Virus record (IMG/VR): IMGVR_UViG_3300030430_000437
Coordinates: 1-34,904 of that record
DNA: 34,904 nucleotides
Reading direction: 5' to 3' (one strand)
Source: a virus
Taxonomy: Duplodnaviria; Caudoviricetes
The translations under genes were made by a program, and so were the position numbers. Below are positions 1 through 34,904 of the stretch, one piece after another. Each line of letters opens with the position of its first letter. Positions within the stretch are counted from its first letter, which is position 1. The notes under the pieces are model-generated. The model was not told the origin of the DNA, ran no database searches, and worked only from the letters and a program-made list of their open reading frames with translations.

Positions 1-98
1 AAAGTAGATTTGGAGATTTTTCTAAAACCTTTGAAGTACCTGCAACAAAAAACAACAATAGATTATTTAGACACATATACAGAGCAGATATAGTTAAT
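1..98. repeat. Terminal direct repeat, left copy (assembly overlap of a circular/permuted genome)
   Basis: 1-98 is identical to 34806-34903; the next base differs (G at 99, A at 34904). Confidence 0.95.
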
Positions 99-2225
99 GA
101 TAAAAATGTATTTGCACTAAAAGATTGTAGAATATTAGTTGATGGCATTAACTTTTTTACTGGTAAAATACAGATAAAAGGAAGCATACAAGATAAAAAC
201 CCTAAATCATATAGTTGTGTTATCACAGGTGGTAATGCTACATGGGTTTCTCTAATAAAAAACAAAAATCTTTGTGATCTAGAATTTGCCAACACTTCTA
301 CTCAAACTTTTGATTATACAACAATAGAAAATAGTTTTAACAAAACACAAGCAAACTCCGAAATAGTATATCCTTTAGTTAGTTATGGTGACTTTTATCC
401 AACCTCTGCTAATGGTGGTGTTAATTTACAAGATGAAACTGATGACTCTCAAGACTGGAGAGGATGGTTCTGGGTTTATAATTTATTAAAAGAAATATTT
501 AAAAACATAGGTTACACTATTAGTTCTAATTTTATTGAAACTGCTGACTTTAAAAAACTAATAAGTCATTTTGGTTGGGAAGTTCCAATTAGCGATGCAG
601 AAAATTTAAATGAAACTTACAAGTTAGAAGCAAAAAGAGTAGGACAAACTCAAGCTACAGCACAACTTATTGGTTGTACTAACTTACTTAATATATCTGG
701 TACAGGAGCTAGTATCGGACAAGACTTTACAAATCAAACTTTAGTATTTAACACAGAAGTATCAGACATTTCAAATGCACATAATACAACTACAGGAGTG
801 TGGACTTGTCAAAGAGGAGGTTTTTATTCTTTTAGTTCAAAGATAAATGCTTTGTTTGCAGTCAGTACATTCAGTAATGCTTTTTTATATGATTTAAAAA
901 TGACTTTGAAAATAGTCCATAAAGACAGTACAGGTACTGTTTTAAATACATTTAAAAATGAATTTGTTGACATATTTAATTCAAGATTACCTCAAAGTTT
1001 CTATCATTATTACAATAATATAAGCGTACAAACACCAGATTTTATCATAATAAAAGCTAACGAAACTGTACAAACACAAATTGATATAGAAACAAATGCT
1101 CGTACAGGTTCTTTTAAGTTTGGTTTTGCTTTTGTTGACTGGTCAAGTTTTCCTACGTTTGACAATGAACCAAGAATGATTGCAACTTTTGATGCAACAA
1201 GAATTAATATTGGTTATGATTTTCAACTGCATGATGTTTTGCCTTGTAATGTAAAACAAATAGATTTTATAAAAGGTGTAGCTCACTTATTTAATTTGCA
1301 ATTTTACACAGATGTAAATAGTAAAAAAGTATATGTAGAACCTTACAATGATTTTTACAATGATTTTAGCACAGCTTATAATTGGTCAAGTAAGGTAGAT
1401 TATCAACAACCAATAGAAGATAGATACGAGATAGGTTTAAAAGAAGAGATAGTATTTAAATATAAAAATGATAGTACAGATAAATATTTAGAATATCTTA
1501 ATACAGATGAAAATGGCAATGTATTACTTAATCCTTTATTCTCTTACTATCAAAGTCTTGGAAGAAACTTTCCAAAAGGTAAATTGACATTTGAAAATCC
1601 TTTGTTTGCACCAACCATACAAACTTGGGATAATGATGTAAGGGATGGAACAAACATTAATGGAGTTTTAATTCCAGCGATGTGGACAGAGATTGTTTTG
1701 GAAAATACAATAGGTGCAGAAAGTGCAGCTTTTCAACCAGTTGAAAGACCTGATAAAGGATTTAATTATGAACCCAGAATAGCATATTATCATGGATTAG
1801 TGCAAAATCCAAACAATTCTAATTATCAAACTAGATGGTCATCTAAAGAACTAAATAGTGCTGGTAATCCTATAACTTTTCAGAATCTTGTTTATCCAAG
1901 AGCTACTTTTGTAGATTATGAAGATTCTTCATTTGCATCTTTGTCATACAATGATGAAATTATATCACCACCAAGATCAGGAACATCAACTACAGCTAAA
2001 GGGTTATATAGTGTGTATTATAAAAAAATGATACAACAATTAATTCAATCACCAAGAATAAGAACCTTAAATTTAAATCTTAAAATTAAAGATGTAAGAA
2101 ATATAGATTTAAGAAATTTAGTAATGATAGATGGTCAGTATTACAGAATAAATAAAATTGTAGATTTTTCACCTGCAAAAAATATAACAACAAAAGTAGA
2201 ACTAATACAATGGTTTGAAGTTTAA
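3..2225 (+). CDS. Tail tip/baseplate-type structural protein, 3' part (gene starts at 34391 and wraps the join, ~879 aa total)
   Basis: Frame is open from base 3 to 2225, upstream of the track's GTG at 798, and in frame with the ORF from 34391. Motifs DFSKTFEVPATKNNN, FIKGVAHLFNL, VYVEPYNDFY and YYRINKIVDFS resemble Bacteroidota-phage tail proteins. Confidence 0.75.
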   Translation, partial: SRFGDFSKTFEVPATKNNNRLFRHIYRADIVNDKNVFALKDCRILVDGINFFTGKIQIKGSIQDKNPKSYSCVITGGNATWVSLIKNKNLCDLEFANTSTQTFDYTTIENSFNKTQANSEIVYPLVSYGDFYPTSANGGVNLQDETDDSQDWRGWFWVYNLLKEIFKNIGYTISSNFIETADFKKLISHFGWEVPISDAENLNETYKLEAKRVGQTQATAQLIGCTNLLNISGTGASIGQDFTNQTLVFNTEVSDISNAHNTTTGVWTCQRGGFYSFSSKINALFAVSTFSNAFLYDLKMTLKIVHKDSTGTVLNTFKNEFVDIFNSRLPQSFYHYYNNISVQTPDFIIIKANETVQTQIDIETNARTGSFKFGFAFVDWSSFPTFDNEPRMIATFDATRINIGYDFQLHDVLPCNVKQIDFIKGVAHLFNLQFYTDVNSKKVYVEPYNDFYNDFSTAYNWSSKVDYQQPIEDRYEIGLKEEIVFKYKNDSTDKYLEYLNTDENGNVLLNPLFSYYQSLGRNFPKGKLTFENPLFAPTIQTWDNDVRDGTNINGVLIPAMWTEIVLENTIGAESAAFQPVERPDKGFNYEPRIAYYHGLVQNPNNSNYQTRWSSKELNSAGNPITFQNLVYPRATFVDYEDSSFASLSYNDEIISPPRSGTSTTAKGLYSVYYKKMIQQLIQSPRIRTLNLNLKIKDVRNIDLRNLVMIDGQYYRINKIVDFSPAKNITTKVELIQWFEV

Positions 2226-2228
2226 GAT

Positions 2229-2492
2229 ATGGGAAAAGCAAAACAAAATATATTAGCAAAAAAAACAAGCGTTATAAATAAATTAAATGTAACTCCAAAT
2301 GGTACTTTGACTATAGGTGCTGGTTTTGTTTACTATGAAAACTCATCTAGTGATTTTGCTCAAGTAGTTACTACAGATGAAAATGGTAACATACAACCTG
2401 TGATTCTTTCTACTACGTCTGATTATACAGAAACAACAATAAATAGACCACCAACAAGTGTAACATATAGTAACGAATTAATTGCTTCATAA
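2229..2492 (+). CDS. Hypothetical protein, likely virion-associated
   Basis: 87-aa ORF tightly packed in the tail operon; its stop overlaps the next start. Confidence 0.6.
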   Translation: MGKAKQNILAKKTSVINKLNVTPNGTLTIGAGFVYYENSSSDFAQVVTTDENGNIQPVILSTTSDYTETTINRPPTSVTYSNELIAS

Positions 2493-3046
2493 TGTTTAGA
2501 TTAAAAAACACAAATAATAGACTTAAAATAATTGGCAAAATACTTGTTGATGGTTTAAAGGATGAGTTAAAAAATCAAAAACACACAGCCACAGGGGCTT
2601 TAGAAAGAAGTATTAAATACATTAGACAAAACCCAAGAGGTATATCTGGTATCAGATTAGATGTTATTTCTACTCTAAACAAATCTTATTGGCAGGTTGT
2701 CAACAACCCAAGTAGACATACTTTTCAAGTGAGTATACCAGCTTTAAAAAAATGGGTTGTAAATAAAGGAATACCTTTAAATGCTTTGTATGCTATTTAC
2801 AATAAACTTGTAGGTAATAAAAATACAAACAGAAGAGGTTATTATGGTAGACCTTATGTTTATTGGACAGAGGGTAACAACATTAGAAGAACAGACTTTG
2901 CAGGGTATACAAAAAGAAAGTTTAAAAAACAAATAGTTAGTGAAATACAAGTAGGTGTTGGTCAGGATGCAGTGCAGATGATAAGAGATAACATAAAAAA
3001 GTACATTCCAAATAGAGAGGTACAAAATCGTGGATTTTTAAGATAA
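2492..3046 (+). CDS. Putative neck/tail-completion protein (HK97 gp10-like)
   Basis: Basic 184-aa protein with a TGALERSI motif typical of the gp10-like family; lies just before the tape measure gene. Confidence 0.55.
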   Translation: MFRLKNTNNRLKIIGKILVDGLKDELKNQKHTATGALERSIKYIRQNPRGISGIRLDVISTLNKSYWQVVNNPSRHTFQVSIPALKKWVVNKGIPLNALYAIYNKLVGNKNTNRRGYYGRPYVYWTEGNNIRRTDFAGYTKRKFKKQIVSEIQVGVGQDAVQMIRDNIKKYIPNREVQNRGFLR

Positions 3047-3051
3047 ATATT

Positions 3052-5523
3052 ATGGCAAGAGATACAGAAAAAATAATAGTTCAGGTAGTAGTTAAGGGTC
3101 AAGAACAATTAAAAAATCTTGACAAACAAACAAAAAATGCAACCAAAAGTGCTGGTAGTTTAGTAAAGCGATTAGGTAGAATGGCAGCAGGAGTGACTGC
3201 TGCTGTAGTAGCTTTTAGAAAGCTGTCTGCTGTGATAAGTGCAGGTGTTAAAACTTTTAAAGAGTTTGAGTTTGAGATGGCTAAAGTAAGAGCAATCACT
3301 GGTGCGTCTGAAAAAGATTTTAGAAAACTAGAAGCTACAGCATTACAACTTGGTAGAACAACATTCTTTACTGCACAACAAGTAGCACAATTACAAGTAA
3401 ACTTTGGTAAGTTAGGATTTAGCACACAAGAAATATTAGATGCACAGGAAGCTACATTATTACTAGCAACAGCAACACAATCAGATTTAGGTAGAGCAGC
3501 GATAGTAGCTGGAGCTACTGTTAGAGGTTTTGGATTAGATGCTAGTGAAACTGCTAGGGTAGTAGATGTCATGGCAGAAGCATTTACATCATCTGCACTT
3601 GACATTGAGAAGTTTCAAACATCTATGACTAAAGTATCACCTATTGCAGCAGCAGCTAATATTACTTTAGAATCTACAACAGCAGTCATGGGAACACTTA
3701 CAGACGCAGGTATAGAAGCGTCTATTGCTGGTACATCATTAAGAAATATATTTTTAAAGATGGCTGATCCTGCATCAGATTTATCTAAACATCTTGGCTT
3801 TACTGTTAATAGTTCAGAGGATTTAGAAAAGGCATTACTAAAACTTAATGGTGAATCTTTATCAAATGCAGAAATGATGGAGCTTGTTGATTTAAGACAA
3901 GTAGCTGCATTTGCTACAATGGTCAATGGTACTGATAACATCTTAGACATGACAGATGCTTTTGAACAAGCTAATGGTGCAGCAAAAGAGATGGCTGATA
4001 TTATGGCTGATACCTTACAAGGAGATATACTACAAGCTAAGTCAGCTTGGGAAGGTTTTACACAAGCATTGATTGAGGGTAGAATTGGTAGAACACTTAG
4101 AGCATTTACACAAGGTTTTACTTTTACTATAAATAAATTTACTGATAACATGAAAGATGCTGAATCTTTAGCTGTTGATGTGTTTCAAGAACAATTAAAT
4201 ATAGCTAAAACACAACAAAAAGAATTAGCAGAGATTGGTGAAGAAACATCTATGGTAGAACAGATACAGTTTCGTATAAATGAACTTGAAAGAGAGCAAG
4301 AGGTAAGAAGTCAACAGGTTGGTACAACAGAAAAAGATGAGAAGAAAAGACAAAGAGTTTTTGAAGCAACTGAAATAGCTATTAAAGACTTAAGAGAAGA
4401 AGTAGAAAGATTGACAAAGGCAGAAGAAGAAAATGCAAGACAAGCACAATTAGACGCAGATATAGCAGCAGAAAAAGCTAGAAGAGCAAGAGAAAAAGAA
4501 AGAGAACTTGCAGAAAAAGAAAGACTTGCACAATTAGCAAAATTAGAAAGAGAAAGACAAAAAAGGTTTAAAAAAGAAATAGCTGATGAAAAAGATAGGC
4601 ATAGAATTGTTTTAGCTTCTTTTAAAGAAAGACTTTTAAATGAGGAAGATACACAAGAACAATTTGATGCAAATGTTTTTAACGCAGAGCAACATCATTT
4701 AGGAGAATTGCTAGTATTGTATCAAAGATATGGGATGTCTATAACTGATATTCAAAATCAAATATTAGATAATCAGTTAGCTAATAATAAAAAAGAAAAT
4801 GAAGCTAACGCAAAACTAAATCAAGATAAACTTGACAGACAAAAAGAATTAAAAGATTTTAGTTTGCAAACTGCTAGTAGTTTGTCTGATATGTTATTTC
4901 AGATTGAAGCACAAAATTCTCAAAGAACTCTTGATGCTCAGGTTAAATCTCTTGATGCTAAGTTAGAAGCTGGTATAATTTCTCAAGAAGAATACGATAA
5001 AAGATTAGATAATATAAATAGAAGAGCTTTCAAAAGAGATAAAAGAAAAAATCTAGCACAGGCAAGTATGGAGATGGCACTAAGTATTATAGAAGCATCA
5101 CCAGACCTTTTAAAAATGGCTCTTGCTACTACAGTTGGACTGTCAGGGATTGGTATTATAGCTTCTCAACAATATGCAAAAGGAGGTATGGTGCATGGTA
5201 AATCACACGCTAATGGTGGTGAGAAGTTTGCAGTTGGTGGTAGAGTAGTAGAATTAGAAGGTGGGGAAGCTGTCATAAATAAACGTAGTACGTCTATGTT
5301 TAGAAGTCAGTTATCTGCTATGAACGCAGCAGGGGGTGGTGTTAAGTTTGCAGATGGAGGTTTATTGAATATGCCGTCATTTGCAACAAATCAATTTAAT
5401 GCTGTTGGAATGAATGGACTTGCAGGAGCAGTAAGTCAAGGAGGTAGAGTATATGTATTAGAAAGTGACATTACTAATACGCAAAATAATGTAAGTCTGA
5501 TACAAAGTCAGGCGGGATTTTAA
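3052..5523 (+). CDS. Tail tape measure protein (TP901-like)
   Basis: FEFEMAKVRAITGA, TTFFTAQQVA, GIEASIAGTSLRN and MADTLQGD core motifs, a long charged coiled coil, and a C-terminal YAKGG...EGGEAVIN. Confidence 0.93.
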   Translation: MARDTEKIIVQVVVKGQEQLKNLDKQTKNATKSAGSLVKRLGRMAAGVTAAVVAFRKLSAVISAGVKTFKEFEFEMAKVRAITGASEKDFRKLEATALQLGRTTFFTAQQVAQLQVNFGKLGFSTQEILDAQEATLLLATATQSDLGRAAIVAGATVRGFGLDASETARVVDVMAEAFTSSALDIEKFQTSMTKVSPIAAAANITLESTTAVMGTLTDAGIEASIAGTSLRNIFLKMADPASDLSKHLGFTVNSSEDLEKALLKLNGESLSNAEMMELVDLRQVAAFATMVNGTDNILDMTDAFEQANGAAKEMADIMADTLQGDILQAKSAWEGFTQALIEGRIGRTLRAFTQGFTFTINKFTDNMKDAESLAVDVFQEQLNIAKTQQKELAEIGEETSMVEQIQFRINELEREQEVRSQQVGTTEKDEKKRQRVFEATEIAIKDLREEVERLTKAEEENARQAQLDADIAAEKARRAREKERELAEKERLAQLAKLERERQKRFKKEIADEKDRHRIVLASFKERLLNEEDTQEQFDANVFNAEQHHLGELLVLYQRYGMSITDIQNQILDNQLANNKKENEANAKLNQDKLDRQKELKDFSLQTASSLSDMLFQIEAQNSQRTLDAQVKSLDAKLEAGIISQEEYDKRLDNINRRAFKRDKRKNLAQASMEMALSIIEASPDLLKMALATTVGLSGIGIIASQQYAKGGMVHGKSHANGGEKFAVGGRVVELEGGEAVINKRSTSMFRSQLSAMNAAGGGVKFADGGLLNMPSFATNQFNAVGMNGLAGAVSQGGRVYVLESDITNTQNNVSLIQSQAGF

Positions 5524-5534
5524 AAAATTAACAT

Positions 5535-5729
5535 ATGTTCGTTGATAAAAAAGAAAAACAGAGAAGATTAGATATATGCAAAAGCTGTACCTTTTACAGA
5601 AACTTTTTAATGTTAAAATACCCAAAGTGGGATAGAGGAGCAAGGTGTGCTAAATGCACTTGCTTTCTTGATGCAAAAGCAGCATTGACAAAAGAGTTTT
5701 TTGGTAAATGTCCAATAGATAAATGGTAA
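5535..5729 (+). CDS. Small Cys-rich protein (DUF6171-like, probable metal binder)
   Basis: RLDICKSC...RCAKCTCFLDAK...CPIDKW pattern. Confidence 0.65.
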   Translation: MFVDKKEKQRRLDICKSCTFYRNFLMLKYPKWDRGARCAKCTCFLDAKAALTKEFFGKCPIDKW

Positions 5730-5730
5730 T

Positions 5731-6024
5731 ATGACAGATATAAAAGCAGTATCAAAAACTTTTACAAAAGCACAAAAAGAATTAATTATAAATACATTAA
5801 AACAAAATGATGATTATACTAGAAATTTTAGTCATCATAAAAGAGAATGTATAAATATTTTATTTGCTGAATGGCATAGGTTATTTCCTGCTAATAAACA
5901 AGATGTAAATTGCACAAGCTGTAGAAATGCTGTAATAAAGTTTTTTAAAACTATGCATATAGAGTGGGACACTGAAATAGAAAAACCAAAAAAGAAAACT
6001 CGTGCCAAAAAATCTAAAAAATAA
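5731..6024 (+). CDS. Hypothetical protein with CxxC and basic tail
   Basis: 97-aa ORF with NCTSC, packed in the operon. Confidence 0.65.
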   Translation: MTDIKAVSKTFTKAQKELIINTLKQNDDYTRNFSHHKRECINILFAEWHRLFPANKQDVNCTSCRNAVIKFFKTMHIEWDTEIEKPKKKTRAKKSKK

Positions 6025-6331
6025 ACCTAAAGTAATTTACGAGTACATAGAAACTTTAACTGTAGAACTTACAAAAAGATTTGGTAATGACCCTACAACC
6101 AAAGACATATTAAGACATCTTGTTGAAAGAGGTATGATAGAGAAAAGAAGATTAAGAAATTATATGATAATAACAGACTTTGATAAAATGCTTGTACACA
6201 ACGAAGGTAATAGAACTGCTACATTTATGGACTTATCTATAAAGTATGAGATATGTGAAAGTCAAGTACAAAATATTGTATATAAAGACAGAAGAAAAAG
6301 TAAAATGTCTAGTAACGTATCTACAACATAA
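6002..6331 (+). CDS. Putative HTH DNA-binding protein (Mor/C-like C-terminus)
   Basis: C-terminal DLSIKYEICESQVQNIVY resembles an HTH; lies directly upstream of the head-operon promoter. Confidence 0.5.
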   Translation: MPKNLKNKPKVIYEYIETLTVELTKRFGNDPTTKDILRHLVERGMIEKRRLRNYMIITDFDKMLVHNEGNRTATFMDLSIKYEICESQVQNIVYKDRRKSKMSSNVSTT

Positions 6332-6345
6332 AGTTTTTTCCTTTA

Positions 6346-6381
6346 ATTAGGTATCAATAAATAAATTCAGTAGTAATTTTG
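6346..6381 (+). promoter_or_regulatory. Bacteroidota-type promoter for the head operon
   Basis: TAATTTTG (TAnnTTTG) at 6374-6381 in an intergenic gap, with ATTAGG at 6346-6351. Confidence 0.5.
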
Positions 6382-6385
6382 TAGT

Positions 6386-7411
6386 ATGAACGGAAAATGG
6401 TACGAAATTAAAAACGAAGCATCTGCATCGACAGATGTTTATATTTTTAATGACATCGGTACTTTTGGTATAACAGCACAAAAGTTTGTTGATGACATTA
6501 AAGGTTTGGATGGACGTGACATCACTTTACATATTAATAGTGTTGGTGGTGAAGTTTTTGAAGGCATGGCAATGCACTCGATAATCAAAAACAGAAAAGG
6601 TAAGACTACTGCATACATTGAAGGTATTGCAGCAAGTATTGCTACTGTTATAGCTCTGGCTGCTGACGAAGTAGTTATGAGTGAAAACTCTTTGTTTATG
6701 ATTCATAATGCATGGGGTAGTAGTCAGGGTGATGCTAATGACATGATGAAACAAGCACGAGTGCTAGAGAAGATAAGTAACGAAATAGCAGAGATTTATG
6801 TTAAGAAAACTGGTAGATACTATGACGAGATCATGGATTTAATGGATAACGAAACATGGATGACTGCTGAGGAAGCGTTTGAGTATGGTTTTATAGACAG
6901 AATATCTGATGCAATTAAAGTTGCAGCTAAAGCAGATGTTTCTCAATATAAGAACATGACAAACGAAAAAGTAAATAAAATCCTAAATAGTAATTTAAAA
7001 AGTAGTAAAATGACAGAAGATTTAAAAAACTGGTTTAACAGTAAAATCGATGAAATCGTTACTAAGGTAAAAGGTGATAATAACTCTGAAACTGCTGTTT
7101 CTGACGTTGAGATTACTATTGCTGACAAAGAAGAAGTTATGAACAAACTTACAGACTTTGAAGCTAAATTATCTGAAGCTAACGAAACTATTTCTAACTT
7201 AACAGAGGAAGCTGCATCTTTAAATGGAGAGAAAGCAACTTTAACTGAGGAGGTAGAAAGACTTAACGCTTTGTTAAATAAATCAGAAGCTACTGGTACA
7301 GAAATAAAAAATGATACTGAACCAGCAGTTGTTGAAAACAAAGTTGTAGACGCTAATGCAAGTTTTTATAATGCAATGGCTGATAGAATTAAAAATAAAT
7401 TTAAATCATAA
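6386..7411 (+). CDS. ClpP-type prohead maturation protease with C-terminal scaffold region
   Basis: INSVGGEVFEG, GIAASIA (Ser), MIHNAW (His) and ETWMTAEEAFEYGFID motifs, then an acidic coiled coil; precedes the capsid gene. Confidence 0.92.
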   Translation: MNGKWYEIKNEASASTDVYIFNDIGTFGITAQKFVDDIKGLDGRDITLHINSVGGEVFEGMAMHSIIKNRKGKTTAYIEGIAASIATVIALAADEVVMSENSLFMIHNAWGSSQGDANDMMKQARVLEKISNEIAEIYVKKTGRYYDEIMDLMDNETWMTAEEAFEYGFIDRISDAIKVAAKADVSQYKNMTNEKVNKILNSNLKSSKMTEDLKNWFNSKIDEIVTKVKGDNNSETAVSDVEITIADKEEVMNKLTDFEAKLSEANETISNLTEEAASLNGEKATLTEEVERLNALLNKSEATGTEIKNDTEPAVVENKVVDANASFYNAMADRIKNKFKS

Positions 7412-7428
7412 TTAAAAAATAAAATAAA

Positions 7429-8454
7429 ATGGCAAACGTAGCAAACAATAGTATAGCAGCAACTTATAGTGGTGCTCAACTAAATCAAATATTTTTTGAG
7501 CCAGTATTTAAGAGTGATGACATTATGCGTAACTATAGAGTAATTCCTAACGTCAAGCATAAAATGAATGTTTACACTTCTGCTGCTCTAAAAAATATAG
7601 TACAACCATACACAGGTTGTTCTTCAACAAGTGGTAGTACACAATTTAACATTGATGACAAAGTTATAACTGCAGGTAGATGTAGAGTTGCTTTAGAGCA
7701 GTGTACAGATGAGTTCTTTGGAACTTACATTGAGGAAATGTATAAAAGTGGTGTAGATGTAATGAATTTAGAAGGAACTCAATTAGCAGACGCAATCGTA
7801 AACAGAGCAGTATCTGGTATTGGTTCTGACGTAGTAAGATTAGCTTGGGGTGGTGATGGAGCAAGTGCAAATTATGACGCATTTGATGGATGGATGAAAT
7901 TAATGGGTGCTGATGCAACAGTATTAGCTGCTCAAATTCAACAAACAGGTGCAGCGTCAGTATCAACAGTTTCAGCAGCACACGCAATAGGAATCATAAG
8001 AAAAGTTTATGATGGTGCTCCAGCAGAGCTTCAGCAAATACCAGCAGCAAGTAAGAAAATGTTTGTAACTCCAAAAGTTTACAATGCATACCTTGCAAAC
8101 TTAGAAGGAACAAGTGCTGATTTAGCTTACCAAGCTCAAGTAGATGGTGCTCCAAGAGTTTCATTTAGAGGAGTAGAAATAGTACCTATGTATGAGTGGG
8201 ACACTATTTTAGCAGCATTAAATCCAGCAATCTTTGTTGACCAAAGTGCAGCAGCAACTGGTAATACTGAAAATGGTGTATGTTATTGTGCAGTAGAAAA
8301 CTTAGTTTTAGGTTCAGATGTAAATGACCCTGAATCATCGTTTAAAGTTTTCTATGATGACTTAGAAGAAAAAATGTTCTTCAGAGGTTACTTCAAGTTA
8401 GGTGTACAGTTTATGTACCCTTCTTTAGTACAATGGGGTATAATTACTACATAA
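7429..8454 (+). CDS. Major capsid protein
   Basis: 341 aa, follows protease/scaffold, strong A-rich leader, downstream hairpin; ends in the HK97-fold-like MFFRGYFKLGVQF. Confidence 0.8.
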   Translation: MANVANNSIAATYSGAQLNQIFFEPVFKSDDIMRNYRVIPNVKHKMNVYTSAALKNIVQPYTGCSSTSGSTQFNIDDKVITAGRCRVALEQCTDEFFGTYIEEMYKSGVDVMNLEGTQLADAIVNRAVSGIGSDVVRLAWGGDGASANYDAFDGWMKLMGADATVLAAQIQQTGAASVSTVSAAHAIGIIRKVYDGAPAELQQIPAASKKMFVTPKVYNAYLANLEGTSADLAYQAQVDGAPRVSFRGVEIVPMYEWDTILAALNPAIFVDQSAAATGNTENGVCYCAVENLVLGSDVNDPESSFKVFYDDLEEKMFFRGYFKLGVQFMYPSLVQWGIITT

Positions 8455-8461
8455 TAATTAT

Positions 8462-8502
8462 GTAATTTAGAGAGGGTGTAAAAACCCTCTCGTATTACTT
8501 TT
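8462..8502 (+). terminator. Stem-loop after capsid gene (partial terminator or mRNA stabiliser)
   Basis: GAGAGGGT (8470-8477) / ACCCTCTC (8484-8491), extended by GTAAT/ATTAC; the U-tract is weak. Confidence 0.6.
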
Positions 8503-8526
8503 AATAACTTTTAAAAAAATAATAAC

Positions 8527-9105
8527 ATGGCAATAGATACAGGTATAGCAATAGATTGTTCAGCTTTACAGTCAACAGGTGGTATATCACAGATTTGTTT
8601 AAGAAGTTTTGATTCTTCTGACTCTGTTACTTATGATAACACTGCTGGTAAACATGAAATATCTTCTATAGGTAATGGTGGTGGTACTGCAAGTTGGTTT
8701 GTTTATGAATTTAAACAAGAAACTGCTGAACTAACTGTTAACGCAACTAAAGAAAATGGTTCTACAGTATTTGAGTGTGGAGTTAACTTTATGTTACCAC
8801 AAATAAATAGCACTAAGATGCATGAGTTACAGGAGATGTTAAATGAGTGTATGATGGCAATTATTGTGACTACAAATGGTGAGAAATTAGTTGTTGGTTT
8901 AAGCGAAAAATACGCTAATGAAGATGTGATTTTTAGAAATCAAACTTTCTTAAATTTAGCAAGTATGGAAGGTGGCACTGGTGCAGCATTTGCAGACCAA
9001 AATGGTTTAACAATTAATTTACTAGCAAGACAATTTGAATTACCAAGACAATATTCTGGTACTTTGACAGTAGACACTTCGGCTTTGACAGCCACTTCAT
9101 CATAA
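8527..9105 (+). CDS. Major tail (tube) protein
   Basis: 192 aa with an N-terminal C...GGI, ENGSTVFE and a C-terminal GTGAAFADQNGLTINL, like Bacteroidota siphovirus tube proteins. Confidence 0.7.
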   Translation: MAIDTGIAIDCSALQSTGGISQICLRSFDSSDSVTYDNTAGKHEISSIGNGGGTASWFVYEFKQETAELTVNATKENGSTVFECGVNFMLPQINSTKMHELQEMLNECMMAIIVTTNGEKLVVGLSEKYANEDVIFRNQTFLNLASMEGGTGAAFADQNGLTINLLARQFELPRQYSGTLTVDTSALTATSS

Positions 9106-9218
9106 ATATTATTTAGGTTTGGTAACTCTGTAAAACTCTTAGTCATCCTAAAATATTTTTTATGTGCAATTGTGAAGAAAATTTATTAGATTTATCTAGT
9201 TTAAAAATTTACACACTT

Positions 9219-9425
9219 ATGGCGACATATAAAGCATTAAAAAAAACAACAATATATCATGGCACTAATAGTGTTATAAGAACAGCATCAGCTTCTCAAG
9301 AAGAGTTAGCTTACCTATATGATGTTTTAGGAGCTACTGATGTGATAGAAAAAATTGAAAAAACAAAAGATGGCTCAAAGAAAAGTAAAAAGCAAAGTAA
9401 AGACATCGACAAAGAGCAAGAGTAA
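9219..9425 (+). CDS. Small hypothetical head-associated protein (start 9219 preferred; 9162 possible)
   Basis: ORF between tube and portal with a basic/acidic C-terminal tail. Confidence 0.55.
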   Translation: MATYKALKKTTIYHGTNSVIRTASASQEELAYLYDVLGATDVIEKIEKTKDGSKKSKKQSKDIDKEQE

Positions 9426-10680
9426 TACTTTTGAGTTCGGTGTTTTTAATTTAGCTACACCACAACATATTGAAGAACCACAAGACTTAAGCAGAGTATA
9501 CACAGACTTTATACCTTTTGGTCAAAACAATTTATTTCCTCAATATCTTGCAGAGCTAAAAAGAAAATCATCTACACACAGAAGTGTATTAGCACAAAAG
9601 ACAATCTTTACAAGTGGTGCTAAGTTTGTTACAAAAAATGATAATTTAAAATCATACATTAGAGATGTTAATGCTGATGGCGAATCTCTTAGAGATGTAT
9701 ATAAAAAATTAGCAGATGACTATTACACTTTTGGCAACGCATACCTAGAAGGTGTTTTGTATGAGGGTGGTATGAATTTATATCATGTAGACGCAACTAC
9801 TGTTAGAATGTCTAAGACAAAGAAAGATGTATATATTCATCCAGACTGGGCAAGATACAAGACGGAAAAAGAGAAGATGAAAATATTACCTTTATATCCA
9901 GTAGTTCGTAACAATAGATTTATTATACATTTTAAAGATTATGAACCAACATTTAATTTTTATGGGTTACCAGATTATGTAGCTGCATTAGAGCACGTTG
10001 CAGTAGATTATGAGATTGGTAAATGGAATCACACAAAGTTCCAAAATGGTTTTCAACCATCAGCAATCGTTGAGATAAGTGGTGATATGGGAGAAGATGA
10101 AGCAAAGAAGATGGTAAAAGAAGCACAAAAGAAATTTGTTGGAGAAGGTAACAATGGTAAGATATTATTTATAGTAAAAAATGGTGATACTTCCCCTGCT
10201 AATGTACAGATAATAAAAGATGATCAAGATGGTAGTTGGTTAGACCTACAGAAGATTACTGATCAAAACATTATTACTGCACACAGATGGCAACCTTCTT
10301 TATCTGGTATTGTCAGTTCAGGTAAGATGAATAATACAGGTAGTGAAATTAGAATAGCTTATGACTTATGTATGACAACTGTTGTTAAAGACACATCAGA
10401 TATGTTGTTAAATGGTATAAGAACCTTATTATTCAAGGAACTTAATTACGAGCCAGAAGAATTAATGATACACTTTGAACCACCTATCTCTTACATAACA
10501 GATATAGATGTCAAAGAAGTGTTGACAATAAATGAGCAAAGAAAGCTATTAGACGAGGACTTTCCATTACTTGAAGGAGGTGATATGTTTATAGCTGATA
10601 GAGAGATTATAGTGACACAGAGAGATGATGATGGAGATGGTGAAATAGAAGAACAAAAATCAGTTACAGTAGAACAATAA
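9370..10680 (+). CDS. Portal protein (start 9370 or 9355)
   Basis: FIPFGQNNLFPQYL, DYYTFGNAYLE, FYGLPDY, NGFQPS, GEGNNGK, IITAHR and LTINEQR motifs of HK97-like portals. Confidence 0.88.
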   Translation: MAQRKVKSKVKTSTKSKSNTFEFGVFNLATPQHIEEPQDLSRVYTDFIPFGQNNLFPQYLAELKRKSSTHRSVLAQKTIFTSGAKFVTKNDNLKSYIRDVNADGESLRDVYKKLADDYYTFGNAYLEGVLYEGGMNLYHVDATTVRMSKTKKDVYIHPDWARYKTEKEKMKILPLYPVVRNNRFIIHFKDYEPTFNFYGLPDYVAALEHVAVDYEIGKWNHTKFQNGFQPSAIVEISGDMGEDEAKKMVKEAQKKFVGEGNNGKILFIVKNGDTSPANVQIIKDDQDGSWLDLQKITDQNIITAHRWQPSLSGIVSSGKMNNTGSEIRIAYDLCMTTVVKDTSDMLLNGIRTLLFKELNYEPEELMIHFEPPISYITDIDVKEVLTINEQRKLLDEDFPLLEGGDMFIADREIIVTQRDDDGDGEIEEQKSVTVEQ

Positions 10681-10681
10681 T

Positions 10682-11275
10682 ATGGCAAACGTAAATAACA
10701 AAGCAACCTTAGTAACAGCAGCAGAAGTAATTAGTAATAGTTTTACAAATGCTAATACAGACCCTGCACTTATATCAAGCAACTCTATCTTACTTGCAGA
10801 GTTAGCTCATATAAAACCTGTTCTTGGTAAAAAGTTTTACGAAGAGTTAAAGACACAACATGATCCTACTGGTACTTTATCTACTGCTAATCAAACATTG
10901 ATGGACGACTTTCTTACAAGAACATTATGTTGGTTTGTAAGATTTGAGGTAATCAATGAAGTACAAAGCAATAGTTCTAGTATGGGTATTGTAAACAATA
11001 TAGATGAGTTCTCTTCTATTGTTGACCCTGCTGACTTAAATGCATACAAACAAGACACATATAGAAAAGCTAGTGTATATTTAAAAGACATGATGGATTA
11101 CATAGAGGATGATGACCAAAATGGTTTATACCCAACGTATGAGTCTAACAGACCTAACAGAGGGTTTGCATATAAGAATCATGGTATTATAATGTACGAT
11201 AGTATATATACTAAAAATTATTATCCAAGAACTTATACAAGTTGGAAAGACTACTGTCCTTGTGATGACTGTTAA
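10682..11275 (+). CDS. Putative head-tail adaptor/connector
   Basis: Follows the portal; AELAHIKPVLGKKFYEELK resembles Bacteroidota-phage (DUF6712-like) adaptors. Confidence 0.6.
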   Translation: MANVNNKATLVTAAEVISNSFTNANTDPALISSNSILLAELAHIKPVLGKKFYEELKTQHDPTGTLSTANQTLMDDFLTRTLCWFVRFEVINEVQSNSSSMGIVNNIDEFSSIVDPADLNAYKQDTYRKASVYLKDMMDYIEDDDQNGLYPTYESNRPNRGFAYKNHGIIMYDSIYTKNYYPRTYTSWKDYCPCDDC

Positions 11276-11285
11276 AAATATATAG

Positions 11286-11927
11286 ATGGCAAATAACGAA
11301 CATAAAAATTTAAGTAATGCAAATCTTCATGTGCCAAAAGATTTTAGCACAGCTAGTAATTCTACAACACTTACTAAAAACAGTAGTGGTAATTTATCTT
11401 GGGTAAGTAATACAGATTTAGGTAAGCAAAGATATAATATCATAGGTTTTTCTTTAACCACAGACCATAACAATAGTAATTATTACAGAGCAGCACACAT
11501 GACTGATGCTCAATCGCCAAATCAATATAGTTCTGACACAGGACAAACAGCAGTCACTTCAATTAGTATTAATCACAAAACACTAATTACTAGAGCAGCA
11601 AATATTGTTGTAGATGCAGATTCTACTGTATATAAAATATATGGTTGGTTAAATTCAAGTGGTACAAATGCTATTACATTAGCAATAGCTAAAGTCACCC
11701 CTGAAGCAAACAGTACATCAACCCATAATCCAGTTGTTATAGATGAAATTACAGTTGCAGGTTTGGGTTCTGACCAAAAATTAATACAAATAAATGAAAC
11801 TACGATAACTAATGCAAGTTTGACGGCAGGTGATTACTTGATAGCTTTTATAAAAGAAACAGCAGAGGGTGAGTTAGAACCTTCTAACATATACTGGCAA
11901 GTACAGGTATGCACAACAACATATTAA
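11286..11927 (+). CDS. Virion structural protein (beta-rich, S/T/N-rich)
   Basis: 213-aa ORF in the structural operon; call rests on composition. Confidence 0.5.
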   Translation: MANNEHKNLSNANLHVPKDFSTASNSTTLTKNSSGNLSWVSNTDLGKQRYNIIGFSLTTDHNNSNYYRAAHMTDAQSPNQYSSDTGQTAVTSISINHKTLITRAANIVVDADSTVYKIYGWLNSSGTNAITLAIAKVTPEANSTSTHNPVVIDEITVAGLGSDQKLIQINETTITNASLTAGDYLIAFIKETAEGELEPSNIYWQVQVCTTTY

Positions 11928-11946
11928 TAATTTAAAATAAAAAACA

Positions 11947-12234
11947 ATGAGTTTATACGATACAGACAACACACTATTATTTGAGATGCTAGGTAAAGGT
12001 AATGGTCACAATATCTTTACTACAGACGCACAAACTGGTAAGGATTATTATGCAGTACACTTTGTACAAGAAAGCGTAATATCAAGCATTACAGTAGCAA
12101 ATGCAGATGGAGATAGCCACTTACAAGCTACTATACCAGCAGGTACTACTATCTTTTTGCGTATTACAGCAATCACTTTAAGTAGTGGTCTAGCAATAGG
12201 TTATAAAGAAACAGACGGAGATACATCAGCATAA
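11947..12234 (+). CDS. Small virion structural protein
   Basis: 95 aa with TIPAGTTI...ITAITLSSG; its stop overlaps the start of the LamG gene. Confidence 0.55.
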   Translation: MSLYDTDNTLLFEMLGKGNGHNIFTTDAQTGKDYYAVHFVQESVISSITVANADGDSHLQATIPAGTTIFLRITAITLSSGLAIGYKETDGDTSA

Positions 12235-15152
12235 TGTTACAGCTTGGTAATAAAATAACTGTAGGAGAACCTATATATAAGTTCCAAAACAATCATAGCG
12301 TAGACTTTGATGGTGTAGATGACTTTATACAATTAGATGAACCTATAAGTTATACACAACACACTATAAGCACTTGGGTAAAAATTTCTGATACAAGTGA
12401 TGTAAAAACTATTATAGATGCAAGAGACGCATCAGATGACGGAATAAGGATAAGAACTGACGCTAACGAACAGATTATATATGAAGTAAATACAAGTGAT
12501 ATATTTACGTCAGATAGTTTTGTAGACGTATGGACACATATTGTAGCTACTTATGACGGTACAACACAGAAATTATATATCAATGGTAGTTTAGTCAGTA
12601 GTGCTACAACCTCACAAACAATAAACACTACAACAAACGCTAAAATAGGTGCTAGAAACTTTAGCACAAGAGCAAACGAGTTTGCAGGTAAAATAGACGA
12701 ACTAGCAATATACGACAGAGCATTAACAGCAGCAGAGGTTACAGAGATATACAGAATAAAGTATGGTGCTAACTTAGTACAGAATGGTAGATTTGATGAG
12801 TTAGGTAGTGAGTTAGCTACAAATGGTAATTTTGATACATCTATACCTCTTGGAACTGCAGGTAGCTATTGGACAGTACCGACAGGTAGTGGTGAATATC
12901 ATTTAGGTGGTGTTAAAATGATTGCAAATGATACTGATATTTGCAGATTGCGTATGGTAAATGTCAACAATGGAACTCAAGTTCTACCTTTAGGAAAAAC
13001 ATTTAAAATAACATTTACTGTTTTAGAAAAAAATAATACTATTTCAACAAGTTTAAAGGTTTATTTAGCAGGTATAACTCACACACTAACCACAGATTTA
13101 GGTACTCATACTTTTTATTTAAACTCAGGTAATGCTGTTAATAAAATATTACAATTTCAAAACCAAGCTCCAAATTCAGATATAACAATAGATAACGTAT
13201 CTGTTAAACAAGTAGACCCTAACGACAGGTTTTCTTTAGATCCAGGTTGGGCGTATGGTGATAGTAAAGTTATAGGTGACGGAACAACTTTTAATGGAGT
13301 TATTCAAAACTCAGTAATGACAATAGGCAAAACTTATAAAATTAGTTTTACTATTTTAGATTATACAAGTGGTACTTTTAGAGTTTTACCTCTTTGTAAA
13401 GCTGACGCATCAGACATTAGATATAGTGGGAATGGTTCATATAGTGAAATATTTGAAGCAGCAACAACTCAAATTAATATACAACAGCAGCTATATGTAG
13501 GTTCACTAACAAACCTAATGATAGAAGAACAAAAATATGTAGCTAGTAACCTTAAATTAAATAGTGGTAACTACAAGTCAGCAGATCCTGTTATAGTATC
13601 TACAAATAGTGTTGATTTTGACGGTACAGATGATTATTTAGAAGTAACAAAAAAAGATTTTTTAGGCACATCTGATTTTACTATTTCGTTATGGATTAGA
13701 CCTGACACAGTAAGTGCTAATAATTACATAATAGGACAAAGTACAGACGATAATACTAGGTGGTATATAAGGGTAAATACACTAGCAAACGTACAAATGT
13801 TTAGAAAAAGTGGTGGTATGTCATTTAATCTTCAAGGTGGTGCAGTTGTTTTAAATGAATGGAATCATATAGTAGTCACAGAAGATAGAGACGGTTCAGC
13901 TATAGCATATTTAAATGGTGTACGAGTACATAGTCAATCAGGTAATAGTCACGATTTAACAACTACAGGTAATTTAAGAATTGGTAGCTTTGAACTATTT
14001 GGAGCTTATTTTGACGGCACAATAGACGAAGTAGGTATATTTAATATAGCACTTTCATCTGACCAAGTTGGTGAATTATACAATCAAGGAGTACCTAGTA
14101 ACCTATCAACACATTCAGCAAATGCAAACCTAACAGGTTATTGGAAAATGGGTGACGGCACACTAGACCAAGCACCACTAATAGCAGACCAAACAAATGC
14201 TACTTTAGGTAGTGAGTTAATTACTAATGGAGATTTTGCTAATTGGAGTGGTGGACTTCCTAACAGTTGGAATCAATTAGGTGGTAGTGGAGATGCAAAT
14301 AATTATATAGAAGAATATCAAGGAAAACTTCGTATAGTTAGTAATGGTGGTAGTGGTGCAGCAGTAGAACAAAATGCACTTATTGTTGGCAAAATATATA
14401 AAGTTACTGCTGATTTAGTAGTTAATAGTGGTGGTGGTATGCGTTTTCAATTAGGTGCTAATTCTACACATCATATTTATACAACTACACAAAGTATAGA
14501 ATTTTATGCTGAATGTAATGGTACAAATGGTTATTTACAAATAATAAGACAAGGCACTACAGATTTTACAATAGACAACGTATCAGTAAAACAAGTAAAC
14601 GGCAATCCTGCACTAATGATTAACGAACCTACAATAGTAACAGACGCACCACTTACTAAGATTAGAAACTATTACAGAATGGGTGATGGTATATTAGACA
14701 AGTTTCCTTTAATATGTGATATGATAGAACCTAGTTTAGGTAGTGAGTTAGTTACAAATGGTGATTTTGCTACAGATAGTGACTGGACTTTAACACAAGC
14801 TACAATTACTGATGGTTCTTTAAATTTATCTACATCTGATGGTAGCTATACTGCTGCTACACAAACATTAGGAACGATAGGCAATGTTTATGAAATAAGT
14901 TTAGATGTTTCAGATATTGTTGGAACTATATCTGTTGCTATTGGTGGTGGTACTGACGTAGATATAACTACAAACGGTACACATACTGTTTATATTACTT
15001 CTGCATCAACAACATTTGAAATAAAAAGAAAGTTTGGTATTACTAATGTATCTGCAACAATAGACAACGTATCAGTAAAACAAGTAAATGGTGTAGCAGG
15101 ATTAATGACAAATATGACAGAAGCAGATATAACAAATGACGTACCAAGTTAA
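12234..15152 (+). CDS. Large LamG/concanavalin-A-like and CBM-like multidomain virion protein (fibre/adhesin)
   Basis: Two LamG domains (SVDFDGxDD...WxHIV...LYxNG...IDE) and three LGSELxTNGxF...TIDNVSVKQV modules. Confidence 0.85.
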   Translation: MLQLGNKITVGEPIYKFQNNHSVDFDGVDDFIQLDEPISYTQHTISTWVKISDTSDVKTIIDARDASDDGIRIRTDANEQIIYEVNTSDIFTSDSFVDVWTHIVATYDGTTQKLYINGSLVSSATTSQTINTTTNAKIGARNFSTRANEFAGKIDELAIYDRALTAAEVTEIYRIKYGANLVQNGRFDELGSELATNGNFDTSIPLGTAGSYWTVPTGSGEYHLGGVKMIANDTDICRLRMVNVNNGTQVLPLGKTFKITFTVLEKNNTISTSLKVYLAGITHTLTTDLGTHTFYLNSGNAVNKILQFQNQAPNSDITIDNVSVKQVDPNDRFSLDPGWAYGDSKVIGDGTTFNGVIQNSVMTIGKTYKISFTILDYTSGTFRVLPLCKADASDIRYSGNGSYSEIFEAATTQINIQQQLYVGSLTNLMIEEQKYVASNLKLNSGNYKSADPVIVSTNSVDFDGTDDYLEVTKKDFLGTSDFTISLWIRPDTVSANNYIIGQSTDDNTRWYIRVNTLANVQMFRKSGGMSFNLQGGAVVLNEWNHIVVTEDRDGSAIAYLNGVRVHSQSGNSHDLTTTGNLRIGSFELFGAYFDGTIDEVGIFNIALSSDQVGELYNQGVPSNLSTHSANANLTGYWKMGDGTLDQAPLIADQTNATLGSELITNGDFANWSGGLPNSWNQLGGSGDANNYIEEYQGKLRIVSNGGSGAAVEQNALIVGKIYKVTADLVVNSGGGMRFQLGANSTHHIYTTTQSIEFYAECNGTNGYLQIIRQGTTDFTIDNVSVKQVNGNPALMINEPTIVTDAPLTKIRNYYRMGDGILDKFPLICDMIEPSLGSELVTNGDFATDSDWTLTQATITDGSLNLSTSDGSYTAATQTLGTIGNVYEISLDVSDIVGTISVAIGGGTDVDITTNGTHTVYITSASTTFEIKRKFGITNVSATIDNVSVKQVNGVAGLMTNMTEADITNDVPS
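14568..15088 (+). repeat. 32-nt exact direct repeat closing modules of the fibre gene
   Basis: ACAATAGACAACGTATCAGTAAAACAAGTAAA at 14568-14599 and 15057-15088; diverged copy at 13185-13214. Confidence 0.9.
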
Positions 15153-15163
15153 AAATTAAAATT

Positions 15164-15412
15164 ATGAGAAAATACGCAATATGTGACATAGAATTATTAG
15201 ACGAAGTAGATGCTGAGGGTAACCCAGTATTCGATTTTGGTGAGGTCTTAGAGTCTAGTAGAGAAACAATAAGAATATCTAATGATGGTTTATTATTCAT
15301 AGCTAAGTGGGAAGGTGATACGCCTGTTTTTTTAAATGACGTAGATACTTACACACACGCAGAAATATTAACAGAACTACAAGGTTCTAATTGGACTAGC
15401 AACGAAGAATAA
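15164..15412 (+). CDS. Small acidic hypothetical protein (possible fibre chaperone)
   Basis: 82 aa directly after the fibre gene; ends YTHAEILTELQGSNWT. Confidence 0.65.
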   Translation: MRKYAICDIELLDEVDAEGNPVFDFGEVLESSRETIRISNDGLLFIAKWEGDTPVFLNDVDTYTHAEILTELQGSNWTSNEE

Positions 15413-15675
15413 TGAAACCACTATCAGAAGATACATCAGTAAGCATGAATGTCAAAATGATTGGCTTTATGATAGTGATAGTAACTTCTGTTGTAGGTGG
15501 GTGGTTTAATCTCAAAGCAGAAATTAAAGAAGCTAAGAAACTGCCAGAGCCAATAATGACTGAACAAGAGTTTATGTTAAGAGAACAACTACTGCAACAA
15601 GCTATATTCAAAACACAAGAAGATATAGCAAAGATTGAAAAGTCTATACAAAGAATAGAAAAAAAATTAAGATAA
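15412..15675 (+). CDS. Single-TM plus coiled-coil membrane protein (lysis accessory)
   Basis: Hydrophobic MIGFMIVIVTSVVGGWF followed by heptads; in the lysis cassette. Confidence 0.6.
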   Translation: MKPLSEDTSVSMNVKMIGFMIVIVTSVVGGWFNLKAEIKEAKKLPEPIMTEQEFMLREQLLQQAIFKTQEDIAKIEKSIQRIEKKLR

Positions 15676-15677
15676 TT

Positions 15678-15887
15678 ATGGAAGATATTTTGCAGTTGAT
15701 TGAAGGTTATGGTTTACCCTTAGTTTTATTACTTGGTGCTTTGTATGCATTATATAGATTCTTCTTCTTTAGCATACATGAAGTCAAGAATACATTTTCT
15801 AAACACCATGAAAAAAATGCATCTAACATGGAAGAGATAAAAAAGAAAATAGACATAATCTTAGAATACATAAGAAAACAATCGTGA
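15678..15887 (+). CDS. Holin-like protein (one TM plus coiled coil)
   Basis: YGLPLVLLLGALYALYRFFFF followed by a charged coiled tail. Confidence 0.55.
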   Translation: MEDILQLIEGYGLPLVLLLGALYALYRFFFFSIHEVKNTFSKHHEKNASNMEEIKKKIDIILEYIRKQS

Positions 15888-16282
15888 GTATATTTACAAA
15901 AATTTTAGGTCAGACAGGTATTGACATGGCTGAAAAAGCAGCAGATATAGCTGATAGATTTATACAAACAAAAGAAGAAAAAGCATCTTTTGAGATGGAG
16001 CTAAAAAAAGTTCTGATTGATGCAGAAGCAGCAATGCAAAAAAATGTAACAGAGAGGTGGAGAGAAGATATGAGAAGTGACAGTTGGTTGTCAAAAAACA
16101 TAAGACCACTAACTGTTATTTTTCTGGTAGCTTGTACTGTGTTACTAATATTTATTGATTCTGGTGTACTTGACTTTGAAGTCAAAGAACACTGGGTAGA
16201 TTTACTACAAATTATATTAGTTACTGTCATAGGTGCATACTTTGGTGGTAGATCATATGAAAAAATAAAAAACAAAAAGTAA
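15884..16282 (+). CDS. Holin, 3TM (GTA-holin-like) family
   Basis: RWREDMRSDSWLSKNIRPL and GAYFGGRSYEK signature; GTG start. Confidence 0.8.
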   Translation: MSIFTKILGQTGIDMAEKAADIADRFIQTKEEKASFEMELKKVLIDAEAAMQKNVTERWREDMRSDSWLSKNIRPLTVIFLVACTVLLIFIDSGVLDFEVKEHWVDLLQIILVTVIGAYFGGRSYEKIKNKK

Positions 16283-16416
16283 TGGCTAGAAAAAATGTAT
16301 TTGTTTTTTTAGAAACACCAACAAGAAAAAGAAAAGGTGTACACGCTAAAAGCAAAACATCTAAAAACAAAGGAGCAAAAAATTACAAAAAGCCATACAA
16401 AGGTCAAGGTAAATAA
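16282..16416 (+). CDS. 44-aa highly basic protein, not in the ORF track
   Basis: MARKNVFVFLETPTRKRKGVHAKSKTSKNKGAKNYKKPYKGQGK; TAATG overlaps on both sides. Confidence 0.75.
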   Translation: MARKNVFVFLETPTRKRKGVHAKSKTSKNKGAKNYKKPYKGQGK

Positions 16417-16790
16417 TGAAGCTAAAATATTTTAAGAAAAAAGAATTTAAATGTCCTTGCTGTGGAGAAAGCAAGATGCATCCTGAATTTTTAAAAGCAC
16501 TTGACTTAGCAAGAGGGTTCTCTCGCACACCCTACAAAATAACATCTGGTTATAGATGTCAAAACCATAACGACTCATTACCTAATTCAAAACCAAACAG
16601 CAGTCATATTGATGGACTAGCAGTTGACGTTGCTTGTACTGACAGCAGAAGTAGAGCTTTAATTATTGGTGGTTTGGTAGAAGCTGGATTTACTAGAATC
16701 GGTATAGCTAGTACATTTTTGCATTGTGATTTAGCAGATCAATTAGGTGAAAAAAACACCAAAGACGAGATTGTCTTTTGGCTGTACTAA
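16416..16790 (+). CDS. Endolysin, peptidase M15A family
   Basis: EFKCPCCG, ITSGYRC..HN, SSHIDGLAVD and FLHCD Zn-peptidase motifs. Confidence 0.9.
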   Translation: MKLKYFKKKEFKCPCCGESKMHPEFLKALDLARGFSRTPYKITSGYRCQNHNDSLPNSKPNSSHIDGLAVDVACTDSRSRALIIGGLVEAGFTRIGIASTFLHCDLADQLGEKNTKDEIVFWLY

Positions 16791-16812
16791 GTTTAACTAA
16801 AATTTTATAAAT

Positions 16813-17037
16813 ATGGACAACATCTTTAATTTAATCGGAAACTTTGTAGGTAAACTATCTACATTATTATTAAGCATTTTATCTCTTGGCATTATTGCTG
16901 AGGTATTATTTGGTACACCTGCTTTTGGTTTATCAGTTATAGGTAATGTGATGGCTATTATCTCTTTGTTTGGGTCAAATGGAGTAGTAGGAATTATAAG
17001 TTTAGTGGTGTTATATCACTTATTGAGCAAAAATTAA
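16813..17037 (+). CDS. Small hydrophobic membrane protein
   Basis: 74 aa, almost wholly hydrophobic (2-3 TM); last gene of the lysis cassette. Confidence 0.7.
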   Translation: MDNIFNLIGNFVGKLSTLLLSILSLGIIAEVLFGTPAFGLSVIGNVMAIISLFGSNGVVGIISLVVLYHLLSKN

Positions 17038-17045
17038 TATATTTG
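17038..17045 (+). promoter_or_regulatory. Bacteroidota -7 box preceding a non-coding structured element
   Basis: TATATTTG, identical to the boxes at 17148, 18291, 22005 and 25068, but not followed by an ORF. Confidence 0.5.
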
Positions 17046-17049
17046 TAAG

Positions 17050-17130
17050 TTCTTACTAATCTAGTAAGAATTTGTTTTTGTTTAGTTTTAAAGAGTCAGT
17101 TGTTGAGAAACTCCTGACTCTTTGCTATTT
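17050..17130 (+). ncRNA. Candidate small RNA (hairpin, U-rich anti-leader core, terminator hairpin)
   Basis: TTCTTACTA/TAGTAAGAA stem (17050-17070), TTTGTTTTTGTTTAGTTTT core, AAAGAGTCAG/CTGACTCTTT stem (17090-17123). Confidence 0.45.
17090..17130 (+). terminator. Intrinsic terminator-like hairpin
   Basis: Perfect 10-bp stem 17090-17099 / 17114-17123 ending in TTT and followed by GCTATTT. Confidence 0.6.
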
Positions 17131-17155
17131 ATGATAGTTTGTTTAGTTATATTTG
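17121..17155 (+). promoter_or_regulatory. Bacteroidota promoter for the phosphoesterase gene
   Basis: TTTG at 17121-17124 and TATATTTG at 17148-17155; ATG at 17171. Confidence 0.6.
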
Positions 17156-17170
17156 ATAAAACCAAAGCAT

Positions 17171-18262
17171 ATGACAGAAAAACTAAAAGGTAAAAGACTT
17201 AGGTTGTCAGCAGAGGAAGTAGAATTAATTTATGAGTTTAGAGGTAAAGACCTTGACAACATCAATAGCAACTCAGCTTTAGATTTACATTTATTAGAAA
17301 GAGGTATAGATAAAAAAGACGTAGTGTCTGTCAAACACTGGCAGAACATGAAGGGAGAGCTAAGATTTTCTATCGTTACTAAAGAAGATATAGGTATTGA
17401 TGATAAAAGTATATTTAGTAAAGTAAATGAACTTGTTTCTACACACTCCCCTAAGTATAAAAAAATAAAAAGAAAAAAAGGTAATCACCTTCTTGTTATA
17501 AATCCAGCAGATATTCACATAGGAAAATATGCAGATGCTCTTGAAACTGCTGATCCTTATGATATTGAAACTGCTGTAAATAGAGTAACAGAAGGCGTAG
17601 AAGGCATTTTGCAAAAAGCAGAAGGGTTTGATATAGAAAAGATTTTATTTTGTATAGGAAACGATGTATTGCACATTGATAACGTATATAACACAACTAC
17701 TAAAGGTACAAGGCAAGACGTAGATGGTAAGTGGTGGCAACACTATGAAGTAGCTCTTAGTTTATATGTAAGTTGTGTAGAGATGTTAAGAATGGTAGCA
17801 CCAGTAGATTGTATACATTCTATGAGTAATCACGATTATCAAAGTGGTTATCATCTTGCTAAATCTTTACAATCTTGGTTTAGACAAACAGATGATGTAA
17901 GTGTTGATGCAAATCCTAACCATAGAAAATATTACAAATATGGCACTAATCTTATTGGACTAGAGCATGGTGATGGTGCTAAGATGGATAGACTACCATT
18001 ACTTATGGCACAAGAGAATCCTATAGATTGGTCAGAAACAAAATATCGATATTGGTATTTACATCACTTGCATCACAAAGTAAAACATAAATGGTTAGAT
18101 GCAAAAGATTATATTGGTGTTACTGTAGAATATCTTAGAAGTCCATCAGGATCAGATAGTTGGCATAACAGAAAAGGTTTTGTTGGTGTACCAAAAGCAG
18201 TAGAAGGATTTATACATGAGAGAGAAACAGGGCAGGTTGCAAGGTTGGTTCATTATTTTTAG
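17171..18262 (+). CDS. Calcineurin-like metallophosphoesterase
   Basis: ADIHIG, IGNDVLH, SNHD, EHGD and HHLHH metal-binding motifs. The track's TTG start lies inside the promoter box, so ATG 17171 is preferred. Confidence 0.85.
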   Translation: MTEKLKGKRLRLSAEEVELIYEFRGKDLDNINSNSALDLHLLERGIDKKDVVSVKHWQNMKGELRFSIVTKEDIGIDDKSIFSKVNELVSTHSPKYKKIKRKKGNHLLVINPADIHIGKYADALETADPYDIETAVNRVTEGVEGILQKAEGFDIEKILFCIGNDVLHIDNVYNTTTKGTRQDVDGKWWQHYEVALSLYVSCVEMLRMVAPVDCIHSMSNHDYQSGYHLAKSLQSWFRQTDDVSVDANPNHRKYYKYGTNLIGLEHGDGAKMDRLPLLMAQENPIDWSETKYRYWYLHHLHHKVKHKWLDAKDYIGVTVEYLRSPSGSDSWHNRKGFVGVPKAVEGFIHERETGQVARLVHYF

Positions 18263-18290
18263 TTTTTATAGTGTATATAAAAAAAAGTTA

Positions 18291-18298
18291 TATATTTG
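18291..18298 (+). promoter_or_regulatory. Bacteroidota -7 box for the replication/recombination operon
   Basis: TATATTTG in an intergenic gap, 21 nt before ATG 18320. Confidence 0.65.
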
Positions 18299-18319
18299 CA
18301 CTAATTAATACTAAACAAT

Positions 18320-18793
18320 ATGACAACAACAAATTTATTTACAAACGAAAAACAAACAACAATGAGTAGAAGAAACTACAAACCAGAAGAAAAAGTAGAG
18401 GTCAAAGAAACAAGAGCCGAAACTTTAAACAGATTATATAAAGAAAATAATCTAACAGCAGAGGATGTCTATAAAGACTCTAGAGGATTTGCTATTATTA
18501 CAAGGACAGGAATCGACAAGATTGTTTCTAAGCAAAACATAACAGTAGCTTATGAACCAGTTATAATGGAGAAAGACTGGGTTGTAATAAAAGCAGTGGC
18601 GAGTATGAAAGAGGGTAAGACAAGCATGAGAAACATGATGAGTTTTGGAGAAGCATCTGATAACAACCTTATGGGAGGTGGTAAGAAGTTTCCTGTAGCT
18701 ATGGCTGAGAAAAGAGCAATGTCAAGAGTTGTTCTAAAAATTGCAGGATTTTATGAGCAGGGTGTGTTTGGACAAGATGAGATAGTAGATTAA
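18320..18793 (+). CDS. Conserved phage protein, possible ssDNA-annealing recombinase (Rad52/Sak-like)
   Basis: SFGEAS...VAMAEKRAMSRVVLK...GQDE resembles the annealing-protein C-terminal helix; first gene of the DNA-metabolism operon. Confidence 0.45.
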   Translation: MTTTNLFTNEKQTTMSRRNYKPEEKVEVKETRAETLNRLYKENNLTAEDVYKDSRGFAIITRTGIDKIVSKQNITVAYEPVIMEKDWVVIKAVASMKEGKTSMRNMMSFGEASDNNLMGGGKKFPVAMAEKRAMSRVVLKIAGFYEQGVFGQDEIVD

Positions 18794-19054
18794 ATGAATG
18801 AGGATGACTTTATAGACTCTTTGTTTGATGGTAAACCTGCAAAGGCAACAGAACAACAATTACAAATAATTGAAACTTTGTTACCATACACAACATTAGA
18901 TTTACAAATGCGTTCAGAAGTAATAAATAATTTAGAAAACATGACTGAGATAGAAGCTGAGTCATTGTTGCAGTTTATTGACGAACATAGAGTCTATTTA
19001 GACCCTCAAGATGAATATAAAAAACTTAAAGAAAATGGGGCGTTTGACAGTTAA
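18794..19054 (+). CDS. Hypothetical acidic protein
   Basis: 86-aa ORF abutting the previous stop. Confidence 0.65.
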   Translation: MNEDDFIDSLFDGKPAKATEQQLQIIETLLPYTTLDLQMRSEVINNLENMTEIEAESLLQFIDEHRVYLDPQDEYKKLKENGAFDS

Positions 19055-19256
19055 CATATATAGAACAATGGCAAAAGGTTTTGTTTACATGGTGTGGAAT
19101 GGTGAACATTTTATTGGAGAAATTGATCATCATGGTTTACAAACAATGTTAAGTAAAGATGATTACGACAAGGTAAAAAATAATACTAAAACAAAATTTT
19201 TGTTAGATTTAGATAAATTACAACAATATGTCAAACCACCAAAGTATAAATACTAA
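19011..19256 (+). CDS. Hypothetical protein
   Basis: ORF in operon; start uncertain. Confidence 0.55.
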   Translation: MNIKNLKKMGRLTVNIYRTMAKGFVYMVWNGEHFIGEIDHHGLQTMLSKDDYDKVKNNTKTKFLLDLDKLQQYVKPPKYKY

Positions 19257-19266
19257 ATATAAAACT

Positions 19267-19530
19267 ATGACAAAAAAATATAATTTACATAAAATAAGAG
19301 AAGCACGAAATGAGTTTGAAGCAATGCTTAGAATTAAAGGCATATCTGCAAGAACCTTTGCGAAACTTCTAGGTGTTGCAGAAATAACAAGTGCAAAGTA
19401 TATTAACGACCCTACATTACTAAGATATAGTCACATGGATAGCATTGCAATATATTGCAGAATGTCTGTAAAGGATATTATAGATTTAATAGAATATGAT
19501 CTCGTGAGTGATGCAGAAAGATTTGATTAA
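19267..19530 (+). CDS. XRE/Cro-like HTH protein
   Basis: LRIKGISARTFAKLLGVAEITSAKYINDP HTH; start 19267 preferred over 19228. Confidence 0.7.
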   Translation: MTKKYNLHKIREARNEFEAMLRIKGISARTFAKLLGVAEITSAKYINDPTLLRYSHMDSIAIYCRMSVKDIIDLIEYDLVSDAERFD

Positions 19531-19723
19531 TTATTTTATTTTAGAATGTAAACAAAAACAACAAATGAAAAATCTGTACCAAAGTAACATAAAAAACATG
19601 AATACATATTTTAAACCATCTTTTGTAAAAGAAAAAACAAATAAGTATCTGGGCATAACTGCACCTTTTTACAATACTAAGGCAGATAGATTAGCAAACC
19701 ATAAAAACAATATAGATGAATAA
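19508..19723 (+). CDS. Hypothetical protein
   Basis: Overlapping ORF filling the operon. Confidence 0.5.
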   Translation: MMQKDLINYFILECKQKQQMKNLYQSNIKNMNTYFKPSFVKEKTNKYLGITAPFYNTKADRLANHKNNIDE

Positions 19724-19970
19724 AGAAAAAAACTACATAGCTAGTAGTATAAAAAAAGTTACAACACAATATGGTGATTTGTTTAATGCAAACATAAAAT
19801 TAGATGACCTTAAAAAAATAGAAAAAAAAGGTTGGGTGAGTATAACAATAGCAGAACGTAGAGAACCATCAGAAAAAGGTGCAACACATTATGCATATGA
19901 GAACACATATGAACCTAAAGACCCTGTAGAAAAATTAGTACAAAATAATCAGGATGACTTACCATTCTAA
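19716..19970 (+). CDS. Putative single-stranded DNA-binding protein
   Basis: Short beta-rich body with an SSB-type acidic C-terminus QDDLPF; next to the initiator. Confidence 0.6.
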   Translation: MNKEKNYIASSIKKVTTQYGDLFNANIKLDDLKKIEKKGWVSITIAERREPSEKGATHYAYENTYEPKDPVEKLVQNNQDDLPF

Positions 19971-20592
19971 ACCTTCTTATTATTCTATATTACCTGCTGA
20001 GGTAAGGTATGATACAAACCTTACTGCAAATGCTAAATTATTATATAGTGAGATAACTGCTTTGACAAATGCTACTGGTTACTGTTATGCAACTAATGGT
20101 TACTTTGCTAGTCTATATGGTAAATCAAAGGTTACGATATCTAAGTGGATCAGAGAACTAGCAGAAAACAATTATATACAAATAGAATTTACATACAGAG
20201 AAGGTACTAAAGAAATAGATCACAGGTATATAACAATTCTTAAAGGGGGTATTAAAGAAAAGTTAAATACCCTCTTAAAGAAAACTTTAAAGAATAATAA
20301 TACAAGTAATAATACTACAAGTATAATAAAAGAAAAAATATATAAAAAAGAAAAATTTGTAAAACCTACAATAGAAGAAATACAAGAATATTGTAACGAA
20401 AGAAAAAATAATATTGATGCAGAAAACTTCTTTGCATTTTATGAAGCAAGAGGTTGGATGATTGGTAAAAACAAAATGAAGAACTGGAAGATGTGTATGA
20501 TTACTTGGGAGAAAAATAATAAAACAAATACAAGTATGTCAAAGATTGACATCCAACTTAACGAATATAACAAAGGCAAACAATTATTATGA
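19954..20592 (+). CDS. Replication initiator (N-terminal winged HTH, lambda O/replisome-organiser-like)
   Basis: YYSILPAEVRYD...AKLLYSEI...GYCYATNGYFASLYG...TISKWIREL, low-complexity linker, C-terminal KPTIEEI...FFAFYEARGW..GKNKMKNWK. Confidence 0.85.
   Translation: MTYHSKPSYYSILPAEVRYDTNLTANAKLLYSEITALTNATGYCYATNGYFASLYGKSKVTISKWIRELAENNYIQIEFTYREGTKEIDHRYITILKGGIKEKLNTLLKKTLKNNNTSNNTTSIIKEKIYKKEKFVKPTIEEIQEYCNERKNNIDAENFFAFYEARGWMIGKNKMKNWKMCMITWEKNNKTNTSMSKIDIQLNEYNKGKQLL
20240..20360. other. Putative replication origin inside the initiator gene
   Basis: TTAAAG at 20240, 20252, 20275 and 20287; inverted AAGGGGGTATT/AATACCCTCTT (20243-20276); followed by an AT-rich tract. Confidence 0.5.
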
Positions 20593-20921
20593 AAGAAAAA
20601 CTATATGACATCATTGCAAGAACATCAATAGAACTTGGCTTAAAAACTGATGGTAAGACATTAGCAGTTCTGACAAAGACTTTTGCGTTTGATTTAGAAA
20701 CAGATAAAAGATTCAAAAGATTGTCACTAGAGGATGTTGACACTGCATTTAGATTAGGTGTAAGACTTGACACAAAGGATAGTTTTTTAAATATAAGAAC
20801 TTTTTATAGGTGGTGTTTGACACACAAGCAGAGGTTACAAGACGCTTATTATGAGGTACATACCTTAGGAGCTGATCCAAACAAAGTACCTTATTATAAG
20901 AAAAATTTATTAACTTTATAA
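20589..20921 (+). CDS. Hypothetical protein (position of a helicase loader)
   Basis: Overlaps the initiator stop; function inferred from position only. Confidence 0.55.
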   Translation: MKEKLYDIIARTSIELGLKTDGKTLAVLTKTFAFDLETDKRFKRLSLEDVDTAFRLGVRLDTKDSFLNIRTFYRWCLTHKQRLQDAYYEVHTLGADPNKVPYYKKNLLTL

Positions 20922-20935
20922 AATTAAATTTAAGT

Positions 20936-21127
20936 ATGTTGATGATTTTTTTATTACTTCTTGGTATTGGTTTCTTAACCATAGTAGGTATATGTATGGT
21001 AGAAATACTTATACAAAAGGGTGAGAATGAAAAGTTAGCAGAAAATATAGACAAGATAGAACCAAAGCACAAAACAATTACAGGTGCATTATATAGAGAT
21101 AGAAAAAATGACAAAAAAAATTCCTGA
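20936..21127 (+). CDS. Small single-TM membrane protein
   Basis: Hydrophobic N-terminal ~25 aa followed by a charged tail. Confidence 0.6.
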   Translation: MLMIFLLLLGIGFLTIVGICMVEILIQKGENEKLAENIDKIEPKHKTITGALYRDRKNDKKNS

Positions 21128-21347
21128 TTATTATATAGGTAAATATCATAAGTACGAAGCTAGAAAAGTCATAGAAGATTTTGACTTATCTTATAATTTA
21201 GGCACTGCTACAAGTTACATACTACGTTGCTCTAGGAAGCATAGTAGTCCAGTGGATTGTATAAGAAAAGCAATAGCACACTTAGAATTTGAATTAGATA
21301 AAATAGAATTTACAAATGAGCAAGATTGGAAAAATAAAAACATCTGA
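21108..21347 (+). CDS. DUF3310-like protein
   Basis: PDYY...YEARKVIEDFDLSYNLGTATSYILR..RK...DCIRKAIAHL. Confidence 0.7.
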   Translation: MTKKIPDYYIGKYHKYEARKVIEDFDLSYNLGTATSYILRCSRKHSSPVDCIRKAIAHLEFELDKIEFTNEQDWKNKNI

Positions 21348-21528
21348 AAGAAAAGACCATAGAGGTGGAGGTTATAGCAGAAGGAAGTTTTCTGACAGTG
21401 AAGCTAAACTTATAAGAAAAGAATATGAAGAGGGGGCAGGGGGGTCTGTTACACAAATGGCAAAGAAATATAATGTTTCTCAACCACTTATGTATCAGTT
21501 ACTTAATTATGTAACCTATAATGAATAA
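21316..21528 (+). CDS. Small HTH DNA-binding protein
   Basis: KFSDSEAKLIRKEY...SVTQMAKKYNVSQPLMYQLL. Confidence 0.7.
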   Translation: MSKIGKIKTSERKDHRGGGYSRRKFSDSEAKLIRKEYEEGAGGSVTQMAKKYNVSQPLMYQLLNYVTYNE

Positions 21529-21868
21529 AGAAGCTAGAGTTCAGTCAGCGTTTTGTGACTACTTAAAACTAGCTTATCCTAAAGTAAGATACTGTGCAAG
21601 TCTCGGTGGTATCAGAACATCAATGAAACAAGCAATACTAGCTAAGCGTACTGGTTATGTAAAAGGTTTCCCAGATTTACAAATACTAAAAGTAAATAAA
21701 AAATATGCAGGTTGTTTTTTAGAAATAAAAGCAGATAAAAAATCTTACCCAACTAAAGAACAAAAAGAGTGGGTAGCATTTTTAAATGATGAAGGTTACT
21801 TTGCAAAAGTTGTCAAAGGTTTGGATGAGTGCATTGAAACTGCTGAATGGTACTTGAAACTGCCCTGA
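21521..21868 (+). CDS. VRR-NUC family nuclease (probable resolvase)
   Basis: EARVQ...GYVKGFPDL...FLEIK...PTKEQKEW...L...GY PD-(D/E)xK pattern. Confidence 0.88.
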   Translation: MNKEARVQSAFCDYLKLAYPKVRYCASLGGIRTSMKQAILAKRTGYVKGFPDLQILKVNKKYAGCFLEIKADKKSYPTKEQKEWVAFLNDEGYFAKVVKGLDECIETAEWYLKLP

Positions 21869-21885
21869 AACTGCTGTGAAACTGC
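21836..21885 (+). repeat. Array 1 of four GAAACTGC motifs
   Basis: Copies start at 21836, 21856, 21867 and 21878. Confidence 0.9.
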
Positions 21886-21984
21886 TGGACATTTTCTAAG
21901 GGTGGAGTACGGAGCCTGATTTATTCTGTAAGCCTTCTACCACTCTTTAAAATTGTTTATAACTTTTTTTATCATTTATGTAAG

Positions 21985-22012
21985 TTTGTTTAGTATTTAT
22001 TTATTATATTTG
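21985..22012 (+). promoter_or_regulatory. Promoter of early unit 1
   Basis: TTTG at 21985-21988, TATATTTG at 22005-22012, ATG at 22035. Confidence 0.7.
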
Positions 22013-22034
22013 CATATAACTTTAAAATAAAATT

Positions 22035-22532
22035 ATGAAAACAAAAACAATTTTAGAAGTATATAATGATTATGATTCTAATTTTTCATATCAAGATTAT
22101 AAAGAAAATATAAATAATCTTGCAAGTGAATTAGATATAATTATATTTAACCAAAATGATAAGTTTGACAATATTATTTCTGATTTGCAAAAAACAAAAT
22201 ATTGTACAAATCATAAAGATAGTTATAAGAATAGTATAACTATTGATTGCGTTGGATATTCTCAAGGTGATTGGGATAGATATACGATATATTATAATGA
22301 TATGACAAATGACTTGAAATACCTTTGCAAATTATTAAAAAGGTTATTTACTCATAAAAATGATTATTTAATTAAAGAAATAGAATTGTTAGATTCAGGT
22401 CATTCAAAAGTCATTAACACTCATTCTATAATGATAAATTACATAGAGTTTCCTACTAACAAAGATATTAAAGAAACAATAAACCATTATGGTATAGGTC
22501 ATTATGACGAAATAATATTTAATAATAACTAA
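22035..22532 (+). CDS. Hypothetical early protein
   Basis: 165 aa, GYSQGDW motif, A-rich leader. Confidence 0.75.
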   Translation: MKTKTILEVYNDYDSNFSYQDYKENINNLASELDIIIFNQNDKFDNIISDLQKTKYCTNHKDSYKNSITIDCVGYSQGDWDRYTIYYNDMTNDLKYLCKLLKRLFTHKNDYLIKEIELLDSGHSKVINTHSIMINYIEFPTNKDIKETINHYGIGHYDEIIFNNN

Positions 22533-22544
22533 AACAATAATAAA

Positions 22545-22790
22545 ATGATAAATAATGAACATTTAAAAAAGTGTGAACAAATAATTAATAATTCACACAA
22601 AAAAGCAACTCCTCTTTACACAGCAACTGATATAGAAACTAAGATCAATACATATGTAGATTGGTTTTTTGATGAGTGTGGAGATCCTAAAGATGAGTTA
22701 AGATATTTAATGCAATTAATATTAGATAGTGAAGGTAAAGCGAAGGAGGATTTACTAGACGTTTTATCTTACTATACAATGAGTTATTAA
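22545..22790 (+). CDS. Hypothetical early protein
   Basis: 81 aa, leader AATAACTAAAACAATAATAAA. Confidence 0.7.
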   Translation: MINNEHLKKCEQIINNSHKKATPLYTATDIETKINTYVDWFFDECGDPKDELRYLMQLILDSEGKAKEDLLDVLSYYTMSY

Positions 22791-22791
22791 T

Positions 22792-23019
22792 ATGGATTAC
22801 GATAACTATAAACTATCTCTAGATGATAATGAACCGTATGTTAGTAGGTGTTGTGGTAACGAAGTGTATGAAGTGTATGATTCTAAGTATGAAGAATATA
22901 AAACAATATGCGATGAATGTAATTCATATTGCGACATATTACTTGATTATGAATATCAACAAGTAAGAGCAGAACAGATAGCTGATGAGATGTATGAAGA
23001 AAATAAACTTAATAACTAA
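22792..23019 (+). CDS. Small acidic Zn-ribbon-like protein
   Basis: SRCCG...ICDECNSYC; very acidic and Tyr-rich. Confidence 0.7.
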   Translation: MDYDNYKLSLDDNEPYVSRCCGNEVYEVYDSKYEEYKTICDECNSYCDILLDYEYQQVRAEQIADEMYEENKLNN

Positions 23020-23030
23020 AAACAAAAACA

Positions 23031-23300
23031 ATGTCTTATTTAATATTACCAAAAAAAGTTTTTAATAGTCCACTAATTGAATATGCAAATTTTGAGGATC
23101 AAAGTTTTGTAAATTTAATTAGGTTAAATAAACCTTATGCAAATGGAATATCATATGCAGTATATGAAACTACAAACAATGCATTTTGTTCAAATGGATT
23201 ATTTAAAACATATGAGAAAGCAAAACTAAAATTTGAATTAATGATTAAGAATCATTCTTATCAATCTAAAGTTAGAGTAAGAAATAAAATTAATAATTAA
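23031..23300 (+). CDS. Hypothetical early protein
   Basis: 89 aa with the conserved leader. Confidence 0.7.
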   Translation: MSYLILPKKVFNSPLIEYANFEDQSFVNLIRLNKPYANGISYAVYETTNNAFCSNGLFKTYEKAKLKFELMIKNHSYQSKVRVRNKINN

Positions 23301-23312
23301 AAACAAAAACAA

Positions 23313-23588
23313 ATGAAAAAAAAAGATTTACTACAAGATTGGGAGATCGGTCAACGAATATATTACGAACTATTTAATCGTTCAGAAATAGAGGAAAAGT
23401 ATTCTGATTGGTTTTCTAATGATATAGATGTAATTGAAAAAACATTACACTATCTGGATAAAAGTCAGATGATTTATGAACTTATTCAAGATGAATTAAA
23501 ATACCGAACAGATGATTCAATTGAAGAACTTAAACAAACAATAATGCATATACAGAAATTAATATTTATGCGTGTGTGTAATTACTAA
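23313..23588 (+). CDS. Hypothetical early protein
   Basis: 91 aa with the conserved leader. Confidence 0.7.
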   Translation: MKKKDLLQDWEIGQRIYYELFNRSEIEEKYSDWFSNDIDVIEKTLHYLDKSQMIYELIQDELKYRTDDSIEELKQTIMHIQKLIFMRVCNY

Positions 23589-23614
23589 ATTTTAATAACT
23601 AAAAACAAAAACAA

Positions 23615-23785
23615 ATGATAAAATATATTGTAATAATATTTATGTTTATTGGATCATGTAAAGTAAAAAAAACTAATGATAAAATAAGATGTTGCGACAA
23701 AGATACTGCTCATGCATTGTGGAATTGTGGTAATGACATAGAATATAAGTACAAAGAATTATTAACTAAAAACAAAAACAAATGA
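23615..23785 (+). CDS. 56-aa putative lipoprotein, not in the ORF track
   Basis: MIKYIVIIFMFIGS-CKVKKTNDKIRCCDKDTAHALWNCGNDIEYKYKELLTKNKNK; conserved leader; ATGA overlap with the next gene. Confidence 0.65.
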   Translation: MIKYIVIIFMFIGSCKVKKTNDKIRCCDKDTAHALWNCGNDIEYKYKELLTKNKNK

Positions 23786-24378
23786 AAACAAAAACAAATA
23801 ACAATTTTGATAGTAGACTTAAAGATATAATGGGTACTGCTGATTTTGAAAAAGCAATAAAAGATACTGAATTTGCAGTAGACTTTGGTGGCTTTTATGA
23901 ATCAATTCATACTCAATATATTGATACATATATTGACGATCTAAATATTAATTGGGAATATGTAGATTATAAAAAAACATATGAAAATTATGCTAAGTGT
24001 TTTGTTGATTACCTCAACTTCTCACTTAACATGAAATTAAAATATGTTGAGTTGGATAGTCCAAAATATTATAATTATAGAAACGATAAAATTATTGTAA
24101 GTATCAACGAAATAGATAAATATAATCTAATTCAAAAGTACAGAAACGATGATGATTTTGTTAAGTGGGTTAATGAAGCAAGTGCAAGTAAATCTGGATT
24201 TATCTCCTTCTGTTCAGGTATAGATAACTTGATTAATGAACAGGAATTATTACTAGAATATATATTTACTTATATATTATGGAATGAGGAAGAATATGAG
24301 TTTGTATTACATGATATAAATTCAATAGATTTTCATATGGATGATATTGAAGTAGTAATGCAAAAAGATAAGTTATGA
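23782..24378 (+). CDS. Hypothetical acidic early protein
   Basis: 198 aa, FGGFYESIH and SPKYYNY motifs, conserved leader. Confidence 0.75.
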   Translation: MKTKTNNNFDSRLKDIMGTADFEKAIKDTEFAVDFGGFYESIHTQYIDTYIDDLNINWEYVDYKKTYENYAKCFVDYLNFSLNMKLKYVELDSPKYYNYRNDKIIVSINEIDKYNLIQKYRNDDDFVKWVNEASASKSGFISFCSGIDNLINEQELLLEYIFTYILWNEEEYEFVLHDINSIDFHMDDIEVVMQKDKL

Positions 24379-24467
24379 GTAAAGGAGGAATGCCACTACA
24401 TGATTTTAGTGATTTTACATATACTTTTATGGTTATATTAGCACTTTTTTTTGGAGGGTGTTTTTAA
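24375..24467 (+). CDS. 30-aa hydrophobic mini-protein, not in the ORF track
   Basis: MSKGGMPLHDFSDFTYTFMVILALFFGGCF; ATGA overlap with the upstream stop. Confidence 0.45.
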   Translation: MSKGGMPLHDFSDFTYTFMVILALFFGGCF

Positions 24468-24476
24468 TAAACCATA

Positions 24477-24507
24477 GGGGGTATGGGGGGTACTAAGGGG
24501 GGGTAGG
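24477..24507 (+). other. Intergenic G-tract island (G5-TAT-G6-TACTAA-G7-TAGG)
   Basis: Directly visible; extreme outlier in an AT-rich region. Confidence 0.85.
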
Positions 24508-24547
24508 TATAAATAATAATTATAGTAACTTAAAACAAATAAAAACA

Positions 24548-24829
24548 ATGAAAACAATAAAAATTAGTACAGACGAAGCAAAGGAGTTAATACATGATTA
24601 TAAGAATCAGATATTCACTTGTAAGTTTGTCAAAAAAGATGGATCTCATCGTATAATGAATGCAAGACTCGGAGTAAAGAAGGGAGTTAAGGGAGTTGGA
24701 TTAAATTACGATCCAAACGATTATAATCATATAATAGCTTATGATTTAAAAAATGATGGATTTAGGACGATTAATATAAATACTTTGTTATATTTGCGAA
24801 CCAATAAGAAGAAGTACACAATCGTGTAA
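24548..24829 (+). CDS. SH3/Sm-like beta-barrel protein (WYL_2/DUF2693-like)
   Basis: IFTCKFVKKDGSHRIMNARL...AYDLKNDGFRTININTL matches the FxKKDGxxR...D....WR/YR pattern of this family. Confidence 0.65.
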   Translation: MKTIKISTDEAKELIHDYKNQIFTCKFVKKDGSHRIMNARLGVKKGVKGVGLNYDPNDYNHIIAYDLKNDGFRTININTLLYLRTNKKKYTIV

Positions 24830-24856
24830 CTTAATTATTTTTCATAATAGGTTTTG

Positions 24857-24892
24857 AAAAGTGTAGGAATAATTTTTCTACACTTTTTTTTT
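24857..24892 (+). terminator. Intrinsic terminator of early unit 1
   Basis: AAAAGTGTAGGAA / TTTCTACACTTTT stem running into a long T tract. Confidence 0.85.
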
Positions 24893-24908
24893 ATTATAAT
24901 CGTTTTGC

Positions 24909-24948
24909 GAAACTGCACGAAACTGCTCCGAAACTGCTATGAAACTGC
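24909..24948 (+). repeat. Array 2 of four GAAACTGC motifs
   Basis: Copies start at 24909, 24919, 24930 and 24941. Confidence 0.9.
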
Positions 24949-25044
24949 GTGAGATTTATTGACAGATCATCCTTCGTAACCTTTCTACCCTATTCATTAA
25001 CAAATATTTAACGTCAAATTGTCAGATAAAAAAAGTTTTATTTA

Positions 25045-25075
25045 TTGTATAAAATTGAAATTCTTTTTATATTTG
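25045..25075 (+). promoter_or_regulatory. Promoter of early unit 2
   Basis: TTG (25045-25047)-N20-TATATTTG (25068-25075); ATG at 25106. Confidence 0.75.
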
Positions 25076-25105
25076 TATCAATTAATTAACAAAAACAAAA
25101 ACAAA

Positions 25106-25264
25106 ATGCAAACTAAATTTTTTAAATCATACAAAGACGCTAACAATTTTATAGCTAAAAATATTAATATCTATAATTGTAAGTTAACAAAATTATATAA
25201 TAGAGATATTTATATAAATAATATAGATAATTATAAAGTTGAATTTAAAACAATAAAAAAATGA
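25106..25264 (+). CDS. Hypothetical 52-aa early protein
   Basis: ATG after an AACAAAAACAAAAACAAA leader; the track's TTG start lies upstream of the promoter. Confidence 0.6.
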   Translation: MQTKFFKSYKDANNFIAKNINIYNCKLTKLYNRDIYINNIDNYKVEFKTIKK

Positions 25265-25512
25265 AATTAAAAAAATTCTATTTAAAAAAATATTCTAATG
25301 ATAAATTAGGCAACGAAATAAACCCGAACGCAACTTTCGTAGGTTTGTTAGATATTCTTTATACTAATAATTGCGTTTATAATTATATTTGTATTGATGA
25401 TAGTATTATAAGAGAACGTCTATTTAAAGAACTAGCAAATATATTAAATAAAGACTATCAATATATATATAATTTATGGTTAAATTATCATCGTCAATTA
25501 AAAATTGTTTAA
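25261..25512 (+). CDS. Hypothetical early protein
   Basis: 83 aa, DDSIIRERLFKELA...YIYNLWL; ATGA overlap. Confidence 0.75.
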   Translation: MKLKKFYLKKYSNDKLGNEINPNATFVGLLDILYTNNCVYNYICIDDSIIRERLFKELANILNKDYQYIYNLWLNYHRQLKIV

Positions 25513-25514
25513 TC

Positions 25515-25613
25515 ATGTTTTATATTATATTTTTTACACTAATATTTTATATGTATATTGACGCATACAAGCAAGGAATGACACACGACAATGAAACAAA
25601 TAAAAAAATTTAA
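25515..25613 (+). CDS. 32-aa membrane mini-protein, not in the ORF track
   Basis: MFYIIFFTLIFYMYIDAYKQGMTHDNETNKKI; starts 2 nt after the previous stop. Confidence 0.5.
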   Translation: MFYIIFFTLIFYMYIDAYKQGMTHDNETNKKI

Positions 25614-25646
25614 TTATATTTACTTAACTAAACAAAAAACAAAATT

Positions 25647-26060
25647 ATGAAAACAACTAAACGTATTAAAGATTTATCTCTAGCAATGGCTAAAGAGGAT
25701 ATTGAAAACAGCACTTTTTGGACTGATAAAGATAAAGATCAACTTACAAATTGGAACGCCGAAACACTAACAAAGATAAAAAACGCTTTATTAAATGGTA
25801 GATTTTATGCTAGTGTTCAAAGTGTTTCAAGAAGTGGAATGAGTCGCAAAATAAAACTCGGCTACATTTATAAAAACAGATTGCACATCATAAGAGATAA
25901 ATTTATTTTGTCTTTAGCTGGTTGCAACGCAAAAGGCTCAATTAGTGGTTGTGGGATGGATATGTTATTCCATGCCCAATATACATTATTCCAAAACTTA
26001 CATAATAATTATGAAGAAGCAAACTACTCGAAAAGAATGAAACAATACAATAATTTTTAA
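25647..26060 (+). CDS. Conserved hypothetical phage protein
   Basis: 137 aa with SVSRSGMSRKI and ISGCGMDM motifs; conserved leader. Confidence 0.8.
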   Translation: MKTTKRIKDLSLAMAKEDIENSTFWTDKDKDQLTNWNAETLTKIKNALLNGRFYASVQSVSRSGMSRKIKLGYIYKNRLHIIRDKFILSLAGCNAKGSISGCGMDMLFHAQYTLFQNLHNNYEEANYSKRMKQYNNF

Positions 26061-26084
26061 TAACTAAACTAAACTAAACTAAAC

Positions 26085-26252
26085 ATGAATATTTACAGAA
26101 ACAATCAAGGTTTTATAATCATTGAGGACATATTGGGAGGAGAATATAAAAGCAAGAGTTATTTATATTACACCAAGCAACAAGCAATAAAAAATTTTAA
26201 GGAACACTATAAAAAATATTATCATAAAAACGGACGCAAAAAACTAATTTAA
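26085..26252 (+). CDS. 55-aa basic early protein, not in the ORF track
   Basis: MNIYRNNQGFIIIEDILGGEYKSKSYLYYTKQQAIKNFKEHYKKYYHKNGRKKLI; leader (AACTA)x4. Confidence 0.7.
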   Translation: MNIYRNNQGFIIIEDILGGEYKSKSYLYYTKQQAIKNFKEHYKKYYHKNGRKKLI

Positions 26253-26274
26253 ATAATTAATACATATAATAAAT

Positions 26275-26303
26275 AAAAGGAGTTTAAACGCTCCTTTTTT
26301 TTT
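26275..26303 (+). terminator. Intrinsic terminator of early unit 2
   Basis: AAAAGGAG-N8-CTCC followed by T9. Confidence 0.85.
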
Positions 26304-26833
26304 GTCTAGTAGTCAACTATTAATTAATATTTTTAACACATTAAACGGTTTAAAAAGTATCTTATTTAGTTTGATATCTAGTTTAGTTTGTTTTATATTA
26401 TTGTGTTTATATGGTGGCTTACTCTTTTTCTTACACTTTACCAGATTTTCACACACATTTTTAAAAAAAAGACTAAAAAAAAACAAAAAGAATATTTTTT
26501 TTTGTGTCATTGTGTCATATTTTTTGATTGTCAAAAACAATTCCGTCAAAATGCAATGCCCTAGCTTATAACCCCACACACATACACACACCAGATCCAA
26601 GTTCAATTTTATAAAGTCTATATTTTGGTATTAAATGTGTTCATTGCGATATGAGCAATACACATTCTATAAGAAGTTGGAAGGTACAATAATTATTTGA
26701 TATTTAAAAGTAATATTGTGAAGTTTAAGTTTCTGTAAGGGAATTGATTGTGTGATTCATTTATTTTTATTTATATTGTAGCTAGAAATAAATTGTATAA
26801 TTATATTAACTTCAATTTTATAAAAAATATTAC

Positions 26834-27301
26834 ATGGCAAATTTAACAGTAACAGTTTCAGAAAGTGTAACCTTGAATGGTTCAGTAAGGGGTAACACCA
26901 ATGAGTTAACAATAACAGGTATAGAACAGGTTTTAGAACGTATAGTAACAATACCTGCAAGTGCAGACACAACGGTACTATTAACAAAAGCAACAGTAGC
27001 TAGTTCAGACGGTGCAATAGATATACAAGACACTAAATATATAAGAATAACTAATTTAGATTCTACCAATAGTGTGACCTTATCTTTACAAATAGATGCA
27101 GGTGAAAGTGATACTGCAGCAGATGAAAGTTGTTCATTACTTTTAGAAGCAGGTAAAACTTTTATGATGGGAACACCACATGATTCTATTGGTGTAAATG
27201 ATTCTTCAGCAACTATAACATCAGCACACGATTTAGAAAGTATAGTGGTAGATAGTGGTGGAAATACAGTTCAACTAGAAGTATTTGCAGCAGGTTCTTA
27301 A
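26834..27301 (+). CDS. Putative virion structural protein
   Basis: 155 aa, beta-rich and S/T-rich, KYIRITNLD motif; first gene after the non-coding gap. Confidence 0.6.
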   Translation: MANLTVTVSESVTLNGSVRGNTNELTITGIEQVLERIVTIPASADTTVLLTKATVASSDGAIDIQDTKYIRITNLDSTNSVTLSLQIDAGESDTAADESCSLLLEAGKTFMMGTPHDSIGVNDSSATITSAHDLESIVVDSGGNTVQLEVFAAGS

Positions 27302-27315
27302 TAAAAATATACGAT

Positions 27316-28359
27316 ATGCCTTGTTATAAATGTGAAAATGGAAAGTATAAGTTTGGGTTGAGTGGTGCTTGTACCTACGATACCAAAGCACAATGCGAAG
27401 CAGCAAACAAAGATTACTATGCAGAGCAGACTTATGATGACTATCCACAATCTGCAAGTAACAATGCAAAACGTGCAATAAAATATAAAGAAGAAAACGG
27501 CAGTTCTTGTGGAACGCAAGTAGGATGGACAAGAGCAAGACAGTTAGCAAATAGAGAAGCACTAACAAGAAGCACGATAGCAAGGATGGCTAGTTTTAAA
27601 AGGCATCAGCAACACAAAGACGTACCTTATGACGAAGGTTGTGGAGGCATAATGTGGGATGCTTGGGGAGGGAGCAGTGGAGTAGAGTGGGCAATAAGAA
27701 AATTAGAACAAATAGATAAAGAAAGAAAAGCGATGGTAGATGAAGAAAAAGAAACAGATGTTATCTTCAACCAAGAGAAGGTAGAAATCAGTGAGAGAAT
27801 AAAGAAGGCACTAAAGAACAAAATGGAAAAACACAATGAGGATGTCAAAGACTTGAAGAAAGATTGGAATCCAAAAGTAACAATGGCAAAACTTGAGAAG
27901 TGTTTTAGAAGAGGAGTAGGTGCATACTATACAAATCCAGAATCAGTAAGAGAAGGAGTAACAGGGCCTGATCAGTGGGCGTTAGCTCGTTGTAATTCTT
28001 TCCTTTATGCATTGAGGAATGGAAGGTATAGAAGTGGTAAGCATGATACCGATTTATTACCAGAAGGACATCCAATGAGAAACACAAAAAAAGAAGTACA
28101 AAAAAATATGGACAAAGAAAAAAAATATTACAGCGACCCTAGTCACGATTTACACATAGATATATCAGATATGCAGATGGCAAAACTTCATGGAGAAGGA
28201 ATGCTTGAGATGATGCATGAAGAAAATGGTGAGGAATATTCTATAAAATTAACTTACAACATGAAAGAGAAAGAAGTTGAGATTAAAGAAGAAGAAGTAA
28301 AGGAAGATATGAATTATGTATTTGACAGACTACTTAACAAACTTAAAAATGACATTTAA
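27316..28359 (+). CDS. Multidomain conserved phage protein of unknown function
   Basis: Domains YDDYP..A..NAKRA...GTQVGWTRARQLA...WDAWGG..G..WA and RRGVGAY..NP.SVR...QWALARCNSFL...HDTDLLP.GHP. Confidence 0.75.
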   Translation: MPCYKCENGKYKFGLSGACTYDTKAQCEAANKDYYAEQTYDDYPQSASNNAKRAIKYKEENGSSCGTQVGWTRARQLANREALTRSTIARMASFKRHQQHKDVPYDEGCGGIMWDAWGGSSGVEWAIRKLEQIDKERKAMVDEEKETDVIFNQEKVEISERIKKALKNKMEKHNEDVKDLKKDWNPKVTMAKLEKCFRRGVGAYYTNPESVREGVTGPDQWALARCNSFLYALRNGRYRSGKHDTDLLPEGHPMRNTKKEVQKNMDKEKKYYSDPSHDLHIDISDMQMAKLHGEGMLEMMHEENGEEYSIKLTYNMKEKEVEIKEEEVKEDMNYVFDRLLNKLKNDI

Positions 28360-28684
28360 AAAAGGAGATGTAAGACCAGTATTAGCTGGTAGGAAAAGCA
28401 AAATAAAAACACCACTAGCAACTGAGATGTCAAGAAAGACAATAGCTCATGCACTAGAAGGTCATAGTTTTAAAATTAAGATGGCACTAGATAGAATCTT
28501 TGAAGAAGATGCAAAGCTATACATAGATGCAATATCAAAACTTATGAATTATGCTGTACCTAAATTATCATCTACCGAAATAAAAGACAACACATCTAAA
28601 AAGATAGAAGTAAAATTAGGTAAAGACGCAACTGTTGATGATATAAGAAAACAGTTAGAAGATATAAAAGATTTAGATGAGTAA
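28349..28684 (+). CDS. terS: Terminase small subunit
   Basis: MTFKKG...GR N-terminus, YAVPKLSS motif; overlaps the terL start. Confidence 0.7.
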   Translation: MTFKKGDVRPVLAGRKSKIKTPLATEMSRKTIAHALEGHSFKIKMALDRIFEEDAKLYIDAISKLMNYAVPKLSSTEIKDNTSKKIEVKLGKDATVDDIRKQLEDIKDLDE

Positions 28685-30107
28685 TAAAGAGTTGCATTTC
28701 GCATTAGAAAAGAAACTATGCGAGATGTCTTTTTACGATTTTTTTAAGAAGGCGTGGCATATTGTAGAACCCTCTATTCCCTTATCTACGAATTGGCATC
28801 ATCAATATCTTTGTGATACTTTGCAAAAAGAGTGCGAGAGAATCATAGAAGGTAAGAATAAAACCAAAGATATTATTGTCAATGTTCCTTTTAGAAGCAC
28901 CAAGTCTCTCCTAGTCACAGTGATGTTTCCTGTGTGGTGCTGGATAAAAGACCCACGCCTACGATTTATCACTGCTTCTTACTCAGCGTCACTATCAATA
29001 GAACACGCAACAAGGAGCAGAGATATAATCTTTAGTGAATGGTTTAAAGAAAGATGGGGAGAAGTATTCGTGATCAAGAAAGATCAAAACCTCAAAGAAA
29101 GATATGAGAACACACATTTGGGTGTAAGAAGAGCTACATCAGTTGGTGGAACTGTTACTGGACAGGGAGGTGATTTCTTAATAGTGGATGATCCAGTATC
29201 ACCTCAAAACGCAGCAAGTAACACAGAGAGAGAAAATGCTAACGAGTGGTATCGAACTACATTTTACTCTCGATTGAATAATCCAAAGACAGGGGTAAGA
29301 ATAATTATCATGCAAAGAATACATGAGAATGATTTGAGTGGCTTCTTGCTTGACAGAGAAACAAGACTTAATTACAATCACATCTGCATACCAGCAACAG
29401 AGGATGGTAATGTCAAACCAAAGAAACTAATTCAATTTTATGAAGATGGATATTTTTGGAAAGAAAGATTTGGTAAAGAAGTTTTAGATGATTACAAAAC
29501 TGCTTTGGGTACTTATGGTTATGCAGGTCAGCTTATGCAAACACCAACACCAATAGATAGTGGTATGATAAAATCAAGTTGGTTTAAAATATCAAAACAC
29601 AAAGTAGAAGATGCAACAATAAATTTTGTGATAGACCCAGCATATACTGCAAATCAAAAGAATGACCCCTCAGCATTACTAGCATATATATACAAAAACA
29701 ATGTTTGGCAAATCGTAGATTGTATCAATGTACATAAAGAGTTCCCAGAACTTGTCAGATATATACCACAGTGGGTACAGAAGAATGGCTACACACCACA
29801 GTCAAGAATATTTGTAGAACCTAAAGCATCAGGTAAATCAATAGTGCAAACACTAATTAGAGAAACAGGTTTGAATATAAGAGAAGATAAGCCACCAACA
29901 AAAGATAAAGTAGCAAGAGTACAAGATATATCTGCTACACTTGAGTCAGGTAGAGTGAGTTTACTTGCTGGAAGTTGGAATGAAACATTTTTAGATCAAT
30001 TATCCAAGTTTCCCTCAGCAAAGCATGATGATATGGTAGATTGTTTAGTTATGGCAATCAACAGAGAAATATGGTCAAATAAGGGGTCAGTAGTATATTT
30101 TTCTTAA
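28677..30107 (+). CDS. terL: Terminase large subunit
   Basis: VNVPFRSTKS (Walker A variant), LIVDDP (Walker B), IMQRIHENDL, IDPAYT, VEPKASG and FPSAKHDDMVD nuclease motifs. Confidence 0.95.
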   Translation: MSNKELHFALEKKLCEMSFYDFFKKAWHIVEPSIPLSTNWHHQYLCDTLQKECERIIEGKNKTKDIIVNVPFRSTKSLLVTVMFPVWCWIKDPRLRFITASYSASLSIEHATRSRDIIFSEWFKERWGEVFVIKKDQNLKERYENTHLGVRRATSVGGTVTGQGGDFLIVDDPVSPQNAASNTERENANEWYRTTFYSRLNNPKTGVRIIIMQRIHENDLSGFLLDRETRLNYNHICIPATEDGNVKPKKLIQFYEDGYFWKERFGKEVLDDYKTALGTYGYAGQLMQTPTPIDSGMIKSSWFKISKHKVEDATINFVIDPAYTANQKNDPSALLAYIYKNNVWQIVDCINVHKEFPELVRYIPQWVQKNGYTPQSRIFVEPKASGKSIVQTLIRETGLNIREDKPPTKDKVARVQDISATLESGRVSLLAGSWNETFLDQLSKFPSAKHDDMVDCLVMAINREIWSNKGSVVYFS

Positions 30108-30213
30108 AATTACTTGCATTTGTTAGCTTTTTTTTGTATCACTTACAGATATTAGGAATTTTAGCGATATTTTTTTTATATTATTGCATAATATTAAATT
30201 TTTAAGAAATATT

Positions 30214-30618
30214 ATGAATATCAAAGATATTTATGCAGTAAATAAAAAGCACAAGGTATTACTTAATAAATACATAGTATATGTAAAAAAAGTAGCGTAT
30301 TTTGCTACTGAGGATAGTAAACTAGGTAAATTTAAGGAGTATCACGATATTTTAGAAACAATAATAGCATATTCTAATAATTTCTATGAATCAATAAAAA
30401 GTAACGAACAATTAAAAGCAGAGTTTGCATATATTATACCAAATCTGGTTTTATACATGACTATTGGTTTTATGACAGGATTAAAGAACAAATCTAATGA
30501 ATATGATTTGATTATGTTAATTGATAGACTAACAAGAAAGACAGAAGCACTAACTGCTGAGATTACCGATATACTACATGAAGATTTAAAAATTTTAGAT
30601 ATAGAAGAAATAATATAA
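30214..30618 (+). CDS. Hypothetical protein
   Basis: Helical ORF; ATG 30214 preferred over TTG 30184. Confidence 0.65.
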   Translation: MNIKDIYAVNKKHKVLLNKYIVYVKKVAYFATEDSKLGKFKEYHDILETIIAYSNNFYESIKSNEQLKAEFAYIIPNLVLYMTIGFMTGLKNKSNEYDLIMLIDRLTRKTEALTAEITDILHEDLKILDIEEII

Positions 30619-30627
30619 TAAACAAAA

Positions 30628-31338
30628 ATGGTAGAAATACAAATACAAGACAAAAAATATGAAATACCAACTGAGTGGAAAGACATAACACTTGAGTGGT
30701 GGTGTGGATTATATACAATAATACAAAAACACACAAATGTAAAACTAGATGAAAAGAAAAATGATGTGACATATGACAAACAAAATGAAGTGGATGTCCT
30801 TAGGATGAACAGAGATGTTTTTAAATATTTAACAGGTGTCAATGACAATATGTTACAGAACTTAGATTTAGACAGTGTTAACAAAGCAGTAGCCACTGTT
30901 TCAGACTTGTTGGAAGAGTATAAACCAACTGGCATACAAAGTTTTAAGTTTGAAGGAGAAACATATTTTTTTCCAAAAGAATTTTTAAAACGCAACACTT
31001 TTGGAGATTATATTGAAGCTACTCAGCTTGATGCAACAATAGAAATTATGAAACATGGTAAGTTTGATATATTACCAGAACAGATGGCTATACTGTGCAG
31101 AACGCTAACTGAAAAATATGATGATGATGTTATTGGAGAGAAAACAGATAAATTTAAAAAATTAACAATGGACATCGTTTGGGAGTTCAGTTTTTTTTTG
31201 ACTATGCAAAGCGTCAGATTAACAAAAACTTTCCAAACGTATTTGGTGGGGGATCAAAAGGAGGTATCAGAACCAGTAAAGGAAGAATCTCTACAGAAGG
31301 ACTCTATAAAAAGTACATCAGACCTTATGGTTGGTTAA
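30628..31338 (+). CDS. Tail assembly chaperone (gpG-like, zero frame)
   Basis: EIPTEWKDITL...TFGDYIE...MAILCR motifs ending in FSFFL at a T9 run. Confidence 0.7.
   Translation: MVEIQIQDKKYEIPTEWKDITLEWWCGLYTIIQKHTNVKLDEKKNDVTYDKQNEVDVLRMNRDVFKYLTGVNDNMLQNLDLDSVNKAVATVSDLLEEYKPTGIQSFKFEGETYFFPKEFLKRNTFGDYIEATQLDATIEIMKHGKFDILPEQMAILCRTLTEKYDDDVIGEKTDKFKKLTMDIVWEFSFFLTMQSVRLTKTFQTYLVGDQKEVSEPVKEESLQKDSIKSTSDLMVG
31191..31199 (+). promoter_or_regulatory. -1 ribosomal frameshift slippery site (T TTT TTT)
   Basis: T9 run correctly phased in the 30628 frame; the -1 frame stays open to 31517. Confidence 0.75.
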
Positions 31339-31517
31339 ATAGTTTATATATGGTAGCAGAGAAAGGTATTTTTAAAGAAGAAGGATATAATGAAATAGAT
31401 AGCGTAAAAAGAGCTAATCTATACAAAGTATTAACGTATTTGAGTTGGAATACTGCAAAGAATGATTATGAGATAGCAGTAAATGATAAAATCAACAACC
31501 CAAATAAAGTAATGTAA
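31197..31517 (+). CDS. -1 frameshift extension of the tail chaperone (gpT-like)
   Basis: FDYAKRQINKNFPNVF...YGWLNSLY...LTYLSW; no good start of its own; ends 4 nt before the next gene. Confidence 0.7.
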   Translation, partial: FDYAKRQINKNFPNVFGGGSKGGIRTSKGRISTEGLYKKYIRPYGWLNSLYMVAEKGIFKEEGYNEIDSVKRANLYKVLTYLSWNTAKNDYEIAVNDKINNPNKVM

Positions 31518-31521
31518 CATA

Positions 31522-32694
31522 ATGGCAATAACAAGATTAAAAGACATAGTAACAGTATTTCAGGATAAATGGACATATGGTGATAGTAGATTTGGCTATG
31601 AAAGTGAAATCAATGAAACTCATAATACTGTTTATCCAGCAATGATTATACAACCACCTGAATCTATAATGCCTGATATATATAATGGTAGAGAAGAGTT
31701 TGAGTTTGAAGTAAACTTTTATAATCTTTATCAACAAGCAGCACAGTCTGCTGTCACTCTGCAACATAGATGGGATAACCTACAAGACTTAGCTACAGAG
31801 TGGATGGATTTAGTTTTAAAAAATTTTCAAGATGCAACAGTACAGGTTTATCTAAACGATGAAAGCATAGAGTTTGAAAGAGTCAAAGAGGTGGCAAATG
31901 ATAGATTAGTGCAGATTAAATTATTGTTTACAATGTCTGCATTTACAAAATGCTTTAGACCAGTAAGTAATTATCCATCTGACTTTAGTGATTTAGTAGT
32001 TTGGCTAAGAGCAGATAGTGGTGTAACATTTGATATTGCAACACAACAAGTAAGTGCTTGGGCAGATTATTCTGGCAACTCTAATAGTGTAGCTCAAGCT
32101 ACAAGTGCTAGTCAACCACTGAGAATAGGATATGATGGTGCTAATGACAAAGCAAGAATTAATTTTAATGGTACTTCACACATATTAACATCTAACAACA
32201 ATGCACCAATAACAGCCAATGATTATACAATACTTAGTGTTTTTAAATATACTGATTTAAGCAACATAAGTCAAAGGGTTTTTTCTATAAGAGAAACTAC
32301 AGATAGAGTTTTATTTGGTTTGGATAGCACTGGTAGAATATTTTTTAAGAGTATAGACGATGAAGGTAATCAAGGTCAAGTCTTGTCTGATGCATCTGAA
32401 CTAATGAGTGATTTTAATATTGCTATGGCTCAATGTAAAAAAGTAACAGGAGGTAGTGACTTAACAGTACAATTTAACAATAACGCTAGTGTAACAACTA
32501 ATGTAGCAAACTTTAATAACAATGACACTGGGTTTGATGACGCTGTCTTTGTAATAGGTGGTGCTTCTAATTTGACTTCCACTACATATCTAAAAGGTGA
32601 TTTGTGTGAATTAATAGTATTCAACAGAGCTTTGAACACTACGGAATTAGCAACAGTAAAAGATTATTTAAATAACAAATACAGAATATACTAA
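31522..32694 (+). CDS. Tail terminator-like N-domain fused to a LamG-like domain
   Basis: N-terminal ~150 aa with YPAMII; C-terminal LVVWLRADSGV...VSAWADYSGN...GDLCELIVFNRAL...YLNNKY. Confidence 0.6.
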   Translation: MAITRLKDIVTVFQDKWTYGDSRFGYESEINETHNTVYPAMIIQPPESIMPDIYNGREEFEFEVNFYNLYQQAAQSAVTLQHRWDNLQDLATEWMDLVLKNFQDATVQVYLNDESIEFERVKEVANDRLVQIKLLFTMSAFTKCFRPVSNYPSDFSDLVVWLRADSGVTFDIATQQVSAWADYSGNSNSVAQATSASQPLRIGYDGANDKARINFNGTSHILTSNNNAPITANDYTILSVFKYTDLSNISQRVFSIRETTDRVLFGLDSTGRIFFKSIDDEGNQGQVLSDASELMSDFNIAMAQCKKVTGGSDLTVQFNNNASVTTNVANFNNNDTGFDDAVFVIGGASNLTSTTYLKGDLCELIVFNRALNTTELATVKDYLNNKYRIY

Positions 32695-32695
32695 G

Positions 32696-34390
32696 ATGGG
32701 TACAATAATAAAAGCAGGGACTGCACTAACATTAAGAATAGAACCTAGAGTAACAAGCACAGATTATCCTGACAGTGACGAGAATCATTTAGTAAGTGCT
32801 AATTTACCCATACCAATACAGGTGACATGGTCAGGTACAGGAGTTACAGGCACATATCAACCACAGGCAGAGGGTGATGTAGTTAATGTAATTTTAGAAG
32901 TGTTTATGGGTAATAAGTTTGGTGTCAATCAAGGTCTTAGTGCAAATTATGATATGCTTAAGATAGCAGAAGTAAGTAAGTCAAGAGATTTGCCTTTTGT
33001 TTTTCAAGACACAGGTAAGTTTGCAAATCAAACAGCAGATAGACAATTTTTTAGTTTTGATATACAATCTATATGTGCTGACTTATTGTCTTACACACTT
33101 GCACCAATAAAACAAGGCACAATACAATCTTTTGGTGGTGGATATGGTGGTTACAATGGAGATGTATCTTCTTATCTGCAAGGTAACGCACAGCCATACA
33201 TGAACTCATTAGGAGCATTTAGATTTATAGATTTTAGAGTTAAAGCAGAAGTGTTTGATGCAAATGGTGATTTGACTGTAGCTACAGTAAGTGCTGGTAG
33301 TTCCACCATTGATTATATAGATGGTTTAACATTTTGTATTATTAATGCTGTACCACAATGGACTGACATACATAGATTAAATAAATACTCTATAAGTGGT
33401 GCTGCATCAAGCACAACTCAAAAGTTTTTATCTTACTGTCCAAACGCAGTCGGTTCAGGAACACCATCATACAGAAAACCTGTGAGATTATCACATCAAG
33501 CAGAATGGTTGCATTTTTTTATTTTAGAAGGTTTTGCAACAGGAGGTAGTAATGCAACTACAAACATTAGAATTAAAATAACAACAAGTGATAGTAATAC
33601 AGCAAATCTAACTGATTTTAAAAATTTAATAACAGATGAAGATGGTACTAGCATCGTAACAACAGGTACAAGTGCAACTTACAAAGCGTATTGTATTCAG
33701 AACGTATCTGTAACACATATAAATAGTGTAACTCCAAATACTATAACAGATAGCACTGTGTGGTACAAAGCACAGTTAGAAATAGATACATCTTCAGCAG
33801 GTTCATACGAAATCACAGAAGAAAGACATTTTGTTATAGATAGGCAACCAGCAAAACCTGCATATGATTTTGTGCGTTTTCATTGGCTAAATAGACTTGG
33901 TGGTATAGATAGCTATACTTGCACAAGAGATGTAGCAGAAAGTATTAGTGTTTCTAAAAATACATATGAGCAAAGAACTAATCAAAGAATGTTCATAGAA
34001 GAAGATATTACTCCTCCAAACTATGGTAACGGTTTAACGACAAACACAAACAGAGTAGATACGAATTTTTCAAATACTTATCAAGAGAGTGTAAGAGTAT
34101 TAAATGTAGATGCCACTAAGAATGATTCTGTTTATACAGAGCCAATGAACAAGATAGAAGCAGATTGGTTAAGTGAACTAATCACATCACCATCTGTTTG
34201 GATAGAATTAGAAAATGATGCCAGTACAAGAGCAAATTCTATTAGTAATAGTATGCACCCATCGACAAAAGATTACTTTCCAGTAATCATCACAAATAGT
34301 TCTGTTGAAACTGTCAATCAAGAGCAAGGGCTTGTAAAATTTAACATTGAATACACACATTCTCATAAGATAAATACACAGAGAAACTAA
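32696..34390 (+). CDS. Tail/baseplate structural protein
   Basis: C-terminal FHWLNRLGGIDSYT...WLSELITSPSVW...FPVIITN typical of Bacteroidota-phage distal tail proteins. Confidence 0.7.
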   Translation: MGTIIKAGTALTLRIEPRVTSTDYPDSDENHLVSANLPIPIQVTWSGTGVTGTYQPQAEGDVVNVILEVFMGNKFGVNQGLSANYDMLKIAEVSKSRDLPFVFQDTGKFANQTADRQFFSFDIQSICADLLSYTLAPIKQGTIQSFGGGYGGYNGDVSSYLQGNAQPYMNSLGAFRFIDFRVKAEVFDANGDLTVATVSAGSSTIDYIDGLTFCIINAVPQWTDIHRLNKYSISGAASSTTQKFLSYCPNAVGSGTPSYRKPVRLSHQAEWLHFFILEGFATGGSNATTNIRIKITTSDSNTANLTDFKNLITDEDGTSIVTTGTSATYKAYCIQNVSVTHINSVTPNTITDSTVWYKAQLEIDTSSAGSYEITEERHFVIDRQPAKPAYDFVRFHWLNRLGGIDSYTCTRDVAESISVSKNTYEQRTNQRMFIEEDITPPNYGNGLTTNTNRVDTNFSNTYQESVRVLNVDATKNDSVYTEPMNKIEADWLSELITSPSVWIELENDASTRANSISNSMHPSTKDYFPVIITNSSVETVNQEQGLVKFNIEYTHSHKINTQRN

Positions 34391-34904
34391 ATGGCAAATA
34401 AAAAAGTACAAATTGAAGTTTTTGATTTTACCAGTGGAGATAGTGTGCAAAGTATTTCTATTGTAGATGGAGGTGAGTTTATAGACACTCCTGTTGTTAT
34501 TATAGATAATGGTTCAGGTCAACCTAATCCAATAACAAGTGCTACAGTATCGGTAACTACAAGTGGTGCTGGTACAGTTGCAAGTCCTTTTGTAATTACA
34601 GGTCTGACTATAACAAATGCAGGTAGTGGGTATTTAAGTACAGTTAGAGTTTTAGTTACTACTACATCAGGAGGTTCAGGTGTGTTGACAGATGCAATAT
34701 TACAAGCTAACTTAGATACTGGTGTCATAGGTTTTTTAGACATAACAGATAGTCAAAACTTTCCTTTGTCAATGAACTTTACTATATCAGATGGTAAAGA
34801 ATTAGAAAGTAGATTTGGAGATTTTTCTAAAACCTTTGAAGTACCTGCAACAAAAAACAACAATAGATTATTTAGACACATATACAGAGCAGATATAGTT
34901 AATA
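34391..34904 (+). CDS. 5' part of the tail tip protein that continues at base 3
   Basis: ATG directly after the previous stop; MANKKVQIEV... open to the window end and in frame across the terminal repeat. Confidence 0.8.
   Translation, partial: MANKKVQIEVFDFTSGDSVQSISIVDGGEFIDTPVVIIDNGSGQPNPITSATVSVTTSGAGTVASPFVITGLTITNAGSGYLSTVRVLVTTTSGGSGVLTDAILQANLDTGVIGFLDITDSQNFPLSMNFTISDGKELESRFGDFSKTFEVPATKNNNRLFRHIYRADIVN
34806..34903. repeat. Terminal direct repeat, right copy
   Basis: Identical to 1-98. Confidence 0.95.

Follow-up and report, generated by a model that had tools for sequence, protein, structure and literature searches.

Antisense RNAs in Bacteroidota and in phages

To our knowledge, Bacteroidota make no use of Shine-Dalgarno sequences and have no Hfq. 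Early-gene shut-off in small phages that have neither their own polymerase nor a recognizable repressor is largely unexplained, above all in Bacteroidota. The closest known kind of RNA to the unit described here is, by analogy, that of FopS and GibS of Bacteroides thetaiotaomicron, both of which, according to the available parts of the two reports, base-pair across the start region of their targets and so repress them, using neither a Shine-Dalgarno sequence nor Hfq (PMC11697453, PMC7366714). As described there, FopS (Rfam RF04319) is a Bacteroides thetaiotaomicron sRNA of ~65 to 70 nt present in 12 to 15 copies; FopS-10 blocks translation in vitro, with a compensatory-mutation control, and the single-stranded region of FopS also binds the protein RbpB (PMC11697453). 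The same text mentions one phage copy of FopS (Supplementary Fig. 5a), which may bear on novelty. For phages, the accessible part of a 2025 review of phage sRNAs describes c4 of P1/P7, which blocks one phage mRNA, and the trans-acting sRNAs PreS (lambda) and VpdS (VP882), which favor the lytic cycle; this part contains no occurrence of “Bacteroid” or “Flavobacter” (PMC12197685).

We analyzed a window of 34,904 bases, by which we mean the whole stretch of DNA under study, and which is the complete genome of a marine, Flavobacteria-type phage (CheckV 100%). We consider it probable that a unit at positions 17038 to 17130 encodes a trans-acting sRNA that represses translation of some eight small, likely early genes of the phage itself, and that it works like FopS while not being a member of that family. 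The unit resembles FopS as described in the available text in having a Bacteroidota sigma-70 promoter upstream (17038-17045), a similar size, and an AU-rich single-stranded seed before an intrinsic terminator, the U-tail of which is weak in this lineage. In contrast, FopS is described as host encoded, with one conserved seed aimed at glycan-uptake mRNAs, whereas the unit is phage encoded, occurs about once per genome, has a seed that varies with the phage's own leader, carries a 5′ hairpin before that seed, and lacks the R1 sequence.

With the Rfam gathering score of 56 bits as the cut-off for FopS membership, the element fell short, giving no FopS match at E values up to 10. The best score in a relative was 26.6 bits (G007; such labels are our own for the relatives), and since the antisense strands of plain gene starts reached 23.6 to 24.7 bits, we rejected FopS homology. 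The R1/R1′ seed with its 5′ anti-start triplet is likewise absent from the window's core, a partial likeness being seen in G007 only, and the element is not multicopy: there is one promoter-led copy, and a second tract at 24830-24856 differs in sequence. Across the window, Rfam gave no gathering-level match, and only chance-level ones at the element and at the second tract (24830-24890). The c4 antisense RNA had no gathering-level Rfam match in the window and was not among the matches at the element with E values up to 10. As summarized in the review, c4 is alike in being phage encoded, in pairing with a phage mRNA close to its ribosome-binding site, and in having a sequence that determines phage-specific immunity; it differs in having a single target operon (ant), in acting through the loops of a processed RNA, and in belonging to temperate Enterobacteria phages (PMC12197685). 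PreS and VpdS share trans action with the proposed RNA, but are described as Hfq dependent, with mainly host mRNAs and sRNAs as targets, whereas the present core barely matches host-type leaders (PMC12197685). The original prediction held that no such system had been described. FopS and GibS are published; what would be new is a phage-borne version aimed at the phage's own standardized leaders, and our literature search, mostly of open-licence papers, found no report of a Bacteroidota phage sRNA against its own leaders.

Genome layout and likely host

The genes of the phage lie almost all on the + strand, in this order:

up to 17037 (+): tail and head genes, then lysis genes, the lysis block ending at 17037
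17171-21868 (+): exonuclease and replication block
17171-18262 (+): exonuclease gene
22035-26252 (+): array of small low-GC genes, function not known; the terminase gene comes next

The array has promoter boxes at 22005 and 25068 and likely represents the early genes. Relatives of the exonuclease occur in marine metagenomes and, for 2 of 4 loci in one set, on contigs whose titles name Flavobacteriaceae and Flavobacteriales, and the protein has ~51% identity to homologues in Flavobacterium phages. Because of these sources, a flavobacterium is the likely host. Among the 51 and 50 proteins scanned in this genome, neither an integrase nor a clear repressor was recognized, and lysogeny was therefore set aside.

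Anatomy of the unit

The unit and its immediate surroundings are composed as follows:

17038-17045 (+): promoter box of the Bacteroidota sigma-70 −7 type (TAHHTTTG), from the sequence and the published consensus
17050-17127 (+): predicted small RNA of ~78 nt; 5′ end placed from the box, 3′ end uncertain
17050-17070 (+): hairpin 1, 9 bp, starting at the predicted +1 (fold)
17071-17089 (+): U-rich single-stranded core, 19 nt, antisense to the shared leader (fold, complementarity)
17090-17127 (+): hairpin 2, 10 bp, −15.4 kcal/mol, weak U-tail, likely terminator (fold)
17148-17155 (+): second promoter box, serving the exonuclease gene

The first box lies directly 3′ of the stop codon of the open reading frame at 16813-17037, with an A/T run upstream; boxes of the same type also precede the ATGs at 17171, 18320, 22035, and 25106. 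In F. johnsoniae, the last G of the TAHHTTTG box sits at −5, according to the part of the report available (PMC6847099), and the predicted +1 is therefore position 17050, the first base of hairpin 1. The region from 17038 to 17130 folds at −29.2 kcal/mol (z = −6.4), with none of 200 shuffles equally stable, and no alternative fold was predicted. The complementary stretch had been given as 17070-17083; A17070 is the closing base of hairpin 1, and the free core therefore begins only at 17071-72, with an unpaired probability of 0.99 to 1.00 across 17072-17082. Hairpin 2 was found as proposed as far as its stem is concerned; its U-tail is weak in this lineage and strong in other lineages. The arrangement of an intrinsic terminator, a hairpin followed at once by a U-rich tract, is predicted for hairpin 1 with the U-run (−6.9 kcal/mol) and, with the weak tail, for hairpin 2; on a read-through late mRNA hairpin 1 lengthens to 13 bp (17046-17074; −10.7 kcal/mol).

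No minus-strand ATG frame starts inside the unit, in agreement with the earlier statement that the motif is not a reversed gene leader. The first box, hairpin 2, and the absence of an open reading frame together delimit a closed unit of ~78 nt, and because the exonuclease gene has its own box, the upstream unit is self-contained.

Complementarity to the leaders of the small-gene array

As previously noted, the sequence complementary to positions 17070-17083 recurs without mismatch at 23301-23314, 23603-23616, and 23770-23783, each time over 14 nt with the AT of ATG as the last two bases, and all three matches were recovered. A fourth 14-nt copy, missed earlier, lies at 23786-23799 within the first codons of gene 23782. 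Further perfect matches comprise 13 nt before 25106, 12 nt before 23031, and 13 nt at 25626-25638, the last paired by 17075-17087. The core is interrupted by G and A exactly opposite the C and T of the leaders, and the 13-mer leader motif AAACAAAAACAAA occurs five times on the + strand and once on the − strand, this single copy being the element itself.

When all 58 gene starts were ranked by net duplex energy, including the costs of opening, the best eight all fell in the 23- to 26-kb array (in order, genes 25647, 23615, 23782, 23313, 26085, 25106, 23031, and 24548), with moderate net energies of −12.8 to −9.9 kcal/mol. The predicted targets, with net energies in kcal/mol, are listed by position:

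23014-23031 (+): leader of gene 23031; 12-nt perfect match, −10.5
23301-23314 (+): leader and start of gene 23313; 14 nt, −11.9
23597-23616 (+): leader and start of gene 23615; 14 nt, −12.3
23764-23799 (+): leader and start of gene 23782, plus the second 14-nt site; −12.1
24532-24548 (+): leader of gene 24548, which encodes a WYL_2 domain (Pfam PF10902); −9.9
25093-25105 (+): leader of gene 25106; 13 nt, −11.0
25626-25643 (+): leader of gene 25647; 13 nt, −12.8
26076-26091 (+): leader and start of gene 26085; 10 nt, −11.1

An energy of −7 kcal/mol was reached by 9 of 13 starts in the array, 3 of 13 in the replication block, and 1 of 32 elsewhere (P = 4e-5), an enrichment that is partly circular because the bounds of the array were taken from the coordinates of the original prediction. 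The element has an accessible seed complementary to starts at other loci, as trans-encoded sRNAs in general do. The paired stretch includes A-3, A-6, A-12, and A-13 of the target leaders, and adenines at −3, −6, −12, and −13 are positive determinants of initiation in F. johnsoniae, according to the accessible text (PMC6847099).

A suggestion that A-rich host leaders might also be silenced was not borne out: 12-nt matches to the core occurred at 1 of 292 starts in stand-in hosts (400 kb from two Flavobacteriaceae/Flavobacteriales genomes, which may differ from the true host) versus 6 of 13 starts in the phage array, and we rejected shut-off of host genes as a function.

The contribution of chance was assessed by shuffling the 20-nt core alone, preserving either dinucleotide or mononucleotide composition, and comparing it with the 58 starts. 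Matches of 12 nt at 6 of 58 starts gave P = 0.046 (dinucleotide) and 0.014 (mononucleotide), and matches of 14 nt at 3 of 58 starts gave P = 0.029 and 0.009, respectively, whereas 10-nt matches were not significant (P = 0.20 and 0.086). This comparison with shuffles favors the element at 12 to 14 nt and not at 10 nt, and with dinucleotide P values of 0.03 to 0.05, low complexity is a real caveat. Among all 32-nt segments of the + strand, the unit is the one antisense to the most starts (13 at 9 nt; runner-up, 11). In the same comparison across 14 genomes, the unit came first in 4 and within the top 3.5% in 8 more; it failed for G002 and G007. The positional and comparative support is stronger than that from core shuffles.

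Conservation and recurrence in relatives

Related loci were gathered through the exonuclease (80 of 517 confirmed, 80 of 520, and 119 of ~420), and through a hairpin motif (54), and whole records were fetched as well; exact-motif scans returned three near-identical contigs only. Alignments were anchored on the box and the start of the hairpin, leaving the core out of the anchor. In lineage A (8 distinct sequences from 16 loci), none of the 19 core positions varies, whereas the flanks do (upstream, 19 of 30; spacer, 5 of 17; next leader, 7 of 15); hairpin 1 has a single variable position, at which pairing is kept as G-U. In lineage B, the core is identical in 67 of 67 loci.

More distant units were sought with a descriptor that held no core sequence and with a looser one that required a U-rich stretch and a 5-letter motif. 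Units consisting of box, core, and terminator were found in 19 of 49 cluster representatives, many of which are short fragments and three redundant, and a promoter box was present in each relative's unit. Near-complete records (at least 87% complete) carried a unit in 9 of 12 cases, G002 being doubtful; seven of the 12 (the window and six relatives) had been picked for having one, and G009 for a tract after a stop codon. Two of the five records picked without a flagged unit (G011 to G015, G013 partial) had one. The descriptor found no unit in G009, G012, G014, or the partial G013, nor in the cultured Flavobacterium phage snusmum6-1. Three locations were seen, with unrelated hairpins: the unit precedes the exonuclease, directly follows it, or lies 7 to 8 kb on. 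In W (this genome), L238, L151, L185, and G004, the first base of the 5′ hairpin falls at +1 to +3. As the hairpins differ between lineages, a MAFFT-based covariance model retained just 6 base pairs.

Covariation of the core with each phage's own leaders

Each of 17 units was compared with the gene starts of every one of the 17 genomes or fragments; G010, L146, L205, and L153 were left out as lineage duplicates or as too short. Cores fit their own leaders better than those of others (permutation P = 5e-6 by match length and 2.4e-4 by duplex energy), and the window's core ranks its own genome first of 17 by both measures. The expectation that relatives would carry units with a covarying core is upheld, seed and targets changing together as in trans-encoded sRNAs in general, with the qualification that the own rank by match length is 3 or better in 9 of 17 lineages and poor in the other 8 (G002, G007, G008, G015, L238, L151, L120, and L185, of which the four with L labels are fragments of 11 to 19 genes). 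Because the lineages are related, we repeated the test on 8 disjoint pairs from the exonuclease tree, several of which come from weak or open forks rather than well-supported sisters. By match length, 6 pairs were positive, 1 negative, and 1 tied (one-sided sign test, 0.06); by duplex energy, 7 were positive and 1 negative (0.035).

Individual cases illustrate the correspondence. The G004 unit has a perfect 18-nt match to one of its own leaders, and the L151 core carries a CG that is present in its own leader. In L185, an anti-start triplet sits at the hairpin loop. In G006 (C1 26600-26690, +), two seeds are split by a GC-rich hairpin and are predicted to pair contiguously on one leader as a three-way junction; these leaders are common to at least 4 genes. 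A further unit, L354:3450-3545 (+), comes from a phage-like contig in a Flavobacteriales assembly, where it directly follows the exonuclease and has an anti-ATG core and a strong terminator; it was left out of the covariation test.

Proposed action of the RNA and competing explanations

We infer the following for transcription, RNA ends, pairing in the cell, repression, and timing. Judging from the box and hairpin 2, transcription by the host sigma-70 polymerase would run from 17050 to about 17127, and late read-through transcripts may supply more of the same RNA end. Hairpin 1 is predicted to cap the 5′ end while the core stays free. The core would pair with the target leaders from −20 to +1, a span that holds the adenines that drive initiation, and such pairing would, by analogy with FopS, block 30S loading. 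Its purpose would be to silence the early array, or to limit its output, in the course of infection. The promoter-driven, ~80-nt anti-leader RNA against the phage's own array that was originally put forward gains support from conservation, recurrence, and covariation.

The main rival is a plain terminator, or pair of terminators, of the late or lysis operon, hairpin 1 and the U-run being backed by hairpin 2 and the complementarity being a by-product of a U-run facing A-rich leaders. The unit directly follows the last gene of the lysis block, the extended hairpin 1 before the U-run looks workable, and the core shuffles are just modestly significant, and to this extent the caveat about low complexity and a late terminator that accompanied the original prediction stays partly alive. 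A terminator does not, however, require a 19-nt core that is invariant and has G/A interruptions exactly matching the leaders' C/T, nor does it account for the promoter box or the preference for own leaders. In G001, G008, G015, and L135, no hairpin precedes the core, and some relatives carry the unit away from the end of the late operon. In a set of 41 terminators from 12 records, the upstream sequence is U-rich at the 7 that have a free promoter box before them and not at the other 34 (T-A skew, +0.26 versus −0.02; P = 1.4e-4). We regard a terminator pure and simple as improbable; a dual role, in which hairpin 1 and the U-run also end the late transcript, is plausible.

Another reading keeps the sRNA and changes its action, to a U-rich decoy for an RNA-binding protein (of the host, or the phage WYL protein) or to a stabilizer of early mRNA. 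Protein binding by the single-stranded region of FopS would fit a decoy, as would a stand-alone WYL-like domain encoded by the phage, the leader of which is itself a predicted target:

24548-24829 (+): gene for a stand-alone WYL_2 (PF10902) protein (Pfam, predicted structure)

The model of this protein (pLDDT 88) is closest to the WYL domains of PafBC, CapW, and BrxR (Z 6.7 to 7.3; best match Z 7.3, rmsd 3.2, 71 aligned), versus Z 5.0 for Hfq; a phage Hfq was rejected on these scores and because the gene is absent from most unit-bearing lineages. Only the W, G004, and G005/G010 lineages yielded the WYL_2 gene, and a protein decoy needs no lineage-specific complementarity, while start-region pairing represses, rather than stabilizes, in GibS and FopS. 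We think it unlikely that the RNA acts in either of these ways, and a protein decoy is less likely than a terminator.

An inverted relic or DNA copy of the leader repeat, kept by recombination or as a protein site on DNA and having no RNA function, would also covary with the phage's own leaders through concerted evolution. Antisense copies of ordinary gene starts do look FopS-like, and several relatives retain an antisense ATG with a frame of 6 to 43 codons; in G001, G007, G008, G011, G015, L120, and L185, the anti-ATG is backed by such short antisense frames only. Yet 10 of 19 units, the window's among them, lack an antisense ATG, and the relatives' units have no peptide in common, on which grounds we rejected a minus-strand peptide as well. 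A relic, moreover, would hardly be present just once and invariably antisense, flanked by a promoter box and a terminator that both have the sense orientation, with a strictly conserved core in variable flanks, and the split seed of G006 makes sense only once folded. This explanation is less likely, and we hold it to be very improbable. A 5′ attenuator or leader of the exonuclease/replication operon, at which a phage factor would govern read-through, is the least credible, since its agreement with a unit just upstream of the exonuclease in lineages A to E and with a hairpin 2 that looks leaky in this lineage is outweighed by the exonuclease's own box at 17148, by units located after the exonuclease or 7 to 8 kb away elsewhere, and by the lack of a predicted alternative fold.

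A parallel in mycobacteriophages and its implications

A comparable arrangement is known from cluster K mycobacteriophages, in which, according to the available part of the report, 13-bp Start-Associated Sequences (SAS) precede many non-structural genes in a single orientation, and four K1 phages have one reverse copy that is not at a gene start (PMC3203893). In that text, the authors left the partner of the SAS open and proposed no RNA for the reverse copy (PMC3203893). As described there, the K1 SAS shares with the present phage a standard motif at many starts and a lone reverse copy; it is unlike it in being GC-rich and including a Shine-Dalgarno sequence, and the phages and hosts are unrelated.

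In the right half of the Anaya genome, we counted 15 sense SAS copies and 1 reverse copy. The reverse copy (L383:29870; JF704106 59870) lies between genes 96 and 97 in a conserved non-coding stretch; on the transcribed strand, it is predicted to form the unpaired 10-nt loop of a long hairpin. Matches to this stretch occur in 147 records. Of 9 phages inspected, 5 retain the loop, Amohnition has an altered version, and Yuna, Hurricane, and Pharb lack it; the parts of Pixie and TM4 examined, half a genome each, contained none, and in Angelica the stretch is annotated within a hypothetical gene. The loop is also an anti-Shine-Dalgarno sequence, and other readings are therefore open. We offer the Anaya hairpin as a lead only, a candidate anti-leader RNA in a cultured phage.

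A more general idea, which we put forward tentatively and regard as doubtful, is that a phage early block bearing one leader “address” is governed by a co-evolving mirror RNA, a chaperone-free master switch that would also silence incoming kin and that recurs in unrelated phages, the K1 SAS copy included. If an RNA is indeed matched to a standardized leader, it would represent a new level of phage timing control and would explain why leaders are near-identical across variable early-gene arrays. It would also offer a compact design for gene silencing in Flavobacteria and Bacteroides. Given its small size, the unit could be studied in Flavobacterium johnsoniae without the uncultured phage, and the parallel in cultured mycobacteriophages makes the question left by the SAS paper in 2011 directly testable.

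Other tracts in the window

A second anti-start tract with an anti-ATG, at 24830-24890 (+), directly follows the stop codon of gene 24548 and precedes a strong terminator. Its TTTTCATAA center is kept in 6 of 6 lineage-A sequences, and the tract is missing after the same gene in lineage B. A promoter-like box is present at 24789, within the last codons of gene 24548, and the best predicted targets of the tract are scattered and weaker than those of the main core. Similar tracts lie 3′ of stop codons in G007 and G009. At 26360-26410, a T-rich stretch that mirrors the leaders lies in a long non-coding gap after the array terminator; no promoter box or terminator was recognized there, and the gap may contain the genome end or origin. 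Finally, four short direct repeats of the GAAACTGC type occupy 24908-24950 (+), after the terminator at 24853-24890. L012 and L087 have comparable repeats 3′ of the same gene, and the repeats are possible protein-binding iterons.
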